Part shown: positions 1 through 64,000 of the stretch, one piece after another | Layout of the letters: the number at the start of each line of letters is the position of its first letter | How positions within the stretch are numbered: the stretch's first letter is position 1 | Assembly (NCBI GenBank): GCA_039545335.1 | Contig: BCIN01000001.1 | Coordinates: 3,351,136 to 3,415,135, forward strand | Length of the DNA: 64,000 nucleotides | Source of the DNA: Kondoa subrosea | Taxonomy: Eukaryota | Direction of reading: 5' to 3' | Notes under the pieces: model-generated | The model's input: only the letters and a program-made list of their open reading frames with translations | Databases searched by the model: none | What the model was told of the DNA's origin: nothing | Made by a program: the position numbers and the translations under genes

Positions 1-213
1 GCCTAACTCTTGATCGCTCTCCGTAATCGATGTTTGCTTCTTTCTCTTTCCTTAAGCTTTATCATCATATATCAGCTTGCCATCCTCGTCATTCTGGATT
101 AGCTTGAGCAGTGCCATCTTCTCTTTCTTTCGTAGCACTTCAAAAGCAGTGCTCAAAGCAGTGATTCTCATCGCCTTACAATTTTGGCTGCTCTTCCGTG
201 CCGTCTTGCTCAT
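1..213 (-). CDS. Possible 5' end of an unidentified gene (MSKTARKSSQN, intron, LLRKKEKMALL...)
   Basis: ATG at 213 followed by a GTAAGG...AAG intron and a short open frame; no recognisable motif, and downstream splicing is unresolved. Confidence 0.25.
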
Positions 214-232
214 TATGGTTCATCAATCTGTT

Positions 233-1520
233 ATGTCGAGCGTGACGAGCGCAAAGACTTGGCGAGCGCCAACAAGGTGATTCGAAGGTTTCTTCTGAAG
301 CCATCCGAAGCTGACTGATCTGACAGCGAACAATGGCAAGCTCGAAGAGGTATGTGCGAGTTCCCTATCAACTAGAACACCTCACTGAAAGCTGCAGCCG
401 CGATGTTCTTACGAGACATGGCAAGTTCTCAACCTTGGATGAGACGAGCGAGCTGACTATGGTTTAGAACGAACGAGTCGAAGAGGCAGAGATATTCCAG
501 TCAGTTATGCCTGGGTACATGTGAATTCTGCTAATAAAGTATAGAATGGAAATGCGAAATATTGTAAGCCTTTTGGCTTTCAACAGCTTCCTTCTTCTAA
601 GTCTATAAACAGGTCGCATGGAGTCAGTCTGAAGCTCTGAGACAGCAAGACATCGCTCTAGAGAACCGTACAAGGTTCATTTGTTGCTCCAAGGGACCTG
701 TTCTCAAGCTAATCCGATGCAAAGATGGCAATACGATCTGGCAGATCGCAACGCTTCTCTACAGTTCAGGCAATCTATGAGCGCTCTCATGGGAAGTCAG
801 CTCGGTGTGTTATCAACGTTCTTATCAACGTTCTTACGCAGACAACAATAATACTCATGTTGCTCTGTTCTGAACGCTACAGGATTTGTGAGTTCAGTAT
901 CGATCGCCTAGCAATTTCACACCTCTTGATATCTCCTCCCTTTTGTTCTTCTTCTAGTCTCCTGGTATGTGTTTTCATGAATGTTTTGATTGCTCGTTCA
1001 AGTTCTTGTATAGAATCGATCTTACGCATGCAACAGACCAACGCCGGTAGGAATCCTTATCTACCATACGGTCTCCCTGGGCCAATGCCTGTACCTGTAT
1101 GTTGTAGCTTCTTCGATAGCAACTTTCGTTTTTGCTCATGTTGGGAAATTTAGAACTTACCGCCAACTGCGGCTCCTATGTGAGCTCCGCACCTACTATC
1201 GTGCACTTGGTTAATGGAGTTCACTTGTTTAAGGCCATTCAATCCTATGATGCCTGGTATTCCTGGAATGGGAGGAATGCCTATAGGAATGCCTCCCAGT
1301 CAGCTTCTTCTACGTGAAGCAACTAGATCTGATTCTTCCATGATCCAGTGCCGCCAATGATGCCAATGAATGCACCTCCTCTTGGTCCTGGACTTTTTGG
1401 ACGAGGAAGCACGAATGCTTACATGATGCCTCCTACGGTACGTGCTCCTGTCATCCATGCTTGCCTCTTGCTTCCCCGACACTCACAAGCGATCTGCAGA
1501 TGCCAATCTTTTAATGCTAG
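233..1520 (+). CDS. Hypothetical micro-exon-rich gene with Pro/Met/Gly-rich C-terminus (end approximate)
   Basis: Regular series of ~35-50-nt introns (277-326, 350-397, GC-AG 421-467, 500-544, 564-612 and others) separating 10-32-nt exons; later exons read GLPGPMP, MMPGIPGMGGMPIGMPP and PPMMPMNAPPLGPG. Frame not fully resolved. Confidence 0.5.
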
Positions 1521-1830
1521 AATCGCTCAAATCGTATTTTTGTATATTTGTTGACTGTACAAGAGCTCTACGGGACTTGAAAATGGTGTGCGTGAGGTAT
1601 CACTGCATTGTAAAGCAATATACATGTCTTGGGCTGTCGTCGCGCTTTTCTTATTCAGGTTCGACCTCGAGGACGACCAACATCTGGACCTACATCCTCT
1701 GGGACTATACCATCGTGATCTGTGGCTCATATACCCTCTTCTTACGCGCGTCAGACTTCCATCGGTTTCAATTCCTCGCACTGTTTATTTTCAACAACAT
1801 TTGGCTTGACCTGAAGTCTAAGGTGAAAAG

Positions 1831-4800
1831 ATGCGTATAGAAGAGCTTGTACTAGAAGGTTTCAAGTCTTATCCAGTCAGAAGTCAGCTCAAAATACTCT
1901 AAGTCACGCGAATCTTAGAGCTGATGTTTGATTGTAGCTACAATTTCTGGCTGGGATTCTAGTTTCAATGCAGTGACTGGTGAGGAGGATATCACATACA
2001 TACAACAGGCTCTCATATTACTGTCAGGCTTAAACGGAAGCGGGAAATCCAACATCTTGGACGCAATATGTTTCGTACTGGGTATAACGAACCTGTCTCA
2101 AATCCGAGCCGCAAACTTGCAAGACCTAATTTACAAACGTGGTCAAGCTGGTATCACGAAAGCCAGTGTGACTATTGTTTTCAACAACTCTGATCGAGCG
2201 ACATCACCTGTTGGCTTCGAAGCCATGCAACAAGTGACTGTAACACGACAAGTAGCCATGAATACACCTTCGAAATATCTCATCTGTGGTCATCGAGCTA
2301 CTCAACAAGCTGTACAGAACTTGTTTCAATCCGTTCAGCTCAATATCAACAACCCAAACTTCCTGATCATGCAAGGCAAAATCACTAAAGTCCTCAATAT
2401 GAAACCGGCAGAAATCTTGGGCTTGATAGAAGAAGCAGCTGGAACGAGAATGTATGAAGATCGCAGAACTAAAGCGGTCAACACTATGGCTAAAAAAGAT
2501 AAAAAGATGGAAGAGATTCAGGAATTGAGAAGAGAAGAGATCAACCCCAAGATGGAGAAGCTTAGAAGCGAGAAACGTACCTTTTTGGAATTTCAAAAGA
2601 CCGAGTCGGAATTGGAGAGACTCAGCAGGCTAGTACTTGCTCACAGTTGGTTCACGCACAGTAAGAAGTGGGGTTTTCGAAGGTCGTGATATGGTATATG
2701 CTGATTTCTATATAGATCTCGGAATATTTCAGCAGAAAAAGCAGCCAAACAAGAAGCTATTCGTGAAGGGCAAGATATGATGAAGCGCCTGGCCGTAGAA
2801 ATGGAAAAGGTCAGATCAGAGATGGTCAAATTAACGAAGAAACGTGACAAGGTAGGTCGTCTTCGTGCAGCAAGTAGCACATCGAGCTTAGAGAAAATCA
2901 GGAATTGGCTGCTGGCGGCAAAATCCAGAAACTAGAAGCTCAGGAGAAGGAACTTTCGATGAGCCTCGCGCGGCTGAAAACTCAGATCGATCTGAAGACG
3001 AGCAATGTCGAAGAAGCGCAGAAACAGGTTACCGAATCTCAGGCATCGGTTGAAGAGGTAAGTCTGATTTTGAGCCTCACATACTATTCTCACACATCTT
3101 GCAGCTCGTTGCTCAGAAGACGCAGAAAGCGGAAGCGAACATCCAGATGAAGACGCAATTCGAGGAGATCAAGAAAGCTTACGATGAAGCAGCTGCAGAA
3201 ATCGATAAAGCAGAATCTCTACTGCAAACCCTGATCACTGGGTTATCTTCCAATGCGGAATCGCAAGACTCTTCGGGCTTCATGGGTCAACTAGCTACTG
3301 CTCGAGCCAAACTTGCTGAAATAGGCGGAGCAACTGAAGAAGCTAAAGTTCGCATTGGTCATTTGCAGAAAGAACTGAAAGAGAAAGAACCTCGAGCTAA
3401 GAGGGCACAGAACGAAGATGGTGGTTTAATGCAAGAGATGACAGCTGCCAAGGCGGAACTAGCCAAACTAGAAGCTCAAGTTGCTTCTATGCATCAAGAC
3501 AATTCGCAACACGAACAACTTCGGACGAACAGAGAAACTCATATGCAAGCAGTCAAGAAACAGCTTGAGAAGCGCGATGCTTTGCGAGGTGGTCTAACTC
3601 GCCTGAACTTTGACTACACGAATCCCACTCCAAATTTCGATCGAAGTTCCGTCAAAGGTCTCATTGCCAATCTCATCACTATCGATGAAGCAAATTTCTC
3701 CAGTTCGACTGCTTTGGAAGTCTGTGCGGGTGGTCGTCTGTACAATGTAAGATCAGTTGACCGTCTTTGAAACAACGCTGACCTCCCGCTGTAGGTCGTT
3801 GTGGACAATGAGAACATCGGCTCGCAGCTACTTGCTAGAGGTCGACTAACACAAAGAGTTACTATTATTCCTTTGAACAAGATCAATGCTTTTGTGGCAG
3901 CGGCAGAGGTAAAGAGGTTATCTAATCTAATGTAACGGCTGCTAACACGAGCTCTGCAGAAAATCACTGCTGCCAGTCGTCTCACAAAAGGCGGCGCAAA
4001 ACTAGCTCTATCTTTGATTGGCTACGAGGATGAAGTAGAGGCCGCTATGAAGTTCGTTTTCGGTAATACTTTGATCTGCGATACAGCTGCTTCAGCCAAA
4101 GCTGTTGCTTTCGATAAAAATGTCAAGATGAAATCCGTCACTCTGCAAGGCGACGTTTACGACCCGTCCGGAACTTTGACAGGAGGAAGTGAACCCAATT
4201 CAAGTCAAATTCTCGTTCGAGTACAGGAGCTGAAAACACTAGAGGAACAGCTCAACGCGAGTAAAGCCGAATTGCACAAAGCCGAGCAAGCTTGGGATCT
4301 TGTTCAACAGAAAGCAGCGAAACTCAGAGATGCTACAACTGCCCTAGACCTGAAGAAACACGAAGTACGCGAACTTGAAGAACGTATATCTGACAGCAAT
4401 GCTGCGAGAGTAAGTTTCAATCACCACAGCTTCTGTGTGCTCTGCTGACCAGTTGTTGAAGATCATTGCCGAAGTTGAAGCTATCAAGCAAAAACTAGCA
4501 GATCTGAATGCGACAGTTGGAGATTCCAAAGGCAAACAGAAAGAGCTCGAAAATGAAAGCAAGCGGATACAGAAAGAAATGGATGAATTCAAAAACAATC
4601 GCGAGTCCAAGCTAAAGGAGATCAAGGTGAGCTCTTCGCCTCGGAAAGATGTGAAAACATGCATCTGAATATCAACGCAGGGTGACATCACCAAGAAGAA
4701 AGCAGCTCATAGCAAACAGACCATCGGCGTCAAGACAATGCAAAAAGAACTACAAGCCGCAACCCTTGAGGCTGGTGAGTGACTATCTGTACTTAACCAC

Positions 4801-6303
4801 TATTCTTGCTGAATCGGTCTGTAGCTCAAATCGATACGGATATCAAACAAGCTCAGGAGCAAGTAGAAGAAAGCAAAGTCGCAGCTGCAGCGGGTCAAGA
4901 AGAACTGGTCGCTTTACAGGAAGAATACGCTGATGTTCATGTCAGTTCCTTCGTTGTGACTTTTCAGCTGATGTCATTATGAATTTGGGCTGCAGACAAA
5001 TCATGCTAGAGTCGAAGCAGCCTACAAAGAAGAAACCCAACAATTGACTGCCTACAAGACTGAACTGGACGAAATGGATCAAGCTTTGAAAGAGAAAGAT
5101 GAGAAGCGATCTACCATCGACGCTGATCAAGTCAAACTGCAGAACGAGATTGAGAAAGCTACTGAAGATGGAAAGAAATCCGACAAGGAGATCAAAGTGC
5201 TTGAGAAGGAACATTCTTGGATAGCAGACGAAAAGGAGTCAGTCTCTCTCCTAATTACACTCTGCGCTGATTGGCTCATAAGGCTTAATTGAAACAGATC
5301 CTTCGGTGTTGTTGGCAGTCAATTCGATTTCGAGGCAGTCAACATGACCGAACAACGAGAGAAGTGCAGTGCATTGCAGCACAAACAGAAGTCCCAAGGC
5401 AAGAAGATCAATCACAAGGTCATGAATATGATTGAGAGGTAAATTTCATATCGCGTCTCTTTACCTAAATTCTCTACTTACTGCTTTTTTCCGCAATAGT
5501 GTTGAGAAGCGCGAAAAAGAGCTAGACAAGATGCATCAGCAGGTTGTCAAGGACAAGAAGAAGATTGAGGAAACGATAGCCAAACTCGATCAATTCAAGT
5601 TGACGGCCCTTCGATCGACATGGGAGAAAGTCAGCGGGTAAGCTTTGTGTGCTTGACTTGGTGATATATCTCTGATCACTTGGCTTTGACAGTGATTTTG
5701 GGAGTATCTTTGGAGAGCTATTGCCTGGCAATTTCGCTAAACTTGAACCGCCTGAAGGTGAAGAAGTCACTGAAGGTCTGGAAGTCAAAGTCCGACTAGG
5801 CTCAGTATGGAAAGCTAGCTTGACAGAGTTGAGCGGCGGTCAGAGGTCAGTACTTTATGCGTACAGCAGACAGCATATGATAAAATTAGTGATGCAGATC
5901 TCTTATCGCTCTATCGCTTATTATGTCACTACTACAATTCAAGCCAGCCCCTATGTACATTCTGGATGAAGTAGACGCAGCTCTTGATCTTTCTCATACT
6001 CAACATATCGGTCAACTCTTCAGAACCAGGTTCAAAGGAAGTCAATTCATCGTCGTTTCCTTAAAAGAAGGTCTCTTCACCAATGCCAATGTCCTCTTCC
6101 GTACTCGCTTTCGTGATGGTACCAGGTTCGTCTTTTGCCTTCAGACCACATCCTGCATTGCTGATTCTTGGGATATGTATAGCGTGGTGGAAAGAACTTC
6201 GCAAAGAACACAGAGTAGTTTGTACGATTCTGAACGGCGTAAGACTGTAGGGAACAAGCAGAGGATAGGGTCGAGTAATTCTGCTGTAAGTGTCGAAGCT
6301 TGA
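1831..6303 (+). CDS. SMC2: Condensin subunit SMC2 (multi-exon)
   Basis: Begins [14 protein letters not shown]; Walker [10 protein letters not shown]; coiled coils; hinge ([18 protein letters not shown]); LSGGQR signature; [11 protein letters not shown]alker B/D-loop. Confidence 0.97.
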
Positions 6304-7630
6304 AGAAGGAGAAGAGGATGTTTTGAGAGGGAGGGTTTGGTTGATTCGTTTCTTCATGCGTTATTTGTTGTAATTTGTGTCATAGAAGCATTGTAAAGGC
6401 CATTATTGCGCACGCCAGAGCTACATAGGGTGATAACCGTTCGCCTATCCGTGCAAATTTGAAGAATAAGCCAAACACCCTGTGCAAATCGCCAGTTCAG
6501 CTGGGTGTAATGAAAGCGGACAAGTGCTCGCTGACCCTTCTTTGTTGCGATCTATCAAGCCTGGTGCTACAGCGCGTACATAGGTGCAAGTGCAGATGAC
6601 CAGCAGGATGACGAGAAGCAGTGACGAGAAATTGAATAGAGCGGTCTGTCAATCAACTTGTAAGCAAGGCAGGTCCACTACTTAAACCTTTGCTGAGCCT
6701 ACCATTCTTTGGGAGGCGATCTGTCTCGTTGATTTGGATCAAACCTCTCTCATCCTGTTTCAACGACTTGTCTTTTTGACCACGACTGTTCACTTGCTTC
6801 TCTCATTGTCTGCGGCGAGCCCGTCAAGTATTCTCGTCCTCTCCAATGTCTTTAGTTTGGCTATTCCCACGGATTGGGCACGATTGCATACTCTTGCTTG
6901 CTTCCCGAGATGCTCTCTTCCTGGCTCTATCTCTTCGTCTTCGTCCTTGCTCTTTTGCTTACTCTCTTCGTCGTCCGCACTGAGTCGATACGAAGAAAGC
7001 AAGGGCATTCTTGCCTCCTTGAGCAGATATTTCGCATTCCAAGATTCTAGCTGTTGTGTGGTTCCTGAACTTGTATGTACGAAGAGTAGCCAGTATGAGC
7101 ATTGTCGCTATGAGGATACGCATCTCTGCGTCAATAGTCACGCCAGGACCATCGCAGAACCAGTCAACCGAGTTTGTCTTTACTAACCTAACTGACTACA
7201 CTCTTTGATCTCTGATGCATTGCTCTTGATTTTTACGAATCAGTCCGTTCACTCAGATGCTCTCGAGCTTGTGCTCAGCTCGAATGGCAGAGTTGATTGC
7301 CCTTAATTCTACTTAGGCTTCAATCGCCGTCAATGGCCGTAAAGGCTTAGAGCAACGGTATTCTGAGTCTGAGGTGAGAGAGGTTGCAATGAGAACAGTA
7401 GAGTAACCCTACACACACGAGGCGACCAGGACGGCGGCCTCAAGTAGCGATGTTCGGAAGACGACCACCGATAAAGAAGAGAAAGGGATCACTTAGACAG
7501 CAATCGCTTGTGTATATAGCTTGACTTCTCGCTCTTATAAGAGTCTATGCCCTTGCCTTGCCCTTGATCACATAATTGTTGATTTGTCAGCGAACCGTTT
7601 GTTTCCGCTCAACCAGGGCTGCTCTCCCAA

Positions 7631-8481
7631 ATGGAGCTCAATAAGATTCTATCTGAGGTAGGTCTCGAGCCTTACTCACTTAGAGACTTGCTGATCTGGT
7701 GCTCAGCCTTCTGAGGCTCTTTCCAAGGCAGAAATGCCTGCTCCGACGCCGCAGCAAGATGAATCTCGTTTGCATGAATTGGCTATGGTCGCTGCGCAGC
7801 TAGAGACTAATGATAAGTCTGATGGTGCTCGTGAGTCACTCTTTGCGCACTGAAAATTTGCACGCACCTTTAGTCTTACGTGATTCTTTTTCGATAGGCG
7901 GAGGAGAACTTCGACCTACCGAGACCGATTCAACAGGTCAGATCGCTGCTCAGCAACGCATCCGTAAGACTATATTGATGATCGTATGGCTTTACAGACA
8001 ACTCTGGACCTTTGAAACGAGGTAAGAAAGGTCAAGGATCGAACATTGGAAGTGCAGATCGAAGGAAAGAACAAAATCGGGCTGCTCAGCGTACTTTTCG
8101 TGAGAAGAAGAACCTCTACTTTCAAGGCTTGGAACAGCAAGTCACCCTCTCCGAAGCTCATTTTCGTGTCCTTTTCCCTTTTATCAACGAGTAAGTCTGC
8201 TCGTATGAAGCTGTCAGTAAGACTGAACTGGTTGCAATAGCCTCCTCAACCAGAATGCTGCACTTCGGAAAACGATGGGCAGACCAGCGGCACCTTTAAG
8301 TGAATTCACAAAGTGCGAACCTCTTGTTGGACTCCTTGAGACCTACGCTTCTCCTGACACTTCAGCAACAACTTCTTCTTCTTCCATTCACTCCAGCGCT
8401 TCTTCTTCTGGCGATGGTCTAGCTAAGCCTCCTTTGCCCCCTGCTCCTCCGAATGTAAGAATTATAAGGGAGGCAGATTGA
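7631..8481 (+). CDS. Yap/AP-1-type bZIP transcription factor (5 exons)
   Basis: Basic region RRKEQNRAAQRTFREKK (N-x-x-AQ-x-x-FR, Yap-type) at ~8060-8110, followed by a zipper continuing over intron 8191-8240; ATG at 7631. Confidence 0.85.
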
Positions 8482-8851
8482 AAAAGAGATTGTTGGGGGA
8501 ACTGTCATTTCTCACATTGTAATCGTTCAAGCACATTAATTGTAGAATAGGTTTCTGGATTTATGCATTTTGAAATGACCAAATAGCATCATTTTGAGTC
8601 CCGATCTTTCCGCCCTTGCCGGAATTTTCGCTTATGTAGGCGTTTAATCGACTTTCTTTCTTGTTCTTTGCCAGTCCTTGACAAGATCACTGCAATGTGT
8701 TGTGTCGCTGCTTTGCTCACTCATCAATCAAACAATACCTGAGAGTAGACAGACAAGAGAGCACTTGCAGCTGGATACCGATTTCTGGCTCTTTCAAATT
8801 GTGCCAATCCTTTACCGCTTTCAATCTCAACAAGTCATTCTTAAACAGAAC

Positions 8852-9670
8852 ATGTCAACCCTTGGTCCTATTCAACCTGAACCAGGAAATCAGGCTTCCG
8901 ATATAGCTAAAACTTCCCTCAATCCGCTTGAAGAGGCTTCGCCCGAAGCTGGTCCTTCAACCAAACTCAGTCCTGATTCAGACTTATCTAGATCTATTCC
9001 CAGAGAGCAGGAAGAACAGGACGAGGAGGAGGAGGAATATAGCGATGGTGGAGATGATGAACGATCTGATGAGTTGGAAGCAGAGACGGGTTTGATTGAT
9101 TCGCAGAGTGATTCCGGACATGGTCGGTCTCAACTTATCCAAAGAGTAGACCGGTACTAAAATGACGATGTGTATGTAGAGGATGTTGATGATGCTGGTC
9201 AGTTTCTTATGCCTTTTCTTCAATCCCATTGGAATGGTTTTTTGATAAGAAGATTTGTGAATAGCGATTGATCAGCAGATTGCTCAACTTGAAGAACTGG
9301 AAGCTAGTCGACCTGAACAATATAGCACCGCTTTTCAATTGATGAAGAAGTATGTTTTTTCCAGTCCGAAGTGTCTATTCCTTTGCAATACTCTTGCTTT
9401 GTCGGACAACTATTGTTTACTTGGAATAGAAGTCTTCTTGTCGAATTGATGCTAAAGTTGGACTCGTGTTGGAACAGGCTTTGTATAGAGAACAACAATC
9501 TTCGAGCCGAACTCGGTCAAACGCCAATGGATCTTGCACAGTTCATCAGCGGTACTGGCCTAGAAGAGTTGTACAACCGTTACGGCGATCCAGAGACATC
9601 GTCATCTAGCAGTGCACGTGGCAGACAACCGCAGATTGAAGAGCAAAAGAAGGAATCAAGCGAGGATTGA
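8852..9670 (+). CDS. Acidic zipper-containing paralogue of the upstream bZIP, lacking the basic region
   Basis: Exons 8852-9122, 9180-9197, 9265-9349 and 9478-9670 splice in frame; the C-terminal part aligns without gaps to the neighbour's zipper region, with a shared phase-2 intron. Confidence 0.75.
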
Positions 9671-10017
9671 AGAATGGGTAGCGTCTTTTTTGGTTATCTG
9701 GCTGCGACTTTTGGGATTCAGTGGTATGGGCGCATGAGAGAAGGATTGAGTAAATTATACTATGATTTTGCATGAAATTCTATTTAAGTCTTTTGACTTG
9801 AGCGAAGGTCGCGATCGCGCAAGCCAGAGACAGTCATTCGATGGTCGATCAGCAGTGGCAGCGAAAGCACATAGACAGTAGAAGAAGAAGAGGGTGAAGG
9901 CAGAGGAAACAAGGGAAAGATGATCGCCATAGCGGGATTATCGGACTCTCGACCGGAAGCTAGGGTACACAGCTTCGAGCGAGTCACTGCTAGGCTCTGT
10001 CTTGACGAACATCAATC

Positions 10018-12228
<2,211 letters not shown>

Positions 12229-12502
12229 AAGCGATGTTTATCTTCAGGGTTTTTGGACGGATAGCTATCAAAAGTGAACGAGAGATGGATGCAACTTAGA
12301 GTATCTGCCTCGTTTCTGGAGATTGACTCTGCTTTCTCCTACCCTTTTCTCATTAGCGCATTTCATCTTATGCTTCGCTTGCTCTCAATACTTTGCATCA
12401 AACATCAAATTGCTGACCTCTTCTGAGCTTGGCTTCCTCCTAAGGGTCGTGTGCCCGATTTTCTGCATAATACAAATACAATGTGAAGTAATACATCTAA
12501 GT

Positions 12503-14102
12503 CTAAGAAGCTGCAATGCTACTAATCTTCTTCTTCCTCTTCTCTCCTCCCTCCAATGCTTTCCGCTTCTTCTTATTGACTGCTTCCCGTTCGCCGTAAC
12601 CCTCACTTCGCATCTGTATCGTTGCTACTCGTTGAGCTGTGGACACTTTATTGAGGTTTTCAAGTACAGTCTCTTCTTGCAGTGAAAGTGCTTGCATTTT
12701 TGTACCTATTCATCATTCAGCCTCATATACATTATATAGGACGATCGTCACCCACCGACGCGATCTTCCACAGCTTGAACCAAATCCACGTCACCCTCTG
12801 TAATGATGGTAATCGCATGACCCTTTTTACCAGCTCTAGCCGTTCTTCCAACTCGGTGCACATAATCATCTGGTTCTCTAGGTATATCCCAATTGATGAC
12901 AACCTGAACTTCCGGAATATCCAATCCTCTGCTACCTACATCTGTTGCGATCAATAAAGGTATACTTGACGCTCTGAATCGATTCAATGAAGCCAACCGT
13001 TCGCGTTGAGGTAAATGAGAATGTAAAGCCGTGTTGGGTATATCGAGTTCATCGAAAAGTAAGGAAAGATGAGCTGCTGTTTTACACCGCGAGACGAAGA
13101 GGATGGTTTGAGGCAAGGGTTCGATTGTGGTTTCTGTATCTACGTCTGTTCGATACGAGGGAGCTGTACTTCTTTTCGGCTTCTCGTTCTTTCGGGTTTT
13201 CTTGTTCTGTATTGGAGCCTTCCGTTGTGCTTTCGCACCGGTCAGCGAGGTAAGATGGGTGAGGAGATAGTAGAGATAGCAATCTCGGACTTGAGATGGT
13301 ACGAAAAGGTAGAGCTGTTGTAAGGAAGAGGGCGTAGTGATGCTACTTGACAGGTCAGCTTTATCGAACTACAAACTGTATTTACTAACGCCTGCTTAGC
13401 CAAATGACAAAAGATAGGTTGCTTTCCAGACGGCGGTTCCCTCTTCTGCAAAGCCAAAATCGGATCCGTCACGGTAGCAGTAAAGAGCAAGGTCTGTTTA
13501 TCTTGCGCAGGCATGGAACCGATAATCACAGCCAAATCTTTGGCAAATCCTTGCTCCAGTAATCGATCCGCTTCATCCAATACCAAAAAGCGTACTCGAT
13601 CAAAGTTCCATTCATCCGTATTGTGATTGAGCAAGAGATCTACTAGACGTCCTGGAGTTGCAATGACTATATGAGGTCTTTGACGCATTTCCGAAGCTTG
13701 TGTCATCATATCCATTCCTCCTACTGCAACCGTGCAGCTGAGATTGACTGCTGATCCAAGTGCTCGAAACTGATCATGAATCTGGAAAGCCAATTCCCTA
13801 TTAAAATCCGCTCAGCTAAGACATAGATGAGTTTTAAGGTGATCGACTGACCTTGTAGGAGTAAGTACAACAGCAAAGATGCCATACGGATCTTTTGCTA
13901 AATTTTGCAAGATAGGTGCAGCGAAAGCAATGGTTTTGCCTGAACCTGTTTGAGCGTTGCCTATGCAGTCTCTTCCTGCTAATATCGGTGGAATACAGGC
14001 AGCTTGAACTTCTGTAGGTGCTTTGATAGACATGCTTCTCAATGCCTTCACTAGAAACGGTTCCAGCCCAATAGAATCAAAGGTCTTCTCATCGCTAGCC
14101 AT
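12503..14102 (-). CDS. DBP8: DEAD-box RNA helicase DBP8/DDX49
   Basis: [68 protein letters not shown]. Confidence 0.93.
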
Positions 14103-14402
14103 GGTAAGATAGCAATGGGAATACTGCTGTGGGTATAACAATTATCAGTCAGATATTGGGTATCGACGTTCGTGAAGAACAAGCTTAGTAAGCAATCTCA
14201 TTGCGAAAACTTGGCACACCGAAGAGAAGTGTTTTGATGCATCGAAAGCGAGGAGCAGGCAAAGTGAAAAGGAACGAAAAAAAAACTAGAACAAAGCTAG
14301 TATGTATTATATGAAGTGTCCAAAAGAAGTGTCAAGCTTAAACAGGTGCATCTACTCCCAAGTCCATCTACTAAAAGCAAAGATTTCATCCGCTACTAAA
14401 GC

Positions 14403-15576
14403 TTAGATGAGGAAAGCGCCAAGGGCAACGGCAGCCAAACCAGAGACAGCCTTTCCGACCTAGACAGAATGATTAGACTCGTAAAAGAAGCCTGGACAAC
14501 GAGACAAACCTGGTTAAGGGTGGCACCAGATGCAGGGGCAGAGGTGGCAGCTGCGGCAGCTGAAGAAGCAGCGCTCTTAGCGGATGAGGCACTGAGACAT
14601 TACTTTAGCACAAAACGATATATTGGAGGAAGCGAGACTTACACTCCACCGGCGGATGAAGAAGCCATTGAGCGAGATGACTCGCTCATAGACATGGATG
14701 ATTTCATGGATGAACTGGCAGCGGCCGATGATGAGCTGGCACTGTACGCGAACGATTTTAGGAAATCGGACGAATTATGGGTAATAAACTTACACAGATG
14801 AGACTGATGATTCGAAAGCAGCGGTTGAAGATGCTGCGATGGTAGAGGCAACGGATCCGCTGTTCAAGCAGGCAGAGCTGACACCTGAAATAGTAATCAG
14901 CACTTTTTTTCTGAAGGAAAAGAAGAAGAGCTTGCCTTGGCCGATTGTGACCTGGTCAGAGTAGTTAACAGCTCCAGTAGAATCTCTGATTTGCTGCGAA
15001 GAGGTGTTAGAGGAAATAAGACAATTGACAAAGAAAACAGAACATACCAGAGTAATGGCCTATTTGCACAAAACATCAATAAATTACATCTTCATTAGGG
15101 ACAGCACGTACAGTGCCAGCAGCAATATCTATGCAACAAATCAGCAGGTATCTTGAAAAACAAGGCCAATGACTTACCAACAGTCCAGGTCAAAGTGTTA
15201 TCCGAAGTTTGACCCTGCAGAGTCAGATGTAAGTTAGCCTGCTGTGTTTCCTGAGGACACCCTGAGACTTGCGAATTGCTTGAGAGGAGAAGCAGATGGT
15301 TGGCCACCAGGGATACTGACGAAAAGATTTCAGCCTCAATGCTACAGATCTGGCAATTCAAACCTTACACGCTCAAGAAGTAAGGAGCCTGTCCACCGGC
15401 CCATTGAAGAAGAGCAGGCTGGCACTGAAGCAGAGAGGCTGGGGTCTATAGTGAAAGAAGTCAGACGCGTCGTGGAAAACCCAATGTTTGTGGCCAGAAC
15501 TTACGTTGATGATGGCACCAGATTGAGCCAAAGCTGAGGCCACGAAGGCGAAGATAAGAGTAGCGGGAACAATCAT
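14403..15576 (-). CDS. Secreted Ser/Ala-rich, probably GPI-anchored cell-surface protein
   Basis: Signal peptide MIVPATLIFAFVASALAQ, Cys-containing N-terminal part, Ser/Ala-rich stalk, hydrophobic C-terminus GLAAVALGAFLI*. Multi-exon; internal exons approximate. Confidence 0.75.
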
Positions 15577-15927
15577 GTCGTTAACGTGAAAAGTACTAGA
15601 GGAGAAAAAAAGAGGCAAAAAGCGCAGCGCGTCGGTGTTGTTCTCGGACTATCGCAAAGGATAGAGGCCACTTACAAGTAGTAAGGAGTGCGTGTAGGCT
15701 GTGTGTGGTGATTTTACTGCTTTGAGAGAGGAGAAAAACAAAGTAAGTTGGTTGAAAGAAGAGAAGGTGAGGCGGTTGAGCTCTTTGAGTAACGGTAAAT
15801 CGGTGTCTCGACCCGAGTTGTTGTTTTGATGAGGTTGCCTCTTATCTCACCGCGTAGAATAACAATACACTCTAGTAATAGCTCCGTCATCTAAAATCAA
15901 CCCAATCTACCCAAACTTCTACACCAC

Positions 15928-18900
15928 TCAACTCAGATCCAGTCTGCCACTCAAGAGATCAACCAAAGGCTTTAATCGGAGCCACCAGGGATCTTTGCCT
16001 CTTCTCAACTTCATGTCCGCTTGCTCTTCGACTTCAGCCAAAGTCGCAAATCGAACCTTTGCCCCTTGAATGACCAGCACCGCCGCAGTGACGCCTTCTT
16101 GCGATGTGTGCCCGCGCTTCCAGCCTTGCGATTCAGCAGATACGCCCGCACCATGCCTCTCAATGAATTGAATAGACCGAACAGCCAAACGAACAGCACG
16201 CGTTCTATCCCTTGGTGAAGGCGTTCCACCTTGCAAAGTATGACCAAGCTTGACGTTTCTAGCATCGAAAGACTTTCCTCCTTCGTCTTGCAAGATATCA
16301 GTCAAGACGTCCGTGGTGTAGCATTTCGATGATTTCTCGCTCAAGATCACCAATCGACCTTCGCTCTTTCCTTTGTGATCGGCAGCATAGCGTGTCTTCA
16401 AGAAGCTGACGTCGTCGTACACTTTGCCAAGGGACATGCCTTCTTCAGGGATATAGCACACTAGAGCACCAGAGGCTAGTGCGCCTAAAGTTGCAATGTA
16501 ACCGCATGTCTGCCAGGTTCCGTTAGTTGTTGTAATCGCTATATTAATGGAAAGAACCTACTCCTCCTTGAGCTTCGACAACAAACACTCGATTCCGGTT
16601 GGCTGACGCGCTTTGCTTTATTACATCGCAATCTATTTTTCGATCAGCATTGAGGACTGCTGGCGAACACAATAAACTCACTGTCGACGAGAACATTGAC
16701 TGAAGTGTCTGACCCTAGTGACCATTCAGAGAGCGGAACATTGTTGCTGATCTGTTGGATACGAGTAATTAGCAGGACACCGGTGGTCTTGATGTGAAAC
16801 ATACTGTGGCAGGGAGATGCAGTAGAGGCATCTTGAAGACCGGGAACTGATCTCTGGCCTTCTCCAACTCAAGAACACTGCTAAACGCCTCGAAACCGCC
16901 AATGATGAGTAATCCTTGTACGCCATGCTTCTCGAATGCTTTCGCTACGCCAGGTAGATCTATACTCGGAGTTTTACGATTCGTGCCAAGTTCTGATCCG
17001 CCTCGAGTAGCCCATTCATCTACCTTCAGCCAAGTAAGTTCAGAAACGTTATCATCCAGTAAGCCAGGGAAAGAGTTGTAGATGCCCAATGGAGTATGAC
17101 CACGAGCGAGACAGTATTGTACAGCTGTTCTTGTTGCAGTGTTCATTCCTCCGGCTGGTGCTCCGACACTACCAAATAAGCTCAGCAAACCATATGATAG
17201 CGCTGTCAAGGCAGCCTTACTGGATAATACCTATCTTCATTCTCTGCTTTTCAGGCAGTGTCAATTTCCCGTCCAATCGTGAAATAGCATGGAAAGCTTT
17301 CAGACATTCATCGAATTCCGAATCTCTCAAACTGAGCGCTTTAACGAAATCCTTATCGGCAATGGCTTTCGTAGCTTCTTGAGTCATTGCAACAGCTTCC
17401 ATCAAAGGTCTCCTAATGATCTTGTTCTCTTCTATCCCAATCACCGGCGATGGATCACCAGGTTTTGCTGATAAAAGTGCTTCGACCGCTTCTACTCCTT
17501 GCAGTGTCGCTAAGATTCGATCAGAAGAAACAGGTCGACCACCTCTTTGCGTATGACCTAATGTGGTCACTCTTGTATCGAGCCCTAGTTTTTCAGTTAA
17601 CACTTTCTTGACTGCTTCTGGTGAAATTGGGTTGAGATGTTTGTCTTGAGCGCCTTCTGCAATGATGACTATAGATTTCCTCTTGCCTAGCGTTCGATGC
17701 TTTACTTCTCCATGAGAATAGAACAGTTATCACAAGCGAGGACTCACATGTTTGAGTACTTCACACATTTCACTTTGCCAATCATCAGATTCAGGCGGAC
17801 ATTCAGGGATGAATAGGAAATCTGCTCCAGTGCTGTAGGATCAGCTAAACAGTAAGTAACGCGAAATAGCAACATGTTGAGTTTCTCCTACCTGATAGCT
17901 GCCATTACAGCTAGCCAACCGCAATGTCGGCCCATGACTTCGACAACGAAAGCGCGCTGATGTGAAGAAGCGGTAGAAGAGATTGAATCCACAGAGTCGC
18001 AAATCCTTTGTAAGGCCGTAGCTGCTCCAATAGTCATGTCCGTTCCAGACATATCGTTATCTATACTTCCGACAGCTGGCGCACTGTGTATCAGCTTGAC
18101 ACCGTATGAGAGACTACATGTACCTACTCTGTCAGATTTCGAGATAAAGAAATCAGCACAAGGCAATTTATATCTTTTCTCACCCACCCCTGCGATATTC
18201 AGATGTTTATGCTTTTCCGCTGTAGCTTGATCGATCTTCCCACTATCCAATAAAACCTTGACATGCTGACTCCACTCATCCCTTAAACGATCTGCCCCCG
18301 TTAGACTGCCATCGCCACCACAAACCACTAAAGCGTCAATGCCATGTTTGAGTAAATTATGGCAAGCTTTAGTTCTTCCTTCAAATTCTCGAAATTCTTT
18401 GCTTCTTGCTGTTCCAATCAAAGTCCCACCTGCACCAAGGAATCCACGAACATCATCCCATCCTACTTGAATGATGTGTCTTCCTTTGAGAGCGACTTCT
18501 CCTTCACCATCTTTAAGCAATTCGCCTGTCAAATCCAGGAGCTTAATTGGATCTGAAATTCAGTAATGACGAGGGAGTGAGACTAACCTTCTCCGTATGT
18601 GGGTAAGAAACGAGTAGAAGCATGTGTAGTAGTACCTTGAACGGACTTGAATTGACTTTGGATCGGTTCAGCTTCCTTTTCCTTATCCGCAGTATTCTGT
18701 ACAGCCCACAGTATTGCATTAGCTATCATCCAGCTAGAAGTAAAAAAGAAAGAGCAGCGTACGCCTAAAATCAGTCCTTCCCAACCTTCTCGAATCACAA
18801 ACGTCTCGCAACCTCTATATTCTAGCTTCAGCTCTTCAGTAAGAAGAGGAGAAGAAATGACAAACCTATTAAGACCCATTCTTACTACCGCTCGAACGCA

Positions 18901-19075
18901 AGCTGACATCCCAGCAGCATCGCCTCCAGAAGTCAGAACCTGTTTCGTTTCCAATACTGTGTAAGGGCATAATCCAATAGACAAGTCAAGAGGAGGAGGG
19001 ACGAACAGCTAATCTTCGAGCTTGTTTTACTTCTGCTCCTGAAGTAGCAGCTTTACCAGCTTCGAGAGGTTCCAT
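15928..19075 (-). CDS. PFK1: 6-phosphofructokinase (eukaryotic two-half type)
   Basis: [57 protein letters not shown], and second-half GAPAGGMN and LGHTLQGG. Confidence 0.97.
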
Positions 19076-19352
19076 TTTAAAGAAATTATAGATAAACGTT
19101 CAACGAGAGGTGGAAGAGATCAGAACGAGCAATGAAGGTATAGAGAGCTGCTAGAGGGTATGGCAGTAGAGCACGTTCGATGCTGTATTGCCAGTCGAGG
19201 GCTATGACGGAAGCACCGCTCTCGCTGTAGCAAGTCAACAAATTGCTGTCGACTCTTTGGAGGTCATGTCTAAACTGATTGCAGCTACTACGAGGAAGAT
19301 AAATAATGATACAGGAGGAGAGAGTACTATTAAAAAGGAGAGAGAGGGACAA

Positions 19353-20417
<1,065 letters not shown>

Positions 20418-20649
20418 TTGTTTGTGCTTTGAAATTGTTCAGATAAGATAAGATTGCGCGTGTTCTTGGATTGGAAGGAGGGGGTATAAGCTTTGTTAGG
20501 CTTTGTGCGAATTGGATATCACCAAAAGGAAATCCTGAAAGAGCGTGTGTATCGTAGCCCAAGTCGTATACGTAGCGTGTTCCCCAAGCGAATACAGAAC
20601 AAAGAAGGTGAGATGCTTGTCCAAGACCAACCGTGATCGAAAACTGAAA

Positions 20650-21975
20650 ATGGCACCCAATCCAGATAACTTGCAAGGTTCGGCTCTCTGACCGCTGCTA
20701 TACAAGTGCTAGTTAGCTTAGTAATACATAGGTCTGCTAAGATGGGGATTATCGAATCAGACGCCAGATCAAGTGGAAGCTGTTGATCCAGTCAGAAGTA
20801 AAGAACACATGAAGGTGAGCTCCTTAGTTGGCTCTTCCAAGTATCTCATTGAAATATTAGTACAGATCTTGAACGATATCATTGCAAATCGTATGCTCTT
20901 CCAGCTATTCTGTCATTTCCATGTTTTTTTACTCTTGCCTGTTTTCTGCTTCACAGAAGTGTCGGATGCACAAAGGATGAGGGTAGGTTGTCTTTCTTCA
21001 ACCTGAGATGCTCAATTTTGAAGGCGTACATAATCTACAGGCAGCTGTGGCGATTGCTGGAGATTCATCAATACCGCTAGAAGAACGCTTGATGGCCTGG
21101 GATGAACTAGAGATGCTTATAGAATCGTCTGTCACAATTCTCCTTATCCTTTTCCTTCTGTTGCTTATGATAAGACAGACTTGATAACGCAAACGATTTA
21201 ACACCATTGAAACTCTGGCCCGACATTATTGCTCATTTCCGTGATACTGAACCAGAAACAGTCACTCAAGCTTTATGGGTTTGTGGTACAGCAATCCAAA
21301 ACAACCCAAAATCACAAGAAGATGTTTGTTCTCTATCATCAATCTAGCCTTCATAATGTATGAGATTCTGACGAGAAGTTTTATAGTTCCTGAAAGAGAA
21401 CCCTATTCCTACAATCATTGAACTGATAGCTGAAACGTCTACATCAGCACAAGTCAGATCAAAAGCTTTGTACTGTTTATCAGGCGCTTTGAAACACAAC
21501 GAAGCTGCATTGACTACTTTTACTTCACATCAAGGTTGGCAAGCTCTCAATTCAGCTTTACAAGGTGAAACCAACCCTTTCATTTCTATCTGCTTTTCTG
21601 ACTTAAAAGAATGAATATTTTTCTTTAGACCCAGATATTACTTGCCGAAGAAAATCAGCTTTCCTAATCGATTCCCTTTTCCAACATTCTACCTCTCCTT
21701 CTGAACTATTAGAACAAGCTAAAGAAAGTGGAACTATTGCTACTCTCATATCATGTTTGGGTAGTGAAATGTTACCGTTTGGTTCGAATGGGGATCAAAG
21801 TGAAGATGAGGACCTGGCTGAGAAAGCATTGAACGCTTTAAGAACTATTGTTACGGGGTGTGGAAAAGAAGAGTTGAGTGAAGAAGAAAGGAAGGAAGTT
21901 AGAGATGCGCTCCAGTCGAAAGAGTTTGGTTTAACTGGACAAGAGAAGAAAGATTTGTTAGACAAGCTACAATGA
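20650..21975 (+). CDS. FES1: Hsp70 nucleotide exchange factor Fes1/HspBP1
   Basis: Spliced: LQGLLRWGL, ELEMLIESIDNANDL, ALWVCGTAIQNNPKSQE, VRSKALYCLSGALKHN (armadillo repeats). Confidence 0.9.
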
Positions 21976-22386
21976 AAAGGCAACTCGAAATACTTTGCTA
22001 GATGGAACGAACAAAAAGTCTTCAATCTGAACGGAAATCCCGTTCGCCGATGTTCAAGAAAGCGATGCTACTTGTCCACTCTTCTCTGAAACCACGTGCT
22101 GGCCTTCCAAGCACGATCAGAGGCTTTGGCAGGGAATCCTTTATTTCAGTGCCTACGCAGTTTCGTCTTTCTCTTCCTCCTTTCTTTTATCGATATCGCG
22201 CGATGTTCGTATCACGCAAGGTTACAAAAGTCGTGCCAGTTAGGTCTTGCTACGACGAAATCGACAGCTTATTCTCTATGTACTTTTACGTCCGATTTTG
22301 GTCCAATAGGATATTTCTCTCTTCTTTGCTTAACCCTTGCTTGATCCTGACCATAATATTATTTCTCATTCGAACAGCAGCTTGCA

Positions 22387-22914
22387 ATGCCGCATTCAAA
22401 CAATCACGCTTCGTCCAGTGCTCAGACGTCTAATGTCTCTGCTGTAAGTCGGTCCTGTCATTATTAGCGGCCATATGCTGAGACAGCTTCGAGCAGCAAG
22501 CTCCCCTCGTAGACAATGGCGAACCGGCTGTAGGTTCGAGCCGAAAGAAGCAAAAGATGTTTCACTGATTATGGGCCTCCCGTTCAGTATCGTTGCGTCT
22601 ATGTCGTGCACTCTACCAATGAACATGGTCTTCAGGGCTATCAGATTATAGGACAGGGCTGTACATCCTATCATCCCGAGCGTCCTGATCACCACGACCC
22701 CAATCTTAGGGAGCAAAAACTGCACCCCCACGATCGCTTTCACGCCGCAGATTGCCGTTATCTGTGGGACACAAATAACGATCCAATGCGCAAAGCCTAC
22801 CCGAATGGCGAGTATACACACGCCTGGACTGAAGCCGTATATGACCAGGTCAATGGAAGACACCTTAAACTTGCTCAGGGAGAGCCACCGCACCCGCCGA
22901 GGCAACGGCGATAA
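22387..22914 (+). CDS. Small hypothetical His/Pro-rich protein (2 exons)
   Basis: ATG at 22387 and intron 22444-22533 (GTAAGT...CTGTAG) join into the open frame ending at 22914; no known motif. Confidence 0.45.
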
Positions 22915-23484
22915 TAGATACGATACTTTGACAATTCAAGCATCTCCTTGCCTTTCTTTGTACACAGCATCATGAATATCATACGTTCCCTCAGAGCTAG
23001 ACAGAGACGGAGAGAGCGAATCAGACATAGCTGCTACGAAGAACTGCGGACGCTGGGCATCGAGCGCTTATATCGAGGCAAACTTTCGCGGAACGATGGA
23101 TCAAGGCAAGAAAAGAGACAGAGACAGAGAAATAACGAGACGTCCATCTGTCGAGGCTGTGGAATATGTGACCCTCATTCCGCTGTCAATTGATGATCTT
23201 TCGCTTATGACACGAAGCTTTTGCTTATTCATCGTTCCTCTCATCGAACGGATACATCGACGGCGACAGAAGACAGAAATGCCATGAATGAAGGACCAAA
23301 CCCTTGGTCAATATTTTACTGCTCAAAAAATAAGCCTTTTCCGACACCAAGGAGATGCCACAAAACCTTACATCAGCCAGAAGCAACATCATGACGGGGT
23401 GCAGCCAATGACACAACTCAAGATCTCATCAATCTGCGCCGAAGTATTTTGACTCTCGTAAGGGAGAGATGAGCTTCGAGGTAT

Positions 23485-24228
23485 TTAGATGTAAGTCAAG
23501 CCAGGTATCGAGAAGTCCTCTTCTGCCTGAGCAGTAGGGAGGTTCGGCCGCCTTTCTTCGGGCTGACTGGGAAGAGCTTCGGCAGGTTGTATGCTGGCTA
23601 AAAGAAGCGGAGGTGCAGATACTTCTGGCTCGAGTTGCATCTCCAGCAGCGTCTGAGGTGCAGTCGACAGCACTGCAGAGGGCTCGGACGGATCTGGCAG
23701 AGGTTCTCTAGCTGAAGAGGGAGAATCGAGCATCTCTTCCGCTACTTCAGCTACAGGAGAGTGTGCCTCTGCTTCGAATCGTTCGCGAACTACCGCAGCC
23801 TATCGCAGAGATCAGATTCTAGCCTATATCCAGATTTGAAGCATTCACCTCATTCCGCATAACCTCGCATTTCATCACTACATCCTCAAGATCATCGTAG
23901 ACACCTTCTATGTCCTGCGGTACAGCATCCAAAGCCATTACATCACTCCAACTAATCGCTTCAGACCAAATCGCATTGCCTTGACTTGAGGCTTCATCTC
24001 TTGCATGATCTTTACTTCGATGTCCTGTTGTATATTCTTGAGCTACTTTCGCAGCTCGGCAGATGAGAGCTGACCAGCCAAACGCTTGCGATCAGGAAAC
24101 AAGCGATAACAATCTTGTACAGCGCAGATGAAGATAGGCGTCTCTTTCGAATTGGTCAACGAGGCTGTGGGTATGTAGTCTGCTGGTATAGGCTCTGACT
24201 GGACTGTTCTGGGGTATAGCAAGGTCAT
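23485..24228 (-). CDS. Single C2H2 zinc-finger protein
   Basis: Spliced FICAVQDCYRLFPDRKRLAGHRSKDH (C-x4-C-x12-H-x4-H), followed by an acidic, Pro-rich tail. Confidence 0.7.
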
Positions 24229-24280
24229 TGTATCGGTGCGACTTGGCAGGACTGATTCAGTCAGATTTAATCTGTATCGT
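24112..24280. repeat. Direct repeat copy A (5' coding end and upstream region of the zinc-finger gene)
   Basis: Hand alignment with 30539-30700 gives about 13 differences in the first ~129 nt, plus a 21/25 matching tail. Confidence 0.9.
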
Positions 24281-24398
24281 GCGCTCAGAAGTGAAAGGCA
24301 GTCTGCAGTGGTTGCCGACGATGTCAAGCGAGTCGCGGAAAGTATAACTAATCTAGACAAATCTATGATGCGCGCAATTATGTTTGACTGAGCCTTCT

Positions 24399-27300
24399 CT
24401 ATGCTTTTCTTTTTGTTTGCTCGAGCAACGCCAATCTCTTGAAAATCCCATCTTCTTGCAGCAACTCTGCAGGGGAACCCATTTGAGCGATTCTGCCTTT
24501 ATCCATAGCGATCACACAGTCTGCATCTCGGATCGTGGAGATTCGATGCGCGACGACTAGGACGGTCACGTTTCTAAATTCGTTGCGAAGAACCTCTTGA
24601 ATCGCTTGGCTGAAAGAGAAAAGAGAGAGAGACAATCAGCTTCGCAAGTTGTAAGTGATTGTACAACGTACTCAGAGACTGAGTCGAGGCTGCTGGAAGC
24701 CTCATCCAAGCAAAGAATGGGGCGTTTGCGCACTGGGAGCTCGTTAGTCCAAGTAGGTACGCGTCGAGACGGAGCTTACAAATAGCACGAGCCAAAGCTA
24801 GTAGTTGCCTGTTCCCCCTACTGATCATCTGACCTTGACTCGAGACTTCATGGTCCAATTTGCCAGGTAAAGCTTCGATGAAGGACTTGATTCGAGCCTT
24901 TTCTACTGCTTCCCATAATTCTTCGTCTGTAGCAGTTCCATCAGGATCCAGATTCAGTCTGATAGCGCAATCAATTAACAAGGCTTCTTGAGGAATAATT
25001 GAGATAGCATGTCGAAGTGCTTGCAGGTGTAAGGAGCTGATGTCGATTCCGCCAATCAGTATTGACCCTCCGGCATCGATCTCTTGCAGTCGATAGAGGC
25101 ATGCCAAGAGAGAACTTTTCCCGGCACCCTATTCAAGTTTTTCAGCTTCAGTTGTGTCTACGATTAAAGACTTACGGTCCTTCCACATACGCCATAGACT
25201 CTGCCCGGCTGGAGCGTCAGATTTAGATTGTGAAGAACCGGCTGGCTTTCTGATGTATAGCGTAGCGAGACGTTTTTGAACTCAATACTAGGCTTGTTCA
25301 ACCAATCGCCTGCGCTTTTACGTAGATCGGTTGCGGTTATGTCTTGAGTTGTTTCACGAGGCAGGTCAATGACAGCTTGCATTCTTCCAATAGACACAGA
25401 GACGATCTCCACCTCTATATACATGATCAGCTCGTCGCAGCAAGAAGTATTCTGCTAAAACTCGCCTGTCAGAGATTCGAAGAATGTCCGCAAGATTCCA
25501 CTCAAAGCAATAGCAGACACAAGAGCGACCGCTAAGGAGGGATCTGATTCTCTTCGCGAGACTGCTACCATAACCAGTACGAACACGACCAACATCACTG
25601 ACAACCCAAGAGACAAGATGAACCAATTCCTTCCTATTTAGAGTTCAGCGAATAAGGACGCTGGTCGGGCAGGGTGAACACTTACCGGTCCACAAGAGTA
25701 GCCAAGGCTTATTGAAATCCGTTACTATTCACAGCGCTAAGTGTGATACTTCGTAGAGCATCAATACTTACTGAACCCAGTAGCCTGATGCATTATAGCA
25801 GGTTCAGCAGCAAATGCGCGAATATGTTTCAGGCCATTGAGATCTTGGGCAACCATTACAGTAGAATACAATTCGGTTTTGGTTGCGCTGACTAGCTTGC
25901 GGAGTTGCTTGGAGGTAGGCAGGTACAATCTCCTCAGAGTCTCGGCACAGCATCCTGAGAAGATAATCACGGCTAAGGTGTAAGGACTGGCGATGATTGC
26001 CGGTATAATCATCGCGACAATCATTACAGAAAATTGCACGACTTGTTGCAGGACCAGCTTTAACGGAACAATAAGTATCAAGACAGCAATGAAGTACGAA
26101 TTAGCTGACTGGCAATTCGGTCTCCACCGCATTGGAGTCACTCGAGAATCTATTTAGCAAGAAAGAGCTGGACTGTCGGTCGAGCAAAGAAACTGCTGAA
26201 CCAAGCAGAGCAGACAGCTGTCGAATGTGTAGAACTCTAGTAGCATGAACTGGATGCCATGTGTTGACGGTAAACCACCCTGGCGAGACTAGATGAGCGG
26301 CCGCAACTAAGCACGAATCGAGATGCCTACACATGCCAGCAGCAATAAGATAAAAGATAGTGACGCCCACAAGCTATAAAGATGTATAAGCTTGTAAGGC
26401 TTCAAAATCGGAATCTCAAAAATCGTACTCCTCCGATCCATTTCCAGGCATCAGCATCTTTGGCGCTCGATGCGTCTGAAGTCCAAGCTCTCGAATAATA
26501 GAGAAAGCCAATTTGAAACAGTGGCCAAGCAAGTAAGCAGAACACAGTGGCTGTTATATTGGGTCCACGCCCCGCCGCTTTGATATATGTCCGTATCGAC
26601 GTTGACACTTTGCCTTGATCCGCGTCCGCTTCTTTATCAGCTCTAGTCTTGTTTTCTATGGCTTCCGATAACATTGGAGCGATCACTCCTTGCTTGCGGA
26701 CCTGAGGCGATTGATGTGAAATACTGCTTGCTGGGTTTTCAGGGATGGAGAGATCTCTGTGCGCACTCATAAAGCCTTGGAATTCTGGATGTTGCGACAG
26801 GTCAGCGAAAGAGCCTTCGGCGCAGCCAAAGCCGTCTGCAGCCAAGAAGATCAAGTGATTCGCTTCTGCAAAATGATGAGTCGAATTGGAAGTCATGATG
26901 ACAGTTTTGTCTTTCAGAAGCCCATTGGAAGTATTGAACAGTGCATTGAAGACGTGAGCAGACGTTGTGTTATCGAGAGCACTGAATACATCGTCCAGAA
27001 TGACCAAAGCAGATTCGGCATAAAGACAGCGAGCTAATGCGATACGCTTTTGCCGATTTTAGTCAGCAGCGATGGCGAACAGTATAGGACACAACCAACC
27101 TGTTTTTGGCCACCGGAACTCTCAGTAGCAGGCGAAAGATCTTGCTCATCCATTTCCGCTAAGTCGATATCTAGACCGCAGGCTTGTAGTACCTGCAAGT
27201 ATAAAGCTTCGTTCATGCCTTTTCCAAAGAGGATGTTGGAGCGAATGGATTCCGAAGGTGAAAGAAATGGATCTTGTGAAGCAAAAGCCATAGATCCACT

Positions 27301-29942
27301 CGGAACCGCGACAGATCCGGCCAACACATCGTATTCTCCCAGGATACTCATCAAGAATGAAGATTTGCCCTGTACTATTGTCAGTCCCAGAGTGGTAAAG
27401 GGTGGACATTTCGCTTACGCAACCAACACTTCCCAAGACAACCGTTAGTGCATGGCTGGGACAGCGGGCTGTGATATTGCGAAGAAATACTTGTTGAATA
27501 CTGGCCAGTCCAACACTTGCATTCGTGAGCTGGATACAAAGAGGCTTTTCATGAGATTCTTTAACAGTTAAATCGCTTGCTGAACTGCTGGCAGTGACTG
27601 TTCGACATCTGTCTGTAGGCTTCTCAGGCTGCAGCAAGAAATCTTGGATGCGTTCGAACGACGAGTGGGCGGCTTTGCAAAAGTTCACCGGCGTTACCCA
27701 CGGCAAACGGTTACTCACATAGCAGCCTTGGACTTTGCTTCAATAGCGTCTGGCATCAGCCGAGAACTGTCCCTTGCAAGATCTGGCTCACCCATATGGT
27801 ACTATTGGATCATAAGCATCTCAGAGCAGCTTTCGTTGTATCGATTGTGCGACATACTTGTAGAACTGCAGAGCTACAACCTCGAGTGATGCCAATGCAA
27901 CGACTAGCGATGTCGTATCAGGCTGCTGGGTAGACGTGTGTTTATGACCGTTGTGCTTACAAACAGGTCGGGAAGCAAATACTCGCTCGGTGGAGAATTT
28001 GCAAGCCAGAGCAAACGCTGATAAGAGAGCCACTCTAATGAAAGCAAACATGGTAGTGTAGAACAACCCGGTGACAGATATCTTGACAGTGTATTTTGAC
28101 ATTTCTTTCAGCTCGGCCTCGCGTGTCTTGAGGTAGATTCTTCCGACTGCGAAACAGATCAGACGTAAGTATAATGAATTGCATGCTCGCTTACAAGGAT
28201 ACTCGTAGGCGCTGAGCTTGATTGCTTTGAAGCTGGTCAAAAGGCTCGCCAGCAACTTCACTCTTTTGTCTGAGATTAGTGTTAGATCAGGACTGTTCGA
28301 TTCTACAACTAAAGTAATCACATACCTGTCTTGTCGCTCCAAGTTGTTTGCGAAACGACGAAGCGCTTTGCCGTGAAAGGTAGCAAACCCAATGCAATGA
28401 TAGTAGACACGAAATAGGCTAGGAAAGATCGTCCAAATTGAGAAGCGACAATAGGCATAGATATGGTTGCTAGGACAATCAGATTCATGATGTAGAAAGG
28501 GACCACTGCTGCATTCACGACCCTGAGGACTAACAGTCAAGCTCTTACGGGGTTTCTGCCAAAAGCTTTACACACCTTTCGACATCCAAAGACAGATAAG
28601 AGGACAACGCTCCAGCGCCGATCTGTTGTGCCGTTCCAATATGCATTTTCAAGCCTTTCCTGAAAACTGCTTCCGCTAAAACAGCTCGACTATGACAGTC
28701 AAGAAGCATAGACATAAGCGAACCGGGCTACCGAAGAGGCTCTTCACATACATTTTGGCAGCTGCTTTATAAGCGCTGAAGTTCCACGCGAAGAATAAGA
28801 AGGTGACCAGGAATTGTTGAAGAGTGTAGCCAGCTGCGATACCATACCCATATGATTTGGGCGTATCTCCATTCCTAAAAGAGTCATTGGACTAGACCCG
28901 CATGTTACAGGGAGCCAATAAACCTACCCAAGAAATCCAAGTAATGCGTTGAGTAATAGGGGCGAGAGAGATGCGATACAGCACCATAAAAGCGAAGGTA
29001 TGACGGGCTTGAGTAAATCCAGCTTGAAGGCGGCAAACAGAGCTCGAATTAGAGGAATGGAAGAGTTCTTGCTTCTATTGTTCCAAGCAATTTCAAAACG
29101 TTGATAAAGCTGAGCTGAATCCTCATTTGCTTGTCCTAAGTCTGCCATTTGCAATCTAGTCTTTCTCCCTTTGCGCAGAAGTGCGATGAACCAGAAAGCA
29201 CTGCACCGATTGTTGAAGCCAACAGTCGAAGCAGGTGCAAGGAGCTGCGTGGGAAAGAAGGTAAGGCGACTGGCTCTGTCAACGGCAAGGGCGGCTGACC
29301 TTTCTCGCCTCGGAATCGATAAGCATTGATCGCTTGTCTACATTTTCCAATCCAAAGAGCACGACGCGACAGCCATATCCGATCACGAATGGGACAAAGA
29401 AGAGCCCCTCCGTTGCAGTATAGCCAACAAGAACGAAAGATCGAATGCGAGCCATATCCAATATAACAATCAGCAGAAGGTAGAATGCAACAGTCTGCGA
29501 TGATCTGATATTGCGAAAATGTTCCAATGACGAGACAGCGGACATTATAATCTATTTGTGCGCGATCAATTGGTTTCTTGTACAGATAATTGAAGCGGGT
29601 ACTCACAGCCGCGATCATTGATATAGCCAAAGCAGCCGTACCATAGCGATTATGTGCGGTCGATGTCGTCCAGCCAATGAGATTGATGAGGCTTGTGATC
29701 GTCCACAGAAAACCATATGCCAGTTTACTGTAAAAGAGCGCCAAAGACTTGGAGCTCCGATCAATCTGAACAGCTTTGGAGTGAAGTCTAGACAATCTGA
29801 CCAAACCAAAGCAAATTGCAATACCGGTTGGAAGAAGTGATAGGAAGATGCTTGAGAAGGCCAGGGAGAAATCAAATTCTCGACAAGACTGGCCAGGGAG
29901 ATCGGAAAGAGACCAGTCATCAGAGCAAGGCGAGCGAGGCAT
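24399..29942 (-). CDS. ABCC/MRP-type ABC transporter (TMD0-TMD1-NBD1-TMD2-NBD2)
   Basis: N-terminal CREFDFSLAF; NBD1 GSVGCGKSS, SSGGQKQRIALAR, ILDDVFSALD; NBD2 GRTGAGKSS, IIPQE, LDEASSSLD, VAHRISTI; many hydrophobic exons. Confidence 0.9.
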
Positions 29943-30538
29943 TGCGATGTACGTTCACGAGAAGAAATGAAAACTGAGTGTAAGCACAATGTAGAAAGAC
30001 AGAGCGGATTCAAGAATCCAAGAGAGCGCAATGAAGCAGCGATGCGCAATCGGCAGATCCGACGGACGTAACAATTATCACCGGAATCAACGCAGCCAAA
30101 TACATCGCAAACACAGCAAAGCAGCCAAACACCTCGTTTGAACACAGCCGACAGATTTGGCAGCTGGTTGTCAAGTTGCACAGCTCTGCGAGGTATATTT
30201 GGTCATCCTCGGACAGTGCATATTTATGAGCTGAATGACTCAGGCGGGAATTGGCCTGTCGACGAGCAAAGCGCTTCCAAATCTAATTTTTGGCGTTCAG
30301 CTGCGAGCGCGAAGCCTTATCAGCTGCGCAGCTTGATACCAACCGGCAATGTCGAGTACAATCCATGGCTGAGGCCTTCGCCCTGTCTCTTCCTGTATTT
30401 GCGCTGCAACTTATGATTTGGTGTTTAGACTCGGATGTACAGCGACCAGCAAGGTTATCCGTTGCAATCACAGAATCTCTCGAGATTAAGGAAGCAAACG
30501 GCTGGCAGATGTACATTAGAGATGACTATGCCATTCTG

Positions 30539-30700
30539 ATCTTGTATAGCGCAGATGAAGATAGGCGTCCTCTTTAGAATTGGTCAATGAGGCTTTGGGT
30601 ATGTAGTCTGCTGGTATAGACTCTGAGTGGATTGTTCTGGGGTGGGGCAAGGTCATTGCATCAGTGCAAGCATATTTCAGTTAGACTTGATCTGTACCGT
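30539..30700 (-). pseudogene. Direct repeat copy B: truncated, frameshifted duplicate of the zinc-finger gene 5' end
   Basis: ATG at 30656 reads MTLPHPRTIHSESIPADYIPKASLTNSKE versus MTLLYPRTVQSEPIPADYIPTASLTNSKE, then a 1-nt insertion and loss of homology inside the finger. Confidence 0.85.
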
Positions 30701-30878
30701 CGACTTGCCCTTGATCTTGCTTGTCATTGCACTAGAACCTACATTAGTATCTCCACTGATCACACAGTACCGGGAGAACCGTTTCTCTCGCAGTCGCTTC
30801 AACGTTGGAAAAATCTTGCTTGGTCATATATCGAGCTCCCTCTTCCAGTAACTCCAGCGGTGTACTTGAAGAAACATC

Positions 30879-32683
30879 ATGCCTAAGTCCATCTTTCGAG
30901 GACCGAATGTCAAGAAATATGAACTTCTCTATCGCTCACTTCGAGATCCCTTGATCAATGAAACTGATTCTTCCGATCGAGTACTTGCCGAAATCAGCGT
31001 CAAAGGAAAAGGAAAAGGTCGTGCTTTACCTAACGAAGACTTGGAAGAAGAAGAAGAAGGGAATGAATTGGTCGAAGCAGACGTGAAACCCAATGAAGGA
31101 CAAGCAGCTAATTACGATATTTATTACGATGATACTCAGTATGATTATATGCAACATTTAAGAGAAGTTGGTCATGGTACTGGTGGAGCTGTTCTACTTG
31201 AAGCACCTAACAACAATTCCAATAAAAAAGAAAAGAACAAAGTTGAAATCGCTTTACCTCAAGATGTTTTACCTTCTGCACCGGAAAAGGAAAGAGATTA
31301 TTCGGATCTGTTGGGTATTCCGAGAAGTAGTTGGGGTTTGCAACCTGATATGGATCCGAAATTGAGGGAAGTGTTGGAAGCGCTTGAAGATGAAGCTTTT
31401 GCTACTTTGGATGTGGAACAAAACGAAGATGATGATTTCTTTGGTTCACTGGTGCAAAACGGAGAAAGAGGCTCCGATGAGTCAGATGAAGAGTGGGAAG
31501 ATGAGTTAGAAGATGATGAAGGAGAATGGGAAAAAGAAGTCAATCAATTCAAGACTACTGCACCTGATGATTCAGATGAAGATTTTGATAGCGAAGATGG
31601 AGATACGATAGCTGAATTGAGAGCATCTTCTGCTCGAAGACCGCCTAGAACCGCTGCTGGTTCAAATTTCAGTATGAGTAGTTCAGCAATGTTCCGTAAC
31701 GAAGGATTACGGGATCTGGATGATCGCTTTGATCAAGTCAGTGAATGCTGGGGTTGTGCAATATTCTTGCTAACTCATTTCCTTCATTGACAGATCGAGA
31801 AAGAATACGCTTCGGATTCAGAAGACTCGGACGAAGACGACGGCACCTCCGTCCATCCAATGCAACAGAGAAAAGACATGCAATCTATCCTAGACGATTT
31901 CCTCGATCACTATGAAGTTCTGGGCGGGAAATACAGACCTGCTTTAGAGGGTGATTCAGGTCCAGACAAGCTTGCCACACTTAGAAAAGAGTTGACTGTC
32001 ACAAACGAGGGAGAAGATGTGGAAGCTTACAAGATGAGAATCCTTCAAAGGGCGGAAGAGATGCTTAAGGAAGATGTGAAACCTAGGAAGATTAAAGTCA
32101 TTGATGAACAGAGAGATCCGCATGCCAAAGATCGATGGGATTGCGAATCTGTGCTCAGTGAGTTCTTCAAGTCAACCTAAGAAAGCCAAACTAATTTGAA
32201 TACAATAGGTACATACAGCAATCTAGAGAATCATCCCAGAATGCTTCGATTGAGAGATATGAAGAACCCTAACCCTTCAGCTAAAGTCAAGAAGATTATT
32301 CTCGATCCGAAAACCGGTTTCCCGCATACTGAAGAATCTGTTGATGGCGAAGCGGACAAAGAGAATGTAGAAGCAGAGAGCGATACCGAATCTCTTGATA
32401 GCCAAGGTTTGTTAAAGCGGATGTTAAGAGTGTTTCTCTTACGCAACCGCTTTTATGAATAGTTCCAAGGCAAACCATCACTCGACCGAAAAAGGAAACA
32501 GCTGAAGAGAAGAAAGCTCGAAAGCAAGCGGTCAAGGAAGAAAGAGCAGCACGTCGAGTTGAGAAGAAGACCACTAAACAAACTTTCGATACTGAGAGGA
32601 AGAGGCAGAAAACTGTCATTGATCGCAGAAACCCTTCGGATGTCGCTTCCACGATGAGAGCCAAGGTCGTTAGTCTTTCGTAA
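30879..32683 (+). CDS. LTV1: 40S ribosome biogenesis factor Ltv1
   Basis: YRSLRDPL, YYDDTQYDYMQHLR, LREVLEALEDEAF, SMSSSAMFRNEGLRDLDDRFD, WDCESVLSTYSNLENHP, RPKKETAEEKKARKQAVKEE. Confidence 0.93.
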
Positions 32684-32743
32684 TCGAATAATGCAGGGTA
32701 TAATTATGCTTGTACAAGTGCTTGTATATACTTCACACATGGT

Positions 32744-35700
32744 TTAGATGCTCGCTCTCCTTATGCGATTCCTCTTCCTAACATTCTCGTTTATCTGAGA
32801 AGGTGAACCATCGACCGTACCGACTTTGGGCAGCTTATCTTCTTTGTGCCACTTCTCTAAGCTCTCCTTCGCGTAGACATAGCCAGCTTCTTGAATCTGC
32901 GTGAATTTGCCAAAGTCCATCGCTACCAATGTACCATTATCAGCTGTGCCTTAATCAGGACAAGGGTAACGCACTGCCAAATTCTGTTACTGGCATTCTC
33001 ATATATAAGACCCCAGGCGTAGTCTGAGCTTCAACCAAAGTTTTGACGCTCGACAAACTGCACAGTATGTAAGTCGTGACTCTTCAAGAGAATCCAAGGG
33101 CACGTACTAAGTTAGTCTACTTTGGATCTCGGTGATTGATGGAACTTGTCCAGCAGTAGACCAGGGATTCCATCGTTGAAACAATACCCACCAGCCAGAT
33201 ACAGAGTCGCCAAATTTGCGTGGAGAAGTGTCATCAATGCTTCCGACGTCAATAGCAAAGATGGTTGAAGCTCCCTGAGACATCATCACGGAAACAGGCA
33301 AGTTATCGAAATAGCCGCTATCACAAGCATGAGACAGAGATCGTGAAGCAGCGATCGACTCACCCATCGACTAGCGGTCAAATTGAGCTGTTATACGGAC
33401 GAAGAATGAAAATTTGGAACACTCACGCAACATATCGCCGTCGTCACACAAAGGTGGAAGTAGACCAGCCAAAGACATACTGGCACGGATGTATCGCCAT
33501 GCATAGCCAGAGGTATGCACTTCCATTCCTGCTCGACACATAAGTCAAGGACTGGCTGACAAACTCGTAGCATTGCTTACGGCTCCAAGTGATATTCGTA
33601 GTGACTGAGTCAAATTGATTAGCTAGATCAGACACTGGAACAGACGAGCTTACCAGCGAAGAAGGATAGCCATAGATCTTCAATATGTAGGTCGTAGAAA
33701 GACTTGAAAATACCACGATTGAATTCATGACCTGTCTAAACAATCAGAAAAAAGCTATGATCTAAAGACGAGTTTCCTTACCGGTAGTATATGCTACGAC
33801 AGGGTAAGTCAAGTCTGCTCATCACAGTCAGCAAGTCGATCTTTGACAAAGCCAAACAGACACACCTGTGATCATGCGCCATAGAGTGCTCATTCGACCA
33901 CTGAACCTCTTCGCTCGACCGTATGTGGTGTACAAGTCGGCATCTCTTGCATATAGTCCGCCAATAAAGGAGCCAATACTTGTCCCGCCAACCATATCGA
34001 TCGGGACTCCTTGTTCCAGCAAAGCCCGAATGGCGCCAATATGCGAGATGCCTCGAGCACCTCCACCTCCCATTACTACACCAATGGACTTTCCACAAAG
34101 CCGTCTCGCTAATCTAGCATAATCGTCCGACAAGCGATTTTGAGGCGGACTGGCAATTGGCTTCCTCGAATTCCGGGTAACATAGCGATCGATTCGGATT
34201 TGAAATTGCTCTCGCATCTTACGCAACGCCAGTACAGCAGCCGGCTCTTTGAAGCGAGGAACAGCTGAGGAATGCGGAACTCCCTCCATTTCACAATGAT
34301 GATGAGCATGAATCCATGGCCGAGCTTGAAGGAAAGGTCTAGTCGTTCCAGGTACAACGAAGCGTTCAGGATGAAGTAGCACAAGTTCTTTCCTAGCGGT
34401 TGTTTTCATGCCGACCAACAGCCTCTCATACTCTCCGATCTGCGGATCTCCGCCTCCATGAGCCACCAGCAAGATACAATCGGCTCTTCTGATACATGTT
34501 TGTGTCCAAGGTGAGCTGACGCTTGTATCGGCGACAAAAAGAACAATGCGATACTTCTGTTCGGTTTCGGCTAGCCAACCAGCCAATTTGAGCTTGCCCA
34601 TTCTAGTGAAGGCGTGTCTCCCCATGATCTGAACAACGCTAGCTTGGTTGAGATAAGCAGCAGGAGCGCCATTATCTTCCAGCGCAGAACGAAGGCGATG
34701 AGCGAATTCTGAAACCGGAACATTAGCTGATACGGGCAGAATGGCAACAGTCTGTCGTAGATATTAGAACAGGTCGTCTCATGTAGGCGCACAACTTACC
34801 TTCAAGTTGAAATTCGTGCGACTTGCATCCATTGCGGCTAAAGTCGAGTTTCCGCTGGCTTTGGCTTTATTATCCACCTCGGTTCGGACTCTTGAAGCAA
34901 TAATACGAGTCATTTGAACAGTGATCGACGGATGTCGAGTAGCTAGCGCATTGAAAAGCTGGGCAGGCATTCTGACCAATTCCGTGTCTCGAATAGCATG
35001 AAGCGTCGCTGAACGAGGGGTTGCAGTGATGCAATCCAGTTCACCAACACTTTCTCCTTGACCGTATTCGCCTTTGATCTCGAGACCACCACTTTGCTTT
35101 TCGGAAATTGCTCGCAATCGCCCTTGAAGACACATATAGAAGGAATTCGATTTCTCTCCCTCACGGTAGATCACTTGGCCAGCATTGACTTGCATCCATT
35201 CCAGCGCCAGATCGATATGCAGTACTACCGCCGAGCATGAGTGAGAGAGACTACCGCTAGAAAACGTTGCGACGCACACAAGGGAGAAATCAAGCTTATC
35301 AAGCGCTTAGCTAATGTGAGTAGTACGATAGGTCTTCGATCTACAATGTTCTCCAAAGCCTTTGCGGGCAAGAAGCCAACATAGACATCGGTTTTGGCAG
35401 TAATTTCGACGTATGATGGATAGCCAGTCAGTGATGATAAATAGCCAGCAATACCTCCAGGTTTGACAGAAAAGAGAAGTGTGGGGTTGCTTGATTTATC
35501 CTCTGTGCTTATTTTGGCAGAGCGACCAGTGGTCCGAGCTGGTCTTGCGTCAGTGAAACTTTGCTGCGAAGGATAGGACGGTTGAGAAGATGCAGAGGCA
35601 TTCATGATGTCGTCATTGGTCTTGGAAACATCTAAGAAACCATCAATCACATAGAACATGCCAGCTCTGCTCTGCCCTTCTTTCACCAAAGTACTGCCTT

Positions 35701-37926
35701 GAGCAAAGTAAAGAATTTCAACTTGATTCTCCAAATCTGCCATGGAAGCCGAAGTCATAGAAGAAGCTGTCATACTCGATTCATCGTCCTTGTTCTGAGT
35801 ACCAAGGAAAGAAAGGGAACCAAAAGAAGAATTGAACATTGCTCTTTGCAGATTCCCGTCTGTAGCACTCATATGCGGTGATGCTGTAGCTGAAGGAGGT
35901 GCGCTTGCAGCTGATTGTAGAAGACCAATGGATTTCGAGATACAGTCCATGACAGCATCTCGCAGATCGAAATCGTGGGAGTTGACGAAACTGAAAGAAC
36001 GCATGTGAACCTTCTGCGCAGTTGAGGTTGAAGACTCTGCTCGAGGTCGTGGAGTAGGTAAAGCACTATGAGGAGATAGAGGAGAGCTCTCTGGTGAGCT
36101 ATGAAGTTCAGTCATGCTCAGAATATCGCCAGGCACGCTGCGCAAATTCGTCGAAGACAGATTGGTCCGCATTCTCAGCTTGATACCATCTTTTGGTCTC
36201 AGTGGGGTTTTTGCTTCGTTCCTGCTAGGTTGGCGGGCATTCATTTTAGGTGAGAATTCAAGATTGAAGTAATCTGATTCGTCAGGCGAGTCGACCATAC
36301 GTGTATCCGGCACAAAGCGTTGTCGTAGTCGCTGCATACCACCAGAGAGATAAAATTCAGGTGGTAGAGAATAGCACGCCAATTCATTGATCGCTTTCTC
36401 CGTTTGAACGATTTCCTTTGTCAATCCAAGATATTTGTGTGCGGTCAGAAGAGTGACTCTCGAAAGTCGAGTGAGAATGACTTGGACGATATGAGCTGCT
36501 GCATTTGGGAACTTCTTGGTCAAGCGTCGGAAAGCTTCAGCAGGAATGACAGCTAGAGTACAGTCGACGGTTGCTCGAGCGATGATATGATCACTGTTCG
36601 GCCCAAGCGGTACTTTGTTACGAGATCTTCTCATCGGGGAGGGACCATCGTCAAGAGCTGAGGCTGAACTTGGCAGATCGTTCAGATCTAGGTCGACTCC
36701 GTCAGGAGAATGATCCGCTCTGAATCCGCCAGGGAAGGTTTCTGCTTCCTCGTCCGCTTGTACGGTAGATGAGCTTGAAACTTCGGAGGAAGATGAAGAG
36801 TTTCGTCTTCTGCTCATGTCCAGACGACTTCTTCGCACCGGCGATGCATGAGCTAAAGGTGATTTTGGCACTTTGCGACGTCGATCTTTGAAACCTTCCC
36901 CAAGCTGAAAGTTGCTCACATCATTGTCTGGATCTCTTGAGCGAAGGGCTTCAGCGCTTAAACGATACTGTTCCTCCGCGCTCGGCGTTGCAGTTCCGCC
37001 ATCTTCATAGCGCAATTTGATATCTTCCGTGAAGAGTCTTAAGATGGTAAAGAGACTACTGAGAGTCCCGCCGCTTTGGACTTCATTCAGTAGTTGAAGA
37101 TTATCGCCTTCCTCGCCGTCATACGAGTCCTGGACAGTAGAGTCTACCCCTATTGATAAGTATTGCGGCAGGAACAGCGTGATATCTCACTTTTATGCTG
37201 AACAAAGACTTGCACAGATCCCTAACATCTCGATATCAACCTTGGCCAGATAGCAGTATCTGGAGACTAACATCGACTACAATATAGAAAGACGGATCCG
37301 AGTCAAGTGAAAGAGTGTCTCCAGCTACTAATCGCTTGGTTTGCAGATATCGAGCCAATTCATGAAAGACAGGTTTCTCGAGATATCCGAAGACCTTGAT
37401 AGCGGACACTGTAGACCCATTAGACTGCTCTAGCAATGACTTGCTATCGAATGAAGACCTACGAAACTCGTCCAGATAATTGCTGAAGCCTGCACCTTGA
37501 GCTTCTTCAGTCGCTACATCTGGATGCAGATCAAACTTCTCGTCTTTCGCCAATGGTAGATCTTTGAGCTTAGTGTATCTGTTCAAGTACTTGACTTTGA
37601 CCAGTGTTGAGATTCCAAATGCGAGCAGGAGAAACAGGACAATGAGCTTCTGAAAGTCTGAAAGCGATGGATCAGAGTGATTTTAGCTATATCAAAGAAA
37701 AAGGACGAACTGAATTGAAGAGTGATTACGCCAGAATAGGAAAGAATAGCTAGAGCAAGACGAGGAACTAGACATCTCCGTCAGATAATTACATTGGCAC
37801 AATTAAGGCTCGCTAACTATCATAGGTGACCAGCTTCAATAGGAACACAATAACTCGAGAGATAGTAGCTATTATGAGCCAGGAAGAGCTGGTGCTCTTC
37901 GTGACAGTAGCTTGGATGGAATCCAT
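32744..37926 (-). CDS. NTE1: Lysophospholipase NTE1 (cNMP-binding domains plus patatin domain)
   Basis: N-terminal TM segment, cyclic-nucleotide-binding repeats ([10 protein letters not shown]), patatin GGGGARG and GGTSIG motifs, DGG-YFDNLP split by an intron. Confidence 0.95.
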
Positions 37927-38385
37927 TGTTTCTGGGAATCTCGCCAAGAGTCGTGAATTTGCGCAGCTAGCAGTGCAAGGCCATCTCCTAGTAGGTCGGT
38001 GGTATCTCTGTCACGGATATACAGCTACTTCTGAGCTTGTTTGCAGAAAACCATTCTTCGTCAGGTTGCACCGGAACGATCAACCCCAGTACAATACACC
38101 TCGCTTGCTCATGTTGCGCTACTCTGAGATGCTGCTCAGTACCTGCACCTTTGGTAAACACATTGAGTAATTTAATGAAGGTCCACGAAACATTTCGCCC
38201 GCAAAAATGATCGACCTCGACTCCCGTTTCTGTAATGTCCTTAGGCTGCATGAAACGCCTCTGCAAGTCCACGCTTAATACAGTGTAGTACCTGATTCTG
38301 AGAGAGCCGGCCATTCGCCATTCCGAATGCCGCATAAGCTGTAACTTCTCCGCTCTTCCCTCTCTCTCTTTCTTGCACTTTCATC

Positions 38386-39136
38386 ATGTCTGCCAAAACT
38401 CTTGTTGTTCTCGGTTCTGGTCCAGGAATAGGAATTGCGGTAGCTTGTCGATTTGCTGCTCGTGAATTCAACGTTGCATTGGTGTCCCGCAATCCAGAAC
38501 GATTGAAAGAGGATGAACGTAAAGTGCTTGATGTCTTCAAAGAGCGAGGCACTTCGGGTCAAGTCAGGACTTGGACCTGTGATTTATCGGATTTGAATGC
38601 TTTGGACAAAACGCTAGCGGAGATTGAGGGATTTGGAGAGATTGAGATTGTCTTGTTCAATGCAGCAAGGGTAGCTGGGTATCCCCCTTTGCAAGAGAGC
38701 GTAGAAGCCATTGAAGCTGACTTCAAGGTGAGGAGGATTTGCTTAGTCATCAGCGTGAACTTTAAAGCTAACTGTGTTCTTTCAGCTAACCAATCTTGCA
38801 CTGTACAAAGTCGCTCTTTGGGCTATGCCGAAATTGCAAAAGCTCACAGGTCAAGAGCGACTACCTTCACTCTTTGTCACTAGCACTACGCAACTCTGGA
38901 GAGAACCATATTACGATCTCGTTTCTTTGTCCATGGTCAAGAGTGCTCAGCGCGCGCTCGTTCTCTCTTTGCACAACAAATATGGCAAGGACGTTCATGT
39001 TGCTCTTTTGAGCATTGGTGGCAGAGTTAACCCTGAAGCAAAGAACTTGAGTCCTGCAAACATTGCAGATCGCTGTTGGACTTTGTACAAACAGCCTAGG
39101 GATCAATGGCAAAGGGAAGAAGAGATCGACGAGTAG
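38386..39136 (+). CDS. Short-chain dehydrogenase/reductase (2 exons)
   Basis: Rossmann motif VVLGSGPGIGIAVA, CDLSD, VLFNAA; active site atypical (LSMVK in place of YxxxK). Confidence 0.85.
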
Positions 39137-39409
39137 ATTGCTCGACAGATCGCATATCTATTGTATTATAGTTTCAGTGTGTTAACAAGGCAATGAGATT
39201 CTCGAGTAGCTTCAAAGTTTGACAGAGAAGTGCTCTGAAGGGGCTAATAAAACGATCTACATAAATAAGAAAGAGATGAGAACATATACAAGATATCAAT
39301 CATGCACAGCATCTTGAAAGCCCAATAACCTTATCGAATGACAAATGCGAAGTCTTGTGGATGACCTTGGTATATTTATGTGTTAGTAGGTGTAGGTAGT
39401 ATTCGATGC

Positions 39410-41569
<2,160 letters not shown>

Positions 41570-42144
41570 TGTAGAATCTCTGTAGACACCCTCTCACGTT
41601 TAATCACGGACAAGGTGAAAAGAGAGCAATGACCTACCAGTGTTTGGTGTCGACTTGGAAACAGAGTGAAGCCAATGACCAATCCAAATCAAGGTAATCG
41701 TGAGAAAACTCCTAGGTAGACTGTACTAGGCCAAGGATGACAGCAACCTGAGATCTTGAAGTTAGGAGATCCGTGCCAAAGGAGAAGTGTTTTGCGTTTG
41801 AGCTCGCGTGCACTTGAAAGAATGAGCCTCAGGTAAGGGTTTTGATCGATTGGATCTGGCAGGTAGCTGTTGGAGTGCCTTGAGATGAGCAAGTCCGCCG
41901 ACAGTAGGTGTTCCAAGGAGAAAAGCAGAGGGCCAGAACCACTTTACTTCTTGCTGATGTGAGCAATCACCAAGGGTATCAAGGAGCTATGGCAGCAAAT
42001 AGCTCAGGAGTCTTCGCTATAGGCCTTAGAGAAGAGAGGAAGCTTCATCAAGCGGTATCTGTGAAATGTCTGTATTTCACTCAACATCCACTTCTCGAGA
42101 TTCAAGAGAGATAATGAAGCTGTCCTAGACCACGAGTCGCAGAA

Positions 42145-44597
42145 ATGGTAAGTCTGAGCTCTGTGTAATGAGAACAGGCGCTCAAAAGAACGCGAAAACA
42201 GGGCATTCCTACTGTAACTATCCTCCATATTCCTTCGGAAAACTACACCTGCTGAAGCAGACGCATGACAGCTCTGGCCTCACTTGTACGAAACATGCGA
42301 GCGTAGTAGGTTTGCATACTTTTAATCCATATTATCGCGCTCACATTGTTTGGCAGCAACGAGGGATCAGCTGGCCATCAAACATTTCGCAAAGAAGAAT
42401 TCAGATAGAACACTTCGATTAGGCGTAGACGCGCCCATGTGGTTCGCTCATGCCAATACTATTCCTCATACAGGTGGAGCAAACCCTGTATTGAGAGTAT
42501 TGTATGATCGATTATCGCTTTATTTCTCTCATGGTTTCTCATTGCTCTTTGTGTTTGATGGGAAATATAAGCCGGCTTTCAAGAGAGGTCATCATGTTGG
42601 TGCAGGTCGCGTAGCACATAAGAATGGAGTAAGATTTCCCTATTCGAGCGGAAAGACAGAGAATCTGATGAAGGGAAATTAATTAGTTCATTGAAGCTAT
42701 TGAAGCTTTTGGATTTCAATGGATCGACGCACCAGGAGAAGCAGAAGCAGAACTCGCTCATCTATCACTAACCAACCAGATCGATTACGTTTTATCAGAT
42801 GATATCGATACCCTCTTATTCGGTTGCAAAAGAATCATGAGAAATCCAAGCAAGAACTTATCTGGTAACGAAGCTATATCGAAAAGACATACAGCTTCTC
42901 AAGAAGTTCAAGAGAAAGTCAAGATGAGCGCGAAAGCTGTTGAAGCTCAAATTGTTATTTTCGATTCTGCAGCAATTGGAGAACAGTTGAACTTGACAAG
43001 AGGCGGATTGATTCTCATCGGCTTGATGAGCGGTGGAGATTATGACAGTAAGGTTGACTCAGTCTGTTGTTACCCTTGAGCTCATTCTCTTACAGCTAGC
43101 GGACTAAAAGGCTGCGGCACGGTCATATCAATAGCTCTCGCTAAAGCAGGCTTCGGTGATCAATTACTAGCAATATACAACGAACGGAAATCCGAAGCTT
43201 CCTTCAAATTAGCAGTAGCTGATTGGCGAGAAGAAGTCAAGAATGAATTGCGAACCAATTCTCGTGGTCATTTGCCATCAAGAAGGAAAGCTTTAGCAGA
43301 CGATATTCCAACATCTTTTCCTGATCTAGCACTACTCGCTTCTTATGCTGATCCGGCTACTACTCGATCTCATCCACATCTGGCCCGAACATTCGATTGG
43401 CAATTAGAACCTTCGCCCAAAGATATCGTTTCCTTTCTACAAAATCACCTCGAACTCACTTACAATGACATTTACAAGAAACTTCCTGTACTCTATCGAG
43501 GTTGTTTCTTCTATATCGCAAGACAAACGTTACTTCGATCCGATGGCTTAGATTCAGCTTTACCTAAAATCGCTCGGATTCCCTTTGTACACGAAAAGAA
43601 AGAAAAGGCACTGTTCGAATCTATTTGCAGTCGACGGACTTCTGATAACACTGGTGGAATCTACGAATACCGAATTAATATCAACCCATTACCTTTTTAC
43701 AAGAAGTTGGAATCTTGTTTCGAAGGAGAAGACGTCAATATTGGGAAAGCTGAAATTCGAAAACAAGAAGAAAAAGAAGCAGAAAGGTTCGCTCAAAGTC
43801 AAGCTGGAACCCAAGCCTTGGTAGATGAAGATGAAAAAGAAAGACAATCTAGGATAGTGGAGCCTGAAGCTAGTTATAGGGAATGGATACCTGCCGCATT
43901 GGTGAAAATTGTTGCTGGTGATATGAAGGAAGAGTATGAGAAGTTGGTACATGAAAAAGAATTGGAGAAAGCTGAAGCATTGAAAAGAAAAGAAGCTAGA
44001 GCTAGAGGCGAAAAAGTACCTCGCAAGAGTCCAGTCAAGAGAAAGTCGAAGTCCAAGACTATTGAAGTGGAATCCAGTCCTCCTGAAGCAACTACAACGG
44101 AAAAGAAGAGTAGAGCAAAAGCAAGTCCGAAAATTACACGATCACCATTGGAATTGTGGGAAGAGCAAGAGAAGATGTTTGCTGCTTGTGTTCCTTCTAC
44201 TTCTGCTTCCAAAACAATAGTCAGAGCTACAAGTCTTTCTGATTCAGACCTCGAGCTTATTGAAAGGAAGTCTCCACCTAAGTCACCAAAGAAAGACAGG
44301 AAACAACTTACAGCTCGAAAACCTGCTTATCAAGAACTTTCAGATGATGATGACGACTTGCCTGATCTAACATCACTTCCACCTGCAAGTCATAAACCAA
44401 TACAGAGAACTCTGAGCGGGAAGATTGCCAAAACATCAAGTGCGCCTAAACCTAAGCGACCTTCGCCTCAACCTGTTTCGTCTTCGCAGCCTGCTGTGAT
44501 CGGCTTCAAGTCAGGCAAAACTGCAGCATCGACAAAGCAGAAGACTGCTGTTCCGCCCAAGAAGAACGTGATCGTCATTGATCTTGATTCTGATTGA
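42145..44597 (+). CDS. GEN1: XPG/Rad2-family structure-specific nuclease, GEN1/Yen1-like
   Basis: Spliced M|GIPT|LWP, LGVDAPMW, FVFDGKYKPAFKRG, APGEAEAELA, SDDIDTLLFG, GGDYD...GLKGCG; long disordered basic tail. Confidence 0.8.
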
Positions 44598-44807
44598 AAA
44601 GTTCCGATTCGACGGACATTCGTTTAGTTCTATTGTACAATGATTATTTGCTTGCTTGTGCTGTACATTGATTGTATCTCGAGTCGATTACACGTCAGCC
44701 TTACCCCACATTTCCAAATCTGCAATTCCTCTTCTTGATCTCAAACCATTTCCAAGTGCTCCTTCATTAGCCTTGGTCTAGAAAAACCGTATAAACACAA
44801 TCCTCAA

Positions 44808-46125
44808 ATGACTAGAACAAAACAATCAGCCAGGAAATCCACCGGTGGAAAAGCACCTCGCAAGCACGTGAGCTGCTCTCAATAGCTAGATGCCTGCACA
44901 TTGCTCAATCATCTTTGCGAAATCGGCAAGTTGGCTGCCAAGGCTGCTCGTAAATCAGCTCCTCAAGCTGGTACTGGCTCAGGTCATCGAAGTCGATCTA
45001 ATTCAGATGATGAGGATAACAAGGACAACAGCGACGCAGAGCAAGATGAAGACAAGCCTGCTCGAAAGAAGCAGAAGCAGTCCGCAGGGCCCAAAGCTAC
45101 CATAGAATGGCTGTTGAGCGCTGAAGCTTTGCATTTGGCCTATCCTCCTCTACCAAAGGGAACAGGAGAAATAGGTCAGCTCGTTTCATGTAACAAGTAG
45201 GATTGCGACTAATGGCGTTGTATCCAGATTGGCCCTCTGGTCCCCATCGACGTGTTCCACCTGATAGTGAAGCTGGCAAAGCTACTTCAGCCGATCAAGA
45301 GTCTGCAGACGTTGCAGTTAGGAAAGAGAAGACTGATGTCGAGAAAGAGGAGGTAGCCAAAGACGAGAAGAATGACGACGATGCTGCACCTTCTGCTTCT
45401 ACAACTAATGATAAAGGCAAAACCGTGGCCAAGAATGAAGAAGAACCCGACTTCCTCGCTTACCCAGTCGCTCCTCTCTCACCGTTCCTGATTCTGCTCT
45501 CTACTCTTCTTCTGTCTAAGCCCCTGTCACATAACCTTCAGGTCGGTCACATTACACTGGAATGTAAACAATTTCTTATTCAGATAGACAGATTCGGACT
45601 ATAAACACCATGCTCAATCCGCCTTTCTCACTGCGTACCATTGCTACGCTGAAAGAAGCAGGTCAAGAAGGCATTCGAAACGCGATCTGGGAATCTCGAA
45701 CGCAACACAAAGAAAAGACGGCCGATCAGATTTGGGAATTGGTGGAATCAGTTATTGATATGGAGGGAACTTCAGACGAGGATGCGGACCAATTGTTGAA
45801 GTTCAAAGAGAAGGCTGTTGAGGTTGGTATGGAGAAAGCGGTTACCGGTTTCAAAGGCATAGGCAAAACTGGAGCTACGATATTCATGAGAAGAATTCAA
45901 GAACATTGGGAAGAATGTTACCCTTATGCTGATGAACGAGGATTGGAAGCTGCTGTCGAATTGGGATTGATTGAAGAAGGCGACGATGTAGAACAGCTGG
46001 CGCAAGCGATCTGGGATGGTAAGGGAGATGACAATGATGACGAAGCAAGAGCAAAGTTTGCCCGATTATTGGATGTCATGATCGGGCTGCAGCTGGAGAA
46101 GAAGCTCGGAGAGGCTCCGAAATGA
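44808..46125 (+). CDS. Histone-H3-tail-fused helix-hairpin-helix (EndoIII/HhH-GPD-like) protein, 383 aa
   Basis: Exons 44808-44867, 44931-45174, 45228-45541 and 45592-46125 total 1152 nt in frame. N-terminus [31 protein letters not shown]; no histone fold; C-terminal LLLSKPLSH...RTQHKEKTA...FKGIGKTGATIFMRRIQ..W...PYAD. Confidence 0.85.
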
Positions 46126-46754
46126 TGAAGTTCAAAGTTGACTACAGCTTATTCCATCACTTGGAGTGCAATACCATCGTATGCTATATACAAGTGCTCT
46201 GCTTCTCGTGGTGTCTTAGTCTATATGTATTCTTCTCGAGAAGGTGCGAAAGGTATGTATTGCAATGGCATTCCACAAAGGAAGATCTGTGCATTGTCTG
46301 AGATCACAAAAGTTATTGCTACCGAGAACGAATTTGCTGGAAAGGTAGGCCTGCCTAAAGTGTCAATTCATCGCTTCATTTAAAATTTACAAGCTGACGG
46401 CTTCCTACTCCAGGTGGTGCAACATGCAATATGTGGATATCCGGATCTTCGCCTTTGCTCACGTAGCGACCACTCGTCCCAAATTCAGCATAGAGCCTTC
46501 CACGTGTGCCATATCGAGTGGGTAGTTCGCTCGAAGATCTTTCACCCAAGCCGAGATTTTGTCGCAATTCCACCAAGCAGAAAAAATGTTCTAATTCCTA
46601 GCGCAAGGATGTGTCAAGGCAATTGCCTTCCGATCCTGGATAAATAGAAGGCGAGACGCATAGAGAGAAAAGTCGCAAGTCTACTTTTGATGTTTAGACA
46701 AACGGCTGAAACTTTCCAAAGGGCTGACACTCTTCCAATAAATGCTGGGCTGGT

Positions 46755-48009
46755 TCATTTCACCGTTGCTTTCGAGCTGTCCATTGGCCGAAAGAATATC
46801 CAACTTGTTCCATTAGCAGCAAATACCTTGACTTCTTCTTCAAGCAAGCCGGTCCAAAGTGTTTCCGCTTTACTTGTATGAGGATGATCTAGATGACCTA
46901 AATTGCCATGCTCGTTCCAACCCCAGCCAAGAACTACTTGCTTCCCTTCTTTCGCTTCCGCAACCGCCAAAGCATGTTCACTTCCGCAGACTAAAGATTG
47001 TACTGTGCTAAGATCTTCAATTGAGTAGGAAGAACCGGTGGAAGATCGCCCAAGCTGCCCGAAATCATTTGCGCCGAAGCTGGTGACTTGATGAGAGGAA
47101 CTGAGCAGGAAAGTACTGTTCCAAGTACAATGGACAGAAATGATAGTATATCCGAAAGCGGAAGCAGTATTGATGATTTGCCAACCTTGTTCGGCTCGAC
47201 TATCAGATGGCCTGTGAATTTGACCTTTACTGTTGCTGCCGCAGGTAAGAAGATATTGCTTCGAAGCAGATTGTACTAGAACCGCCGAGTGATCTTTGCC
47301 GACTGCGATAGACAGGATTTTTGCCTTAATGATGTCCTCAGGCAGTGCAATTCGGATAGGGCTAGTCTCTGCGGTAGAAAGGGCGGGCGGAGGGTCAGAG
47401 AGTGGTATTCTACCTCCGACAGAAAGATTGCTGACCTTTTGCGAATAGTTGTCCTAGTTGACCTTTTCGTCCTGCTCCCCAGCCGACTAGCAGATCTTCT
47501 TCTCCATCGGATGTTATGACAGCCAGGACATGACGTGGACCAGCTGCTATGCTCTTGATCCGTATTGTAGCATTATAAATTTCCGTTATATAGATTTTGA
47601 CCTGTCCTAGCTTGTCCGAATCAGTCGTCGATGCACGGCCAAGCAATCCAAAGTCATTTGAGCCGCAAGAGAGCACGATATCGCCTTCTTCAGAATTATG
47701 AGATTGCATGACAAAGAACGAAGTTTCCCAAGAAGCAGCTACATCGACACATTTGTAATAAGAGTATTCGTCCGGAAAGTGTAAGCGTTGGAAAGAAGTG
47801 CCAGAAGTCACGGAAGACGAGAGTTGGCCTTTGCTGTTATCGCCTGAAACCCAAACAGAGGCATCTTCAGCCAAGATCAGTGTATGATTGGCTCCGCTTG
47901 CTAGAGCAGTGATAGGCAGAGAGAAGGAGCAATCTGTCCAAGTGTGACTGTCTTCGGTGCTGCCTGTGCCCAGTTGTCCTTGAGCGTTTGAGCCAGCTGC
48001 CAGCAGCAT
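46755..48009 (-). CDS. ATS1: RCC1-repeat protein, Ats1/Kti13-like
   Basis: MLLAAGSNAQGQLG, ASGANHTL, GDNSKGQL, GSNDFGLLG, WGAGRKGQLG, CGSEHAL, WGWNEHGNLG, NGTSWI. Confidence 0.75.
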
Positions 48010-48559
48010 GCAATTGCTGCTATGACCGAGTAACACTTCTGTGAGCTATTGCGGCACTGTCTGGAGTAAGGTCTTGCTTCGTCCAAGAAAAGGTGTGACC
48101 TTGGTTCGTCTCAAACGAGCACCTGTCAGTCCCGAGACTGGCTTTGTGTATACCTGGCTGCCTAGATACCATCTCAAGCGATCATCAGCTTGAATCCGAA
48201 GTAGCTAGGGGAGGAATCGTTTGGCTGCAGCAAGACTTCAACTGTTCAACTGAACAGATCTTGGACAAGGCATTGAGTAAAAGCAAAGCGTAGAGGTATA
48301 GGGTCTGGCTGGCAGCAATCGAGCAGAGCGGGAGGCCTGCAAGTGTCTAGAACGATTCACAGATCTGGAGCAAAGCAAGGTCAGGAGAAGCGAGGCGCTA
48401 GAGTGTAGAGTAGTCTTTCAGGTCAGTGGGATTGCAGTAATAAGCTTGGTGTATAGCTGATGTCAACGTTGTGCAGCTTTGCAAGCACTTGGGCCAAAGT
48501 CGATATCAAGCTGAACTGCTACTCTTCCTTCATTATTCCCACTTTACACTATACTCAGA

Positions 48560-49821
48560 ATGCCTCGTCAACTCAGTCGCTTAGAATCTCTTCCAGTCGA
48601 ACTGCTCTCTTCAATTCTCATCAAAGCTGGAGACGAAGATAACGGGCCAAATTGCGTTACAAGCTTTCTCAACATTTCAAAACACCTCAATTCTGTCCTT
48701 CTACCATGTGCTTGGTTTCGTAGCATCAAATTCTGGCGGATGAGCGACATCACGGACTTTCTGCATTACGTTTGCGCGCACCAAGAAATGCGTTCAATGG
48801 TCCGCTTTTTGCACTTTCCATGGTTAGTGGGCCAGCTTATACCGTACGAAGGAGATCCGGAATTGGATCTGTTTGAACGCGATTGCGCTTCTGCCATCTC
48901 ACTATTACATCTGCTGCCGGAGCTTTGGGATATCAATGATCTTCCATCTCTTAGCAGATTTCACAGCACGACCTTACTGCACCTGATCCATCGCAAACAT
49001 TTACTATTTGTCGATTTCGCGATAATCTATCACAAAAAGCGAGACATCCTGGCTACTGCTACTTGGCTTGACTATCACCAACTGGTTCAAAATGGAAGCC
49101 TGCAGCAAATCCATTGCGCAGGAATTGAAAAGCCTGTGCCGACTTGTTTCACACCATCGTCGATTGTATCTCCCATTACAACTCTTTCTCTGAGCAATAT
49201 GGATAGTTTCTCCAGGAATGATTTGGCACGGTTGTTAGCTGCGCTCAGCTCACCATTGAGTGCTTTGAATCTGACAAATCTACCTTCAATACTTAAGGCC
49301 GACCTTGTTTCTGTGTTGCGAGAATACGGCTCCTCCTTCAAAGGCTTCAAAGACAGTCAGTGTGACATTGTCGACGAGAACGGTCGCGTTGCCAATCGGG
49401 GACCTGGTGGCTTGACTGCGCAAGATCTCTTTTCAAATCTTTCAAGCGCAAAAGTCCTTGAGTTCGGCGGCAAAGGGCTTCTTTCAAACTTAGCCTTGGT
49501 CAAATTACCACCGGCATTGAGTTCGCTAGTTCTGAATGAATGTATTGGTTTGTCTTGGCTTCGTGAGTAGCAGTTTGCGATCGAGTTAGCAATCTCTTAT
49601 GCCCTTCTGATGCAGTCAATTCTGTCCGACAATGGGATAATCCTGGGCTGCAGCTGGATGTGGAATTCCCTGGAAATGAATATTATTTGGCCGAGGAGCT
49701 CGCTGCCCTTAGAGTGAGTTGTTTGCGACTGCTCGTTGCTGCCGTGCGATTGATTTACAAAATCTTTTAGGATTGCTGCAACTTGAAACAAATCGCTCTG
49801 ACAATGCGTGAAGAGGATTAG
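48560..49821 (+). CDS. F-box-like/leucine-rich-repeat protein (3' end uncertain)
   Basis: 336-aa first exon with LESLPVELLSSIL F-box-like start and LxxLxL repeats; downstream exon phase not resolved. Confidence 0.55.
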
Positions 49822-50053
49822 ATTGAGGCTTGTCCGCAGTGGATTACATGAAATGACCTACAGTCATGATTTATACAGTCTCGGATAAATTCGGCAATTG
49901 ATAATTTCGCTTCCACAAGCAGCCAAGCATATCGGACAGAGCGACAGATAGATACCTGTGCACTACGTATATGCCCCCGTAGTGATCTCAATCTCCTGCA
50001 CACCCTCTCTCGCTACCTGTTCTTCCAATAAGGGGTCCCGCTTTCGAGTAACA

Positions 50054-52113
50054 ATGGCTGCTCGCAATCTAGTGAAACGACATGCTCACTTCCACACCTC
50101 TCCTGTGGCGATTCCTTCAGCTTCTACAGCTCCAGTAGGGACAGAAGCCTATGCTGTCAGTCTTTCGAATCACAAATCTCATGTTGAAGCTGAGATGAGA
50201 TTGCAGGCTTTATCCCTTGGCGTAGATTCGACGTACTATAGACGGTACAGAGATCCTACAGCTCATGACGAGTCATCCGGAGTTGAACGCTACAAGATTG
50301 CTCGAAGACCGATACCGCTTCTAAAGTCCGTTCCCGCAGGCGCATCCCAAGCCAAGAGCAAAAGTAAAGGTGCTGTCAAGCTGGAGAAGCAGAGGGATGT
50401 GGAAGACAAGAGCAGGGAAGCGATGGAAGCTAGTTGGCAAGGTTCTCAAGTCAATGAACCGCCGAAACAGGCTGTCGATACTGGTGTGAATGTCGAGAAA
50501 GGCCGTCCAATGGCAGCCTTATTCAGTGGTACTGGGTCTCAATACCTTCTGATGGGTGAGAAATCTTTGTCGCATCATTTGGATCGGTTTTGAGCCTAAT
50601 TTCGGTCAGGTTCTTTCATGCTATCCTCGGATCAATATACATCTGCTCGTGATACGTGGGATGAAGCAGAAGAAGTGAATGCAGATCCATAATCACAAAA
50701 GCGCTCCTAATCATTCTTGCAGGCACTTTCGCGCTTCGAATCTTGGCGGAAAAATTTGGATCTATCTTCGCGTCCAGAATTACAGAAGCTGGATTTAGAC
50801 AACTGGCCAGCTTGGCAGACAGAACGCTCAGCAGATCAACTGCGCAAGATTGTATTCGGGGGTTCTCAAGTAAGTCTTTTGGCAAATAGATTCCACAGAA
50901 GTGCTAACCGAACGTGAACAGAAACTCCTGACCAAATCCTCGAACGCTCAGCCTGCTATTCTCATTACCGCTATTGCTTTACTTCGAACACTCGAGAAGG
51001 AATACGAAACACCTATTTGCGATATGGCGAGCTGTTTTGCAGGTCACAGTTCAGGAGAATTCGCCGCCTTAGTTGCTTCTGGTGCTATCTCGTTTGCGCA
51101 AGGGGTTTGGCTAACAGTAAGTCCGAAAGCCATAAATACATTAGATCTGATCCAGTAACATCGATTTACAGCGTTTGCACGGTCTTCTGACTTCAAGAAC
51201 ACTTATGACCTCCAATCTCCAATCATACATGGCAGAAGATGCGCCTGCAGCTGAAAGAGCACAGATGTCAGCTTTGGTCATTAATCCTGTTCGTCTCTGT
51301 ATCTGTTGTATTCTGCCTCTTACTGATCTTGTGTATTAGTCAATTACTCACGACCAGTTTGCAGCAGAGGTGAAGCAAATACGCAGAGCTCATCGTGGCA
51401 CACCCCTCGGTGTTATAGAGATCGCCTCATTCAATAGCGTACGTTCTCTCCTAAATCTCTGTGATAGTCATCGACGTTTCTCTACAGGCTGCACAAATCG
51501 TATTAGCTGGGACGAGAGCCGCAATCCATCATACAGCCCATCTGCTGCACGAGAAAGGGATGGCTTACCACGCGGCAGATATACCCTGCTGGACTGCTTT
51601 CCATACTCGTCAGTGAGCAAGGAACTACAAATGAGTTGATGAGCTGACGGGTCGGATAATTTGACAGGCTCTCAAATACCAGCTGAAGCCGGAATGAAAG
51701 TTGCTCTAGCTCATCCTTCTATTGACCTCAAAGCACCGAGCAAACCTGTAGTATCATGCCTCAATGGGGAAATACTATCAAGTGAGTCCAGGCTTGCGTT
51801 ACTCAGTCCTATTTAAATAGCCAATCTTATTCTCTCAGCGCCTGAAGACATCAAGTCCGCTCTGGTGTCCCAAATATCGCGACCAGTGCGATGGACAACA
51901 GCCTTAGATACACTGCGCAATCAATTAGGAGTCAGAGAATTCGTTTTCGTCGGTGGAAAAGCTTTGGCCAATTTAGCGAAACGAGAAACGGAGCGCGGTA
52001 ATTGGGGAGAAGTGCCAGAACAAGTAGAGGGCAAGCACAACGAATGGGGAATACATTGCGCCTCGACAGAGCAAGATCTAAAAGCGGTTCGAGCAAGGTT
52101 TGGGAAACAGTAG
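50054..52113 (+). CDS. MCT1: Malonyl-CoA:ACP transacylase (FabD)-like protein, probably mitochondrial
   Basis: LFSGTGSQY, SNAQPAIL, AGHSSGEFAAL, IASFNS..QIVLAG, TAFHT, QISRPVRW; presequence-like N-terminus. Confidence 0.8.
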
Positions 52114-52387
52114 TTCGAGAACGCGTCTTCAAACTTTGTTTCTGTTTTTGTGTCCAGAGATTGTCAATAGCTCTTTTGTATTTGTGCATTATTCGCATTG
52201 TAACACTAGCCATCTTCTTTCAGCTTCGACCTACGATACTCCTACAATAGACCATCGTCATACTCAACGGAGTTTCCGAGAGACAAAAAAAGTCTCCTTC
52301 TTGTTTAGAATTTCTTTTGCAGATCTTCCGCTCTGTCCTCACACACCAAACGTATTGGCTTGCTCTCGAGCTCTGGAATCAGTCGCC

Positions 52388-53435
52388 ATGCCAAAACATC
52401 GGAGGACCAGAAGCGTAGATATGGTGCAGGACGAGAACATTCAAACCGCAACCAACAATAAAACGGGAATCAAGCGCATGTCAATGCCAGTCTGGAGCAA
52501 GCGCTCTAGCATGATCACCAAGAGCACTGTACCGAGACGGTCTATCTTGCAACGTGAGTCGGCAATTAAGATGTCTAAACCTTGAGATTGACTTGTTTTG
52601 TTTTTCTGATTTAGCTTTGCAGATCCTTCAAGAACACCAAAACAATGATACTTCGTTCTGCGAAACTACCTTAACTTCCTACTCGGATCTCCACCATGAA
52701 TCCATTCCTGAAGCACCTCAAGAACGGTTAATTGCCGAAACCAGATTGTGGATTGATCAACTAGACCAAGCGGAAGGTAGCATTCGAGCAGCGCAAGAAA
52801 AGCAGAAGCCACTAGAGTTGAAGCCAATCGGAAAGGAAGCAATCGACCTTGATGCTGTATGGCTTGGATTCCTGGATGAAGCTGACGAAGAATCGCCGGA
52901 AGCTCTGGCAGCCAACTCTTCTGGCCTCTCCTTATCCAGTCTCTTCCCAGTACCCCCTTCTACAGCTCGACCAACGCTGCCAAACGAGGCTATCCTCGGA
53001 AGCAACACTCTTCCACGTCGCCTTTCTTCTCTCCCTCCATTCCGTCCAAATCTGCCAAACCGACCTCATGCACTTAGTCTGAGCCTCACTTTTCCTTCGT
53101 CCACTACTCTGTCATCACCGCAAGATTCCGGACCAGGTTCGGCACCTCTTCCATCTCGAGCAGTCTTTTCCTCGATCAATTCAGACGACTATCAACAACT
53201 GACCTCGCACCAATCCTACCATTACCGCAACGATAGTCAGCCCAATTCAGCTCGAACATCTCTCTCATACTCGACTGCAACAGACATCACGCTGCTCACT
53301 CCGCGATTATCACAGACCGTCTTTTTTGCTAATCAAGCCGGAGGAATGGATTTTGGTGACTGGGCAGAAGCGAGAAAGAATGAAGCAGTGCTTTTTGAAG
53401 AGGAAGAAATCGTCGAGTGGGGTTTCGCTTTGTAA
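52388..53435 (+). CDS. Hypothetical Ser/Pro-rich protein (2 exons)
   Basis: ATG at 52388 and a GTGAGT...TTAG intron join the 293-codon ORF ending IVEWGFAL*. Confidence 0.65.
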
Positions 53436-54147
53436 AGGTTCATCTTTCTGTGTTGGTTTTGGTGTTTGGGCTTTCATTGGACAAGCGGGAGGAGGAAGAG
53501 TAATCAGATACGGAAGTGGTGTGCATACTGGTCTCGAGATGGCATGGGGATTGTACAGAGTTGGCATTGTACATGATGAAGTGCGAAGAGGGATTTAGAA
53601 GCTTTGTTGTTGTGATCGAGATCAGCAGGCAATGCATTGTTACTGGCTTACAAGCCAGACATGCCCGCAAAACCGACCGAGACAGTAGAGCGGAGTGTGC
53701 TTTTAAGTGGAAGCGTAAGCACAATGAAAGCGGAGATGCTGTTTAAGTCGCGATGATCGGCCACCGTCAGGCAGAACAGCTCAAAAAATGCAGAATTTCC
53801 TTGTGAGTAGACCAGCATCCGGGGTAGAGGGATTTCAAGTTTCAAAGGCATCCTGTGTAGCGGCTTAGGTGGCTTGTTGCTCAAGCGTTGTTTTGACCTC
53901 ACCTGCCCTTCTGCCTCGATAACCTGTAGCTACTCACAACCTTACAGTTCCACAATTGCCGTTCTTATTCCCGTTCTTTACTCTGCCCAGCTTATCCAGC
54001 TTTCTCGATTGCAATGCAAATCCGTCACTTCCTAGTCTGCTGGGAACGAGAATCATGCCTTGTCTTGAGCTCGCATCTTCGCTCTTGTACCGTCACGTTG
54101 AAGAAGCTTTACCGACACACCACCAGGCGCAATGACTTGTGCTCGTA

Positions 54148-55084
54148 CTATCTGTTCTGAATCGGAAGCAATGCCTTGACTTTCTCTCTAACTTCTTCCG
54201 GACTAAAGTTGCCGATTGGTACTGCTTTGATTGCTGCTTGAATTTGATCTGAAGGATGATAGACGGACCAATTCTTCTGTTCGCTTGAAGTAGGTGAATC
54301 GAAATCATGTACATTTTTATGGCGAGATTCGGATTCCTTATCAAACAGTCAGCGAGTGGAGAAAATCCTCTGATGTTAACACTTACTAATAGATGAGCCT
54401 GCAAAATGGGCCCGCTAAACCGAATGCCGTGACATTTCTCAATGATCGGATCCGTAGAAACATGCAACAAGAGGTCCATGTTCTGACTTGTATGCATTCT
54501 TAACTACGTCCCAATCAGACTCGAATCTCATTGATCCAAAAAGAGAGATTCACTTGATGACAAGCGCAAAGAATCAAGCAATTGCTGCAATTCTCGATGA
54601 ACACACTGCCTTTGAATGCAGGCAAGATAATGAAAGAATCGTGCAAATCACTTAGATGAGCAGAAAGAGGTTCTTTAGCTGAATTGAGGTAATTGACAAA
54701 GCAAGACTTCAAGCGAGACAAGCTGATATTAGCCGAAGTGCTTGGAGTAAGGATGATCCCTTCTTGCCATTCCTTCAGAGTTACAGCAGATTCTTCAGAT
54801 GGACTTGACACTTGGGCAGTTACTTTCTTCAGGCCAAAACGAGCTTTCGTCTTGACAGGTCGAATGATCCTCTTTTCCAGCTCTTTCAATTGCTAAGCAT
54901 ACCAGTTCTAAGTATCTTCTTCCCTAATCCATGATCCGTAGCGCACTGTGTCTCGTTTGCGTTGTTCATACAAAGGCAAATTTGCATAATCGACTTCAGA
55001 CACGGTCCTCAAGCTTTGCAAGTCTGCTTCTGATATCGCAATCCTCTGTTGCAGGCTCTGGTATAATGTAGCATAGTCGGCCAT
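54148..55084 (-). CDS. TBCC: Tubulin-folding cofactor C (TBCC/Cin2)
   Basis: GSVFIENCSNC...CHQ|LRMHTS, PIIEKCHGIRF, VHDFD...NW (C-CAP/cofactor C domain). Confidence 0.88.
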
Positions 55085-55755
55085 GCCGTAGGGGTATTGG
55101 ATCGCTGCTTCTGTCAAAATGTTACACAGATTGTCAGACCAACCTTATCCTACATTGCAGTCCATTCCATACGTGCTGTAGCTCTGTGCCCTACTCCTCG
55201 CAGATGCAGAGTCTTGAGAGCGAGGCCGGCTTTATTTCACAAGAGTAGTCTGCCCATACTGACTTACTGTACAATACCAAGCTTCCCTTACAGCTCCCGC
55301 CCGGTAAAACACACAGACAGCTGCCAAGTCCTTATCTCCTTTGTGCTTTAAAAGATGGACAAGTCGATAGCGCTACCCCTCATTTACGTACAAGCATAGT
55401 ACGAACATAGCCTCATGAGCGAGTCCAGTCCTCCGCTTATCTAACGTAAACAGTGTTTGCACGTTTTAGCCTGCTTATCTAACGGATCAATTGATCTGCC
55501 AAGATCCCGATTAAAGTTTTGGACCTCCAACACGCGGAGCACCACCGCGGGAATTTACGTACTAACGGACATCTTCGCTTATTCCAAAAGGAGTTCCTTT
55601 CTTATCCCATCACTACCACAATCCTGCAGATATCTTTTTGTCAATCATTTCAAGCCAAGCACTCAACCTCACAGCAGCCCAAATCAGCTGCCTACCATCA
55701 AATTTGAAATTTGCCTCAACATCTTGAACTCCTCTTATCAGCTATAATCCTAAGC

Positions 55756-56220
55756 ATGTTCGCATCCGTAGCAATAGACGAGTATGTCATCCTTGCTTGC
55801 TCTGCTCAATACTATCCAATAGGCTTATTCGGCATCTATTAGGCTAGACTTCGGGAAAATGAGCATAAGTCAAGAGGAGCTCGAGAAGCAACATCTAAGG
55901 GCATTCTTGCTGTCAACGCTACCGAAATCAGGTTACATGCGAGTCAGCTCTCCTGTTAGTCTCTCATGCTTTCGATCTGTACGATTTTTTGGTCTGACAT
56001 GAATTATTACGTATAGCCGATCTTGATGAATCATGAGCAAACAAGTAGTCTCAGCTTACCATGTCAAAGAACGGATAGCTCTTCATCTTTCTCATATTCT
56101 TCCCCTTCAAGATCTTCTTTCGACTCGAGTAATTCTTCCGCCGGGAGTTCACTAAATCTTTCGTCATCTCCCGAAGCGAGGATACAACAATCACAACAAC
56201 AGCAGCAACAGCATCGATAA
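55756..56220 (+). CDS. Small hypothetical Ser-rich protein (3 exons)
   Basis: MFASVAIDE|LDFGKMSISQEELEKQHLRAFLL...YMR|PILMNHEQ... splices in frame through canonical introns. Confidence 0.55.
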
Positions 56221-56491
56221 AAGCAGATCCACCACCATTGGACCTGGCATCATAAAATATCATAAAATAGAATGGCTTTTTTTCACATGCCAGAATTTCC
56301 GGTGTTATTCAAGATTTAGAGTTATAGAAGAGGTGTGGTCAGTAGATAGTTTTTGTACCAACTAATTAGTCGTTACTTTGTGTGTATTTAACTCTTTAGC
56401 ATCATTCTTTATATTATTCATTGTACAACGTGATATTACAACTCTTGTCGACAACATTTCCCCTTTGTGTGTACAATCCTCCGCTTCCCTG

Positions 56492-58297
56492 TCATCTTCT
56501 CCTCTTCACGATGCCATCAATCTGTCCCTTTCCGCGATGTAGGATTCTCTCTGATCAGGTCTCAACGCGCAAGCCCAATCAAAATCAATCTATCCCACAT
56601 GTAACCCGAATCAGTTCTTTAATCCTTGCCCTCTTAGAAAAGATTGTGCTCACTCTGGCTTGTATCAAATCACCAGTTTCCGCTCTTAGACAAGCAAGCA
56701 CATAACGTAATTCACCAGTATCTTGTACACAACTAGGCCGGAGAGCTATACCTTTCTCGAAATCGTTCAGAGCTTCATGATACGCTCCAGTAATGTAGAA
56801 AGACATTCCACGAAGTAAATAGAGGTCGAATGGAATGAGTAAGTTGGAAGTTTGGATTGAGCGGGAAGAAGAAGATTTGGGAGAAGAAGATGAAGCCAGT
56901 AGAGTTCTACGAGCGTGATCTTGTGCTTGATTGATTGCTGTGTTGAGCGAAGATTGACCTTCTGCTGTTTGACCGACCAGCACTTGGGCTAAGCCTAGTG
57001 AAGCGAGGATGTATGGGTCGGGCTAACACAAAGAGATGAACAGAAGCTGAACAGAGTATGAAGCTACTCACTGACAAACGATATTGACATGCTTGATGAA
57101 AACAAGCCAAAGCTTCCGGAATATGACCAACAGCTGATCGCGCCCAACCGCTGACTAGCATTTCCAGGTCTCTATTCTCTGAAGTCAATTCATCGTCGTC
57201 TGTAGTCGTCGATATGGTTATCTCGAAAGAATCCAGATCTTCCAATGCTTGATCCATTTGCGAAAGACTTGCCCTTAGACCAGCTCGAATGACGAATCCG
57301 ATAGTTCTCGTTTGTCTTGACAAAGCTTCATCCACATCCGCTAGAGCTCCACTCCGATCGTTACAAGCTTCTTTAACCATCGCTCGGTAGCACAATGCAT
57401 CGACCAAATCATTGATTGGAGCACCATGTTTGCGACCTAGATCCACAGCTTTCGACAGATCTTCCAAACTACCCAATAGATCCCTTAGCCGATACCTGAC
57501 TATCCCTCTTCTGATCAATAGGCTTGTAGATTTAGGTTCCCATAGGAGAACATGGTCCAAAGACCATAGAATCGAATTCAATCCATCATAGCCTGTTGAC
57601 TGAGCGCAAGCAGTCAAAGTTTCTTTCTTGAAATTATCTCTTCTCGATTGATATTCCAATCTCCGTTCAGGCCACATTGAGAAAATCGCTTCGCGCAATT
57701 GTTTGACTTCACCCAGAATTTGATGCTTAGAGGATTGTTTTCCCGATAAGATTATTGACCACCGATCGTGCATTAGTCCATCGGAGCAAAGTACTGGATC
57801 TACCAGATCTAATTTGGTGATTGGGTCGATCTAATATAACGGAATAAATTAGACAAAGATTCCTGATCTTGTGAGGCAAGACGAACTGGATGAAAGCCTA
57901 TTACTTCTGCTGTAGAATCACCCCGACTACTTATTGGTGAATCAGTCCTATCAGACAGCGGTCCACCAAAGGATTCAACCGTTGGTGTAGGTACAGGTCC
58001 GCTGTTCGAAGCTGAAGAAGAGGAAGTGTTGCTCTCCATCAGAGGACGCGATTCGTTATCTAGATGAGTCTTCTGTAGCAGACCTTCCAATTCTTGAGCT
58101 TCTATCGAATCCATAGTTGTTCCTCGTTCAGGCAATCTTCGGTACCCTTCGCCATTTGCACTAGTAGAGGAAAGAAGAGAAGTAGAAGCTATGGGAGACT
58201 CAGGCGGTGAAGTATAGGAGCCATTGGTATGAATTGTAGTGTCTTCATCTTCTGCTGCATGAACAGCGTTCTTGCTGGCATCCTCAATGCTGCTCAT
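56492..58297 (-). CDS. TPR-repeat protein (ends approximate)
   Basis: TPR-like helices LIRRGIVRYRLRDLLGSLEDLSKAV and YLLRGMSFYITGAYHEALNDFEKGIALRP; Ser-rich N-terminus. Confidence 0.75.
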
Positions 58298-58648
58298 TGC
58301 AGATGCATGAGAGCTAGACAGAGAGGGAAGGTGTGGAATTGACGACAGCCCAGGCAATTGCAAGCAGGCTAGCTACAATCGTTCCACTGTGCAGATGCAG
58401 AGGTGAATTTCAGGATGAGGTGTAGCCAGCGCTATGCAGATGCATGCAAGACGAGGTATGCTCCAACAGTCACTAGTGGTATAGCCAGTGGCGCTCAGGT
58501 GGATATCGGCGGTCGGGGAGAAGAAGCTCAACCAATGCAGGAACTTGATCGGAAATTAGTAAGGGCTGCTTGGCGCAGACTTGGACCCCTGACCCAATAA
58601 TGATACATCAGTACTACTGTCCGACTCTCCCGGCGAATTTGAATTCCT

Positions 58649-60122
58649 TTAATCCTCCGATTTCACTTTGTCCTCTTCTGAATCAACGACTTCATCTTCC
58701 ACATCTGCCGCATCCATAGGGTAGAGATGCCTGTAAGCAGAATCTAGTGAATAAGCTCAGATAGAGCTGTCCCAGCGATCCTACGTACTTTCCAACATAT
58801 TTGTTCATAGAAAAGGCGGTGACGTTCTTGCAGCCCATGACTGCTATCAGACTGCGATAACACAAGAACACACGATATCAGCTAATTTAGATGTGCTTAT
58901 ATGTCATACTGACTTGTCATCGCAAATGATCTATTATCGCAGCGCATCAGTACAAGCGCAAGCTCGACAGAACAGCGAAGAACTGACCTTTCGCTTATCT
59001 TTTGGGTTCTGTAGATTGTTGGCCTGTCAACGCGAAGCGTGTCGATCAGTCTAATACTGAAGAGCACGACCTGAACTGACCCTAATGTAATCCCAAATGT
59101 GCTGCGGTGCATATATTCAGCGTATACTGAGGATGTGATATGTCACGACTTTACCTTGACACTGTAGGATTGGAGCAAGCAGTCTATCAGCTTCATTCTG
59201 ATAAGGCGTGCAACAACCTACACTTGCGGCCGCGACAGAGCAGTCTCCCCTCCGCACACCACTGACATTTCAGGCGACAGAGCCCAAGGTTTGTTGAAGC
59301 TTTCGACCGATAGATGGGCATCAGTTGATGATATCTTTGGGCGCAGGATACTCACCCGCCTCCGCCTCCTCCTCGCTTCTTTTTGGCAGGTTTGAAGTCT
59401 TCGCTATCATCCTGCTCTTCATCCGAGCCTTTAGCTTTCCTCTTCTTTGTCTTCTTCGGCTTCACATCACTTCCACTGGCGTCTTCCTCGTTGCTATCTT
59501 CAGAATCATGAACGATATCCTCGGACAACTTGAACTTCTTTTTCCCTCCAGCAGACTTAGCACCTCGTTTAACAGTAGTAGTTTTGCCATTCCGAGTAGT
59601 ACGACCGGTAGCATTGAGTTGATCATGTAATTGTTTAGCGATCTCAGCATCCGATAATTCCTTCTTTGCAGCTTTGCTGGTACTGGTTGAAGCCTTCTTG
59701 GTCTTCTTGAGAGCAACAGCAGGTGAAGAAATTGAGGGTTTAGTGTCTTCCAAGTCTGATTCAGGCGCAGAAGAAGCAGCTTCTTGAGTAGTTACTGGAT
59801 CTCGTTCAGATTTGACGCTGTACACCACGAAATACCTTTAGCCTAAAGCAAGCATGAGAGTATGAGGAAGAGCGCACGTATGATAAGCAGCCAGAACGAT
59901 CTCATCAATAGCTTTCTTGTGTTCTCGAAGCTCGGTAGCTATTTCAGGTCGCTCTTCAGCCAGCTGAAGGCGGATTCGCTTGGCCGATATTTGCTCGAAA
60001 TCCACGCTGAAAGTTGCTAGCAGTCAGCGCATCCACAAGCTAGAGAGATGGAAATAAACGTACACAGGTGAACGCAAGATCTGGTAGATACGAGCTTCTA
60101 GGATCTGGGCATCAAATGTCAT
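58649..60122 (-). CDS. DEK-C plus SWIB/MDM2 domain protein (Uaf30/Tri1/Spp27-like)
   Basis: N-terminal EQISAKRIRLQL; C-terminal GGFNKPWALSPEM...LSRPQVVKHIWDYI...LQNPKDKR...FSMNKY..HL across micro-exons. Confidence 0.85.
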
Positions 60123-60531
60123 AGCGCTAGCAGTCTTGAGTATGTTGAATATAGTAAGGAGCGGCGTGTAAAGAAGAGCGCTTGGACGAGAGATCAATCG
60201 AGAATGGCTGTTTCGCCCAAGGTGTATTTACAGGGTGTATGCAGGCCCGGCAGCGAGACATTCAGCGCGTCATTTGAGACAGCTATACACAATACAATCA
60301 CAACTGTGTACAGGAGAAATAGCCCTAGATTTCAAATAGGTTCATGACAACTATGATTGCCTCGAGTTCTTCTTGCGGCCATCTTTGCTACTTCTATGGG
60401 ACAAGAATACAGACGTACGATACCAGTAGAGTTAGATTCTTTTCAAAGTCCGGGGAAAGCTTTCTTGATCGCTACGGTTTACGATTTCAGCTTGCTTCTC
60501 GGCGTGTTCATAATAAGACAGACTCACCACT

Positions 60532-62208
60532 TCAACTAGCACCACTCAACACTGGGACAGTCATCTTATCCAGCGCATCTCCTCCTCCTCTTTCTTTAGG
60601 ATCCACTTCATACAGAATTTCGCTTCGAATCACATATTTCGTTCCACCTTCTTTCACTCCACTTCCCTGTCAATTGGTCATTAGTGTATGCAGATTGTGA
60701 AATCACAGGTTACTCACTTCATGCAAAAGAGATCCGGACGAACTTCCATGAGGGAAAACGCAAACGCTACCTTTACTGGGTTTGACTGGTCTAGCTTGCA
60801 TGACTCCTTCCATGGACGGAGAAGGAGTGAAGAAAGTCGTACAGCCGCCTTCGAAGTCATCGTTGAGGTAGATCAAGAGTGTCAGGCGTGAGTAAAGAGA
60901 AGGGTCAGAGTCGTATGTGTAAGAAGGAGGTGAAGTTGTTGCGTTCAGAGCGGAAGAAGGCCATGCTCCGTCGATCTATATCATAAATGTCAGTTCTACT
61001 TAATCCACTTAAGAGGTAAAAGGAAGTACATGAGGTCGACTATGGGAAACAGTCAGTGATCTGAAGAAGCTCTACAACAAAGGATCGCTCACTAGAGAGC
61101 ACCTGGTCTATATCTATAGAACCTAAATCTCGCATTTACTCCTTTCACGGCACCGCCTGAAATCGTTTGAGGCAGAGCTTCTTTTATTCGATCAAACAAG
61201 GTAGTTAAAAAGCTCTTGTCCGCCAGCCATATCAAGTTGTGAGCCAGAACACTAGATAGCTGCACAGCAGATCCAGCTACTGGTTCATCAGGCTGCAACC
61301 CAACTTTCTCGACTGTTTGAACCAGAGCATCACATTCCGCTGATGAGAAGACATTGGAGACTGTGAATGCTTTCGGAACTCCTGAAATATCTTGTCGAGT
61401 ACCGACTTTGCCCTGTTCCAGAGGAAAGATGTTGTTGGGAGAGTAGAAAATAGTAGCTGGATATTTGTTTGGCGGTCTTCTTTCGTTACCAGGTGTGACT
61501 TGCAAGACCTTCATACTTGAAGCAGCTCTAGCTACAACAGAGGAGACATCTTCTTTCCCTTGTGTTGTGCTTTGAGGAATAAAGAAAGGCTTGAACCACT
61601 CCAATCTACTACCTTCTTCCCTTACTCCTTCCTCAGTCGATCGACCAGTTACATCGGATTGTGTAGTCCGTAAGATGGCATCCAAAGCCGACCAGATCTC
61701 TCCTTCTTCCTCTTTTGTCATATCCGGTCTTAGAACAGCATCCAATTCCCTGACCCATCTTTGCAGAGATCCAAGTTTCGGTACTTGTGATCGAATACGC
61801 ATTTCGGCCAAACACACTCGTGCATCTGTATATCGACCTTCAACTAAGGCAGAGGAGATTCTGTTCGAGATAGATCCAGCAGAAGAAGAAGTTCTGAGAC
61901 AATCATGTAGAGCTATCCGTAAGGGTCTCAGTTGCTTGAGGGAAAGGATGTCAGGATGCTCGGACAGGAGATGCAAAGTATCAACTGTCGTTTCCAGTTC
62001 ATCCGCATACACTTGATGGCACTGTGAGCCCGAGAGCAGAACAGAATCGTGTATATTACTTACGATGACCAGCTATGAGCTCTTGAGAGTCCTCTTCCAC
62101 ATTTGCATTTACAGAAGGCAGCGCAAGTTTTGCTGATATATCAGGTTTGGCTTTCTTTGCTGCAGGTTGCTGAACTTTGCCATTTGATTTACGCTTCTTG
62201 TTTGCCAT
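60532..62208 (-). CDS. 2-oxoglutarate/Fe(II) dioxygenase, prolyl-4-hydroxylase-like
   Basis: NVFSSAECDAL, NARFRFYRY, RPH.DGAW (HxD across an intron), LIYLNDDFEGGCTTF, LLHE|GSGV, KYVIRSE. Confidence 0.85.
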
Positions 62209-62391
62209 TTTTGACTTCCTAGACTTGCTCTACAAAGTTGATACAAAGCGCGGTCGACGTTTAATGATGAGCTTTCATTTCTCGCAGTTAAATAGTCAAG
62301 CCTTGGTCAAGCCTCTGAAAGGAAGATGAAGGATGTGTATGAATGCTATGCGTTGCTCTAGTGTACAAGTATAGACAGAGTATTCAGTATT

Positions 62392-63957
62392 TCAACGACC
62401 ATCCATCTCACTCAATCCGATCGAGCTTCCAGGTCTTGAGATACTCAGTCCACTGACTGCCTGACTCAGTGTCCTCTCTTGCCAAGGTATCGGACTTGTT
62501 CTTCCAAACAAACCATCGACTGTTGCTCGTTTCGGTGATTTAGGCATCTCATCTTCCGATAAAGGATTGAAACCTCTAACGCTTCTCTTGGGTTTATGAG
62601 CAGCACCATCTTCTTCTTCACCAGAGGAAGTGACTGGAGATTTAGCTCTTGATAACAACCCATCGAACGCGCTCTTCTTTTTCTTGGCCGGCATAGCTGT
62701 TCTGTTCTTATCCCGTCTCGCTCTTGCTTTCCTAGCTGATATCCACTCTTCACCAGGTCCTTCGTAAGTGGACCAGATTTGTTCTGAGCAGGGACCGTCG
62801 AAAGAAACTCTTAGTTTCTCATGTGCATCTGGTGAACGGAAAGCAAAGACAACCCGTAGTGATTTGTGAAGGTAGTATCGCTGCTTCTGTCCTTCCTTTT
62901 GTGACGGTGAACAGAATTGTAAGCGGACTGCATATCGTAAAGAGCCTTTGTTGAACAGATCTGGACTATCCAGCAAAGAGGAAGATAATCTTCGAGAAGA
63001 CGGAGCTGCTGATGTAGAAGATGATGATGCAGAAGGTGAAGAAGCTGTTGATAAAGCATATGATTTCTGTTGAAGAAAAGATTTGCTCCCGCAAGGCATG
63101 GAAGTAAGATCGTAAGGGATAAGAAATAGTTTGACGGCTGTTCGATTTGGATTCTTGATGACTAGCTGGACTTGACCCTTAACCGGAACTCGATAGCCAG
63201 GAAATCGAGGAGGTTGCGGTATTGCTTTAGAAGAGGAAGGCAAGACATCCGAGGAGAGTTGGCTCATGTAGTGTTGTTCTAAGTCTATGTTGCCGACATA
63301 TGGTAAGACTGGACCAGTCTGAGGGAAGAAGAAAGCATCGAATCCAAGGGAAAGATGACTGCCAAATTTAGGTGCCTTGTTCTTGCCTTTGATGTTCGAT
63401 GGACCTGCCTCCGGTTGCGATGCCATAACACCAATTTGAGCTATATATGGGAGAGGTTTCGATGGCGCTTCTGACATCCGCCCGGAAAGTAAAGATGTCT
63501 CGTAGGACCCTGCAAGAGGAGAAGGTGGATGAGGAGAAGGGGAACTTATTGGGAAGGCATGAGACGATCGCCGTCTCGCTTTGCCAGAAGGTGGTGTGAC
63601 AGGCAGAGCCGAAGATTGAGAAGAGAAACAGCTGTTCCCGAAAGTGGACGTATACGAGTTCGAGTCAGCAGGCGATGCCCAGTGATGCTTTGGATTGGAA
63701 GGAGTCGATGGAAAGTTTGTGAGAGAAAGAGGACCGTCCAGGACGATAGAAGAAGGCGAAGTTGAGTAAGCTAACTTCCGGTCATCAATTGGCCTCGGGC
63801 TAGTCCTGCTCAACGGTGAAGTAGGATTGTTTGCTAGAGTACAGAGTCATTATCGGGACCGGATGAGAGGTAGAAAATGCAAACCTTTGGCTTTGATCTG
63901 CTGTAATTGTTCAATTGCATTGTGACTCGATACACTCGCCAGAGGAGCTTGCACCAT
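62392..63957 (-). CDS. FAM214/Atos-like DUF4210 domain protein (start tentative)
   Basis: GSYETSLLSGRMS, PYVGNIDL, GYRVPVKGQVQLVIKNPNRTAVKLFLIPYDL, LRYAVRLQF, YLHKSLRVVF. Confidence 0.85.
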
Positions 63958-64000
63958 TATGGCCTGATTGAGCTCGACAATGTTATCACAGCTGATTGCG

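Follow-up and report, generated by a model that had tools for sequence, protein, structure and literature searches.

The locus lies in a 64,000-nt window (the whole stretch of DNA that was analysed) of fungal DNA with a G+C content of ~45% and short introns. Two genes, referred to as gene 1 and gene 2, are encoded on the same strand with 370 nt between them. An SMC gene is positioned upstream, and enolase is positioned downstream, followed by a DEAD-box helicase, PFK, LTV1, NTE1 and GEN1. Both exon models were built from splice consensus and codon usage only, and use canonical GT..AG sites. The features of the locus, with the evidence for each, are as follows.

7631..8481, plus strand: gene 1, five exons, 207 aa, a Pap1/Yap-type bZIP (open spliced frame, Pfam, 1GD2, codon usage)
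7631-7657, 7707-7830, 7898-7936, 7998-8190 and 8241-8481, plus strand: exons of gene 1 (GT..AG splicing)
8060..8110, plus strand: basic DNA-binding region of gene 1, RRKEQNRAAQRTFREKK, residues 85-101, in exon 4 (Pfam, 1GD2)
8129..8277, plus strand: leucine zipper of gene 1, L108-M140, split by the phase-2 intron 8191-8240 (heptad table)
8278..8364, plus strand: tail of gene 1, G141-S169, GRPAAPLSEFTKCEPLVGLLETYASPDTS, common to gene 2 (BLASTP, ORF comparison)
8482..8851, plus strand: spacer with a CT-rich tract at ~8655-8674, presumed promoter and 5' UTR of gene 2 (codon score negative in three frames)
8852..9670, plus strand: gene 2, four exons, 188 aa (~21 kDa), acidic (open spliced frame, codon usage)
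8852-9122, 9180-9197, 9265-9349 and 9478-9670, plus strand: exons of gene 2 (GT..AG splicing)
9005..9197, plus strand: acidic segment of gene 2, ~residues 52-96, including a putative 18-nt exon at 9180-9197 (EDVDDA) (charge)
9265..9514, plus strand: zipper-like heptads of gene 2, I98-L137, split by the phase-2 intron 9350-9477 (heptad table)
9515..9601, plus strand: tail of gene 2, G138-S166, GQTPMDLAQFISGTGLEELYNRYGDPETS, common to gene 1 (BLASTP, ORF comparison)

Rfam gave no matches within the window, and no repeats were seen in the spacer (8482..8851). Three minus-strand ORFs run over the locus, with codon scores of −0.085, −0.114 and 0.086; antisense genes were considered and rejected on these low values.

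Gene 1 encodes a true bZIP protein. Exon 4 matches Pfam bZIP_2 with 23.9 bits (cut-off 22.3) and bZIP_1 with 27.4 bits, just below the cut-off of 27.6, and the closest solved chain is the bZIP of S. pombe Pap1 (PDB 1GD2, E 6.7e-6). The basic region has the N-x7-R spacing expected of a bZIP, with heptad leucines directly after it. The heptads that follow are regular, with V, F, I, N and M at the a positions and L, S, L, L and L at the d positions, and a proline occupies an f position. The Pap1/Yap subfamily is recognized by an NRAAQRAFR-type basic region, with Gln and Phe at subfamily positions. NRAAQRTFR of gene 1 aligns with Pap1 and with Yap-like metagenome bZIPs, and the basic helix RRKEQNRAAQRTFREKK, as quoted in the initial annotation, aligns with RKEQNRAAQRAFRERK of Yap-like bZIPs in metagenome loci. 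Compared to these metagenomic relatives, the gene 1 zipper is about one heptad shorter by our reading of gapped alignments. Yap1/Pap1 orthologues also have a C-terminal cysteine-rich domain with an export signal. Gene 1 shares the NRAAQRxFR basic region with the Pap1/Yap1 family, including S. pombe Pap1 (1GD2), but its product is only 207 aa long and has one Cys after the zipper, without a C-terminal Cys-rich redox/export domain. Because this domain is missing and a single Cys lies past the zipper, gene 1 is not a Yap1 orthologue; it is a bZIP with a Pap1-type DNA-binding domain. Candidate probe types for gene 1 are TTACTAA, TTACGTAA and TGACTCA. The CDS has a codon-usage score of 0.298 in frame, with the other frames negative. 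The tail that gene 1 shares with gene 2 had no match in Pfam, Atlas or homologue searches.

Codon usage supports gene 2 as a probable separate coding gene. For the log-ratio used here, 12 open frames of the window with Pfam support served as the training set. Over its full length, the gene 2 CDS scores 0.323; 146 coding windows average 0.325 (sd 0.135), and the other frames of gene 2 score −0.340 and −0.826. Every proposed exon of both genes has a positive in-frame score with the other two frames lower, and off-frame exon scores are negative, with the exception of one frame of a five-codon microexon. In the three flanking or spacer stretches every frame is negative, and the third intron of gene 2 scores at or below ~zero in every frame. 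The model does have weak points, namely the unusual 18-nt exon, the unusual GTCGGT donor and the low score of the last exon (0.112; 2% of coding windows lie at or below this value). Together with the lack of any homologue in the searches described below, these would be expected if gene 2 were a partial duplicate in decay, or an open frame that has been mis-modelled and is not expressed in the proposed form. We regard a non-working gene 2 as unlikely, given a four-exon frame that is open with canonical splice sites, a first exon within a 170-codon open frame, and a CDS score like that of confident genes with negative flanks and introns.

The separation of the two genes was considered as well. 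The open frame upstream of the gene 2 ATG (8675-8851) scores −0.139, and 0 of the 146 coding windows score so low. Scored as non-coding, this stretch points to an independent gene 2 start at 8852 and argues against an in-frame fusion with gene 1. A single transcription unit, in which the last exon of gene 2 is an alternative terminal exon of gene 1 or a read-through fusion joins donor 8455 to acceptor 8674 or 8848, is formally possible, in that those joins leave the frame open and both introns are phase 2. However, it needs introns of 220-1287 nt compared to the 49-128 nt modelled, and gene 2 has its own ATG followed by coding signal. This arrangement is disfavoured, as highly improbable, on codon scores and intron lengths.

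The gene 2 protein has a net charge of −33 and a pI of 4.05. None of its exons matches Pfam at E up to 1. In the place that corresponds to the gene 1 basic helix, gene 2 carries the acidic strings reported in the initial annotation. Gene 2 has a net charge of −8, and gene 1 one of +5, over the 28 residues before the aligned zipper Leu; the values over 35 residues are −11 and +7, respectively. An unnoticed exon that restores a basic region would, by the annotation's own account, refute its reading; six-frame and alternative-splice checks gave no such exon. The bZIP basic signature N..[ASQ][ASQV]..[SCFYA][RK] (N-x7-R) is absent from the six frames of 8400-9700, and all 10 frame-keeping single-intron alternatives for the join of exon 1 to exon 3 are acidic or neutral, with none basic. 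A hidden basic exon was discarded on these two results. Lys/Arg-rich readings near gene 2 were observed only in the +1 frame of the acidic tract, off-frame near the 3' end and in minus-strand stretches.

The zipper-like heptads of gene 2 run from I98 to L137, with I, E, Y, M, N and L at the a positions and I, L, R, A, L and L at the d positions, and include Pro113. E, R and A occupy core positions in the middle heptads. Only about one heptad of the hydrophobic register is continued into the acidic part, by I98 (d) and I102 (a). Upstream of I98, the core positions are E, D, S and S, in Gly/Ser/His-rich surroundings.

Several lines of evidence relate the two genes to each other. Each sequence statement of the initial annotation held up. 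The 62-residue strings aligned in the initial annotation are present after splicing and are 16/62 identical without gaps, and the phase-2 introns 8191-8240 and 9350-9477 split the same aligned codon, D128 in gene 1 and K125 in gene 2. BLASTP of gene 1 against gene 2 gave 30.8 bits (E 6e-6, 15/57 identical, no gaps), and the last exons alone gave 22.3 bits (E 1e-4). Of 2000 global shuffles, 10 attained the observed Smith-Waterman score of 65, as did 29 of 2000 block shuffles (p ~0.005-0.015), a test that is stricter than BLASTP because the composition of both proteins is biased. For a reciprocal test, the first 43 residues of each last exon were compared to the 849 window ORFs of at least 40 aa. 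The best non-self match of the gene 1 query was the gene 2 last-exon ORF (score 50, next 37), and the gene 2 query likewise returned the gene 1 last-exon ORF (score 50, next 33). We estimate the chance of an identical intron position at ~1 in 200, which is evidence independent of the alignment. The similarity is unevenly distributed. It is weak upstream of the common intron, with the BLAST match beginning only 10 residues before it, and extends ~30 residues beyond the zipper, into a non-coiled tail. The two last exons were also modelled with AlphaFold2 from single sequences (mean pLDDT 60.2 and 61.7); each model has three short helices at comparable places, but at this certainty the models carry no weight. 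The ungapped alignment, the reciprocal best matches and the phase-2 intron in the same codon together make paralogy of the 3' halves, comprising the zipper end and the ~30-residue tail, well supported at the sequence level.

Relatives of gene 1 were found in metagenomes. A scan with gene 1 exon 4 identified 154 stretches that encode relatives, from which 80 loci were kept; these are generic Yap-like bZIPs (four were inspected closely). From these loci, 32 open bZIP blocks were taken, of which 30 read RKEQNRAAQRAFR[ED]RK (the exceptions are L050 and L052). The gene 1 tail is in none of the 80 loci, and gene 2 had no tblastn match to them at E up to 1. The zipper-like frame ends just after ..VKD, ..VHD or ..VTD in 11 of the 32 blocks, at a different place from the gene 1/gene 2 intron. 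We read this frame end as a probable intron; if so, the intron position common to gene 1 and gene 2 is not a general family feature. A profile was built from 21 intron-free Yap-like bZIP blocks. Gene 1 scores 46.6 bits against it and gene 2 only 4.2 bits, a value that 13 of 1000 shuffles match. Gene 2 residues 98-134 nonetheless fit the zipper columns without gaps, ending on the motif L..EN..LR.

The similarity between the genes could also be due to chance or coiled-coil convergence, with the genes unrelated. Identity is only 26% over ~60 residues, 0.5-1.5% of shuffles match the score and the zipper profile match is weak. This explanation would have to accommodate reciprocal best matches among 849 ORFs, similarity that continues ~30 residues past the zipper into a non-coiled tail, an intron identical in position and phase, and two genes that adjoin on the same strand, and we consider it very unlikely.

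Searches for relatives of gene 2 were blank. A phmmer search with its last exon against 1.84 billion representatives gave 0 matches, a metagenome scan matched 601 pattern stretches with 0 confirmed, and the Atlas search gave nothing above 0.76. For gene 1, extended searches gave 11 candidates with exon 4 and 1293 with exon 5, none of which scored in either case, and the Atlas search returned no usable match. As a control, the NTE1 frame of the window was at best 52% identical to database sequences (Mixia osmundae), and among its ten best matches other Pucciniomycotina were 41-48% identical. The blank searches therefore say little, because even NTE1 is at most 52% identical to anything in the database. 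The same control indicates that the host is a deep-branching Pucciniomycotina basidiomycete without a close database relative.

The origin of gene 2 was originally described as a tandem duplication. The relatedness of the 3' halves and the common intron position bear this out in part, but a duplication of the whole gene is not well supported, as the 5' halves lack similarity. Other BLASTP matches are at most 11.9 bits (E at least 8.3), and the first 96 residues of gene 2 show no relation to gene 1. Two introns of gene 2 fall where gene 1 exon 4 runs uninterrupted, the 5' exon structure is not shared, and no DNA-level repeat was found between the genes. Exon 3 of gene 2 starts exactly at the end of the gene 1 basic region (A97 aligns with K100). 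An old duplication of the dimerization half or the last exon only, joined to a new acidic 5' part, would explain these observations no less well than a whole-gene duplication with subsequent replacement. As judged from the comparison of the two sequences, gene 2 is best explained as a partial, lineage-specific paralogue of its Pap1/Yap-type neighbour, gene 1.

bZIP proteins bind DNA as dimers with two basic regions, and a bZIP dimer with one basic region is usually a poor DNA binder. The most natural mechanism that we infer for gene 2 is dominant-negative. The gene 2 zipper would pair with the gene 1 protein or another Pap1-type bZIP, and the dimer formed in this way would carry at most one basic region, such that the palindromic site would not be clamped. 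Gene 2 would thus titrate its partner in the manner of Id, LITTLE ZIPPER or CHOP. As in designed A-ZIPs, the basic region of the partner could additionally be attracted by the acidic stretch beside the zipper. Expression, pairing and inhibition are all assumed in this proposal, and a titrating inhibitor of gene 1 or of another Pap1-type bZIP is put forward tentatively, as possible rather than probable. The modest shuffle p values and the position of nearly all the similarity after the intron weigh against it.

The zippers themselves give a mixed picture of pairing. An Asn is found at the same a position in both, the last two d positions of both are Leu, and under the bZIP pairing rules of Vinson and colleagues such Asn/Leu matching favours gene 1–gene 2 pairing. 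With these matches and the common tail, pairing is plausible. It is not assured in its canonical two-stranded form, because the prolines are at different places, hydrophobic residues occupy e/g positions and the middle core of gene 2 is poor. By our reading of the g–e' pairs of gene 2 (E..R), its homodimer would be stabilized at least as well as the heterodimer.

This last point bears on whether gene 2 acts on gene 1 at all. Gene 2 may be a real acidic coiled-coil protein that is uncoupled from gene 1, forming homodimers or binding different partners in an unrelated role. Self-pairing would be favoured by the E(g)–R(e') pair of gene 2, three of five heptads have a core unlike that of gene 1, the first 96 residues are not related, and the duplication is old, with no DNA similarity left. 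On the other hand, the best-kept part of gene 2 is the zipper end plus tail, which is the dimerization surface, and the a-position Asn is conserved in the same heptad. An uncoupled role is doubtful.

A second alternative concerns the sign of the effect. Yeast Met4 is a bZIP-family co-activator that does not itself bind DNA, and on this model gene 2 would be a positive adaptor, with its zipper docking on a DNA-bound factor and its acidic part serving that factor as an activation domain. The N-terminal region, long and rich in Asp/Glu, resembles acidic activation domains, and gene 1 encodes a small protein in which no strong activation region is obvious. The DNA binding of a bZIP dimer with a single basic region is usually poor, however, in which case a tethered complex would require another DNA-bound protein, to which nothing points. 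We consider an adaptor quite unlikely.

For the proposed inhibitor, a natural bZIP-family precedent is CHOP/GADD153, which pairs with C/EBP proteins and blocks their binding to the usual sites. CHOP keeps a defective basic region, whereas gene 2 has none. Other precedents retain a dimerization module from which the basic region is missing, as in gene 2. HLH proteins without a basic region inhibit DNA binding by their partners (PMC12258188), and Id and ZPR proteins likewise block partner DNA binding (PMC9638782). Id and basic-less HLH proteins differ from gene 2 in having an HLH fold instead of a zipper, in being of animal or plant origin and in lacking an acidic replacement. PMC9638782 also describes the LITTLE ZIPPER (ZPR) proteins, plant microProteins that bind the zipper of HD-ZIPIII factors, abolish their DNA binding and form a feedback loop with the target. 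ZPR proteins are zipper-only, have an HD-ZIP rather than a bZIP target and are 7-16 kDa, compared to ~21 kDa for gene 2, which is near gene 1 in length; the presumed gene 2 promoter showed no feedback site. A microProtein is defined in that text as a single-domain protein under 20 kDa that is related to a larger target. Gene 2 has the relatedness to gene 1, while its size of ~21 kDa is borderline and its length is 188 aa against 207 aa.

Designed A-ZIPs, such as A-ZIP53, are also close in architecture. According to PMC5662769, an acidic, amphipathic extension takes the place of the basic region and pairs as a coiled coil with the partner's basic region, which stops DNA binding, and specificity is set by the zipper. 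Like gene 2, these proteins keep the zipper and have an acidic stretch in the place of the basic region. The acidic part of the designed proteins is an engineered amphipathic helix, rich in Glu, that keeps the heptad register along the entire basic region. The acidic part of gene 2 is natural, Asp/Glu/Ser/Gly-rich and encoded in exons unrelated to gene 1. The initial annotation had proposed gene 2 as a candidate natural A-ZIP. One half of that likeness stands, in that acidic sequence takes the place of basic sequence (−8 versus +5); the other half, an amphipathic helix in heptad register, is partial, as the register continues for only about one heptad and the region upstream is Gly/Ser/His-rich. 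The literature searched for natural A-ZIPs or basic-less bZIP inhibitors yielded no natural A-ZIPs; it turned up designed ones, unrelated work and plant papers, one of them with a passage on HLH rather than bZIP proteins. By analogy with these systems, gene 2 would fit the logic of a basic-less inhibitor well and the A-ZIP refinement only partly. In its full form, the refinement holds that a partial Pap1-type duplicate joined to an acidic 5' part has a zipper that selects the neighbouring protein and an arm that masks the basic region as a DNA mimic, so that the two genes would form a linked on/off module. We consider this full form unlikely.

If the inhibitor reading is not true, the locus holds an ordinary lineage-specific small acidic protein beside an ordinary bZIP gene. 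If it is true, the engineered A-ZIP reagents would have a natural counterpart in gene 2, which would also be an example of fungal regulation by a truncated transcription-factor paralogue, in the style of microProteins. Duplication of the dimerization half only would then be a route to such an inhibitor, and the locus would offer an activator and its inhibitor as a simple, genetically linked pair, in a basidiomycete lineage that has received little study.

The leucine zipper of gene 1 (8129-8277), the Pap1/Yap-type bZIP gene, is by our reading of gapped alignments about one heptad shorter than the zippers of metagenomic Yap-like bZIPs. It contains a proline (LFPFIN) together with hydrophobic residues at e and g positions, a combination that is unusual for a two-stranded zipper. 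Among the 32 Yap-like bZIP blocks extracted from metagenome contigs, the reading frame is broken directly after ..VKD, ..VHD or ..VTD in 11 (L039, L043, L045-L047, L052, L053, L061, L070, L072 and L074). These recurrent breaks suggest that Yap1-type genes share a conserved intron where the zipper begins; gene 1 has no intron at this position.

A single TTACTAA, which we take to be a Yap/Pap1-type site, lies upstream of gene 1 at 7180-7186, approximately 450 nt before the ATG. It is one of six in the 64-kb window, both orientations counted, and none of the six falls in the promoter of gene 2, the acidic partial paralogue. Autoregulation of gene 1 through this site is a possible lead from the motif, not a significant result.

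A consensus-like donor, GTAAGA, is located at 8455, 27 nt ahead of the gene 1 stop, and splicing from it to acceptors at 8674 or 8848 would fuse gene 1 with the open frame of gene 2 while keeping the reading frame. Codon scores speak against use of this fusion. One of the two acceptors is preceded by a long CT-rich tract in the spacer, which may be a promoter element.

Within gene 2, the proposed 18-nt exon at 9180-9197 (EDVDDA) has a branch-like TACTAA about 20 nt 5' of its acceptor. Skipping this exon preserves the frame, making two isoforms, with and without it, conceivable. The +1 frame of exon 1 (8982-9095) converts the GA-rich acidic tract into a Lys/Arg-rich stretch (containing SRKNRTRRRRN), which has no bZIP signature; the codon score of this frame is negative. 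Glu and Asp codons are read as Arg and Lys in a shifted frame, and the basic stretch is probably just this relation.

Directly 3' of gene 2, the enolase gene (10018-11200, forward strand) seemingly starts, by eye, with several very short exons and short introns; an internal in-frame stretch of its 182-aa open frame resembles intron read-through. Farther along, the NTE1 frame (33828-37186, reverse strand) is 52% identical to that of Mixia osmundae and 41-48% identical to the other Pucciniomycotina among its ten best matches. This query found no closer relative than M. osmundae in a 5.8-billion-protein collection. Judged by these protein matches, the host is apparently a basidiomycete from a deep branch of the Pucciniomycotina.
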